Of a stretch of 38,404 nt of DNA, positions 1 to 38,404 are shown piece after piece. The notes under the pieces are model-generated. The model made no database searches and was not told the DNA's origin. It saw nothing but the letters and a program-made list of their open reading frames with translations. Made by a program: the position numbers and the translations under genes. The stretch is taken from IMG/VR virus record IMGVR_UViG_2541047879_000002, one strand, 5' to 3'. How positions within the stretch are numbered: the stretch's first letter is position 1; each line of letters begins with the position of its first letter. The DNA is from a virus. Its lineage: Duplodnaviria > Heunggongvirae > Uroviricota > Caudoviricetes.

Positions 1-465
1 CGGCGTGGACAGTACAAAAGAGGCACTGACCGCGCTCAGTTCGCTGCACTGCTCGATGCGCCAGCGGCTGATCACCTCCTGCTCCGGATCGGCATCGCTG
101 TTTCCGTTGACGAAGTTCACCGCATCCAGAAAACGGGCGTAAACCTTACGCCGGACCACCGTTCCGCCGACCAGACTCTGCAGATCTTCCGCCATCCCGG
201 TGACCATACCGTACAGGTTAGAAACCGTCAGCGTGGGGCGCGTACTGGTGCCTTTGCCATTCAGTTCAAAACCACTCCCCTGAATGGGATACGGCTGATA
301 CTGTCGCCCCTGCCAGGTGACCGGCTCACCTTTTTCGTTCTGCTCATTACAGAAAAAATAACGTTCTCCACCGACCTCTGTCAGATCGATTTCCCAGAGC
401 ACCACGCTGGCCGACTGCTCCGCACGAGTGCATTCATTCAGTGTTTCCTGCCGGATATCCTGCAT
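1..465 (-). CDS. L: Tail protein L, N-terminal part only (C-terminus lies outside window)
   Basis: Own translation of minus strand: start MQDIRQ at 465..463, and the window start encodes ...DADPEQEVISRWRIEQCSELSAVSASFVLSTP; ATG overlaps the M stop codon by 1 nt. Not in ORF track because truncated. Confidence 0.85.
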   Translation of the reverse strand, partial: MQDIRQETLNECTRAEQSASVVLWEIDLTEVGGERYFFCNEQNEKGEPVTWQGRQYQPYPIQGSGFELNGKGTSTRPTLTVSNLYGMVTGMAEDLQSLVGGTVVRRKVYARFLDAVNFVNGNSDADPEQEVISRWRIEQCSELSAVSASFVLSTP

Positions 466-794
466 CAGTTCACCACCTGTTCAAACTCTGCGCTGAACTC
501 AACACGCAGCATACTGACCCGCGACGACCATTTTGCGCAGGTCACCTTTATCTGCCGCCACTCATAAGGCGGCGTCCACAGAAAGGATTTCCAGCCCCCG
601 TGCTCAGCCAGAAACGACTCAAGCGCCGTGGCCTCCCAACGGGGAACAGAAAGCGTCACGCTGTACGTTTTCAGGTCGGCATTCAGCCCGGCAGGCGCTC
701 GCTGGGAATAGCCATCACCAAAGCGCACCTTTCTTACGGAAGGGGCCGAAGCCACATCCATACCGGGTTTCACTTTCCAGCGGAAGGTTTTCAT
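465..794 (-). CDS. M: Tail assembly protein M
   Basis: 109-aa ORF in lambda order between L and H; size matches lambda gpM. Confidence 0.85.
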   Translation of the reverse strand: MKTFRWKVKPGMDVASAPSVRKVRFGDGYSQRAPAGLNADLKTYSVTLSVPRWEATALESFLAEHGGWKSFLWTPPYEWRQIKVTCAKWSSRVSMLRVEFSAEFEQVVN

Positions 795-3340
795 CGTCCA
801 CCTCCGGAGAACAGACCACCATCGCGCATCTGCCCGGTCACAACATCCATTGCCGCCTTACGGGCTACGTCATAAACCGCCTTCAGTGCCTGTGGCCCTA
901 TCTGACCGTTCGTGCCGTCGTTGTTAATCACCACATGGTTATTCTGCTCAAGCGTCCCGGACGCCTGCGACCGGCTGTCCGCCATGCTGCCCGGTGTACC
1001 GACATAACCGCCGGTGGCATAGCCGCGCATCAGCCGGTAAAGATTTCCTACGCCAATCCGGCTGGTTGCCTCCTTCGTGAAGACAAATTCACCACGGTGA
1101 ACAATCCCCGCTGGCTCATATTTGCCGCCGGTTCCCGTAAACCCTCCGGCCGCAAAATGGAATTTCGCCGCAGCTGCCTGAATGGCTGTACCGCCTGACG
1201 CTGATGCGCCGCCGCCAATGGCGCTGCCGATACTCCCGACAATCCCCACCATTGCCTGCTTAAGCAGAATTTCTGTCATCATGGACAGCACGGAACGGGT
1301 GAAGCTGCGCCAGTTCTGCTCACTGCCGGTCAGCATCGCCGCCATATTCTGTGCAATACCATCAAAGGTCTGCGTGGCTGCACTTTTTACCTGCGACATA
1401 CTGTCCGTGGCGCTCTCTTCCCACTCACTCCAGCCGGACTTCAGGCCTGCCATCCAGCTCCCGCGAAGCTGGTCTTCAGCCGCCCAGGTCTTTTTCTGCT
1501 CTGACATGACGTTATTCAGCGCCAGAGGATTATCGCCATACTGTTCCTTCAGGCGCTGTTCCGTGGCTTCCCGCGCTGCCTGCCGGTCAGTCAGCCCCCG
1601 GTTTTTTGCATCAATGGCGGCCCGTTTTGCCCGTTGCTGCTGTGCGAATTTATCCGCCTGCTGCGCCAGCGCGTTCAGGCGCTCCTGATACGTAACCTTG
1701 TCGCCAAGTGCAGCCAGCTGGCGTTTGTACTCCAGCGTCTCATCTTTATGCGCCAGCAGGGATTTCTCCTGTGCGGACAGCTGGCGACGTTGTGCCGTCT
1801 CCTCCAGTACCGCGAACTGACTTTCTGCCTTCCACAAATCCCGGCGCTGCTGGCTGATTTTCTCATTCGCTCCGGCATGCTTCTCCAGCGTCCGGAGTTC
1901 TGCCTGAAGCGTCAGCAGGGCAGCATGAGCACTGTCCTCCTGACGATCGCCCGCAGACACCTTCACGCCGGACTGTTTCGGCTTTTTCAGCGTCGCTTCA
2001 TAATCCTTTTTCGCCGCCGCCATCAGCGTGTTGTAATCCGCCTGCAGGATTTTCCCGTCTTTCAGTGCCTTGTTCAGTTCTTCCTGACGGGCGGTATATT
2101 TCTCTAGCGGCGTCTGCAGGCGTTCGTAAGCCTTCTGCGCCTCTTCGGTATATTTCAGCCGTGACGCTTCGGTATCGCTCTGCTGCTGCGCATTTTTGTC
2201 CTGTTGAGTCTGCTGTTCAGCCTTCTTTCTGGCGGCTTCAAGCGCAAGACGGGCCTTTTCACGATCATCCCAGTAACGCGCCCGCGCTTCATCGTTAACA
2301 AAATAATCATCCTTGCGCAGACTCCAGATGTCGTCCGCTTTCTTAAACGCAGCCTCTGCCTTAATCAGCATCTCCTGCGCGGTATCAGGACGACCAATAT
2401 CCAGCACCGCATCCCACATGGATTTGAATGCCCGCGCTGTCCTGTCTGCCCAGGTCTCCAGCGTACCCATGTTCTCTTTCAGGCGGCGGGTCTGGTCATC
2501 AAACCCTTTCGTCGCGGCCTCGTTCGCCGCCTGCAATGCCCCGGCTTCATCGCCGGAACGCTGCAACTGAGCAACATACGCAATCTGCTCCGCCGTCACG
2601 TTATGGAACTGGCGTGCCATCGCTGTCAGCCCTGACGTCGGGTCTGTGGTCAGCTTCCCGAAGGCTTCAGCGACCTTGTCCACCTCCACCCCGGATGCAG
2701 AGGAGAAACGCGCCACACTCTGGCTGATGGATGCAATCTGAGCCTCACCGCTTACCCCAGCCTTAACCAGTGCGCTGAGTGACTCGCTGGTCTGGTTAAA
2801 CGTCAGCCCTGCCGCCTGCCCGGCTCTGGACAGGACCAGCATACGATCTGCCGTCAGTCCCGCCTGATTGCCGGAAAGGACCAGCGTTTTGTTGAAATCG
2901 GACAGGGTTGAGTTGCCCTGATACCAGGCATACGCCAGCGCACCGGTCGCCACCGCCAGCGAGGTGGCCCCCACCATCGGCAGGGTGATCGCACCGGCAA
3001 GCCCCCTGAACATGGGGATCATCCCGCCGAAGGAGTCCTTCACCTGCCCCCCCTGTTGCAGCAGGATCAGCCACGGACTTTGCCCGCCTGCAAGCTGCGT
3101 GGCCACGTCGGTGAACTGTGCAGGCAGCATACGCATGGCGGCTTTATACTGCCCGACGGAAATCCCCGCTTTCTGTGCAGCCAGCGCCTGTCGGCTCAGC
3201 GACTGTTCAACGACTGCCGATGTTTTTTTCGCATCACTTTCCGTACCGGAAAAATGACGCCTGACTCTGGCCATCTGCTCGTCAAATCTGGCCGCATCCA
3301 GACTTAAATCAACGACCAGATCGCCTACCGGTTCAGCCAT
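791..3340 (-). CDS. H: Tail tape measure protein H
   Basis: 849-aa ORF, coiled-coil-rich centre, Gly-rich C-terminal region; position and length as lambda gpH. Confidence 0.95.
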   Translation of the reverse strand: MAEPVGDLVVDLSLDAARFDEQMARVRRHFSGTESDAKKTSAVVEQSLSRQALAAQKAGISVGQYKAAMRMLPAQFTDVATQLAGGQSPWLILLQQGGQVKDSFGGMIPMFRGLAGAITLPMVGATSLAVATGALAYAWYQGNSTLSDFNKTLVLSGNQAGLTADRMLVLSRAGQAAGLTFNQTSESLSALVKAGVSGEAQIASISQSVARFSSASGVEVDKVAEAFGKLTTDPTSGLTAMARQFHNVTAEQIAYVAQLQRSGDEAGALQAANEAATKGFDDQTRRLKENMGTLETWADRTARAFKSMWDAVLDIGRPDTAQEMLIKAEAAFKKADDIWSLRKDDYFVNDEARARYWDDREKARLALEAARKKAEQQTQQDKNAQQQSDTEASRLKYTEEAQKAYERLQTPLEKYTARQEELNKALKDGKILQADYNTLMAAAKKDYEATLKKPKQSGVKVSAGDRQEDSAHAALLTLQAELRTLEKHAGANEKISQQRRDLWKAESQFAVLEETAQRRQLSAQEKSLLAHKDETLEYKRQLAALGDKVTYQERLNALAQQADKFAQQQRAKRAAIDAKNRGLTDRQAAREATEQRLKEQYGDNPLALNNVMSEQKKTWAAEDQLRGSWMAGLKSGWSEWEESATDSMSQVKSAATQTFDGIAQNMAAMLTGSEQNWRSFTRSVLSMMTEILLKQAMVGIVGSIGSAIGGGASASGGTAIQAAAAKFHFAAGGFTGTGGKYEPAGIVHRGEFVFTKEATSRIGVGNLYRLMRGYATGGYVGTPGSMADSRSQASGTLEQNNHVVINNDGTNGQIGPQALKAVYDVARKAAMDVVTGQMRDGGLFSGGGR

Positions 3341-3767
3341 ACCGGACTCCTCCTGCGATCCCTTCTGATACTGTCATCAGCATTACGTCATCCTCCGTCA
3401 TGTCCGCCACATCCGGGGAAGCGGGGATAACTTCATTCCCGTCCGGGCCAAAGCGGACACCTCCGGCAAGCCCTGCCGCTTTCTGCATCAGCACATCATC
3501 TTCAGGCTCTTCGTCAGCCTCGCGCCGGTTCAGCAGACTGAAATCCAGCGGATGCATATCCGGATCGCTGAAAAACAGGCTGAGCACGGTGTACGTCAGC
3601 CCGGAAAAGTGCATATCCAGCAGAACATCATGAAAATAATGGGTACTGTAAAAGCGGTGCCAGTCGGCATACTCCGTGGATGACATCCCGGCAAGCATGG
3701 CACGCCAGTCGGGTCGCCCCATCTCACGCGCCAGTTTCAGGGCAAAACTCAGCTCACCGTCGAACAC
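3333..3767 (-). CDS. T: Tail assembly protein T, expected to be made as a G-T fusion by -1 frameshift
   Basis: 144-aa ORF overlapping the 3' end of G in the -1 frame, as in lambda. Confidence 0.8.
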   Translation of the reverse strand: MFDGELSFALKLAREMGRPDWRAMLAGMSSTEYADWHRFYSTHYFHDVLLDMHFSGLTYTVLSLFFSDPDMHPLDFSLLNRREADEEPEDDVLMQKAAGLAGGVRFGPDGNEVIPASPDVADMTEDDVMLMTVSEGIAGGVRYG

Positions 3768-4171
3768 TTTCCCGCAGAAACAGGCTCTGCGGGCCCGGCG
3801 TCCTCTGTCTGTTCAGGGGCATTATTCACCACAAACTCATACATACCAGACAGCCGGTACACCACGTTTTCAGCATGAGAAATTGCCTCCGTGGGCCAGG
3901 TGGTAAGCACTTCCTGCTCAATCTGTTTAACGGCTTCGTTCATGGACGGCATCTGCGTCTTCTGCGGATGGTTATGCCACAGGGACATCGCCACCAGAAA
4001 CGCGCCGGTTCTGATGGCGTCTTCCACAGTAAACTTCCGGTTGCTGTCTGACTCCGCCTGTTCTGCCTGCCGTTTCATCAGGGCGAGATGCTCAATGCGC
4101 TGCAGGGCTGACAGTTCAGAAAGCGTGACGGACACACCGTTATGTTCAAATGATTCGGTTTTCAGGAACAC
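3749..4171 (-). CDS. G: Tail assembly chaperone G
   Basis: 140-aa ORF between V and T in lambda order. Confidence 0.85.
   Translation of the reverse strand: MFLKTESFEHNGVSVTLSELSALQRIEHLALMKRQAEQAESDSNRKFTVEDAIRTGAFLVAMSLWHNHPQKTQMPSMNEAVKQIEQEVLTTWPTEAISHAENVVYRLSGMYEFVVNNAPEQTEDAGPAEPVSAGKCSTVS
3767..3773 (-). other. Candidate -1 programmed frameshift slippery heptamer (GGGAAAG on minus strand) at the G/T overlap
   Basis: Plus strand ctttccc at 3767..3773, revcomp GGGAAAG, exactly where the G and T frames overlap. Confidence 0.55.
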
Positions 4172-4186
4172 CTCTGACTCTCCGGA

Positions 4187-4927
4187 TTAACTGGCGGTGA
4201 CGGTAATTTCTGCAACCGCAGCAAACTCACCATTACCGGATACAACCGGAATGTTGACCTTGCCTGCAGCAACGCCGTTCACGGTGATGGTCATACCACT
4301 GACCGACACGGTGGCTTTTGTTTTATCCACAGACACCGCACGAAAGCTCTTGTCGGTTACGCCCTCCGGCTGGAAGGCCACGGTCAGCGTGGTGCTCTGC
4401 CCTTTCACTACGGAAGCACTGGCTGGCGTTACCGTCATGCCGGTGGCCGCTGTTACCGTGCTGCGATCTTCTGCCATCGACGGACGTCCCACATTGGTGA
4501 CTTTCACCGTGCGGGTGATCACTTCCTTCGCCGTCACCGCCTTACCGATACTGCTGACCCAGCCACAGAACACATCGACCGTGCCGTTCGGGAAGCGGAT
4601 TTTATAGACACGGGTATCGCCTTCATTAAACCACGCCAGCAGCGCCTGCTGCCCCTGCTCTCCGGGCATCCACGCCAGCGTGAAGCTGGTATCTCCGGCA
4701 GATTTCTGCCCCTGCCCGGTCGCAGTCCAGTCTGCATCTTCATCATCGAGATAGCTGTCGTCATAGGACTCAGCGGTCAGTTCGCCGGGCGTCAGGTCTT
4801 TAACTTTTGCCAGACGCGACCAGTCAACGTCTGAAAGCGGATTCGCATAAGGGTCACCGCTCCCCTTATAAACCCACAGGGTGGTCCCGGCACCTTTCAC
4901 CGGCATTGTAGGATTTGGTACAGGCAT
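4187..4927 (-). CDS. V: Major tail protein V
   Basis: ORF 4187..4957; likely start at internal [12 protein letters not shown] (246 aa), leaving no overlap with U; Ig-like C-terminal region. Confidence 0.9.
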
Positions 4928-4934
4928 AGCGTCC

Positions 4935-5330
4935 TCACATTTCATAGGTAATGACATAAGTCAGATCGGCTGAACTCCACAGGCCCGCATCATCGTCGCG
5001 CCGGTAGTCATAGCCGCTGGCCACCATACTGGTGATCAAATCTGACAGTGCCGGGATATCGCTCATCACCGGATAAATCCGGGACTCCATCCACGCATCC
5101 AGCTCTGAATCCGGCACCTGAGCAGGCAGGAAAACTTCGATATGCAGCTCCGCCTGCCAGGTATCGCTGTCCAGCTCTTCGCCCGTGTATTCAGCGCCGG
5201 TGAGATAAACGGCAACTGCCGGAAAATCCGCCTCATCAAAAACAGCGGGGCGACCATCAAAAAACGTCGCCCCGGTGTCATGCTTCTCCAGTGCATCCAG
5301 TACGGCTGCACGGAGTTCAGTATGTTTCAT
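4935..5330 (-). CDS. U: Tail terminator protein U
   Basis: 131-aa ORF in lambda order. Confidence 0.9.
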
Positions 5331-5905
5331 CGCTTTATTACCATCCTCAGTTGACGCTGCAGCGCATAGCCCAGCTCTTTCGGAAGACGTTCACGCCGTA
5401 TCCGCTCAATATTTTGTTTAAACGCCGTGGTCAGCGGCACCGCCATCGGGATTTTCACCACATCAATGGGGTAACGGTTTTTCCCGGCCACACGCTGCAT
5501 GACATGCCACCGGCCATTTTTCAGTTGCTGAATAAACGCGCCGGGAATACGACGGTTACCCACCACAAGCACGCTGCCGCCACCTTTCAGGGATGAACGC
5601 TGCCCCTTTTTACGACGCCTGCGGCGCGAAAGGACAACCCGCGCATTACCCAGCTTGATTACGGGCAAATCCCCCCGGTTAACTTTGATTCTGGCCTGCG
5701 GATTTTTGACCGTGGCCCTTTTCAGCCAGGCCCTTTCCTTTACCAGTTTCCGGCGTACCTTTGTCTCACGGGCAACCTGTGACGCCGACTGCGATATCGC
5801 GGATGACGCAACGCGGTTAATGGCCATTGCGGCGGCACCAGGCACCGCCGTTTTGCTGATACGGCTGAGGTTTTCAATGGCCTGCTCAAGACCTTTTATG
5901 GCCAT
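5327..5905 (-). CDS. Z: Tail completion protein Z
   Basis: 192-aa ORF in lambda order. Confidence 0.9.
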   Translation of the reverse strand: MAIKGLEQAIENLSRISKTAVPGAAAMAINRVASSAISQSASQVARETKVRRKLVKERAWLKRATVKNPQARIKVNRGDLPVIKLGNARVVLSRRRRRKKGQRSSLKGGGSVLVVGNRRIPGAFIQQLKNGRWHVMQRVAGKNRYPIDVVKIPMAVPLTTAFKQNIERIRRERLPKELGYALQRQLRMVIKR

Positions 5906-5916
5906 ACATCCCCCTT

Positions 5917-6270
5917 TCAGCGGCGACGGTTAACGGCAGGCGGTACGCCCCGCCCAAGCCAGAGATGACAGCTTCCACCATCATCCGGCGAAACCCGGTC
6001 TATCCAGAAGTTTTCCTCACCGATGGTCAGCGTGTCTCCACGCCGCAGCTGCCGCACATCATCAGTCCGGACAAACAGGGACGGGCTGGAGCCTTCAACG
6101 CGCACGCCCTGTCCGGCATAGCTGATATTTTCAGGGTCATCAAAAACACCACGTATTACTGCGCCGGACTGCTCACCGGATGTCATGGTGGCTGACGTTC
6201 CCATGTACCCGCGTATCGTTTCATCGGCGCGGACAATGGCAGCATCGAACAGGTTATCGAAATCAGCCAC
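5917..6270 (-). CDS. FII: Head-tail joining protein FII
   Basis: 117-aa ORF in lambda order. Confidence 0.85.
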   Translation of the reverse strand: MADFDNLFDAAIVRADETIRGYMGTSATMTSGEQSGAVIRGVFDDPENISYAGQGVRVEGSSPSLFVRTDDVRQLRRGDTLTIGEENFWIDRVSPDDGGSCHLWLGRGVPPAVNRRR

Positions 6271-6281
6271 AGCGCCTCCCG

Positions 6282-6677
6282 TTATTGCATTCTGGCCAGG
6301 CCGCGCTCTGTCATTTCGGCTGCCACACCGGCAGAGACACGAAACGCCGTTCCCGGCAGCACAAATGCCACAGGTTCATCCCGCGTGGCGTGAAGTGCAT
6401 CGGTATGCAGCGTCACCAGTGCCACAACCGTGACCAGAGCAGCCGTATCAGTCACGGTATCCGTCTGTGCTGATACCACCTCATTTTCATGTCCGGTCAG
6501 CGCATTTTCCGGGCTGACAGACGAGTCCTGACCGGCTCCGTCATCCGTGTCATCAAGCTCCTCTTCCAGCTCTGCCACACGGAGCGCCAGTTCTTCTTTC
6601 GTCCCCGTCAGGCTGACATCACGGTTCAGTTGCTCACCCAGCGACCGGAGACGGGCAATCAGTTCATCTTTCGTCAT
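6282..6677 (-). CDS. FI: DNA packaging protein FI
   Basis: ORF 6282..6716; likely start at internal MTKDELIARL, preceded by a GGAGG ribosome-binding site. Confidence 0.8.
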   Translation of the reverse strand: MTKDELIARLRSLGEQLNRDVSLTGTKEELALRVAELEEELDDTDDGAGQDSSVSPENALTGHENEVVSAQTDTVTDTAALVTVVALVTLHTDALHATRDEPVAFVLPGTAFRVSAGVAAEMTERGLARMQ

Positions 6678-6718
6678 GGACTCCTCCACAGAGAGAAAAT
6701 GGCCCCGAAGGGCCATGA

Positions 6719-7744
6719 TTACGCCAGTTGAACGGACACGAACTCATCAGGATCAGCCAGCAGCATCAGCGGTGCTGACTGAATCATGGTGAACTCTCGC
6801 GCCGGATCGCCGGATGTCTTCCAGTTTTTCGGATAACGGGGAGACGCATTAATACCCTCACTCAATGCATCCGCATCCTGAATACAGCCATAGGTGCGCA
6901 GACCGCGTGCATGAGTGTTACCCAGCACCATCGTGTTGTCCGGCAGGAAGTTCTTTTTGACGCCGTTTTCCACGTACTGTCCGGAATACACGACGATGGC
7001 CACATCGCCATACATTCCCTTATAAGACACCGCTTTGCCCAGGTCTCTTACCGCTGTCTCCAGTTCGGAATGAGAGCCGCGACGGGTATCCAGCTTCTCC
7101 CTGACGGCTTTGAAGGAACGGAACAGCGCCCAGCCTTTCGGGTCAAACACGATGATATTCACCACGCCGCTGGCGTTCAGCGCGTAGGCTTCGATATCGT
7201 CGGTCGGGTCATACGTGGACTTGTCACGCTTGCTCCACTCCGTGCCGCCGGACTGCGTGATGTTGTTCGCCGCACTGCGGCCCATATCCACCTCAACCGG
7301 ATCGAAGGCTTCACCGGTCATGGTGTATTTGCCCTTGAGCACGGCAGAAACTGCCTGCATCTCTTCGACCTGAGCAATGGCCAGCTCTTCGTCACGCATG
7401 TTCTGCATGATGATGCGACGGCGGCGGTAAGCCGGGTCCGCCAGATTCTGCGGATCTTCATCCGGCAGGCGACGCAGGGTCATCTGCGGATTCACTTCAT
7501 GCTTGGGTTTGACATATCCCGGCGTAAATTCAGAGGTGGAGCCGCCACGGGAACGGATAACCTCACCGGAAACAATCGGCGAAACGTACAGCGCCATGTT
7601 TACCAGTCCCGGAATTTGTGAGAGATAGACTTTCTCCGTAGTGAAGGGATAGCTCTCACGGAAAAAGAGACGCAGAAACAACGGATCAAACTTAAATTTC
7701 TGCTCATTTGCCGCCAGCAGCTGGGCGGTTGTGTACATCGACAT
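6719..7744 (-). CDS. E: Major capsid protein E
   Basis: ORF 6719..7771; likely start MSMYTTAQLL (341 aa). Confidence 0.95.
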   Translation of the reverse strand: MSMYTTAQLLAANEQKFKFDPLFLRLFFRESYPFTTEKVYLSQIPGLVNMALYVSPIVSGEVIRSRGGSTSEFTPGYVKPKHEVNPQMTLRRLPDEDPQNLADPAYRRRRIIMQNMRDEELAIAQVEEMQAVSAVLKGKYTMTGEAFDPVEVDMGRSAANNITQSGGTEWSKRDKSTYDPTDDIEAYALNASGVVNIIVFDPKGWALFRSFKAVREKLDTRRGSHSELETAVRDLGKAVSYKGMYGDVAIVVYSGQYVENGVKKNFLPDNTMVLGNTHARGLRTYGCIQDADALSEGINASPRYPKNWKTSGDPAREFTMIQSAPLMLLADPDEFVSVQLA

Positions 7745-7799
7745 AAAAAAATCCCGTAAAAAAAGCCGCACAGGCGGCCTTTAGTGATGAAGGGTAAAG

Positions 7800-8132
7800 T
7801 TAAACGATGCTGATTGCCGTTCCGGCAAACGCGGTCCGTTTTTTCGTCTCGTCGCTGGCAGCCTCCGGCCAGAGCACATCCTCATAACGGAACGTGCCGG
7901 ACTTGTAGAACGTCAGTGTGGTGCTGGTCTGGTCAGCAGCAACTGCAAGAATGCCAACGGCAGCACCGTCGGTGGTGCCATCCCACGCAACCAGCTTACG
8001 GGTGGAGGTGTCCAGCATCAGCGGGGTCATTGCAGGCGCTTTCGCACTCAATCCGCCGGGCGCGGTTGCGGTATGAGCCGGGTCACTGTTGCCCAGCGGC
8101 TGGTAATGGGTAAAGGTTTCTTTGCTCGTCAT
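7800..8132 (-). CDS. D: Capsid decoration protein D
   Basis: ORF 7800..8138; start [12 protein letters not shown] (110 aa). Confidence 0.9.
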
Positions 8133-8141
8133 AAACATCCC

Positions 8142-9441
8142 TTACACTGGTGTGTTCAGCAAATCGTTAACGGCATCAGATGCCGGGTTACCTGCAGCCA
8201 GCGGTGCCGGTGCCCCCTGCATCAGACGATCCAGCGCAGTGTCACTGCGCGCCTGTGCACTCTGTGGTGCTGCGGCCAGAATACGGCGGGCCGTTTCCAC
8301 GGTCATACCGGGGGTTTCGGCCAGCACGCATGCCTGTTCTTCGCGTCCGTGAGCCTCCTCACAGTTGAGGATCCCCATAATGCGACTGTTTTCTGCCGCA
8401 ACCGCTGCGGTGATCTGCGCGTTCACGTCCGGCTGCGCAGCGCTGGCGTTCTCGCCCTCCGTCGCTTGCACCACGCCAGTAACGTCAGCCTGCGAAGCAG
8501 TGGCTGAAACAGTTGTTGATTGAGTCTCTTTGGTCATTCGCCCTCCTGAGAGACGGGATTTACGTGCATCCAGTGCATCACGCATGACGGTGATCGCATC
8601 GGTACTGTTCACAAGTTCATCAGCCAGTCCGGCATCAATGGCCTCCTGACCGCTGTACACTGCAGCCTCGGTATCCAGCACAGCCTGCACGGACAGGCCG
8701 GTATATGCCGACACCTTCTGTGCAAACATCCGGCGGGTTGCATCCATCCGGGACTGCAGTGTTTCCCGGACATCATCCGGTAGATGGCTGTAGGGGTTGC
8801 CATCCACCTTATGGCTGCCGCTGTAAATCAGCGTGATTTCCACGCCCTGTTTCTCCAGCGCAGCACCGTAATTACTGTGAGCCATCATGACGCCGATGGA
8901 GCCTGTCCGGGCGGTCTGCGTGACCAGACGCCGGGAGGCGGCGCTGGCAAGCAGCTGACCTGCACTGCAGTTCATGTCGTTGGCCAGCGCCCATACCGGT
9001 TTTATGTCTCGCACACGGGCGATGATGTCAGCACAGTCAAATGCTCCCGCCACCATCCCGCCCGGTGTGTCCATATCCAGCAGAATGCCGTCCACCATCG
9101 GATCGCTGGCAGCCTGTTGCAGACGGGCGATAATGCCGTTGTAACCGGTCATTCCCGAATACGGCTGCAGCGCCCGCGTCCGGCTGACCAGCGTACCGGA
9201 CACCGGCAGCACGGCGATGCCGTTCATGACCTGATAACTGCGGGCCTGTCGTGGTCCGTCATCATCACCGGATAACGCCAGCGCCGCGGGTGCCTCTCCG
9301 GCAGTCAGGCTGTCGCCGGATACTGCATCCGTCAGGCGGCTGATCCCAAGCTGGCCTGCAAGCGCACAAAAGAAAACCCGCGCATAGGCGGGTTCAAGCA
9401 TCAGCGGCTCATTAAAAGCCATGCTGGCAATATGCGGGAGA

Positions 9442-9461
<20 letters not shown>
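8142..9461 (-). CDS. C: Capsid maturation protease C, with the scaffold Nu3 reading frame nested in-frame in its 3' part
   Basis: ORF 8142..9596 has an implausible N-terminal extension; a GTG at 9461 preceded by GAGGAGGAG gives a 439-aa product beginning (M)TAALRNLPHIASMAFNEP. Confidence 0.8.
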
Positions 9462-13142
<3,681 letters not shown>

Positions 13143-13168
<26 letters not shown>

Positions 13169-13688
13169 TCAGCAACCCCGGTATCAGTTCATCCAGCGCG
13201 GCTGCTTTGTTCATGGCTTTGATGATATCCCGTTTCAGGAAATCAACATGTCGGTTTTCCAGTTCCGGAAAACGCCGCTGCACCGACAGGGGGATCCCGT
13301 CGAGAATACTGGCAATTTCACCTGCGATCCGCGACAACACGAAAGTACAGAATGCGGTTTCCACCACTTCAGCGGAGTCTCTGGCATTCTTCAGTTCCTG
13401 TGCGTCGGCCTGCGCACGCGTAAGTCGATGGCGTTCGTACTCAATAGTCCCTGGCTGGAGATCTGCCTCGCTGGCCTGCCGCAGTTCTTCAACCTCCCGG
13501 CGCAGCTTTTCGTTCTCAATTTCAGCATCCCTTTCGGCATACCATTTTATGACGGCGGCAGAGTCATAAAGCACCTCATTACCCTTGCCACCGCCTCGCA
13601 GAACGGGCATTCCCTGTTCCTGCCAGTTCTGAATGGTACGGATACTCGCACCGAAAATGTCAGCCAGCTGCTTTTTGTTGACTTCCAT
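13143..13688 (-). CDS. Nu1: Terminase small subunit Nu1
   Basis: 181-aa ORF starting MEVNKKQLADIFGASIRTIQNWQEQGMP (winged-HTH N-terminus), adjacent to cos. Confidence 0.95.
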
Positions 13689-13865
13689 TGTTCATTCCAC
13701 GGACAAAAACAGAGAAAGGAAACGACAGAGGCCAAAAAGCTCGCTTTCAGCACCTGTCGCTTCCTTTCTTTTCAGAGGGTATTTTAAATAAAAACATTAA
13801 GTTATGACGAAGAAGAACGGAAACGCCTTAAACCGGAAAATTTTCATAAATAGCGAAAACCCGCG

Positions 13866-13877
13866 AGGTCGCCGCCC
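13866..13877 (-). other. cos: cosN cohesive-end site (12-nt overhang sequence); cosB lies between it and Nu1
   Basis: aggtcgccgccc at 13866..13877 is the reverse complement of the lambda cohesive end GGGCGGCGACCT, flanked by cgtaacctgtcggatc. Confidence 0.85.
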
Positions 13878-14076
13878 CGTAACCTGTCGGATCGCCGGAA
13901 AGGACCCGCAAAATGATAATAATTATCATCTGCATGTCACAACGTGCATCTACGCCATCAAACCACGTCAAATAATCAATTATGACGCAGGTATCATATT
14001 AATTGATCTGCATCAACTTAACGTAAAAACAACTTCAGACAATACAAATCAGCGACACTAAATACGGGACAACCTC

Positions 14077-14310
14077 ATGTCAACGAAGAACAGAACCCGC
14101 AGAACAACAATCCGCAACATCCGCTTTCCTAACCAAATGATTGAACAAATTAACATCGCTCTTGATCAAAAAGGGTCCGGGAATTTCTCAGCCTGGGTCA
14201 TTGAAGCCTGCCGCCGGAGACTGTGCTCAGAAAAAAGAGTTTCGCCTGAAGCAAACAAAGAAAAGAGTGACATTACTGAATTGCTCAGAAAACAGGTTAG
14301 ACCAGATTGA
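14077..14310 (+). CDS. Small DNA-binding-like protein of the YlcI/YnfO prophage family
   Basis: 77-aa basic AT-rich ORF next to cos, opposite orientation to late genes; family assignment from recalled DLP12/Qin gene content. Confidence 0.5.
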   Translation: MSTKNRTRRTTIRNIRFPNQMIEQINIALDQKGSGNFSAWVIEACRRRLCSEKRVSPEANKEKSDITELLRKQVRPD

Positions 14311-14351
14311 AGCAATTTAGATAATCGTGCAGACTACGCCCCTCATATCAC

Positions 14352-14777
14352 ATGGAAGGTACTACAATGGCTCAGGTTGCCATTTTTAAACAAATATTCG
14401 ATAAAGTGCGAAATAATTTAAACTATCACTGGTTTTATTCTGAACTAAAACGTCACAATGTCTCACATTACATTTACTATTTAGCCACAGAGAATATTCA
14501 TCTTGTTCTTGAAAACGATAATACGGTTTTAATAAAAGGACAGGGTAAGGTTGTAAATGTAAGATTTTCAAAAAATAAATGCCTTATAGAAGCCACCTTA
14601 AAAGGATTCAAATCAGGAGAGTTATCATTTTACGAATACAGAAAAAATCTTGCTACAGCAGGGGTTTTCAGATGGATTACAAATATCCACGAAAACAAAA
14701 GGTATTACTATACCTTTGATAATTCATTACTCTTTACTGAGAACATTCAGAACACTACACAAATATTTCCGCACTAA
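14352..14777 (+). CDS. YbcV-like DUF1398 family protein
   Basis: 141-aa ORF (alternative start MAQVAIFK) resembling the DLP12 cos-proximal protein YbcV; AT-rich. Confidence 0.65.
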
Positions 14778-15126
14778 ATCATAACGTCCGGTTTCTTCCG
14801 TGCCAGAACCGGACTCGCTGGCATGATGAAATATGTGTACCCGGTAACCCCGGTGTGCATCGTTTTTGATTATTCCCGCACACTCACGCAGAAGGAGTTC
14901 CCCGTCGGGCTACGGTCTCTGTTAATACGGGAATACGGCGACGATACAGCGCATGATGTGTCAGGCTTGAATGCCTTTATCCGTTAAAAGGGATATCAGT
15001 TAAGTTATCCCGTGCAGGGTATAAGCCATTATCAAGCCCACCCGTAGATGGGCTTTGTAATGGATAGCCGTTGCTCAGTTCTAGTAATGCTTTGATTTTT
15101 TCGATAACGCAGTTTTGCGTTTGCCA

Positions 15127-15648
15127 TCAGCACCCGATATCGAGAGTCAACTGCAGTTGCTCGCGCCAGTACTCAACATTTGCTTCAATAACCGGCTTAT
15201 CCCATCGCCAGCGAGCCATCTCTCTTGCCCCATTGCTGGCTTTTGATTTCCGGTCATCGCGAATGCGACATGCTTGCTCATATTTCTGCTGCTCAGTCAG
15301 TTCACCGCGAAGCAGACTATCAATGTGCAGGTCGCACCACACAGCAAAACGAGCATCACACCAACGGGCAAATGCAACTGAAAGTTTTGGATGTAGCCAC
15401 GTACCACCACCCCTGTCCTTTCGTGCCTTGCTGGTTTTTACATACCTCGATTGTGAGGGATGTAAAATTTGAGATTCTTTCCCGGTCAACGCTTCGTCTA
15501 AAGCACGAACGTATTCAAGCGTTTCTGCCAAACGCATCCAGTTATCAATGCGTTTCCCAAATCTCTCAGCAACACCTGTGACGTTGATCCAACCATCAGT
15601 GTTGAAACTGACAATTTCACCTTTGTAATTAAGTGGCACGATATTCAT
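15127..15648 (-). CDS. KilA-N domain-containing protein
   Basis: 173-aa ORF with KilA-N-like N-terminus, including GGTWLHPKLSVAFARW. Confidence 0.55.
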   Translation of the reverse strand: MNIVPLNYKGEIVSFNTDGWINVTGVAERFGKRIDNWMRLAETLEYVRALDEALTGKESQILHPSQSRYVKTSKARKDRGGGTWLHPKLSVAFARWCDARFAVWCDLHIDSLLRGELTEQQKYEQACRIRDDRKSKASNGAREMARWRWDKPVIEANVEYWREQLQLTLDIGC

Positions 15649-15852
15649 AACGTTTACCTACCATTTGAAATGAACCTTTGCCGCACAGGAAACCAGCCCA
15701 CCGAGGCTCGCCAGCACTAACTGGTATCCTCAAAGGCCCATTCCAAAGGGGCAGGTTCGGTGTAAAAAAAACATGCGTTGCGGTACGCATTTATTGCAAA
15801 AAAGCCCCGCATCGCGAGGCTCATTAAATGGACTTTGTGATTTGCAAAAAAA

Positions 15853-16290
15853 TTATTTCAGACATTGCGTCCTGATGTACTCCTGCAGGTAGTTAACCTG
15901 CGCGGTTATCCTGTCGATTCCACTTCGGAGACGGTAATAATTGAGTTCAGCATCTGCTGTAAGTCTTGGGCTTTCTCCATCGCCCATGCTGCTGGCTCCG
16001 GTCTTTGACTTTGCACAGGAGGCGGCGACTTGCAGCCGCTTACGCCCAGCAGAAACATCATCACGGAGACTTTCGATAGTCGCGTTAGCATCAGCAAGCT
16101 CCTTTGTATATCTGGCATCGAGTTCTGCTACGTCACGTTGACGCTTCTGCATGTCAGCGATGATGGATGTGGCTTTGTCGCGCTGTTCTTTGTAGGTCAT
16201 GGCGTTATCACGGTAATGATTAACAGCCCATGACAGGCAGACGATGATGCAGATAACCAGAGCGGAGATAATCGCAGTTACTCTGCTCAT
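15853..16290 (-). CDS. Rz: Spanin inner-membrane subunit Rz
   Basis: ORF 15853..16302; start [21 protein letters not shown] (N-terminal TM helix) overlaps the R stop. Confidence 0.85.
15906..16091 (-). CDS. Rz1: Spanin outer-membrane lipoprotein Rz1, embedded in the +1 frame of Rz
   Basis: Internal start gives [20 protein letters not shown]... with a lipobox Cys followed by a Pro-rich segment, fully inside Rz. Confidence 0.7.
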
Positions 16291-16784
16291 TGCTGCCCCC
16301 ACAAACAGACTTCACGCTCAATCTCACGGCGAGTCATCAGCCCTTTCCATTGCTTACCGCCAGCATATGTCCAGCGACGTAGCTGATCACATGCGCCTTT
16401 GATATCGCCCTGGTTTATTTTGCGAAGAAGCGTCGATGTTCTGAAATTGCCAGCACCCACGTTGTAAACGAATGAGTAAAGAGCGCCGCGCGTTGTTTCC
16501 GGTATATCGACTTCGATATACGGGTTAATTTGCCTGGCGACAGTGGCAAGGTCTTTATTCAGGAGGGCTTTGCACTCTGCTTCGGTATACGTTTTACCGA
16601 GCATGATGTCTTTTCCTGTATGCCCGTGACATACAGTCCATACACCAACAATATCTTTGTATGGTATGTAGCTGACACCTTCCAGACCATCGTTACCACT
16701 TGGGCCAGTGATTAACACTGATGCTGTAGCAATTGCTCCGCCACCAATAGCAGCAGCAACGGCTTTTCGTAATGATGGAGGCAT
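16287..16784 (-). CDS. R: SAR (signal-anchor-release) endolysin, phage-21 R type
   Basis: 165-aa ORF with weakly hydrophobic Gly/Ala-rich N-terminus [20 protein letters not shown] followed by a T4-lysozyme-like catalytic region. Confidence 0.9.
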
Positions 16785-16999
16785 TATTCACCTCTCGCAG
16801 CCTTGCGCTTATCTTCTTTAATCTTGAAATAAAGGTTTGTCAGGTACGTCAGCAGGCCAAATACCAGGCTACCCAGCACACCTATTGCTGCCCACTGTGA
16901 GGGCGTGACTTTATCGAGCAGCTGTAAAAACCAGTAACCGGCACTACCTGCTGAGGTGCCATAGGCGACACCCGTTGTTAACTTATCCATGGATTTCAT
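16784..16999 (-). CDS. S: Pinholin S (phage-21 S type) with dual-start motif
   Basis: ORF 16784..17044 trimmed to [14 protein letters not shown]... (71 aa); Met1 and Met4 give antiholin and holin forms; two TM segments. Confidence 0.85.
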
Positions 17000-17587
17000 A
17001 ACCCCACCTCGCAGACAAAGCGGGTGTAAATTGAGGGAATACAACGTATCGCAAAAAAGCAGAAACGTAACAGACTCGGAGTCAGTGAATAACTCAGGTA
17101 TTGAGTTATCAGCTAATATCGAGACTCAAAAAATGGAAAAACCAGCTCGACGGCGGGTTTAAGCTGTGTGACGAAGTAACCACTCTTAACAGCATAACCA
17201 ATTTTTTACGTACGTAAACCACTGAATGATATTTATGAGAATGCTACCGAGTGTTCAAAACACCACCACAAATACATAAGAAAACCTCAACAAATAACCA
17301 ATAAATAATTTCAGAGGTTATTTTTAGTTGATTTAAATTAAACTGCCGAATTATAGAACCACCATAAATAACAGCCATTAATATAAATTAGCTAATAGGT
17401 TTATTTTTGTTCAAATAAGAGCCATAAATAGGTTTCGATAGAAAAAGTTCAGATAAAAATAGAGATCTACTTCACAAATTAAATGAGAAACTAAAACTTA
17501 CATCTTGAAATAATCACATTGATTAGATGAATATTTATCGCGCAGTGACATCATTTTTTAATAATAGTTCAAAAAAAAGGGCTCACG

Positions 17588-18670
17588 ATGAAAAAATTAA
17601 CAGTGGCAATTTCTGCTGTAGCTGCATCAGTACTGATGGCGATGTCTGCTCAGGCAGCTGAAATTTATAATAAAGACAGTAACAAGCTGGATCTGTACGG
17701 GAAAGTTAATGCTAAGCACTACTTCTCCTCTAATGATGCAGATGATGGTGATACTACTTATGCCCGTCTTGGCTTCAAAGGTGAAACCCAAATCAACGAT
17801 CAACTGACTGGTTTCGGTCAGTGGGAATATGAATTCAAAGGCAACCGCGCTGAATCTCAAGGTTCCTCCAAAGATAAAACCCGTCTTGCCTTCGCTGGCC
17901 TGAAATTCGGTGACTACGGCTCCATCGATTATGGCCGTAACTACGGTGTAGCATACGATATTGGTGCATGGACCGACGTTCTGCCAGAATTCGGTGGCGA
18001 TACCTGGACCCAAACAGATGTATTCATGACTGGTCGCACCACAGGTGTTGCAACTTATCGTAACAATGACTTCTTTGGTCTGGTTGATGGTCTGAACTTT
18101 GCTGCTCAGTATCAGGGTAAAAATGACCGCACTGACGTAACTGAAGCTAATGGTGATGGTTTCGGTTTCTCCACTACTTATGAGTATGAAGGATTCGGTG
18201 TAGGTGCAACCTATGCTAAATCTGACCGCACTAATAATCAGGTTATCTACGGTAACAACAGCCTGAATGCATCTGGTCAAAATGCTGAAGTATGGGCAGC
18301 TGGTCTGAAATATGATGCGAACAACATCTATCTGGCTACCACCTATTCTGAAACCCAGAACATGACTGTTTTTGGTAATAACCATATTGCCAACAAAGCA
18401 CAAAACTTCGAAGTAGTTGCACAATATCAGTTCGACTTCGGTCTGCGTCCGTCCGTTGCTTACCTGCAATCTAAAGGAAAAGACTTGGGTGCGTGGGGTG
18501 ATCAGGACCTGGTTGAATATATTGATGTAGGTGCAACCTATTACTTCAACAAAAATATGTCCACTTTTGTTGATTACAAAATCAACCTGATTGATAAGAG
18601 CGATTTCACGAAAGCATCTGGCGTTGCTACCGATGATATCGTTGCTGTAGGTATGGTTTACCAGTTCTAA
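17588..18670 (+). CDS. nmpC: OmpC-family general porin (NmpC/Lc type, prophage-encoded)
   Basis: 360-aa ORF with signal peptide [29 protein letters not shown] and C-terminal aromatic residue (...VYQF); between Q and S on the opposite strand. Confidence 0.9.
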
Positions 18671-18806
18671 TTTGATTACTAAAAGATATGTTGCGGGAGG
18701 CTTTGCCTCCCCAACATATAAGTGGCTCCCTCAAGCCACTTCCTTTAGGAGCACAACCTTGCTTCTAACTATATAAACCTTCTGTTATATATTACCCTTT
18801 ATTTTT

Positions 18807-18831
18807 GGGGGCGTTGCAACGCCCCATTTTT
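18807..18831 (+). terminator. Intrinsic terminator downstream of the porin gene
   Basis: Stem ggggcgttgcaacgcccc then T-run; the opposite strand has an A-run, so it is orientation-specific. Confidence 0.6.
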
Positions 18832-18858
18832 AATAATTTTTAGTAAACAATTGGCATA

Positions 18859-19242
18859 TTAATTAGAGTTATTAACAACGATATCCATCTCTAACCGGAT
18901 ATCTAATGCCATTAACATCCCTTCAATTATGCCCTCAGCCTTCTGTAACCTTTTCCCGATATAACCATCAGAGCAGCAATGCTTACCTGCCAGTGACATG
19001 AATGTCATACCGACTACATAATAATCTACTAATAAATCGTGCAAATCGCTGTTGTTCTTTTTCAGACGGGCCATGCACCCGCAAATAATCATCGCGTCAT
19101 CGTCACAACATTGCGGGCGAGATTTTACTTTTGAAGTAATTAATCCCTTAAAACCGGCGGCAATGGACGACCAGGTCACATCTTCATGATTATTAGCCGC
19201 CCACGCTCCCCAACGCTCAAGAACCATCTGAATATCACGCAT
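18859..19242 (-). CDS. quuD: Late-gene antiterminator Q (phage-82/DLP12 QuuD type)
   Basis: ORF 18859..19257; start [21 protein letters not shown]; Cys-rich ([16 protein letters not shown]). Confidence 0.8.
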
Positions 19243-19324
19243 CAACTTACTCCACAAAACTCAGACCAGAACGCCAATTACAAGCAAAAATCAACAAAAC
19301 AGTATTAGTTGATTGTTATCTCTG

Positions 19325-19465
19325 ACTTCATACTCCTGCTCCTGTCAGTGTTTTGGCGTAATTCTTCAGTATTCGGTAATCGGTCAAAACAGAGCCGGGG
19401 AAACGATATAAGCGCAGACGCCCCCAGCGGTGGCGAAGAAGTTCTGCCATATTAAACTCAAACAT
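19325..19465 (-). CDS. Small ORF between rusA and Q (YlcG-like by position)
   Basis: Own translation [46 protein letters not shown]; start overlaps the rusA stop; below the ORF-track size cutoff. Confidence 0.4.
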
Positions 19466-19827
19466 CATTCATTCCCCATTTCGGTGATGGTCAGTTCCAG
19501 CCTCCCACCTTTGGTAACAGGCATCTTCACAACGCGGTAATCAACGACCTGAGCATCATCCAGCCAGAAACCTGCTTTAGTGAGTGCGTCAAAAGCGGCT
19601 TTTTGCAGATTATCCAGGTCACGGCGACGGCGATCCGGCATGTGGCACTCAATGCGGATTTTCACAGGCATAGCCAGGCCGATATCCAGCATTGCGTTTT
19701 TAATGATTCGGGCGACGTTATCGCGGTATGCCTGCCCCTCTGCGCTGACGTGCGTGCGCCCGCGATTATGGCGGTAATAGCGATTATTGCTCGGAGGCCA
19801 GGGTAATGTGATGCTGTAGGTATTCAC
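19465..19827 (-). CDS. rusA: Holliday-junction resolvase RusA
   Basis: 120-aa [26 protein letters not shown]... in the nin region. Confidence 0.9.
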
Positions 19828-20114
19828 GCCTTAATAACCCCCTCTTTCAGCCAGATAACCTGTGTTCTCGCCATACCTTCCAGCGCGCATTCTTTTGCAT
19901 ATGCAGCATCGACAAAATGTGTGCGGCGGTCGATTTCGTCGTGGCAGGCAGAACATGCAATGGTGGCAATCAGGTCTGGCGGTTTGGTACCGGTGCCGCA
20001 CAATCCAGTCAGCCGGATATGTGCCAGTACAGACGTTTCAGGGTTGCCATTACATACGCCAGGGATTCTTACCTGGCATTCCCGACTACGCGCTGCTTTT
20101 CTCAAATCAGCCAT
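19824..20114 (-). CDS. ybcO: YbcO-like DUF1364 putative nuclease
   Basis: ORF 19824..20153 trimmed to [23 protein letters not shown]... (96 aa), preceded by AAGGAGG; Cys-rich. Confidence 0.7.
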
Positions 20115-20277
20115 GATTCCTCCTTGCTGCCAGTCGCAACCATTTTTTATCAACCAGGCTGGCGGTATATCCGAGCAGTGTTGGTATTTCGGAAGGCTTC
20201 AGCTCCGGTTTACGCTTACGACGATCTGGTACTCTGTAGATGTGTCCGTTCATGACACGAATAAGCGGTGTAGCCAT
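20107..20277 (-). CDS. ninE: NinE-like protein
   Basis: Own translation [56 protein letters not shown] (56 aa); start overlaps the ninB stop, stop overlaps the ybcO start. Confidence 0.6.
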   Translation of the reverse strand: MATPLIRVMNGHIYRVPDRRKRKPELKPSEIPTLLGYTASLVDKKWLRLAARRNHG

Positions 20278-20732
20278 TACGCCTCCTGCTTGTCGCGGAG
20301 CAGCTGGAACTCGCAGCTCTGCGGAATAGTCAGGTGGCAGCCAATATTCACCGCCCAGGCTTCAACCTTACACAGGAAGACATACATCTCTCCGGTATCA
20401 AGATCGGAGGTATGGCGTAACGACTGGATAGTGGTGATATCACCGGTTACGACATCAACCAGGTCTTTGGTTTCATAACCGAGATATGTGTGTTTGAGAG
20501 CATCTTTTACCCAAGCTGGAGTAGCGAACGTTTTACCGCTGCTGATGAGGTATTCACTGATTTCGCTGTACCACATGTGGCTGAGTGCATTCTGGGAAAG
20601 ACTGCGTTTCTCACGCCACGGTTTAAGCACCATGCGAAAGCATTTGCCCTCCTCCAGATAAGGCTGGATCTGCCGACCGATAGCGGTGAAGTTACCGCGA
20701 TGTAATTTGATGCCATCTTGTGGGAGATTCAC
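20277..20732 (-). CDS. ninB: NinB/Orf-family recombination mediator (YbcN-like)
   Basis: 151-aa ORF containing [12 protein letters not shown], resembling the NinB core motif. Confidence 0.7.
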
Positions 20733-20919
20733 GCTTCACCTCCGCAGAGGTCAAACGCTGGATACAATATATCGCAGGTGCATTTCTGCATCTGTGGAGG
20801 GAGAAGAGAGTTTGGATTGTGTGTGCGCATAAACGTCCCCGTTTAGCGCAGAAGTCACCGGAGTTGTTCAGGCTCCGATGACATGATTATGGCGAGTTGA
20901 TTATCGCAAATCAAAGGTT

Positions 20920-21276
20920 TTAATTGTGCTTTATTCCTTCAAGCGTTGCCTTCATACCAACCAAAGAAATGTTTAGCTCTCCAACTTTCTCAGGGCTATA
21001 TAATTCAGAATGAAGCCAATATTCTGATTTATCTAAACATCTTTTAGCCAGCTCTCGATCAAAGTCTACGACTTGGGAAGACGCTTCATACCAAAGCCTA
21101 TAAAGTTTTTCTTCTTCGTTTGGGTTATTAGACTCACCACGTTTTAATTTTTCAGTATATAAAATTGTTGAATAAATCGCAGGAGTTAATCCAGTGATTG
21201 CCCTCTGCCGCAGATCGGATTTGTTTGTTATCCACCCCAACAGACGATCTCCCATCCATGTGATAATTGTATCCAT
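20920..21276 (-). CDS. Hypothetical protein, AT-rich accessory gene
   Basis: 118-aa ORF with no family I can assign; composition differs from flanking phage core. Confidence 0.45.
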   Translation of the reverse strand: MDTIITWMGDRLLGWITNKSDLRQRAITGLTPAIYSTILYTEKLKRGESNNPNEEEKLYRLWYEASSQVVDFDRELAKRCLDKSEYWLHSELYSPEKVGELNISLVGMKATLEGIKHN

Positions 21277-21737
21277 GCTTTAGCCCTTCTTAGTAAATAG
21301 TGTGTAGGGCGACTGAAGGACCGAGTTTATGCTTTTTCGCATTGCTTTCAGTTAGTACACCGGTATCGCACCGGAAACAATCCTACGGCAAATTGGTTGT
21401 CTGACCTCTCGGTTTTTCGTGCATTAACCGATACCCACTACAGTCTCGGCGAAAGCTGCACCCCCCCAGGGTGTACTGGTAGCACTCGGCACAGCCTAGC
21501 ACGCCACTTTCTTCTCACTATCCAGTCTAATTTTATCCCCTAGTCAGACACTCAGATGTAGTGCTCCGCAGCGGCATGCGGGGGAATACAAAAACTCGGA
21601 CAAAATTGGGCCCTCCTTTTTGAATCACTCGCGGGGATGTAATTATTAATACATGGAAAAAGATCTGTTTTCAAATCCAACATTATATGGTTTCAATACC
21701 ACGGGGTGGCTATGTGTTTCTCATTGTTAATTGGAAT

Positions 21738-22061
21738 CTACTGTAATCGATCCGAACGTAAATGCGGCAAAACTCGACTCCACTTATCATCCTGCCACGG
21801 CCGGAATTTTACATGTGCCGTTTCTCTGGCAAGGATTGCCTGTGCCTTATTGAGTATCTGGGGATATTCTTGCTCGATAGAAGTGAAGCGACCAGCTTCA
21901 CGATGCTCCGCAACCTGAAGAAGAGGAGTAACGTTCTGGTAGGTAATTAACATCACATTCCCTGCTCGCCATAACCAGGCGAGTGTGCAAAGTTCGTTAT
22001 CAGTGAATTGTTTTGTGATTGGGTATTGTTGAACTGCTAGAACGAGAACGCCAGCATCCAT
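21738..22061 (-). CDS. Hypothetical protein
   Basis: 107-aa ORF between the serine recombinase and a long non-coding stretch; no family assigned. Confidence 0.4.
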   Translation of the reverse strand: MDAGVLVLAVQQYPITKQFTDNELCTLAWLWRAGNVMLITYQNVTPLLQVAEHREAGRFTSIEQEYPQILNKAQAILARETAHVKFRPWQDDKWSRVLPHLRSDRLQ

Positions 22062-22172
22062 TGGCAGTCTCTATAGTAAAACCATAGCTCAGGACGCTTC
22101 GTTCAGGATAGATAATTTTATTGTACTTACCTAACTTTCTTATTATAGCACGGTTGAAAAAGTGATTATTAC

Positions 22173-23699
22173 TCAAAAATAAACCTCACCATCAACCATA
22201 TATTTGAGAGTACTTATCGCCTGCTGGGCGGATATTGTTTTCATTAAAGGATAGTGTTTAAAAACAATGCCATTCATAAAATAGATATCACAGGTTTTAT
22301 TATCTGTATTGATTATGATTTTTTCGAATGTTTTATAGGCAAGTGTACGACATAGCTCTCGCCCATTTTTACTGGTTAAGTCAATAGCATGAAAATCACC
22401 AAGTGAACTCACCGCTTTACTCTTCAAAGTTTTTAATGATACAGAAGCCCTTCGTAATTCCTTATCTAATACTCTGATTTTTTCTGCTATAGCGGTAACT
22501 TCAGGCGCAACAGATAATGCAGCAATTAAATTATTAATTTTCATCTGGAGCTCAATAATTTTCAACTCTAAAGTTTCATTAGCATCTTTCTTGTTTTCAA
22601 CTGGTTGGATTTTACTACAATTAAAAAGCAACTCATTAATGATATTATAATCAACCAAATCTCTCTTTATTGATGGCCTGTCACATCGATGCAGTCTTCT
22701 CATCGGACAAACATAATAGCCATGCAAACTTCCAGATACCGCATGAACAATCATGGTATTACCACAAGCCTCGCACTTCATAACTGTTCGAAGTAGATTT
22801 ATCAACATAGGATTTTTGCTACTATTGCTAATACCAAAAGGTGCCAACCGAATTTCCTGTACAGCGTAAAACAAATCATCTGATATGACTCTGGGATAAT
22901 AGCCAGCGATTTCACTTATTCCTTTACCTCTTGCACGATATGAAGGTACGCATATACCTATCAGAGCTTTATTCGCTAATAATTTTTCAATTACAGAAGG
23001 TCCCCATGCACTTTCTTTTCCTGAGAAATTCTTTACAGCATGATCATTTAAATACTTGGCTATTGCATTCAATGAGCGCCTTTCCATCCTGAGTTTAAAA
23101 ATTAGCTCAATAGTTTTCACCCTGTCGGGGTCTGGAACAAAAGCCGTTCTTTTGTCATCTAAGGAGAGCCATCTCGGACAAGACGCCGTCATAATCGTAC
23201 CTGATTCCAGTGCATCCTGCCGTTTTTTCTTCCATGATAATTTAACCCGACTTGACTTTATCTCGCTTTCTTCATTTGCCCTTTGTGCTATAAGTATGGC
23301 TTTTATTAATGAATATGGCTCATTCAAAGAGTCAATATTATAGACTGTATTGTCGCAAAGAGTTATAACATCAATACCGTGATTCAAAATCAATTTCAGA
23401 CGTTCAATCGCTTCACCGACTTTTTCTCTTGAAAGTCTGTCCAGACTTTCAACTAACAATGTAGTTCCTGGCAATATATAACCATGCTCTATAGCATCTA
23501 AAAATTCCGAAAAAGCTCCTGATTGTGCATGCTTTCCTTTGAATGCACTTAATCCTAAATCTTCATATGTTATGGTATCAAGATAATAATCACTATTTAC
23601 CTTTAACCATTCAGCAATAAGTCTTCTCTGTCGGTTTAATGAGTCGCCAGACATCTGACCTGGTGATGAAAATCGCATATATGCTATGGCTTTTTTCAT
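22173..23699 (-). CDS. ybcK: Large serine recombinase (YbcK-like)
   Basis: 508-aa ORF with resolvase-type N-terminus MKKAIAYMRFSSPGQ (catalytic Ser), recombinase domain and Cys-rich zinc-ribbon-like segment CEACGN...CPMRRLHRC. Confidence 0.85.
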   Translation of the reverse strand: MKKAIAYMRFSSPGQMSGDSLNRQRRLIAEWLKVNSDYYLDTITYEDLGLSAFKGKHAQSGAFSEFLDAIEHGYILPGTTLLVESLDRLSREKVGEAIERLKLILNHGIDVITLCDNTVYNIDSLNEPYSLIKAILIAQRANEESEIKSSRVKLSWKKKRQDALESGTIMTASCPRWLSLDDKRTAFVPDPDRVKTIELIFKLRMERRSLNAIAKYLNDHAVKNFSGKESAWGPSVIEKLLANKALIGICVPSYRARGKGISEIAGYYPRVISDDLFYAVQEIRLAPFGISNSSKNPMLINLLRTVMKCEACGNTMIVHAVSGSLHGYYVCPMRRLHRCDRPSIKRDLVDYNIINELLFNCSKIQPVENKKDANETLELKIIELQMKINNLIAALSVAPEVTAIAEKIRVLDKELRRASVSLKTLKSKAVSSLGDFHAIDLTSKNGRELCRTLAYKTFEKIIINTDNKTCDIYFMNGIVFKHYPLMKTISAQQAISTLKYMVDGEVYF

Positions 23700-23955
23700 G
23701 GTGACACCTGCTAACGTATGCTTTTATAAACCTTAGTGGTGGGATATAATTTTTGTTTAATTTTTATTTAAAAAGACAATTAAGGTCACATTATCTTGAA
23801 TATACAACAATAATCGTATTGCAATTTTCTTACGCCATAATCTTGAAAGCACAAAAGAATACATAAAAAAATAAAGACATTAACAAAAAGCATAAAACGA
23901 GGCTCATATAAATATAAGAGCCTCCATATTTTAGTCGTTTAGAAACAAATTATTT

Positions 23956-24288
23956 TTAATGTGGTGTGCTTCGTGACAATAAATTAATAACCAACACACC
24001 GGCACAAATCAACATCATGCCTATAATGGCTGGCAGGTCCAGCCGTTGGCCGAAAAGTCCCCATGACAGTAAGCTAATCAGGACAATACCGACTCCTGAC
24101 CAGATAGCATAAGCAATCCCTGTAGGAATATAAGCCAGCGTCTGAGCTAATAACCAGAATGATGCACAATAACAAATAATTGTACCAACAGATGGCCATA
24201 ACCGTGTAAAACCTTCTGAAAACTTCATTAAGGTTGTACCAATGACCTCTGCAAGTATTGCACCACCAAGATAAATATAAGGGTTCAT
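23956..24288 (-). CDS. emrE: Small multidrug resistance efflux transporter EmrE
   Basis: ORF 23956..24342 trimmed to MNPYIYLGGAILAEVIGTTLMKFSEGF... (110 aa, four TM helices). Confidence 0.9.
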   Translation of the reverse strand: MNPYIYLGGAILAEVIGTTLMKFSEGFTRLWPSVGTIICYCASFWLLAQTLAYIPTGIAYAIWSGVGIVLISLLSWGLFGQRLDLPAIIGMMLICAGVLVINLLSRSTPH

Positions 24289-24355
24289 AGAATATTCTTT
24301 CCTGTTCAAACTGGAGAGAATTGTACTACAGTTTGAACTCAACTCACCTGTTTCA

Positions 24356-24658
24356 TCATTGTGTACCCATTGATGTTCTTTTATATACCCTCAATACCCG
24401 TTTCATCGCGGCACTCTGGCGACACTCCTTAAAAATCAGATTCGTGCTCACCTTTCCTTCCCGTTCTTCTCTGGTAGCAAACCGGTAATACACCGTTCGC
24501 CAGACCTTACCTTCGATAACCAGAAGACCTGCCCGTGCCATTTTAGCCGCAGCCTGATTTATGCTGGTTACCGTTGCGCCTGTTACCGCGGCAACGTCCT
24601 GCGCACAGAATTTCTTATGAGTCCCCAGGTAATGAATAATTGCCTCTTTGCCCGTCAT
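24356..24658 (-). CDS. ren: Ren protein
   Basis: 100-aa ORF MTGKEAIIHYLGTH... directly downstream of P. Confidence 0.8.
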   Translation of the reverse strand: MTGKEAIIHYLGTHKKFCAQDVAAVTGATVTSINQAAAKMARAGLLVIEGKVWRTVYYRFATREEREGKVSTNLIFKECRQSAAMKRVLRVYKRTSMGTQ

Positions 24659-33502: not shown

Positions 33503-33681
33503 AACATCCTCACGATAATATCCGCGTAGGCACGATCACTTTCGTCTACTCCGTTACGAAGCGAGGCTGGGTATTTCCCGGCCTTTCTGTTATCCGAAAT
33601 CCCCTGAAAGCACAGCGGCTGGCTGAGGAGATAAATAATAAACGGGGAGCTGTATGCACAAAGCATCTCCCGTTGAGTTAA
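33493..33681 (+). CDS. Small early-left protein (lambda orf60a-like by position)
   Basis: 62-aa ORF directly after exo. Confidence 0.5.
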
Positions 33682-33845
33682 GAACGAGTATCGAGATGGC
33701 ACATAGCCTCGCTCAAATTGGAGTCAGGTTTGTGCCAATACCAGTAGAAACAGACGAAGAATTTCATACGTTAGCCGCATCCCTTTCACAAAAGCTGGAA
33801 ATGATGGTGGCGAAAGCAGAAGCAGATGAGAGAGACCAGGTATGA
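33654..33845 (+). CDS. Small early-left protein (lambda orf63-like by position)
   Basis: 63-aa acidic ORF. Confidence 0.5.
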   Translation: MHKASPVELRTSIEMAHSLAQIGVRFVPIPVETDEEFHTLAASLSQKLEMMVAKAEADERDQV

Positions 33846-33921
33846 CAACCACGGAATGCATTTTTCTGGCAGCGGGCTTCATATTCTGTGTGCTTATGCT
33901 TGCCGACATGGGACTTGTTCA

Positions 33922-34137
33922 ATGACACCTCAGCAGGAAAACGCCCTTCGCAGCATTGCCCGTCAGGCTAATTCTGAAATCAAAAAAGCCAGACAGCAGT
34001 TTCCGGATAAAAACGTCGATGACATTTGCCGTAGCGTACTGAAGAAGCACCGCGAAACGGTAACGCTGATGGGATTCACACCGACTCATTTAAGCCTGGC
34101 GATCGGCATGTTAAACGGCGTCTTTAAGGAACGGTGA
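33922..34137 (+). CDS. Small early-left protein (lambda orf61-like by position)
   Basis: ORF 33826..34137 trimmed to internal MTPQQENALRSIARQ... to avoid overlap with the preceding ORF. Confidence 0.45.
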   Translation: MTPQQENALRSIARQANSEIKKARQQFPDKNVDDICRSVLKKHRETVTLMGFTPTHLSLAIGMLNGVFKER

Positions 34138-34235
34138 ACATGAAAAGCAAAATCATCAGGGAGCTACAGGCTCCTTTTTTATTGTTCGCATTCATCCTCA
34201 AGCGTATTAACCAACAATTCAGGGATTAATGGAAG

Positions 34236-34457
34236 ATGGCAGACATCATTGATTCGGCATCAGAAATCGAAGAATTACAGCGCAATACAGCAATAAAAAT
34301 GCGTCGTCTGAACTACCAGACTGTATCCGCAACTCATTGTTGTGAGTGTGGCGATCCGATAGATGAACGAAGACGCCTGGTCGTTCAGGGTTGTCGGACT
34401 TGTGCAAGTTGCCAGGAGGATCTGGAGCTTATCAGTAAACAGAGAGGTTCGAAGTGA
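34236..34457 (+). CDS. TraR/DksA-family C4 zinc-finger protein
   Basis: 73-aa ORF with CCECGDPIDERRR...CRTCASC. Confidence 0.7.
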   Translation: MADIIDSASEIEELQRNTAIKMRRLNYQTVSATHCCECGDPIDERRRLVVQGCRTCASCQEDLELISKQRGSK

Positions 34458-34667
34458 GCGAAATTAACTAGAAGCCAAAGATAAAATCATCGCTGAGCAG
34501 GAGAAAATCGCTAACGGAGAAAAGACAGTAAGTCAGTATATGAAAACCGCATGATATCATCAGATAAAAATCGGTCGTAAAGCGAAATATTAATACCAGA
34601 ACAAACGAGTCGAGGTAAATTATATTACCTCGATAAATTAACTAAAACTTGCCCGCTATATACTATA

Positions 34668-35270
34668 TCATTCAGTATCATCACGCGCGGTCTGTGCATA
34701 TGTCACTACCGCACCTAATATATTAATTTTCTTTTCAACATAGATAATATTATCGTACTCATAATTGCCATACGGATAGCAAATGCGAATATTCTCATGT
34801 AGATCGGGGTCATCCACCTCAGCTCCAGAACAACTTTTTGAACTACCGGAAGTATACCGATACGGTGCAACATAAGACGATGTCTCTCCAGGCAAAAAAT
34901 AAGTTAGTGTCGTAAGGGGTATAATCAGAAAAAATCCAGCAAATATGCACATCCCTGCATAAACCTTAAGGTATGCTGACAGACTCTTCCAGCCTCTTTG
35001 TTTTACTATCCCCTTCTTAACCCAAAACAGAGATAACAGAAAAGCTATTCCCATGCTAAACAGAATGTAATAGTGGGATATACTCTGATTAAGAAACGTG
35101 ACCCTGTAGATATCTGCCCGCCACCAGAAGAAAAGGAAAATAAAGATCAGCCCTGAAACTGTCATGCAAATCAAATAAGGATACGAATCTTTTTTCATGT
35201 TTAGCGCCCATAAAATTTTTCCTGACCCGGACAAATTTACCATCCATTTTTTGCGCAGAAAATAGCTCAT
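34668..35270 (-). CDS. Hypothetical integral membrane protein, AT-rich accessory gene on the opposite strand
   Basis: 200-aa ORF (alternative start MKKDSYPY) with about three hydrophobic helices and a C-terminal soluble part. Confidence 0.6.
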   Translation of the reverse strand: MSYFLRKKWMVNLSGSGKILWALNMKKDSYPYLICMTVSGLIFIFLFFWWRADIYRVTFLNQSISHYYILFSMGIAFLLSLFWVKKGIVKQRGWKSLSAYLKVYAGMCIFAGFFLIIPLTTLTYFLPGETSSYVAPYRYTSGSSKSCSGAEVDDPDLHENIRICYPYGNYEYDNIIYVEKKINILGAVVTYAQTARDDTE

Positions 35271-35512
35271 TACTTACTGTACAATAATACACAAAATTGC
35301 GTAAATTTTTTGCATGGATTTTAGCTCTTTCAGCCGACATTTAAGGGGTAAATAGCATTTCCTAAAAGCAACTGCACCAACCCAACAGAATGGGCTACCG
35401 CTTACGTTGAGAGCAAAAAAGTGTATAGCAGCAATGAACAGCATCCTCGCACTGACGAGGATTTCTTTTATCTGAACTCGCTACGGCGGGTTTTGTTTTA
35501 TGGAGATGATAA

Positions 35513-35680
35513 ATGCACTTCCGAGTCACAGGTGAATGGAATGGAGAACCATTCAACAGAGTTATCGAAGCCGAGAACATCAGCGACTGCTATGACCACT
35601 GGATGCTGTGGGCGCAGATAGCACATGCAGACGTAACCAATATTCGAATTGAAGAACTGAAAGAACACCAAGCCGCCTGA
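35513..35680 (+). CDS. Small conserved ORF upstream of xis (lambda orf55-like by position)
   Basis: Own translation MHFRVTGEWNGEPFNRVIEAENISDCYDHWMLWAQIAHADVTNIRIEELKEHQAA; a different frame from ORF-track entry 35421..35621; hairpin gccgcc/ggcggc plus T-run follows. Confidence 0.55.
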   Translation: MHFRVTGEWNGEPFNRVIEAENISDCYDHWMLWAQIAHADVTNIRIEELKEHQAA

Positions 35681-35719
35681 TGGCGGTTTTTTCTTGCGTG
35701 TAATTGCGGAGACTTTGCG

Positions 35720-35938
35720 ATGTACTTGACACTTCAGGAGTGGAACGCACGCCAGCGACGCCCAAGAAGCCTTGAAACAGTTCGTCGATGGGTACGCGAG
35801 TGCAGGATATTCCCTCCTCCGGTTAAGGATGGAAGAGAGTATCTGTTCCACGAATCAGCGGTAAAGGTTGACTTAAATCGACCAGTAACAGGTAGCCTTT
35901 TGAAGAGGATCAGAAATGGGAAGAAGGCGAAGTCATGA
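35720..35938 (+). CDS. xis: Excisionase Xis
   Basis: 72-aa ORF MYLTLQEWNARQRRPRSLETVRRWVRECRIFPPPVKDGREYLF... Confidence 0.95.
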   Translation: MYLTLQEWNARQRRPRSLETVRRWVRECRIFPPPVKDGREYLFHESAVKVDLNRPVTGSLLKRIRNGKKAKS

Positions 35939-36986
35939 GCGCCGGGATTTACCCCCTAACCTTTATATAAGAAACAATGGATATTACTGCTACAGGGACC
36001 CAAGGACGGGTAAAGAGTTTGGATTAGGCAGAGACAGGCGAATCGCAATCACTGAAGCCATACAGGCCAACATTGAGTTATTTTCAGGACACAAACACAA
36101 GCCTCTGACAGCGAGAATCAACAGTGATAATTCCGTTACGTTACATTCATGGCTTGATCGCTACGAAAAAATCCTGGCCAGCAGAGGAATCAAGCAGAAG
36201 ACACTCATAAATTACATGAGCAAAATTAAAGCAATAAGGAGGGGTCTGCCTGATGCTCCACTTGAAGACATCACCACAAAAGAAATTGCGGCAATGCTCA
36301 ATGGATACATAGACGAGGGCAAGGCGGCGTCAGCCAAGTTAATCAGATCAACACTGAGCGATGCATTCCGAGAGGCAATAGCTGAAGGCCATATAACAAC
36401 AAACCCTGTCGCTGCCACTCGCGCAGCAAAATCAGAGGTAAGGAGATCAAGACTTACGGCTGACGAATACCTGAAAATTTATCAAGCAGCAGAATCATCA
36501 CCATGTTGGCTCAGACTTGCAATGGAACTGGCTGTTGTTACCGGGCAACGAGTTGGTGATTTATGCGAAATGAAGTGGTCTGATATCGTAGATGGATATC
36601 TTTATGTCGAGCAAAGCAAAACAGGCGTAAAAATTGCCATCCCAACAACATTGCATGTTGATGCTCTCGGGATATCAATGAAGGAAACACTTGATAAATG
36701 CAAAGAGATTCTTGGCGGAGAAACCATAATTGCATCTACTCGTCGTGAACCGCTTTCATCCGGCACAGTATCAAGGTATTTTATGCGCGCACGAAAAGCA
36801 TCAGGTCTTTCCTTCGAAGGGGATCCGCCTACCTTTCACGAGTTGCGCAGTTTGTCTGCAAGACTCTATGAGAAGCAGATAAGCGATAAGTTTGCTCAAC
36901 ATCTTCTCGGGCATAAGTCGGACACCATGGCATCACAGTATCGTGATGACAGAGGCAGGGAGTGGGACAAAATTGAAATCAAATAA
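35916..36986 (+). CDS. int: Integrase Int (tyrosine recombinase)
   Basis: 356-aa ORF overlapping xis 3' end; C-terminal catalytic region ...HELRSLSARLY...LLGHKSDTMASQYRDD. Confidence 0.95.
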   Translation: MGRRRSHERRDLPPNLYIRNNGYYCYRDPRTGKEFGLGRDRRIAITEAIQANIELFSGHKHKPLTARINSDNSVTLHSWLDRYEKILASRGIKQKTLINYMSKIKAIRRGLPDAPLEDITTKEIAAMLNGYIDEGKAASAKLIRSTLSDAFREAIAEGHITTNPVAATRAAKSEVRRSRLTADEYLKIYQAAESSPCWLRLAMELAVVTGQRVGDLCEMKWSDIVDGYLYVEQSKTGVKIAIPTTLHVDALGISMKETLDKCKEILGGETIIASTRREPLSSGTVSRYFMRARKASGLSFEGDPPTFHELRSLSARLYEKQISDKFAQHLLGHKSDTMASQYRDDRGREWDKIEIK

Positions 36987-37059
36987 TGATTTTATTTTGA
37001 CTGATAGTGACCTGTTCGTTGCAACAAATTGATAAGCAATGCTTTTTTATAATGCCAAC

Positions 37060-37074
37060 TTAGTATAAAAAAGC
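37060..37074. other. attL: att core (attL junction, phage arm left, host arm right)
   Basis: ttagtataaaaaagc is the reverse complement of the lambda core GCTTTTTTATACTAA; upstream atgccaactt is phage-arm-like and downstream sequence leads into ybhC. Confidence 0.8.
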
Positions 37075-37120
37075 AGGCTTCAACGGATTCATTTTTCTAT
37101 TTCATAGCCCGGAGCAACCT

Positions 37121-38404
37121 GTGAACACATTTTCAGTTTCCCGTCTGGCGCTGGCATTGGCTTTTGGCGTGACGCTGACCGCCTGTAGCTCAACCCCGCC
37201 CGATCAACGTCCTTCTGATCAAACCGCGCCTGGTACCTCTTCTCGCCCGATTCTGTCGGCAAAAGAAGCGCAGAATTTCGATGCTCAACACTATTTTGCA
37301 TCCCTGACACCAGGTGCTGCAGCGTGGAATCCTTCCCCGATTACCCTGCCTGCGCAACCTGACTTTGTTGTCGGCCCGGCGGGCACTCAAGGTGTAACGC
37401 ATACCACGATTCAGGCGGCGGTAGATGCGGCAATTATCAAGCGTACCAACAAGCGCCAGTATATTGCCGTGATGCCTGGTGAGTATCAGGGAACGGTATA
37501 TGTCCCTGCCGCTCCGGGTGGAATTACTCTGTACGGTACAGGTGAAAAACCGATTGATGTGAAGATTGGGCTTTCCCTTGATGGTGGCATGAGCCCTGCC
37601 GACTGGCGTCACGACGTCAACCCGCGCGGCAAATATATGCCAGGTAAACCAGCGTGGTATATGTACGATAGCTGCCAGAGCAAACGCAGCGACAGTATCG
37701 GTGTTCTCTGCTCTGCGGTCTTCTGGTCACAAAACAATGGCCTGCAACTGCAAAATCTGACCATCGAAAACACGCTGGGCGATAGCGTAGATGCAGCTAA
37801 CCATCCGGCGGTGGCACTGCGTACTGATGGTGACCAGGTACAGATTAACAACGTTAACATTCTCGGTCGTCAGAACACCTTCTTTGTCACCAACAGCGGT
37901 GTGCAGAACCGTCTGGAAACCAACCGTCAGCCGCGTACGCTGGTGACCAACAGCTACATTGAAGGGGATGTGGATATCGTTTCTGGTCGCGGCGCAGTGG
38001 TGTTCGATAACACCGAATTCCGCGTGGTGAACTCACGTACTCAGCAAGAAGCGTATGTGTTTGCACCGGCTACGCTGTACAACATTTACTACGGTTTCCT
38101 CGCCGTAAACAGCCGTTTCAATGCTTTCGGTGATGGTGTGGCGCAACTGGGCCGCTCGCTGGATGTTGATGCCAATACCAACGGTCAGGTGGTGATCCGT
38201 GATAGCGCCATCAACGAAGGTTTTAACACGGCTAAACCGTGGGCCGATGCGGTGATCTCTAATCGTCCGTTTGCGGGTAATACCGGCAGCGTAGATGATA
38301 ACGACGAAATACAGCGCAATCTGAATGACACTAACTACAACCGCATGTGGGAATACAATAACCGCGGCGTGGGTAGTAAAGTGGTTGCAGAGGCGAAGAA
38401 GTAA
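37121..38404 (+). CDS. ybhC: Host outer-membrane lipoprotein YbhC (pectinesterase-like)
   Basis: 427-aa ORF with lipoprotein signal MNTFSVSRLALALAFGVTLTACSS; in E. coli this gene flanks the lambda attachment site. Confidence 0.85.
   Translation: MNTFSVSRLALALAFGVTLTACSSTPPDQRPSDQTAPGTSSRPILSAKEAQNFDAQHYFASLTPGAAAWNPSPITLPAQPDFVVGPAGTQGVTHTTIQAAVDAAIIKRTNKRQYIAVMPGEYQGTVYVPAAPGGITLYGTGEKPIDVKIGLSLDGGMSPADWRHDVNPRGKYMPGKPAWYMYDSCQSKRSDSIGVLCSAVFWSQNNGLQLQNLTIENTLGDSVDAANHPAVALRTDGDQVQINNVNILGRQNTFFVTNSGVQNRLETNRQPRTLVTNSYIEGDVDIVSGRGAVVFDNTEFRVVNSRTQQEAYVFAPATLYNIYYGFLAVNSRFNAFGDGVAQLGRSLDVDANTNGQVVIRDSAINEGFNTAKPWADAVISNRPFAGNTGSVDDNDEIQRNLNDTNYNRMWEYNNRGVGSKVVAEAKK

Follow-up and report, generated by a model that had tools for sequence, protein, structure and literature searches.

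A predicted structured RNA family in an exchangeable slot of enterobacterial lambdoid prophages

Upstream of ninB in the stretch of DNA analysed here (the window, 38,404 nt in all) lie, in the direction of the early-right (nin) genes of a DLP12-type lambdoid prophage, a 107-codon ORF, an ORF-free stretch of about 460 bp, a 118-codon ORF and a conserved junction to ninB (Table 1). The original prediction, made from the letters alone, described two flanking ORFs and a gap without any ORF of 60 aa or more, and this description is accurate, the longest ORFs within the gap running to 48, 43 and 39 aa. It also took the slot to be exchangeable, with different genes in DLP12, and comparison confirmed this: K-12 DLP12 carries ybcL and ybcM there, and the slot is hypervariable, with at least 15 sequence types in the 1.5 kb upstream of near-identical ninB genes among 75 viral contigs with NinB ≥97% identical.

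Table 1. Features of the slot and of the predicted RNA, in window coordinates (alignment column c corresponds to coordinate 21639 − c).
Feature	Coordinates	Strand	Remarks
orf33 (ylcH homologue)	20729-20830	minus	
Conserved junction to ninB	20729-20915	minus	outside variable cargo
Promoter-like site	20886-20914	minus	consensus scan
orf118 (118 aa)	20920-21276	minus	GC 0.38
ORF-free stretch	21277-21737		between orf118 and orf107; ~460 bp
RNA-orf118 spacer, 30 nt	21277-21306	minus	without terminator; Shine-Dalgarno-like GAAGGG
Predicted structured RNA core, 332 nt	21307-21638	minus	alignments A2, A4, A5
3' domain, columns 112-328	21311-21527	minus	helices 7-17
P16	21370-21380/21355-21364	minus	among best-supported helices
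Candidate pseudoknot, 3' strand GUCAGA, columns 234-239	21400-21405	minus	
P11	21442-21450/21427-21435	minus	among best-supported helices
P10	21469-21475/21459-21465	minus	among best-supported helices
P8	21500-21505/21478-21484	minus	among best-supported helices
P7	21506-21511/21451-21456	minus	among best-supported helices
5' domain, columns 1-104	21535-21638	minus	helices 1-5, 96-100% paired
Candidate pseudoknot, 5' strand UCUGAC, columns 91-96	21543-21548	minus	
Predicted sigma-70-type promoter of RNA	21645-21674	minus	sequence only
-10 ATTAAT	21650-21645	minus	
-35 TTGAAA	21674-21669	minus	18-nt spacer to -10
orf107 (107 aa)	21738-22061	minus	

Both ORFs had been regarded as cargo of unknown family, which holds for orf118 and fails for orf107. 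The latter carries a P22_AR_C domain (PF10548, Pfam E 1.1e-15) and aligns with Ant PHROGs over their C-terminal parts. Phage IdasGreatGrand encodes an intact relative of 202 aa, with an N-terminal Bro-N domain as well as P22_AR_C, to whose residues 100–202 orf107 is 85% identical. With P22_AR_C only and an alignment to residues 100–202, orf107—cut off near the ybcK junction—is a fragment and not a full member of the Bro-N/P22_AR_C antirepressors, sharing P22_AR_C with them and missing Bro-N; its annotation should read truncated antirepressor. orf118 is a conserved hypothetical protein assigned to phrog_12412, a PHROG family of unknown function, with no Pfam or PADLOC hit. Its AF2 model (pLDDT 78, four helices) predicts a four-helix bundle, and a comparison with the PDB returned no fold match below E 0.1. 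A HEPN toxin was considered for orf118 and dropped, the fold matches being weak (E about 1) and a conserved Rx4-6H motif absent.

The suggestion that the gap might hold a structured RNA had been drawn from inverted repeats and GC-rich hairpins. The repeats occur, within 1 nt, where they had been placed (I7, 21354-21361/21470-21477; I11, 21362-21368/21429-21435), as does the GC-rich string ccgcagcggcatgcggg at 21566-21582, but as evidence of structure they failed: inverted repeats of 7–8 nt are found here at chance frequency (nine perfect 7-mers versus 6.2 ± 3.3 after shuffling, with 65 of 300 shuffles reaching or exceeding nine), and the cited pairings become non-complementary in other lineages and lie outside the covariation-supported structure. 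The minimum free energy of the single sequence was ordinary on the minus (z = −0.65) and plus (z = +0.07) strands and proved uninformative. The structured RNA nevertheless gained support by another route, through covariation and strand-specific consensus folding of the copies found in related prophages.

These copies, which share a core of 332 nt, occur in at least four enterobacterial genera and are 66–100% identical across some 100 loci with differing upstream and downstream genes. Exactly one copy is present in 159 of 5426 complete E. coli genomes, and it is annotated in none of the 159; others were found in genomes of Enterobacter and Obesumbacterium and in the isolated phages Turner, IdasGreatGrand and Kp4856-1/Kp4862-1. 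Around 60% of the alignment columns are invariant, many of them within junctions and loops. Profile-HMM searches recovered every copy already known, and a degenerate pattern for the 5' arm, applied to viral sequences, recovered a third lineage. Viral scans with two further conserved blocks gave no real new members (loci L081-L111 fail the profile), and nhmmer found no weaker relatives at E ≤ 10 in 61 NinB-linked loci that do not carry the RNA. An invariant 18-mer produced only chance-level hits among GTDB representative genomes, so the RNA occurs in no species representative. The 5' arm alone (46 nt) matches an Alteromonas plasmid. Searched against the 4227 covariance models of Rfam 15, positions 20000-23000 gave no match at E ≤ 1 and positions 21250-21720 none at E ≤ 10; across the whole window no model reached its gathering threshold, and the tool detected a tRNA as positive control. 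Keyword and sequence-string searches of the literature found no description of the RNA.

The case for a conserved structure was built on helices and controls. Among the 28 distinct copies of alignment A5—within a family of only about eight independent lineages, which are recombination mosaics—96.2% of cells were paired, compared with 32–47% when partners were slid; both partners change in 25 pairs, compared with 3–8 for slid partners and 16.8 ± 1.7 for shuffled ones (0 of 500 shuffles reach 25), and 163 cells show a double change, compared with 13–24 in controls. Across the alignments tested, 96–98% of cells were paired (32–48% slid) and 13–25 pairs were doubly changed (1–8 slid). One of two robust shuffle measures, that of further pair types, was not significant. 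RNAalifold assigned the core a consensus of −78.7 kcal/mol; set against column-shuffled alignments, the consensus energy was −70.1 versus −44.6 ± 4.9 (z = −5.25), and the reverse complement fell to the null level at −46.8. The strand is fixed because there are invariant G-U pairs. Blocks of sequence stay invariant while the helices vary by compensatory change. An unguided scan of column pairs yielded many spurious ‘covarying’ pairs and was dropped as evidence, so the support holds for helices taken with their controls and not for single pairs. The alignments display the general hallmarks of a conserved structured RNA, as judged from few independent lineages.

The predicted core fold comprises 17 helices in two domains. 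The 5' domain consists of two arms closed by P1 (AUCCCC/GGGGAU), the first of which (columns 12-57) contains an invariant GGAGG followed 8 nt on by an invariant UUG; pairs 28/39 and 73/84 show compensatory change. A long-range helix, GAYUGG/CCARUC (21522-21527 with 21311-21316), closes the 3' domain, in which P11 occurs with at least seven different stem sequences, every one of which pairs. A 6-bp pseudoknot probably links the two domains. The candidate strands lie in a perfect 8-nt inverted repeat (I8), and in the lineage L253-L255 C96 has changed to U together with G234 to A, a co-change—one evolutionary event only—that keeps the pseudoknot and breaks an alternative local hairpin.

Directly upstream of the core is a predicted promoter, from which transcription would begin at the A of AUCCCC (21638). 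The window's version (TTGAAA-18-ATTAAT) is a weak match that our consensus promoter scan did not flag; in each of the 31 distinct upstream variants, promoter-like hexamers nevertheless keep a constant distance to the base where conservation begins, with differing spacers, −10 variants TTTAAT, TTAAAT, ATTAAT and TCTAAT and −35 variants TTGAAA, TTGAAT, TTGATA and TTGTAT. In L061 the −35 region is overlapped by a partial palindrome, AACCATA-N5-TATGGTT, which most lineages have only in imperfect form; control by immunity operators was rejected on the ground that this palindrome is unlike the operators of the prophage. At the other end, a canonical intrinsic terminator is predicted at the same position in 13 of 30 distinct 3' junctions, with stems of two versions, CCGCC/GGCGG and CCACC/GGUGG. 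The window's lineage has no terminator after the RNA, and the same holds for all 15 distinct orf118-type junctions, whose spacers measure about 31–35 nt; co-transcription of orf118 with the RNA is therefore the predicted arrangement in the window's lineage. From the RNA to the Q gene of that lineage we found no convincing intrinsic terminator, an awkward circumstance if the promoter were constitutive in lysogens.

The most likely reading, which we consider probable while leaving appreciable room for others, is that the gap is a gene for a structured non-coding RNA with its own predicted promoter, acting in trans as a folded molecule. A sigma-70-type promoter would start the transcript, and the core would fold into a 5' domain closed by P1 and a 3' domain closed by the long-range helix, probably tied together by the pseudoknot; in most lineages an intrinsic terminator within about 10 nt would release a discrete RNA of about 360 nt. 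The unit would thus be a ‘moron’—promoter, payload and terminator—with RNA as its payload, and the promoter would fire in the lysogen. The RNA would bind a protein or small ligand, as scaffold or decoy, instead of base-pairing as a short sRNA does. As the terminator is absent from the window's lineage, the same RNA would there also serve as the 5' leader of the orf118 mRNA. We count in favour of a trans-acting RNA the many invariant columns in junctions and loops, the unrelated downstream genes and the decay of orf118 beside an intact RNA. On these sequence comparisons, our verdict is that the stretch belongs to a putative new family of structured RNAs, carried in a moron slot of prophages.

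The same order of elements would suit a cis-acting leader, riboswitch-like or attenuator, that senses a signal and sets the expression of the adjacent cargo, by read-through of the terminator in most lineages and by masking of the orf118 ribosome-binding site in the window. An ORF on the same strand always starts about 30–110 nt downstream, a regularity that counts against a trans-acting RNA and fits a leader too: in every lineage the sequence runs promoter, structured RNA, terminator and then an ORF with a Shine-Dalgarno motif, and in the lineage with a 191-aa cargo there is no room past the terminator for a separate cargo promoter. In local folds, taken as weak evidence, the RNA tail GCC(C) pairs with the GG-rich ribosome-binding motif in seven of nine orf118-type variants, with one compensatory pair (GCCCU/AGGGC versus GCCCA/UGGGU), and the start region AUGGAUAC repeats the UGGAUA of the 5' side of the closing helix. 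Such pairings are short, however, with long loops, and are to be expected for any G-rich motif beside a C-rich tail. Riboswitch regulons are functionally coherent, whereas the proteins regulated here would be unrelated to one another; the terminator stem changes from CCGCC to CCACC beside a near-identical core, with no covarying antiterminator partner found; and the RNA is kept where orf118 decays. We therefore rate a cis-acting leader as possible but distinctly less than probable. Still more doubtful is a single module in which the RNA would be the partner, antitoxin-like regulator or assembly scaffold of orf118. The six further orf118 homologues (69–78% identity; Escherichia, Enterobacter bugandensis and Obesumbacterium proteus) all lie about 33 nt after the RNA, as does the window's own copy, making seven distinct homologues of at least 69% identity, from three genera and with no terminator between. 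Every close homologue follows the RNA, and the two have diverged in step, RNA and protein both to about 70% identity. Prophage-borne pairs of RNA and effector have reported precedent (PMC12373285), and the structured RNAs that precede AbiF or ToxN effectors in prophages would be comparable. Against such a module, the RNA is often found without orf118, preceding at least six other genes with a terminator in between, homologues of orf118 at 50% identity occur without the RNA, and a common sublineage has orf118 truncated to 66 aa and the RNA intact; nor does orf118 offer a PADLOC hit, toxin-like fold or Rx4-6H motif, or the RNA ToxI-like tandem repeats.

Two further readings seem to us very unlikely. 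One likens the RNA to the put elements of phage HK022, where a promoter, a structured RNA and a terminator precede the early genes up to Q and the nascent RNA brings about factor-independent processive antitermination; here, too, the RNA would modify its own polymerase, which would then read through the terminator directly after the RNA and others of the nin region on its way to Q. The order of promoter, structured RNA, intrinsic terminator and genes to Q, within the nin region and upstream of Q, is as this reading would have it, and the L061 palindrome at the −35 could be an operator that silences the promoter in lysogens. Yet this RNA has about five times the length of put and no demonstrable similarity to it, the palindrome, which few lineages keep in better than imperfect form, does not resemble the immunity operators of the prophage, and a constitutive version would turn on late genes in lysogens. 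The other holds that the stretch is no RNA gene, being instead a decayed pseudogene, a small-peptide gene or a DNA-level recombination linker. Conserved junction sequences are a feature of mosaic phage genomes, and the GGAGG, perfect as a Shine-Dalgarno-like motif, stands 8 nt before the invariant UUG, which in 24 of 25 variants opens a 19-codon ORF; in Alteromonas, inspection of the sequence shows the arm to open a 12-codon ORF that begins similarly, with M-T-K-F-L-N. A decayed pseudogene, which the original prediction had named as the outcome that would count against it, was rejected: variable columns divide by codon phase as 44/41/47, without three-base periodicity, six-frame pieces of the stretch gave no Pfam hit at E ≤ 1 and no frame-shifted protein homology, and the structure is conserved. 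The small-peptide gene was rejected for want of codon bias and for an in-frame stop: variable positions of the 19-codon ORF fall 5/5/4 by phase, third positions are invariant where first positions vary, one first-position change is compensated in a helix (28/39) and a common variant stops in frame at codon 13. Compensatory changes, G-U pairs and strand-asymmetric folding energy would be unexpected of a DNA linker. Some phage annotations place small ORFs within the RNA, and these are probably spurious.

Several known kinds of element were also tried and set aside. The E. coli type I-E CRISPR repeat shares CCCCGCG...GGGGAUAAA with P1, and CRISPR-repeat mimicry was dropped, the AUAAA part not being conserved across lineages. 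A boxA/boxB-like nut decoy was discarded, since GCUCUU forms part of a helix that covaries and the loop, GAAAAA, has 6 nt on a 4-bp stem, and a CsrA sponge was rejected on inspection, with too few GGA motifs. A retron msr-msd or DRT RNA found no reverse transcriptase among the neighbouring genes of the loci inspected; a ToxI-like type III RNA was rejected, no repeats being seen in the core in a search for inverted repeats and orf118 having no nuclease-like fold. Formal assignment to the riboswitches or attenuators failed, the terminator stem varying without a covarying partner in the core and the downstream genes being unrelated. A search for complementarity to the RNA within the window gave nothing beyond chance, the one 14-mer (about 0.09 expected by chance) belonging to a non-conserved hairpin.

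Among known systems, the lambdoid morons (bor and lom of lambda and those of HK97) resemble the RNA unit, for which a promoter and, in most lineages, a terminator of its own are predicted and which lies between conserved phage genes in a slot of variable content among otherwise near-identical prophages; their payload is protein, whereas here it would be a 332-nt structured RNA, with expression in lysogens predicted. ROOL and GOLLD, large orphan RNAs, are likewise long, multi-helix, covariation-supported and prophage-borne, with much invariant sequence outside the helices; the present RNA is about half their size, has no Rfam match, belongs to lambdoid phages of Enterobacterales and does not lie beside tRNA genes. 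The base-pairing sRNAs of E. coli lambdoid prophages—DicF, IpeX, AgvB/AsxR and the Pas sRNAs—end, as most lineages here are predicted to do, in a terminator hairpin and U-tract, but this RNA exceeds them three- to sixfold in length and has 17 predicted helices, a probable pseudoknot and no seed-like target found in the window; it is absent from the RNAs discussed in section 17 of the Pas sRNA survey. HK022 put has the same layout, and the resemblance is one of layout only, size and sequence being different. The abiF motif and ToxI/ToxN also place a conserved RNA directly upstream of a small prophage protein, with co-transcription predicted; this RNA, by contrast, is not repetitive, and the protein downstream is interchangeable, sometimes decayed, and neither Abi_2 nor ToxN.

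To our knowledge, complex-folded bacterial RNAs of such size are few. Several such RNAs have proved to be ribozymes, riboswitches or ribonucleoprotein scaffolds. A more far-reaching view, which we put forward tentatively and think improbable, is that this one represents a new mid-sized class, with two pseudoknot-joined domains, that enterobacterial lambda-like prophages carry as a moron with a biochemical role of its own. If so, that role could lie with the transcription or translation machinery, for example in factor-independent antitermination or in capture of the ribosome through the invariant GGAGG arm, or else the RNA could serve as a decoy when phages compete with one another or when a phage meets host defence. 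In that case the 46-nt arm common to the Alteromonas plasmid would represent a functional module of wide distribution. Few genetic systems have been studied as closely as E. coli and its lambdoid prophages, and yet a predicted 332-nt RNA has gone unannotated there, in all the complete E. coli genomes found to carry it. Prophage moron slots may hold RNA payloads that protein-centred annotation and defence-system finders miss. The RNA is genetically tractable because isolated temperate phages of E. coli carry it.

At the far end of the slot, the junction to ninB is 92% identical to phage 82, whose annotation there records orf33, putative −35/−10 signals and a ‘possible regulator-binding site’.

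The original prediction's two open reading frames flanking an ORF-free stretch were confirmed. Of 5426 complete E. coli genomes, 159 carry this gap, each as a single copy; no RefSeq feature lies under the element in any record listed for the 159 carrier genomes. A distant search turned up the same non-coding stretch in the Klebsiella phage Kp4856-1 and a further E. coli prophage, at ~77–83% identity and between different genes in both cases. Viral and metagenome collections were scanned with the invariant blocks and contigs encoding homologues of orf118 (the 118-aa ORF) were fetched, for a total of ~100 loci, which comprise ~36 different cores and fall into roughly eight lineages. Carriers include Enterobacter bugandensis and Obesumbacterium proteus; the RNA is carried by only four isolated phages and by none of the GTDB representative genomes. 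The conserved block, 332 nt long, alternates invariant stretches with freely differing segments, shows nearly no insertions or deletions and loses similarity sharply at both ends.

Coordinates of the RNA, its neighbours and other features of the window (alignment column c corresponds to window coordinate 21639 − c)
Feature	Position	Strand	Description
ORF-free gap	21277-21737
Conserved RNA block	21307-21638	minus	332 nt
5′ domain	columns 1-104	minus	closed by helix P1 (AUCCCC/GGGGAU); two arms
3′ domain	columns 112-117 with 323-328	minus	closed by this long-range helix; about ten helices
Predicted promoter	21674-21669, 21650-21645	minus	TTGAAA, 18-nt spacer, ATTAAT; from sequence
orf118	20920-21276	minus	118 aa
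orf107	21738-22061	minus	107 aa
ybcK	22173-23699	minus	serine recombinase
ybcN	20277-20732	minus	ninB
Elements just past orf118	20854-20914		promoter-like TTGATT-17-CATAAT; inverted repeat CCGGAG...CTCCGG
Porin gene	17588-18670		intact, OmpC-like, 360 aa
Insertion relative to strain KSC207	29368-30625		1.26 kb; two ORFs on the minus strand (288 and 102 aa)
Unalignable to KSC207 prophage	14240-16173, 34421-38404

The inverted repeats cited in the original prediction lie within one base of the positions given for them, but they are not evidence of structure, because perfect 7-mer inverted repeats in the gap (9) are close to their number in shuffles (6.2 ± 3.3), single-sequence minimum free energy is ordinary on both strands (z = −0.65 and +0.07) and the complementarity of the cited arms is absent in related sequences. 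Comparison between copies tells differently. RNAalifold folded 20 distinct copies at −78.7 kcal/mol into 83 pairs, 13 with compensatory double changes, and the final test used a 28-sequence alignment with a hand-refined structure of 96 pairs. Standard pairs were formed by 96.2% of cells, against 32–47% with partners slid by 1–3 columns and a mean of 90.3% in shuffles; 25 pairs had changed on both sides (slid, 3–8; shuffled, 16.8 ± 1.7), with 163 double-change cells (slid, 13–24; shuffled, mean 62.6), and on each of these measures 0 of 500 shuffles reached the value of the structure. A further shuffle measure, ‘further pair types’, was not significant. Earlier alignments gave the same picture, and the hairpin at columns 189-212 occurs with at least seven different stem sequences, every one of which pairs. 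Consensus energy was −70.1 for the real alignment versus −44.6 ± 4.9 after column shuffling (z = −5.25) and −46.8 for its reverse complement; invariant G-U pairs likewise indicate the minus strand. The lineages, few in number, are mosaics produced by recombination, and an unguided scan over all column pairs returned many spurious ‘covariations’; as read from these alignments, the case for structure rests on whole helices, slid-partner controls and strand asymmetry. Compensatory changes and minus-strand-specific consensus folding thus bear out the suggestion of a structured RNA, and we consider it very probable that the element is a real structured RNA gene.

A protein-coding reading was rejected, with variable columns falling 44/41/47 by codon phase. 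The decayed pseudogene, with frame-shifted protein homology and no conserved structure, that the prediction had set against itself finds no counterpart either: no Pfam family matches the gap in any frame, and the structure is conserved. Also rejected as a gene was the sole conserved small ORF, of 19 codons and starting 8 nt after an invariant GGAGG; its variable positions (5/5/4) show no third-position bias, and a common variant interrupts it with an in-frame stop. The record of phage IdasGreatGrand (PP925829.1; L250 3151-3270 and 3320-3451) annotates hypothetical proteins of 39 and 43 aa inside the RNA; these are probably spurious, since the RNA bears no coding signal.

The invariant GGAGG sits on the first arm of the 5′ domain. 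UCUGAC at columns 91-96 can pair with GUCAGA at columns 234-239, and in the most divergent lineage C96→U and G234→A occur together, keeping this pseudoknot and breaking an alternative local hairpin; as one evolutionary event accounts for the co-change, the pseudoknot counts as probable, not proven. In one copy (L045, 3066-3411) unrelated sequence replaces the RNA from about column 305 on, with loss of the 3′ strands of the two closing helices; this resembles a recombination breakpoint within the RNA, and this copy is probably non-functional.

Counting from the first conserved base, positions −12 to −7 are occupied by a −10-like hexamer (TTTAAT, TTAAAT, ATTAAT or TCTAAT) in 31 of 31 distinct upstream variants, with a −35-like hexamer (TTGAAA, TTGAAT, TTGATA or TTGTAT) 17–18 nt farther up across spacers of varying sequence. 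Among 30 distinct 3′ junctions, 13 have a predicted canonical intrinsic terminator beginning 6–9 nt past the last helix, its stems in two compensating versions (CCGCC/GGCGG and CCACC/GGUGG); 15, including that of the window, are without one and place the ATG of orf118 31–35 nt after the RNA; the remaining two are degenerate. Promoter and terminator assignments here are sequence predictions. No convincing intrinsic terminator was found in the window lineage between the RNA plus orf118 and Q. The phage 82 record annotates the elements just past orf118, ahead of orf33-ninB, as putative −35/−10 signals and a ‘possible regulator-binding site’.

Both flanking ORFs had been described as of unknown family, which holds for orf118, a member of a PHROG family without assigned function and without a match in Pfam or PADLOC. 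The other, orf107, is a P22_AR_C domain. Its match, at 85% identity, covers residues 100-202 of a Bro-N/P22_AR_C protein of 202 aa that the isolated phage IdasGreatGrand has intact; orf107 is therefore what remains of an antirepressor-like gene truncated near the ybcK junction. The predicted fold of orf118 is a four-helix bundle (pLDDT 78); a comparison with solved structures gave no significant match. All six further placeable homologues at 69–78% identity directly follow the RNA; two at 50% identity are located elsewhere, without it. In a common E. coli sublineage (L005 from IMG/VR and relatives; clusters P0016-P0018, one protein cluster having 51 member sequences) orf118 is shortened to 66 aa and the upstream RNA is full length and 98% identical. 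Other lineages have the RNA and terminator followed by unrelated genes, none of known function, encoding a 178–191-aa protein with hydrophobic ends, proteins of 183, 95 or 177 aa, or a DUF1367 protein; upstream genes also vary between lineages. UGGAUA, a hexamer in the 5′ strand of the helix closing the 3′ domain (21524-21519), recurs in the start of orf118, AUGGAUAC (21274-21267), so that the 3′ strand of that helix could pair with either copy; the repeat may reflect a switch or chance.

The simplest reading of this anatomy would be a moron with an RNA payload, running from promoter through 332-nt folded core to terminator and working like known moron units; as the terminator is missing in the window lineage, the RNA there would also serve as 5′ leader of the orf118 message. 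With much lower confidence than for the RNA gene itself, we favour a folded RNA acting in trans by binding a protein or small ligand, because invariance extends to most nucleotides of junctions and loops, one downstream gene can stand in for another, no part of the core covaries with the changing terminator and the RNA outlives orf118. The main rival, a cis-acting leader, draws on the ORF that always lies closely downstream on the same strand and on the C-rich RNA tail of orf118-type variants, which can pair with the ribosome-binding motif, although this base pairing is short and weak. The RNA may also form a dedicated RNA-protein module together with orf118, or may be a put-like antitermination element.

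Searched against Rfam 15 with a tool that detected a tRNA as positive control, the element matched nothing at E ≤ 10, and nowhere in the window did a family reach its gathering threshold; full-text literature searches by keyword and sequence string found no description of the RNA. Section 17 of a 2026 survey of prophage Pas sRNAs deals with other, much smaller RNAs. This structured RNA, carried by prophages and of unknown function, falls outside every described family; like ROOL and GOLLD, the large orphan RNAs of prophages, it is long and ornate and has no known role.

The window is a piece of E. coli chromosome that contains a near-complete lambdoid prophage of DLP12 type. On the minus strand, replication genes, emrE and ybcK lie upstream of the gap region and orf33/ylcH, ybcN, ninE, ybcO, rusA, ylcG and quuD (Q) downstream, followed by the porin, lysis, head and tail genes. 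As the prediction stated, DLP12 itself carries different genes here: ybcL and ybcM occupy the K-12 slot between ybcK and ylcH-ybcN. Because the 1.5 kb upstream of ninB falls into at least 15 sequence types among 75 viral contigs with NinB ≥97% identical to the window's, 18 of them with the RNA, we take the proposed cargo slot to be a true exchange site and the RNA one recurrent occupant. In K-12 MG1655, which has no match to the window's RNA, ybcK is directly followed by ~465 bp of unannotated DNA (L169 2630-3093, ybcK to ybcL); at the porin position its DLP12 has nmpC, disrupted by IS5. Outside its unalignable segments, the window is 97.6–99.8% identical to the KSC207 prophage; 34421-38404 stands in place of the part leading to intD and tRNA-Arg, and the window contains no tRNA gene. 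The ORF pair of the 1.26-kb insertion has the layout of an IS3-family element, and KSC207 has a frameshifted serine/threonine kinase gene annotated at that site.

A stretch of 46 nt in the Alteromonas mediterranea plasmid pAMDE1 (NC_019394.1 98825-98870; L252 2501-2546) matches the arm at columns 12-57, agreeing at 37 of 43 nt and including the invariant GGAGG and UUG (BLAST E = 6e-4 in 7.3 Gb; nhmmer 26.7 bits). The match lies in a 1.4-kb stretch without listed genes beside an integrase (tyrosine recombinase) gene; the region outside the arm is unrelated to the RNA and has no Rfam match. In the plasmid collection the 46-nt stretch has no relatives beyond four near-identical plasmids. An 8-bp complement, GAGGTGGC ... 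GCCACCTC, flanks ~170 nt around the match, and the arm may be a more widely shared module.

Follow-up and report, generated by a model that had tools for sequence, protein, structure and literature searches.

The multidrug efflux gene emrE and ybcK, which encodes a large serine recombinase, lie between ren and the nin genes of the lambda-like prophage contained in the window, that is, in the whole stretch of 38,404 nucleotides that was analysed. Our preferred reading, which we hold to be reasonably probable, is that the two genes form the fixed left part of a mosaic ren-ninB slot, in which emrE accompanies a maintained recombinase without being part of a nested element, and that YbcK likely serves the phage. 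The gene content itself had been proposed in an earlier, sequence-only reading of this DNA, and the ORFs together with the Pfam and NCBIfam assignments bear out the presence of a 508-aa large serine recombinase and of emrE between ren and the nin genes, in the orientation of the early-right genes: the block, ren, P, O and ninB are all on the minus strand.

Downstream of P and O, ren (24356..24658, minus strand) encodes a Ren-like exclusion protein of 100 aa (PHROG 142, E=6e-42), whose final ~9 codons depart from lambda-type ren when aligned with lambda_ev087 and F11; comparison of breakpoints places the start of the emrE segment at this end of ren, at ~24362-24383. The SMR efflux transporter gene emrE follows (23956..24288, minus strand; 110 aa; Pfam Multi_Drug_Res, E=5e-35; NCBIfam EmrE) and is separated from ybcK (22173..23699, minus strand; 508 aa, intact by Pfam domains, profile and fold) by an AT-rich spacer (23700..23955, 27% G+C) that contains a frameshifted ylcJ small ORF (~23757-23907). 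The spacer 3' of ybcK (22062..22172), within which homology to other ybcK-bearing lineages stops at differing points, leads to a 107-aa ORF (21738..22061, minus strand) that was absent from the first description of the locus. It carries the P22AR C-terminal domain (Pfam P22_AR_C, E=1e-15) and is what remains, at the C-terminal end, of an anti-repressor gene of the P22AR/Ant type, present at full length (202 aa) in phage IdasGreatGrand, whose homology to the window stops at ~22048-22067. The variable part of the slot (20916..21737, minus strand) includes a 118-aa ORF (20920-21276; PHROG 12412, annotated as of unknown function); all slot variants rejoin at ~20915, and the first conserved nin gene past the slot is ninB/ybcN (20277..20732, minus strand; Pfam NinB, and annotation in other E. 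coli). We equate the ren-ninB slot with the tR2/nin region of lambda, which belongs to the early-right operon transcribed from pR.

Composition sets the block apart, with a G+C content of 36% for ybcK, 27% for the emrE-ybcK spacer and 42% for emrE, versus 49-54% for ren, P and ninB. Other E. coli genomes contain the same 4 kb at 99.9% identity, annotated as ybcK, ylcJ and emrE, and ybcK and emrE are therefore real genes rather than chance ORFs. No RNA family, and no riboswitch 5' of emrE, was found with Rfam in positions 20500-25000 at E<=1 or in the whole window at gathering thresholds, and none of YbcK, EmrE, Ren, the 107-aa ORF and the 118-aa ORF matched a PADLOC defence model. The recombinase was correctly described as remote from the int/att module: ybcK is internal, ~12 kb from a lambda-type excisionase and tyrosine integrase pair (35720..36986, plus strand; Pfam Exc, Phage_integrase and Arm-DNA-bind_1), which adjoins host ybhC (37121-38404) and constitutes the primary int/att module of the prophage. 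The prophage thus sits at the lambda attachment site, and looks complete within the window, its far end lying outside; a DLP12-like location at argU was ruled out by the lambda-type int end at ybhC and by the lack of any tRNA in the window.

Mechanical translation gives emrE a 128-aa ORF from a TTG (23956-24342), the true coding sequence being the 110 codons that start at an ATG. The product scores 239.6 bits against the NCBIfam EmrE model NF042984 (cutoff 226) and has its glutamate at residue 14 (translation MNPYIYLGGAILAEV...); Glu14 is the essential, membrane-embedded residue of EmrE. Given only two amino acid differences to K-12 EmrE, this protein would be expected to mediate efflux of, and resistance to, cationic compounds, and its description as a prophage-borne efflux determinant stands, having already been established for DLP12. 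Downstream of emrE, an intrinsic terminator (23884..23924, minus strand) is formed by the hairpin GGAGGCUC...GAGCCUC and a U-rich stretch 3' of it; its predicted fold (-14.2 kcal/mol, z=-3.4) was equalled in 1/200 shuffles. Upstream, in the interval from the stop codon of ren to the ribosome-binding site of emrE, lies the palindrome GTTCAAACTG-N15-CAGTTTGAAC (24304..24338), which is also kept at the emrE-only locus of F11 and whose RNA fold is not above that of shuffles (z=-0.95); the search for an emrE promoter returned no convincing candidate above shuffles. The terminator, and a G+C content of 42% versus ~50%, would fit a putative moron, and in prophage Perceval emrE is reported to be among the additional morons whose expression is induced by DMEM in the lysogen (PMC9928086). 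It may thus be pictured as a compact gene unit of ~415 bp, with its own intrinsic terminator, for an SMR pump directed at cationic drugs.

YbcK is an intact large serine recombinase with all the modules of a serine integrase. Pfam recognizes Resolvase at residues 4-161 (E=8e-19), Recombinase at 191-284 (E=2e-14) and Zn_ribbon_recom at 302-357 (E=8e-8), giving a layout of catalytic domain (1-161), recombinase domain (~191-284), zinc ribbon (302-357) and coiled coil (~368-428). The catalytic residues R9, S11, Q15, D87, R88 and R91 and the zinc cysteines C309, C312, C331 and C339 do not vary among 20 members of the family that span 29-61% identity, so that the degeneration envisaged by the sequence-only reading, through loss of the catalytic serine or of the zinc ribbon, has not taken place. 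While the YbcK sequence alone found no match among solved structures, the family profile that was required for this search matches the RD-ZD-CC region of the A118 integrase (4kis, E=7e-15). In the AlphaFold model (pLDDT 79.5), a helical hairpin (H368-395 and H401-428) occupies the segment 368-428 that aligns with the coiled-coil stretch of the A118 integrase, and the model matches full-length serine integrase-att complexes (E=2e-18), at 13-20% sequence identity to solved integrases. The catalytic domain is also homologous to small serine invertases (PHROG 125, E=2e-21, residues 1-258).

The gene is, moreover, selectively maintained: dN/dS for ybcK is 0.05-0.11 (dS up to 0.17) versus 0.05-0.07 for the replication gene P, and this purifying selection bears directly on the idea that ybcK is being carried along passively, as what is left of a decaying integrase module from some other phage. 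Such a relic would fit the location of ybcK, which is remote from any att site and adjoins a truncated gene, as well as its transcriptional silencing in K-12 (PMC4150792, PMC10954037) and its loss in some lineages, by an IS1-associated truncation in strain c1-17 and as a gap in F11. However, the dN/dS values largely refute decay, all alleles examined encode the full 508 aa, 6144 member sequences fall into one cluster at 90% identity, the catalytic and zinc residues are invariant and the gene is kept in viable, isolated phages; we consider a relic very improbable. Strong purifying selection on a recombinase gene with no cognate site near it is, for its part, not really explained by our preferred reading.

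The published evidence for silencing comprises H-NS at the spacer, Hfq and polyP binding, and Rho-dependent termination in the leader (PMC4150792, PMC10954037, PMC3946193). The spacer sequence GTGACC-17-TAAAAA (23761-23789) has been reported, from SELEX, as an RpoD promoter with H-NS in K-12 (PMC3946193, PMC4150792), and a putative Rho-loading site has been described in the untranslated region 5' of ybcK (PMC3946193, PMC4150792, PMC6001520), a K-12 feature whose coordinates were not mapped onto the window. The exact 12-mer TTCAAGATWATG, present twice upstream of ybcK, was rejected as a signal, being unenriched (9 matches versus 6.5 expected in shuffles); one of its copies is altered in Perceval. 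On this published evidence ybcK is kept largely silent in lysogens, and it is presumably expressed once N-antiterminated transcription from pR reads through after infection or induction.

The closest known counterpart of the locus is the K-12 prophage DLP12, which has the same order ren-emrE-ylcJ-ybcK in the same orientation, with 97.4% nucleotide identity over window positions 22164-24569 (ybcK being b0544) and 11 amino acid differences in YbcK and 2 in EmrE. In contrast to the prophage of the window, which is at ybhC with a lambda-type int/xis, DLP12 is defective and resides at argU; its ren is interrupted by IS3, whereas ren is intact in the window, and ybcK is followed in DLP12 by ybcL-ybcM, and in the window by the anti-repressor remnant and the 118-aa ORF. 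More broadly, 1399 of 5426 complete E. coli genomes carry both emrE and ybcK, as do isolated phages, among them Turner, Perceval, Lambda_4C10, 4A7, 1W, 3W and PhiR34_1, and the ren-emrE-ybcK module is found with three int/att modules, at ybhC (the window), argU and icd. Other cargo of the slot in related phages includes an alpha/beta hydrolase, ybcL-ybcM, PD-lambda-1 and Rha; a literature search for a previously described ren-ninB 'hotspot' returned nothing specific.

Comparison of related prophages, which had been suggested as a check on the block boundaries, revealed identity at one end only. The upstream junction is constant, the block always being joined to ren, whereas the DNA downstream of ybcK comes in at least 10 versions, which begin at staggered left breakpoints (22164, 22122, 22107, 21961, 21890 and 21756-72 in window coordinates) and end at one common right edge at ~20915, ~180 bp before ninB. 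Among these, 22164, which is 9 bp past the ybcK stop codon, marks the end of conservation in the K-12 type, 22107 that in O157 and 22122 that in another lineage. Because the ren end is constant, the left breakpoints staggered and the right edge common, the region is better described as a mosaic accessory slot than as a nested element.

The suggestion that the block could be such an element, or its footprint, finds no support in these junctions or in the repeat searches. Formulated more fully, this alternative has the prophage invaded by a small integrative element whose recombinase gene is ybcK, emrE being part of that element or not; it draws on the low G+C of the block relative to its flanks, on the truncation of the anti-repressor gene at the right junction and on the gene-sized unit of movement seen in the wider YbcK family (see below). 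Yet the search for terminal inverted or direct repeats, likewise proposed beforehand, gave no att-like repeats above the AT-rich background, either next to the block (in the window as well as in K-12) or across the whole window, a search that could miss att sites, these being weak imperfect dyads. No inverted repeats of >=20 nt bracket a plausible segment of the window, and a 14-nt match of 79% (22112-22125 versus 23940-23953) was judged to be due to chance. Nor was the emrE-ybcK segment ever seen outside lambdoid early-right modules in the E. coli genomes surveyed. The related proposal that the recombinase independently rearranges its own block is similarly unsupported: no att-like repeats stand out and ybcK abuts host DNA in none of 80 E. 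coli prophage contigs.

The sole clean presence/absence case, and the one most favourable to an inserted element, is a discrete 2083-bp polymorphism between K-12 and strain F11, in which the segment comprising the terminator, ylcJ, ybcK and ~300 bp, separating emrE from ybcL, is missing from F11. Read for a common core or dyad arms, the junctions of this indel showed nothing clean, and the F11 junction does not represent a clean empty site; as the same remnant has also lost the nin-Q genes, deletion is a better explanation than insertion, the direction of the indel being a parsimony argument. Considering these data together with the variable downstream ends, which always accompany a ren-emrE upstream end, we regard an inserted element as improbable. 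The F11 remnant, with the order fliE-emrE-ybcL-ybcM-porin, keeps emrE, ybcL, ybcM and a porin and lacks ybcK and ybcN-quuD, and ybcK accordingly behaves as a phage gene. This type of remnant appears to be widespread, with ~2300 emrE-only genomes, among which F11 alone was inspected in detail and the rest were provisionally assigned from matching extent and identity.

Relatives of YbcK in other enterobacteria occupy diverse contexts. Several lie where a prophage meets host DNA, namely in Atlantibacter (540 bp from ssrA), in Erwinia (near lepA) and in Ewingella, and one adjoins a second prophage in Yersinia; these relatives at prophage ends probably act as integrases. Others are located in the nin slot in the orientation of the operon, as in Atlantibacter RC6 (60% identity) and Pantoea dispersa (42%), and in Atlantibacter copies that are 83% identical occur either in the nin slot or at the prophage end by ssrA. 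Still others are beside plasmid replication genes, such as IncFII repA at locus L018, and also at L029 and L033. Across contexts, nucleotide homology between family members ends at the stop codon and 68-127 bp 5' of the start, that is, a ybcK-type gene travels as a bare ORF with <=130 bp of upstream DNA and, since homology ends at the stop codon, it moves without a recognisable downstream attP. In a Pantoea alvi prophage, a ybcK relative lies reversed between full and partial copies of P, an arrangement that would suit an inserted element. Insertion into gene P was nevertheless ruled out, as the P copies are just ~72% identical, which indicates phage-phage mosaicism and not target duplication, and the search for flanking repeats at this locus yielded only the short, low-identity matches typical of AT-rich DNA.

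The recurrence of the nin-slot position in three genera could point to a specific early-operon function rather than to a generic second integrase. A more speculative extension, to which we give a low probability, is that in several enterobacterial genera the early-right (nin) operons of lambdoid phages have repeatedly taken up a YbcK-type recombinase under selection, as a second site-specific recombination system independent of the tyrosine integrase; it might be used at an alternative chromosomal site, on a competitor element or on replicon multimers. The 83%-identical Atlantibacter copies in two contexts, and the travel of the gene as a bare ORF, would be in line with this. Unlikely, in our estimation, is the alternative that YbcK has been co-opted, either for a lambdoid early-operon function acting on host or competitor DNA or on replicon multimers, or for a host-beneficial stress function. 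The co-oriented nin-slot copies in E. coli, Atlantibacter RC6 and Pantoea dispersa, the relatives beside plasmid replication genes and the strong purifying selection despite no evident att site nearby would all accord with co-option, as would the altered sabinene tolerance that follows both overexpression and knockout of ybcK (PMC7181518). This phenotype is, however, indirect and without a mechanism, YbcK retains every catalytic and DNA-binding module of a standard integrase and lacks any PADLOC match, and the moron-only F11 remnant has discarded ybcK, which argues against a benefit to the host. Literature searches for a substrate or a characterised function of YbcK returned nothing specific, neither YbcK accessions nor its N-terminal peptide were found in the supplementary tables of the att-site catalogue of large serine recombinases (Durrant et al., 2022), and the H47 island is still excised in a K-12 ybcK mutant (PMC5426353).

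Set against the phage serine integrases (A118/LI, PhiC31, Bxb1 and TP901-1; PHROG 95), YbcK has the full set of domains and the Ser plus Arg/Asp constellation, but its gene is internal to the early-right operon instead of lying by attP or attL/R, the phage is already equipped with an integrase of the tyrosine type, and the analysis found no cognate att sites, directionality factor, substrate or recombination product of YbcK. Small invertases such as Pin, Gin and PinQ/PinR are proteins of ~190 aa with a C-terminal HTH, whereas YbcK has 508 aa with recombinase and zinc domains and, unlike for Pin and Gin, there are no flanking inverted repeats or invertible segment at ybcK; in the near-identical phage Turner, a separate small invertase adjoins the tail-fibre genes. 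Large serine recombinases also drive transposons and integrative elements, among them TnpX of Tn4451, TndX of Tn5397 and Ccr of SCCmec. With these the block shares a serine recombinase next to a resistance gene and a distinct composition, but it does not have their defined ends, circular form or target-site signature. There is also a resemblance to the lambdoid morons (lom, bor, nmpC) and to the accessory or defence cargo of the nin/tR2 region, emrE-ybcK being likewise a low-G+C insert between conserved phage genes, with emrE having its own terminator; unlike host-beneficial morons, ybcK is silenced in K-12 and missing from the F11 remnant.

The preferred reading, in which emrE and ybcK are the fixed left part of a mosaic slot, would then run as follows. 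Two low-G+C genes, emrE and ybcK, would have been acquired separately and fixed in the left part of the slot, and the block would move with the early-right module through ordinary lambdoid mosaic recombination; it would not be nested in the prophage, and YbcK would not be its mobiliser. It is the phage, more probably than the host, that YbcK serves, its likeliest role being a second site-specific integration/excision or resolution reaction.

Both genes are long-annotated constituents of DLP12 and prophage emrE is standard knowledge, which makes the finding real but ordinary. The point of interest is rather that an intact serine integrase under purifying selection lies within the early operon of lambda-like phages that are viable and have a tyrosine integrase of their own; ybcK occurs in roughly one in four complete E. 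coli genomes. The F11-type remnant, in which only emrE, ybcL, ybcM and a porin are kept, provides a tidy example of prophage domestication. If YbcK proves to be a working second integration or rearrangement system, it would bear on the prediction of prophage stability and on how common prophages, with their resistance and virulence morons, spread and settle, and it would add a further serine integrase native to E. coli to the tools of genome engineering.

The early-right region of the prophage is transcribed on the minus strand in the order O (25353-26372), P (24655-25356), ren (24356-24658), emrE (23956-24288), an AT-rich spacer (23700-23955), the 508-aa ORF ybcK (22173-23699), a 107-aa ORF (21738-22061), a 118-aa ORF (20920-21276) and ninB/ybcN (20277-20732). 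The expected Pfam families were found for O, P and ninB/ybcN (NinB), together with Multi_Drug_Res in emrE, Resolvase, Recombinase and Zn_ribbon_recom in ybcK, and P22_AR_C in the 107-aa ORF. ORF layout and domains thus confirm the large serine recombinase and emrE that the sequence-only reading had placed in the early-right region, and a truncated anti-repressor gene can be added to the interval that it described.

The true start of emrE is the ATG at 24288, position 24342 being the TTG start of a mechanically called ORF. The protein scores 239.6 bits against the NCBIfam EmrE model (cutoff 226) and has Glu14; its description as a prophage-borne resistance gene is correct and was already established knowledge. 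In the inducible prophage Perceval of strain LF82, emrE is listed among the additional morons (accessory genes carried by phages) that are induced in DMEM medium (PMC9928086). The gene is followed by a good intrinsic terminator (z=-3.4). On its other side, a perfect 10-bp palindrome, GTTCAAACTG-N15-CAGTTTGAAC (24304-24338), lies between the ren stop codon and the emrE ribosome-binding site and is kept in the diverged emrE locus of E. coli F11; no Rfam family matches it, and as RNA it folds no better than shuffled sequences.

The finding is real, yet both genes were already known and annotated, and their setting is of a familiar type. Many E. coli chromosomes carry the 4-kb stretch at 99.9% identity, with ybcK, ylcJ and emrE annotated in it; in the K-12 cryptic prophage DLP12, the ren'-emrE-ylcJ-ybcK segment matches it at 97.4% identity. 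Of 5426 complete E. coli genomes, 1399 have both emrE and ybcK, and a further ~2300 match emrE only, at ~92% identity. Isolated viable phages also carry the block, namely Turner (98.5% identity across the whole 4 kb), Perceval, Lambda_4C10, 4A7, 1W, 3W and the PhiR series. In the window, a lambda-type excisionase gene (35720-35938) and a tyrosine integrase gene with a lambda arm-binding domain (35916-36986) are followed by host ybhC, i.e., the classical lambda attachment site, and O157:H7 has the ren-emrE-ybcK module in a prophage remnant located at icd, where the integrase is different again. The module thus moves together with the early-right region and is associated with at least three int/att modules. 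An argU location, as for DLP12, was rejected for this prophage: a search of the window returned no tRNA, and the match to the argU prophage of E. coli KSC207 stops at 34420.

Other features of the window were recorded alongside. Inside O, three direct repeats with a TTACCTGATTCRGGTAA core and 47-48 bp spacing (25815-25931), overlapped by a palindrome (25867-25902), look like lambda-type ori iterons. An IS3-family insertion sequence (29367-30626; HTH_Tnp_1 and rve; minus-strand ORFs 30261-30569 and 29398-30264), which the KSC207 prophage lacks although it is otherwise near-identical, lies in the immunity-side region at the 3' end of a plus-strand ORF (28505-29401) for a eukaryote-like Ser/Thr protein kinase (Pkinase, E=7e-47). 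A 360-aa porin gene (17588-18670, plus strand), whose KSC207 counterpart is annotated as ompC/nmpC type, is located in opposite orientation between the genes for the Q antiterminator and for lysis; it, too, is a classical moron of such phages. Between the terminase small subunit and the lysis genes, 14239-16174 differs from KSC207 and Turner except for a 108-bp island, and forms a second variable accessory region of low G+C (39-48%), where relatives have bor/iss.

The suggestion that the block is an element nested in the prophage is unsupported. Repeat searches around it returned short weak matches only, as expected for DNA of 27-36% G+C. In pairwise comparisons, homology to the window covers 19200-20915 and 22164-26000 in K-12 and PhiR34_1, and reaches up to 20915 and resumes from 21890 in Perceval. 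Phage IdasGreatGrand, which has neither emrE nor ybcK, matches up to 22048 and from 24413, and at this junction its 202-aa anti-repressor gene is reduced to the 107-aa remnant of the window; on the ren side, homology to lambda-type phages is lost ~27 nt short of the stop codon of ren. Among 80 E. coli prophage contigs from IMG/VR, the upstream linkage ren-emrE-ybcK is constant, IS insertions excepted, while downstream homology to the window stops at 22164, 22122, 21961, 21890-21836 or 21756-21772, with at least 10 classes of filling downstream of ybcK; in none of these contigs does ybcK abut host DNA. All classes, as well as K-12, Perceval, O157 and IdasGreatGrand, share a right edge at ~20915, ~180 bp upstream of ninB/ybcN, which suggests a preferred mosaic recombination boundary. 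Staggered left ends and a single right edge are the expected outcome of mosaic recombination in an accessory slot; a site-specific crossover would give another pattern. Independent recombination by YbcK is possible.

Degeneracy of the recombinase, which the sequence-only reading had named as part of a refuting outcome, is not observed, as the catalytic serine and the zinc ribbon are retained. In a 20-member family alignment (29-61% identity), R9, S11, Q15, D87, R88 and R91 are invariant, as are the zinc cysteines C309, C312, C331 and C339. The family profile matches the recombinase, zinc and coiled-coil region of the A118 serine integrase (E=7e-15) and also the catalytic domains of the TP901-1 integrase and a resolvase; YbcK itself matches PHROG 95 ('integrase') at E=4e-120. 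In its AlphaFold model (mean pLDDT 79.5), residues 368-428 form a helical hairpin; structures matched by the model are full-length serine integrase-att complexes as well as PhiC31, Bxb1 and A118 (E 2e-18 to 3e-10). Among E. coli alleles, ybcK dN/dS is 0.05-0.11 (dS up to 0.17), in the same range as the replication gene P (0.05-0.07), and 6144 sequences of 508 aa fall in one 90%-identity cluster. YbcK is thus a complete serine integrase-type protein under selective maintenance.

Full-length relatives of YbcK (40-61% identity) occur across Enterobacterales. Several lie at a prophage edge, after tail-fibre genes, which is the expected position of a phage integrase: one in Atlantibacter, past the ssrA terminator and 540 bp from that gene on its 3' side, one in Erwinia before lepA, one in Ewingella, and one in Yersinia beside a second prophage. 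Plasmid-borne relatives adjoin replication or tyrosine-recombinase genes. Others occupy the nin slot, in operon orientation in Atlantibacter sp. RC6 (O-P-...-C5 methylase-LSR-DinI-DUF1367-NinG-Q, where LSR is the large serine recombinase) and Pantoea dispersa (replication-ParB-LSR-KilA-DUF968-Q), and reversed in Pantoea alvi. The nin-slot and ssrA-side Atlantibacter copies share 83% protein identity, and their nucleotide homology is confined to a stretch that begins 68 bp before the start codon and ends with the stop codon (L008 7933-9530 versus L022 9933-11530); in a Pantoea/Pluralibacter pair it is similarly confined, to -127 to +4 (L015 7874-9522 versus L032 9885-11522). With homology limited to the gene and 68-127 bp upstream, YbcK-family genes thus move as a bare gene-sized ORF, and no conserved downstream attP is visible in the two pairs compared. 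In a plasmid- or ICE-like region of Citrobacter koseri (TraD, MobA; L013, 6145-9530), the divergent neighbour of a 49%-identical relative is a gene of 555 aa that matches Shufflon_N faintly.

Regarding expression, the lambda tR2 terminator lies between ren and ninB; from this position, we infer that ybcK would be kept off in the lysogen and that N-antiterminated transcription would reach it upon infection or induction. The K-12 emrE-ybcK spacer is bound by RpoD holoenzyme and H-NS (PMC3946193), and the reported GTGACC-17-TAAAAA is present in the window (23761-23789). A putative Rho-loading site lies in the untranslated region upstream of K-12 ybcK, whose mRNA is increased in Rho and NusG mutants (PMC4150792), and Hfq binds ybcK DNA in a polyP-dependent manner (PMC10954037). 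Two exact minus-strand copies of TTCAAGATWATG, 47 bp apart (23789-23800 and 23836-23847), were also noted upstream of ybcK; comparison with shuffled sequence shows no enrichment of the motif, and Perceval carries an altered version of one copy. No recombination substrate of YbcK is reported in the K-12 literature searched; the H47 island is still excised in a ybcK mutant (PMC5426353), and ybcK overexpression raises sabinene tolerance (PMC7181518).

The one clean presence/absence case is E. coli strain F11, the sole emrE-only genome inspected in detail. Its locus (L005, NZ_CP076123.1, 2899-6342) reads fliE-emrE-ybcL-ybcM-porin-yedK and lacks, relative to K-12, exactly 2083 bp between emrE and ybcL, comprising the emrE terminator, ylcJ, ybcK and ~300 bp; neither a shared core nor a dyad was seen at the junction. 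Also missing are the genes from ybcN to quuD and all that would lie upstream of emrE, so that the remnant retains solely moron-type genes of a DLP12-like prophage. With ybcK gone along with the phage genes, a deletion product is the simplest reading of F11, and this remnant suggests that ybcK serves the phage, not the host. As their matches agree with that of F11 in extent and in identity, the remaining ~2300 genomes with emrE alone probably have an F11-type locus. In E. coli c1-17 (L006, 4288-5150), an IS1 copy adjoins a ylcJ remnant, followed by envY-ybcH-nfrA, which looks like an IS1-associated deletion that kept emrE and removed ybcK and the rest of the prophage right arm. The residual puzzle is why an intact serine integrase is kept in the early operon of viable lambda-like phages equipped with a tyrosine integrase of their own.

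Follow-up and report, generated by a model that had tools for sequence, protein, structure and literature searches.

The phage-borne morons of HK97 gp15 and T4 Imm encode small inner-membrane proteins that act at genome entry. In P22, the prophage-encoded SieA is an independently transcribed protein of ~160 aa, which is predicted to lie in the inner membrane with three transmembrane (TM) helices (PMC10883804). The gpA-gpQ locus of P2 was described as a defence hotspot (Rousset et al. 2022, PMC9122126), although the cargo of P2 hotspots is not all defensive and includes partition systems and toxins (PMC9122126). Ranked fourth by frequency in this 2022 catalogue is System #4, a single protein characterized as '3 TM' with no Pfam and 470 occurrences (Rousset et al. 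2022 Table S5B, PMC9122126). It carries no name and no assigned function in the catalogue, and is missing from the tables of validated and additionally tested systems (PMC9122126). In P2 itself, the gpA-gpQ locus is occupied by old and tin.

We analyzed a minus-strand gene in a Caudoviricetes virus record (IMG/VR IMGVR_UViG_2541047879_000002). The whole stretch of 38,404 nucleotides is hereafter called the window. When the window protein was compared with the System #4 protein P0169 by BLASTP, 51% identity was observed over 168 residues (E 2e-56). Like the window protein, System #4 possesses three TM helices and a beta-domain with the CSGA...ICYP motifs. In the PHROG scan, no family annotated as exclusion was detected and the sole match was phrog_1416 (E 7e-51), whose function is unannotated. 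This match was limited to residues 113-200, since the 112-aa calls behind the profile have wrong starts. Judged by these similarities, the window protein is a member of the 3-TM hotspot family (Rousset 2022 System #4; PHROG 1416). The positions of the genes differ: System #4 lies between gpA and gpQ, whereas the window copy is not in gpA-gpQ and lies in the lambdoid exo-xis region, between the TraR-like gene and tL4/ORF55/xis.

A homology search had been proposed together with the original prediction. It yielded this one uncharacterized hotspot family and no characterized homologue, housekeeping or otherwise. No match for the membrane protein was found among the Pfam, NCBIfam, PDB and viral-structure entries, and no defence model of PADLOC-DB v2 matched at E <= 1. 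Homology was negative for all three proteins compared by hhalign, namely SieA (probability 0.1%), the short NfeD protein YbbJ of E. coli (0.15%) and the 3-TM protein of the validated 'Hydrolase + 3TM' P4 system (0.2%).

Like the window protein, SieA is prophage-encoded, in the size class of about 160-176 aa, and predicted to have three TM helices, and it is the best functional analogy for how the window protein might work. However, the FxRYPxEAxxFNK motif of SieA is absent from the window protein. The conserved C-terminal motif of SieA is predicted to be cytoplasmic, whereas the C-terminal domain of the window protein is a predicted periplasmic beta-barrel. In addition, SieA is restricted to the interval between gene 16 and gene 9 in P22-like phages, unlike the window family. 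The proteins gp15 and Imm are likewise small phage-borne inner-membrane proteins, but they are smaller than the window protein and have no folded periplasmic domain. The short NfeD proteins and the DUF1093/YxeA-type proteins were also among the closest systems considered. For NfeD (PF01957), there was no Pfam match, and no SPFH/stomatin gene was found near the window gene. Old (an ATPase-nuclease) and Tin (a soluble protein) share the genomic niche of the P2-borne copies and are both unrelated to the window protein.

Layout and distribution of the cassette

The features of the locus are as follows.

34236..34457, plus strand: TraR/DksA-type zinc-finger gene, the equivalent of lambda orf73 (PF01258, E 4e-9; phrog_54)
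34454..34471, plus strand: ea22 remnant, GTG AGC GAA ATT AAC TAG (MSEIN-stop), from the lambda alignment and frame translation
34470..35436, no strand: 434-type substitution, from alignments to lambda
34578..35335, minus strand: mobile cassette (upstream region, gene and hairpin), from blastn against the P2-like locus L014
34610..34633, minus strand: palindromic hairpin with a 9-bp stem and a 6-nt loop, from the terminator scan and folding energy
34668..35198, minus strand: gene proper for a predicted 176-aa inner-membrane protein (conserved MKK start, dN/dS, AlphaFold2 and charge distribution)
35199..35270, minus strand: 24-codon in-frame extension that gives the 200-aa ORF; the frame is closed upstream in non-434 homologues
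35274..35444, minus strand: 56-aa ORF of the phage 434 and mEp332 annotations ('ORF-22+' in M60848)
35443..35469, plus strand: tL4-type pL-operon terminator with a hairpin and a downstream T-run (t-L4 annotated in M60848; terminator-like site in the scan; lambda alignment)
35513..35680, plus strand: ORF55, a conserved lambdoid gene upstream of xis and equivalent to lambdap35 (phrog_676, E 5e-40; ORF55 in M60848)

As originally predicted, an opposite-strand gene (34668..35270, minus) lies between the TraR-like gene and xis. Its neighbors bet, exo, the orf60a/63/61-like genes, the TraR/DksA gene, ORF55, xis and int are all on the plus strand. The AT-richness was also borne out, since the GC content is 0.35-0.40 across 34500-35400 and 0.44-0.54 in the flanks. 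The 434-type substitution (~967 bp) replaces ea22 and ea8.5 of lambda. Homology to lambda stops at 34469 on the left and is back from about 35443 on the right, where the tL4-type terminator sits at the junction. The TraR/DksA-type gene, the aligned 3' part of which is near-identical to lambda DNA, is the final intact gene of the pL operon ahead of the cassette, and the first 31 nt of the query match Ea22-annotated sequence in other phages. The 434-type segment is 98.7-99.7% identical in DNA to phages 434, mEp332 and 2B8, and the RefSeq annotation beneath its match consists of one hypothetical protein only. In its layout, the locus is a 'moron' cassette that stands by itself: about 0.76-0.97 kb hold an upstream control region, a single gene and a hairpin, and the unit runs antisense to the pL operon.

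The cassette is common. In addition to the model phage 434, 905 of the 5426 complete E. coli genomes (~17%) carry the segment in its lambdoid form, when carriage is defined as at least 80% of the 1055-bp segment. By blastn, the P2-like locus L014 of E. coli matched over 761 nt with 76% identity, and this match included 137 nt upstream of the gene and the hairpin. About 760 bp are thus common to the window and the P2-like prophage copies. Two further loci (L005 and L004) matched the window cassette over shorter spans. P2-borne copies closer than the System #4 protein reached 78% identity and shared the flanking DNA. In the P2-like prophages of E. coli and Salmonella, the gene is placed between the portal gene Q and the replication gene A, often as the sole cargo. 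These comparisons strongly support the view that the same cassette occurs in lambdoid prophages and in the gpA-gpQ cargo hotspot of P2-like prophages.

A one-genome-per-species scan detected the family in Enterobacteriaceae only, together with one contaminated MAG contig. The E. coli and Salmonella copies are overwhelmingly prophage-borne. In five species of Enterobacter, a syntenic chromosomal orthologue was found beside GGDEF and AI-2E-transporter genes, and the chromosomal Klebsiella orthologue is flanked by a bgl-type PTS operon and a LysR gene. There are no phage genes near either, and these chromosomal orthologues show ~42-45% identity. Divergent representatives were on short contigs, in which the context is uninformative.

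Some Salmonella P2-like loci possess an 81-aa gene and a 119-aa gene (the latter with HAD-like matches) upstream. A three-gene system with these two is unsupported, because both are absent in L005, L014 and L022-L025.

Coding sequence and predicted architecture

The gene had been predicted to encode a 200-aa membrane protein. The ORF is real and constrained; however, the product is most likely 176 aa in length with its ATG at 35198, because all non-434 homologues start there. In ten of ten homologous loci outside the 434 lineage, the frame is closed 1-14 codons upstream of the conserved MKK start, and no alternative start is present. Furthermore, both candidate -10 elements fall within the 24-codon extension. 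On these grounds the 200-aa product was rejected, and the first 24 codons probably serve as an untranslated leader or as promoter DNA. The amino-acid differences among the 434-type variants cluster in the extension (2-3 of 24 codons, versus about 4-5 of 176 in the alignment). A weak Shine-Dalgarno sequence precedes the conserved start.

Many database entries for the family are only 112 aa long. These forms were not accepted as truncated pseudogenes, since they are mis-called starts on an intact 176-aa ORF. Homologues as distant as 42% identity retain the length and architecture of the membrane protein, and 57 representatives at the 50%-identity level have the same architecture. The dN/dS of the gene was 0.10-0.17 (pN/pS, seven comparisons), which strongly supports purifying selection.

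The 56-aa ORF has no family match, and no homologue of it was found upstream of the gene in the P2-like, Cedecea, Klebsiella and Enterobacter loci. It also crosses the cassette boundary at 35335. It is probably not a gene, and an operon of the 56-aa ORF and the membrane-protein gene was rejected because the former is unconserved and straddles the boundary.

The following parts, all on the minus strand, were assigned in the protein.

35118-35180, 35019-35072 and 34896-34964, minus strand: TM1, TM2 and TM3 (hydropathy, AlphaFold2)
34671-34895, minus strand: C-terminal beta-barrel domain (AlphaFold2 model)
34830-34832 and 34779-34781, minus strand: invariant Cys codons (homologue alignments)

About three hydrophobic helices had been anticipated, and both hydropathy and the AlphaFold2 model of the full protein (pLDDT 86) confirmed this number. 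The model comprises three long helices, five strands and a short strand in loop 1. The C-terminal domain of ~75 residues is predicted to be a five-stranded, OB-like beta-barrel, and gave a pLDDT of 89.5 when modelled alone. An architecture of three TM helices followed by an OB-like beta-barrel is therefore strongly supported at the level of prediction. Family alignments revealed invariant C-S-G-A and I-C-Y-P motifs in this domain, which contains the only two conserved cysteines of the protein. These may be disulfide-bonded to each other at the base of the beta2-beta3 hairpin.

The soluble C-terminal part of the original prediction was recovered as a non-membrane domain by hydropathy and AlphaFold2, and from the charge distribution it is predicted to be in the periplasm rather than the cytoplasm. 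Lys and Arg account for 2 of 6 residues at the N-terminus, 5-6 of 18 in loop 2 and 1-2 of 15 in loop 1. This pattern points to a topology with the N-terminus in and the C-terminus out, in which the beta-barrel and the conserved first loop would be periplasmic. The predicted periplasmic domain is the best-conserved part of the protein, and pN was lower in the C-terminus in most comparisons.

Possible exclusion, envelope and abortive-infection functions

From its sequence and context, the cassette is a plausible phage-exclusion or envelope factor. A lysogenic-conversion or exclusion role had been proposed at the outset. The anatomy of the locus fits this role, as an AT-rich antisense cassette with a conserved upstream region and a hairpin, but no known exclusion or defence family was matched. 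The defence-type context (hotspot cargo, often the sole gene) supports the same role. Papers on the 434 genome and mEp332, on exclusion by 434 lysogens, and on P2 hotspots or the exo-xis region yielded no functional data for the gene.

The reading that we tentatively prefer, at somewhat less than an even chance, is that of a prophage-expressed envelope protection factor that causes superinfection exclusion at genome entry. In the repressed prophage, the gene would have a promoter of its own, and active pL would bring convergent transcription against it. The periplasmic domain would bind a conserved component of the host or of the incoming phage at the inner membrane, and this binding would block one step in phage genome entry. 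Exclusion would then proceed in the manner of P22 SieA or HK97 gp15, by an unrelated protein family. If this is the case, the few inner-membrane blocks to genome entry would be joined by another protein family with a novel periplasmic mode of action, and the lambdoid exo-xis region and the P2 hotspot would be shown to exchange cargo directly.

Against exclusion, the family rides in both siphovirus-type (lambdoid) and myovirus-type (P2-like) prophages, and so is not confined to a single injection machinery as SieA and gp15 are. A more specific proposal, which we consider possible but doubtful, would make the protein the founding member of a new single-protein inner-membrane exclusion family, in which a disulfide-stapled periplasmic OB-like domain binds a conserved host component that several unrelated phages need for entry. 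Such a family would explain the exchange of the cassette between lambdoid and P2-like prophages as well as its chromosomal fixation in Enterobacter. Phage 434 would then have carried an unrecognized heterotypic exclusion gene since the 1950s.

Phages also carry morons for host fitness, such as bor and lom. The window protein could likewise be an envelope or physiology factor with no anti-phage action, an alternative that we take seriously although its probability is well short of even. It might, for example, confer stress tolerance, interact with a conserved host complex in the periplasm or inner membrane, or provide immunity against a colicin, CDI or T6SS toxin that targets the membrane. The Klebsiella orthologue and the syntenic orthologue of the five Enterobacter species, which lie away from phage genes, suggest a cell-autonomous envelope role. 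The strong conservation of the periplasmic domain suggests a conserved host partner, and not an arms race with variable phage proteins. The lack of a defence-model match and the non-defence cargo of the P2 hotspots agree with this alternative. However, the E. coli and Salmonella copies are found overwhelmingly in prophages, at loci enriched for anti-phage cargo, and the 'chromosomal' copy of Cedecea adjoins an integrase fragment. Moreover, the searches revealed no resemblance to known immunity or stress proteins. If the cell-envelope function hinted at by the Enterobacter orthologues is correct, a host gene has been repeatedly captured by temperate phages.

An abortive-infection effector, silent until infection and then depolarizing or permeabilizing the inner membrane so that the cell dies before phage release, is unlikely. 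TM proteins in defence loci are commonly read as suicide effectors (PMC9122126), and a single small membrane protein at a defence hotspot would suit this explanation. However, the protein has no recognizable sensor domain or partner gene and is the sole gene in many P2-like loci, and the 81-aa and 119-aa genes upstream in some Salmonella loci are missing from others. Stable chromosomal orthologues in Enterobacter are hard to square with a latent toxin that lacks an antitoxin, and the protein is unrelated to the validated 'Hydrolase + 3TM' effector.

Upstream control region and hairpin

The gene had been predicted to be bracketed by its own upstream region and a palindromic hairpin. The 137 nt upstream of the ATG accompany the gene in P2-like prophages, in line with this prediction. 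However, a consensus scan detected no canonical sigma-70 promoter upstream of the gene. This result and the weak T-tract of the putative terminator (see below) count against exclusion. The following elements were recognized upstream.

35234..35242, minus strand: candidate extended -10, TGgTAAATT, found by eye in the aligned upstream regions and missed by the consensus scan
35267..35305, minus strand: three degenerate repeats with 10 bp spacing, then TAATGA (upstream alignments)
35305-35298, 35295-35288 and 35285-35278, minus strand: the repeats TTTACGCA, TTTGTGTA and ATTGTACA, respectively
35272-35267, minus strand: TAATGA

The extended -10 candidate is positionally conserved, as TGaTAAATT, TGaTAATTT or TGgTAAGTT, in the P2-borne and Cedecea copies. 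Transcription would begin around 35227 from this candidate, or around 35260 from the repeats with TAATGA. Three TGTGCA repeats are present upstream in the P2-borne copies, and they are better conserved than those of the window. The region upstream of P2 old has a similar layout, with three short repeats (ATGCA) spaced by ~10 bp and then a -10-like hexamer.

The repeat span covers a 'cII site' annotated in phage 434 (35281-35294; OL657226), where TTGT-N6-TTGT is on the strand of the gene. Together with the antisense orientation of the unit to the pL transcript, this site raises the alternative that the cassette is chiefly regulatory in lysis-lysogeny. A cII-activated, paQ-like antisense promoter would fire as lysogeny is established, and would serve to express the gene or to hinder pL transcription toward xis/int. 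We regard this as very improbable. A cII-dependent promoter of the pRE/pI/paQ type possesses TTGC-N6-TTGC astride the -35 region and, 12-13 nt further downstream, a -10 element. Here the closest -10-like hexamer follows after 8 nt, versus 13 nt for the pI promoter of the window itself (35694-35707). With 9 occurrences of TTGYN6TTGY in the window and 9.3 expected by chance, the site annotated in the 434 record is of a kind found at chance-level frequency. The motif belongs to the 10-bp repeat, which is kept and better conserved in P2-like prophages; P2 itself is not known to encode a lambda-type cII. Furthermore, purifying selection on the protein is strong; therefore the product, and not transcription alone, matters.

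That the ORF arose by chance or is decaying in AT-rich filler, and is no functional gene, might be argued from the missing family annotation, the weak Shine-Dalgarno sequence, the lack of a canonical promoter and the many 112-aa entries. The conservation data, with the dN/dS in all seven comparisons and the 57 representatives of one architecture, already refute this explanation. The confident structure prediction and the wrong starts of the short entries on an intact ORF also speak against it.

The palindromic hairpin begins 34 nt past the stop codon. It is real, with an RNA dG of -12.9 kcal/mol (z = -3.3 against shuffles) and 4 GC in the stem, although it lies 2 nt to the left of the position first estimated. 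The tail CTCGTTTGTT barely satisfies the T criterion of the scan. The hairpin is a candidate for a weak intrinsic terminator of the minus-strand gene. An equivalent hairpin was predicted in L014, in which one stem pair is changed from A-T to G-C on both sides, with one mismatch.

Setting of the gene and its boundaries with lambda

The window holds a lambda-like prophage inserted at lambda's attachment site. The original prediction of a 200-aa ORF in AT-rich DNA, on the strand opposite to the surrounding genes, was confirmed: the ORF lies at 34668..35270 (minus strand) between the zinc-finger gene and ORF55. It is called the 3-TM gene here, for its three predicted transmembrane helices. The GC content is 0.35-0.40 over 34500-35400, whereas it is 0.44-0.54 in both flanks. 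The neighboring features are as follows; int is followed by an ORF that continues past the end of the window.

32040-32825, plus strand: bet
32822-33502, plus strand: exo
Between exo and the zinc-finger gene, plus strand: small orf60a/63/61-like genes
34236-34457, plus strand: TraR/DksA zinc-finger gene
35274-35444, minus strand: 56-aa ORF, annotated as "putative membrane protein" in phages 434 and mEp332, and in part as "ORF-22+" in M60848
35513-35680, plus strand: ORF55
35720-35938, plus strand: xis
35916-36986, plus strand: int

The zinc-finger gene and the first five ea22 codons (GTG 34454 to 34469) are nearly identical to lambda, and the sequences diverge thereafter. Identity returns at ~35443, at the hairpin named t-L4 in M60848, and extends across ORF55 as far as pI and xis. 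Since lambda identity breaks and returns at these points, the segment 34470-~35436 stands in place of lambda's ea22 and ea8.5. In the window, ea22 is a pseudogene (34454-34553, plus strand) with five codons (MSEIN) and a stop at 34469-34471. The out-of-frame stretch after this stop (…EAKDKIIAEQEKIANGEKTVSQYMKTA*) matches DNA adjoining the 3-TM gene in P2-like prophages that have an Ea22-like gene starting with MSEIN. At 35681-35719, ORF55 leads directly to pI/xis, as in lambda and mEp332, whereas phage 434 possesses ORF114 between ORF55 and xis.

Phages 434 (both isolates), mEp332 and 2B8 share a 1055-bp segment at 98.7-99.7% identity, and among 50,697 phage records only theirs encode the protein (tblastn). 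At least 80% of this segment is carried by 905 of 5426 complete E. coli genomes. The only remark in the 434 genome announcement is that the morons of 434 and 21 are unlike lambda's (PMC9119081). A 176-aa protein with 100% identity was also found, with a lambda-type exo and a TraR-like gene, on a 3.5-kb Saccharibacteria-assigned contig of a 'Candidatus Nanosynbacter' MAG (JARKOR010000073.1); this contig almost certainly entered the MAG bin as a contaminant from an E. coli prophage.

Reading frame, hairpin and candidate promoters

A search of 5.8 billion proteins gave 74 relatives, the most distant at 42% identity and every one of them enterobacterial. A profile search run exhaustively over 1.84 billion representatives gave only 57 clusters (50%-identity level), whose full-length members (~165-200 aa) share the same layout. 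Against seven homologues, pN was 0.12-0.39 and pS 0.56-0.85 (Nei-Gojobori); dN/dS was 0.10-0.17 in the comparisons where dS was unsaturated. From these comparisons, the ORF is a real gene. It had been annotated and catalogued before, as an unknown, and hence its existence is not newly discovered.

The length called for the product is 200 aa in RefSeq, 188 aa in the 434 record and 112 aa in many records. Every homologue outside the 434 lineage begins with a conserved M-K-(K/N)-x-S-Y, and in all ten non-434 loci checked the frame is closed 1-14 codons upstream of this start, without an alternative start. Amino-acid differences between near-identical 434-type variants fall disproportionately in the extra 24 codons of the window, which also contain both candidate -10 elements. 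Because of this closed upstream frame and the variable extension, the product is most likely 176 aa, translated from ATG 35198, and the predicted length of 200 aa was rejected. The 112-aa calls, from an internal GTG, account for thousands of family entries and are mis-started annotations; for example, the full 176-aa ORF is intact behind entry P0141 (L038, a P2-like prophage locus, 3809-4339). PHROG 1416 appears to have been built from such shortened calls, and therefore this 90-position profile matches only residues 113-200. The 56-aa ORF is probably spurious: it has no family match, is absent upstream of the 3-TM gene in every other context examined, and straddles the boundary of the DNA shared with P2-like prophages.

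A palindrome had also been predicted downstream. It is real, although its span was placed 2 nt too far right: the hairpin (stem 9 bp, loop 6 nt) occupies 34610-34633 and begins 34 nt past the stop codon. Its RNA has a dG of -12.9 kcal/mol and folds better than every one of 200 shuffles (z -3.3). The tail on the gene's strand, CTCGTTTGTT, barely qualifies under the T criterion for a terminator-like element, and the plus strand of the hairpin has no T-run. The closest P2-borne copy (L014/L038) also has a hairpin in this position, with both bases of one stem pair replaced (A-T to G-C) and one mismatch. The 10-mer TCGATAAATT (34630-34639, plus strand) overlaps the 3' arm and occurs once in the window against 0.08 expected. 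We take it to be the high-affinity nucleation motif published for H-NS; silencing of the AT-rich cassette by H-NS would be in keeping with this.

A consensus scan of 35199-35445 on the gene's strand detected no sigma-70 promoter. Comparison of upstream regions gave two candidates. The first, TGgTAAATT (35242-35234), is of the extended -10 type, and its position is conserved in the P2-borne and Cedecea copies. The second consists of three repeats with 10-bp spacing (35305-35278) followed by TAATGA (35272-35267); the P2-borne copies have a clean TGTGCA three times and then TAATGT. From either candidate, transcription would begin downstream of ATG 35270. The P2 old promoter, with mapped start sites, resembles the second candidate in having three ATGCA repeats followed by TATAAA. 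The mapped old-tin promoter region of P2 (L026, 4440-4490, minus strand) shares its layout with the upstream regions of P2-borne 3-TM copies (L005, L014 and L022): three 5-6-bp repeats (ATGCA or TGTGCA), ~10 bp apart, directly before a -10-like hexamer. This layout may be a common feature of cos-proximal hotspot promoters.

Copies in P2-like prophages and in chromosomes

In Salmonella and E. coli, homologues with 59-78% identity are carried by P2-like prophages, where they lie in the interval from the portal gene (Q) to the replication gene (A), sometimes as the sole gene. This interval is the old and tin locus in P2, and it has been described as a hotspot of anti-phage systems (Rousset et al. 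2022, PMC9122126). Table S5B of that report lists System #4 as '3 TM', with 470 occurrences and no Pfam; its protein is 51% identical to that of the window (E 2e-56). The System #4 sequence motifs appear in none of the tables of validated or additionally tested systems of that report, and no later functional work on the family was found in the literature searched.

By blastn, 35335..34578 of the window aligned with the closest P2-borne copy over 761 nt at 76% identity, covering the gene, the 137 nt that precede its ATG, and 90 nt on its downstream side, where the hairpin lies. An extra 44 nt (34511-34468) also aligned. The same P2-like loci hold the MSEIN-starting Ea22-like gene convergent with the 3-TM gene, an arrangement like that of the ea22 remnant in the window. 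[quoted passage not shown] An 81-aa ORF and a 119-aa ORF with weak HAD or phosphatase-like PHROG matches precede the 3-TM gene, on its strand, in several Salmonella P2-like prophages (L004/L007/L008, 5284-5888). Both are missing in other loci.

In five Enterobacter species (L031-L034, L017), an orthologue (~42-45% identity) occupies a shared, syntenic position in the chromosome, with GGDEF and AI-2E-transporter genes downstream of it; in some of these species it directly follows a LysR gene, and in others only fragments of LysR are left. A Klebsiella orthologue lies at a different locus. No phage genes were found near the Enterobacter or Klebsiella loci. The Cedecea copy adjoins an integrase fragment.

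Predicted architecture and function

The AlphaFold2 model (24-sequence alignment, pLDDT 86) bears out the predicted membrane protein, with three long helices, a short strand in loop 1 and a C-terminal beta domain of five strands; a separate model of the last 78 residues had pLDDT 89.5. Since K+R are enriched in the N-terminus (2/6) and loop 2 (5-6/18) relative to loop 1 (1-2/15), the counts support an N-in, C-out topology, which would put both loop 1 and the beta domain on the periplasmic side. Two cysteines are invariant in full-length members, C123 (C-S-G-A) and C140 (I-C-Y-P). They flank the beta2-beta3 hairpin of the model and can reasonably be expected to form a periplasmic C123-C140 disulfide. 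Conservation is highest in the C-terminal domain, with a mean column identity of 69% versus 51% for the whole protein. The anatomy is secure: a mobile single-gene cassette whose product is an inner-membrane protein with three TM helices and a conserved OB-like domain that is probably periplasmic.

Pfam, NCBIfam, PADLOC and a PDB profile search gave no match to the protein, and Foldseek against predicted viral structures gave nothing below E 0.01. Homology to P22 SieA (hhalign 0.1%), E. coli NfeD YbbJ (0.15%) and the 3-TM protein of the validated 'Hydrolase + 3TM' system (0.2%) was rejected; the likeness to SieA is architectural, without a sequence relation detected by hhalign. The protein is outside all characterised families, very common, and directly testable in phage 434.

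Since the gene is antisense to pL, expression in the lysogen is expected. The original prediction suggested superinfection exclusion or lysogenic conversion, and this was partly supported. The moron layout, the defence-rich cargo loci in two unrelated temperate phage families and the SieA-like architecture point tentatively to envelope-level exclusion of superinfecting phages, a reading that we hold somewhat short of probable. The main evidence against a purely anti-phage role is the chromosomal Enterobacter and Klebsiella copies. These stable orthologues and the conserved periplasmic domain would also suit a non-defence envelope function, which is possible but rather doubtful. An abortive-infection effector seems unlikely, and a cII-linked regulatory role is very improbable, since the cII site that the 434 record annotates consists of two of the 10-bp-spaced repeats, and TTGYN6TTGY, with 9 occurrences in the window, is no more frequent than expected (9.3).

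The prophage carries other cargo. A eukaryotic-type Ser/Thr protein kinase gene (28505-29401, plus strand; Pkinase, E 7e-47), whose product presumably resembles the Stk exclusion kinase of phage 933W, is directly followed by an IS-type transposase gene (rve; 29398-30264, minus strand). A general porin gene (17588-18670, plus strand; Porin_1, E 3e-153; annotated as OmpD-like in related phages) and a large serine recombinase gene (22173-23699, minus strand) are added cargo that could change the cell surface or rearrange the genome.
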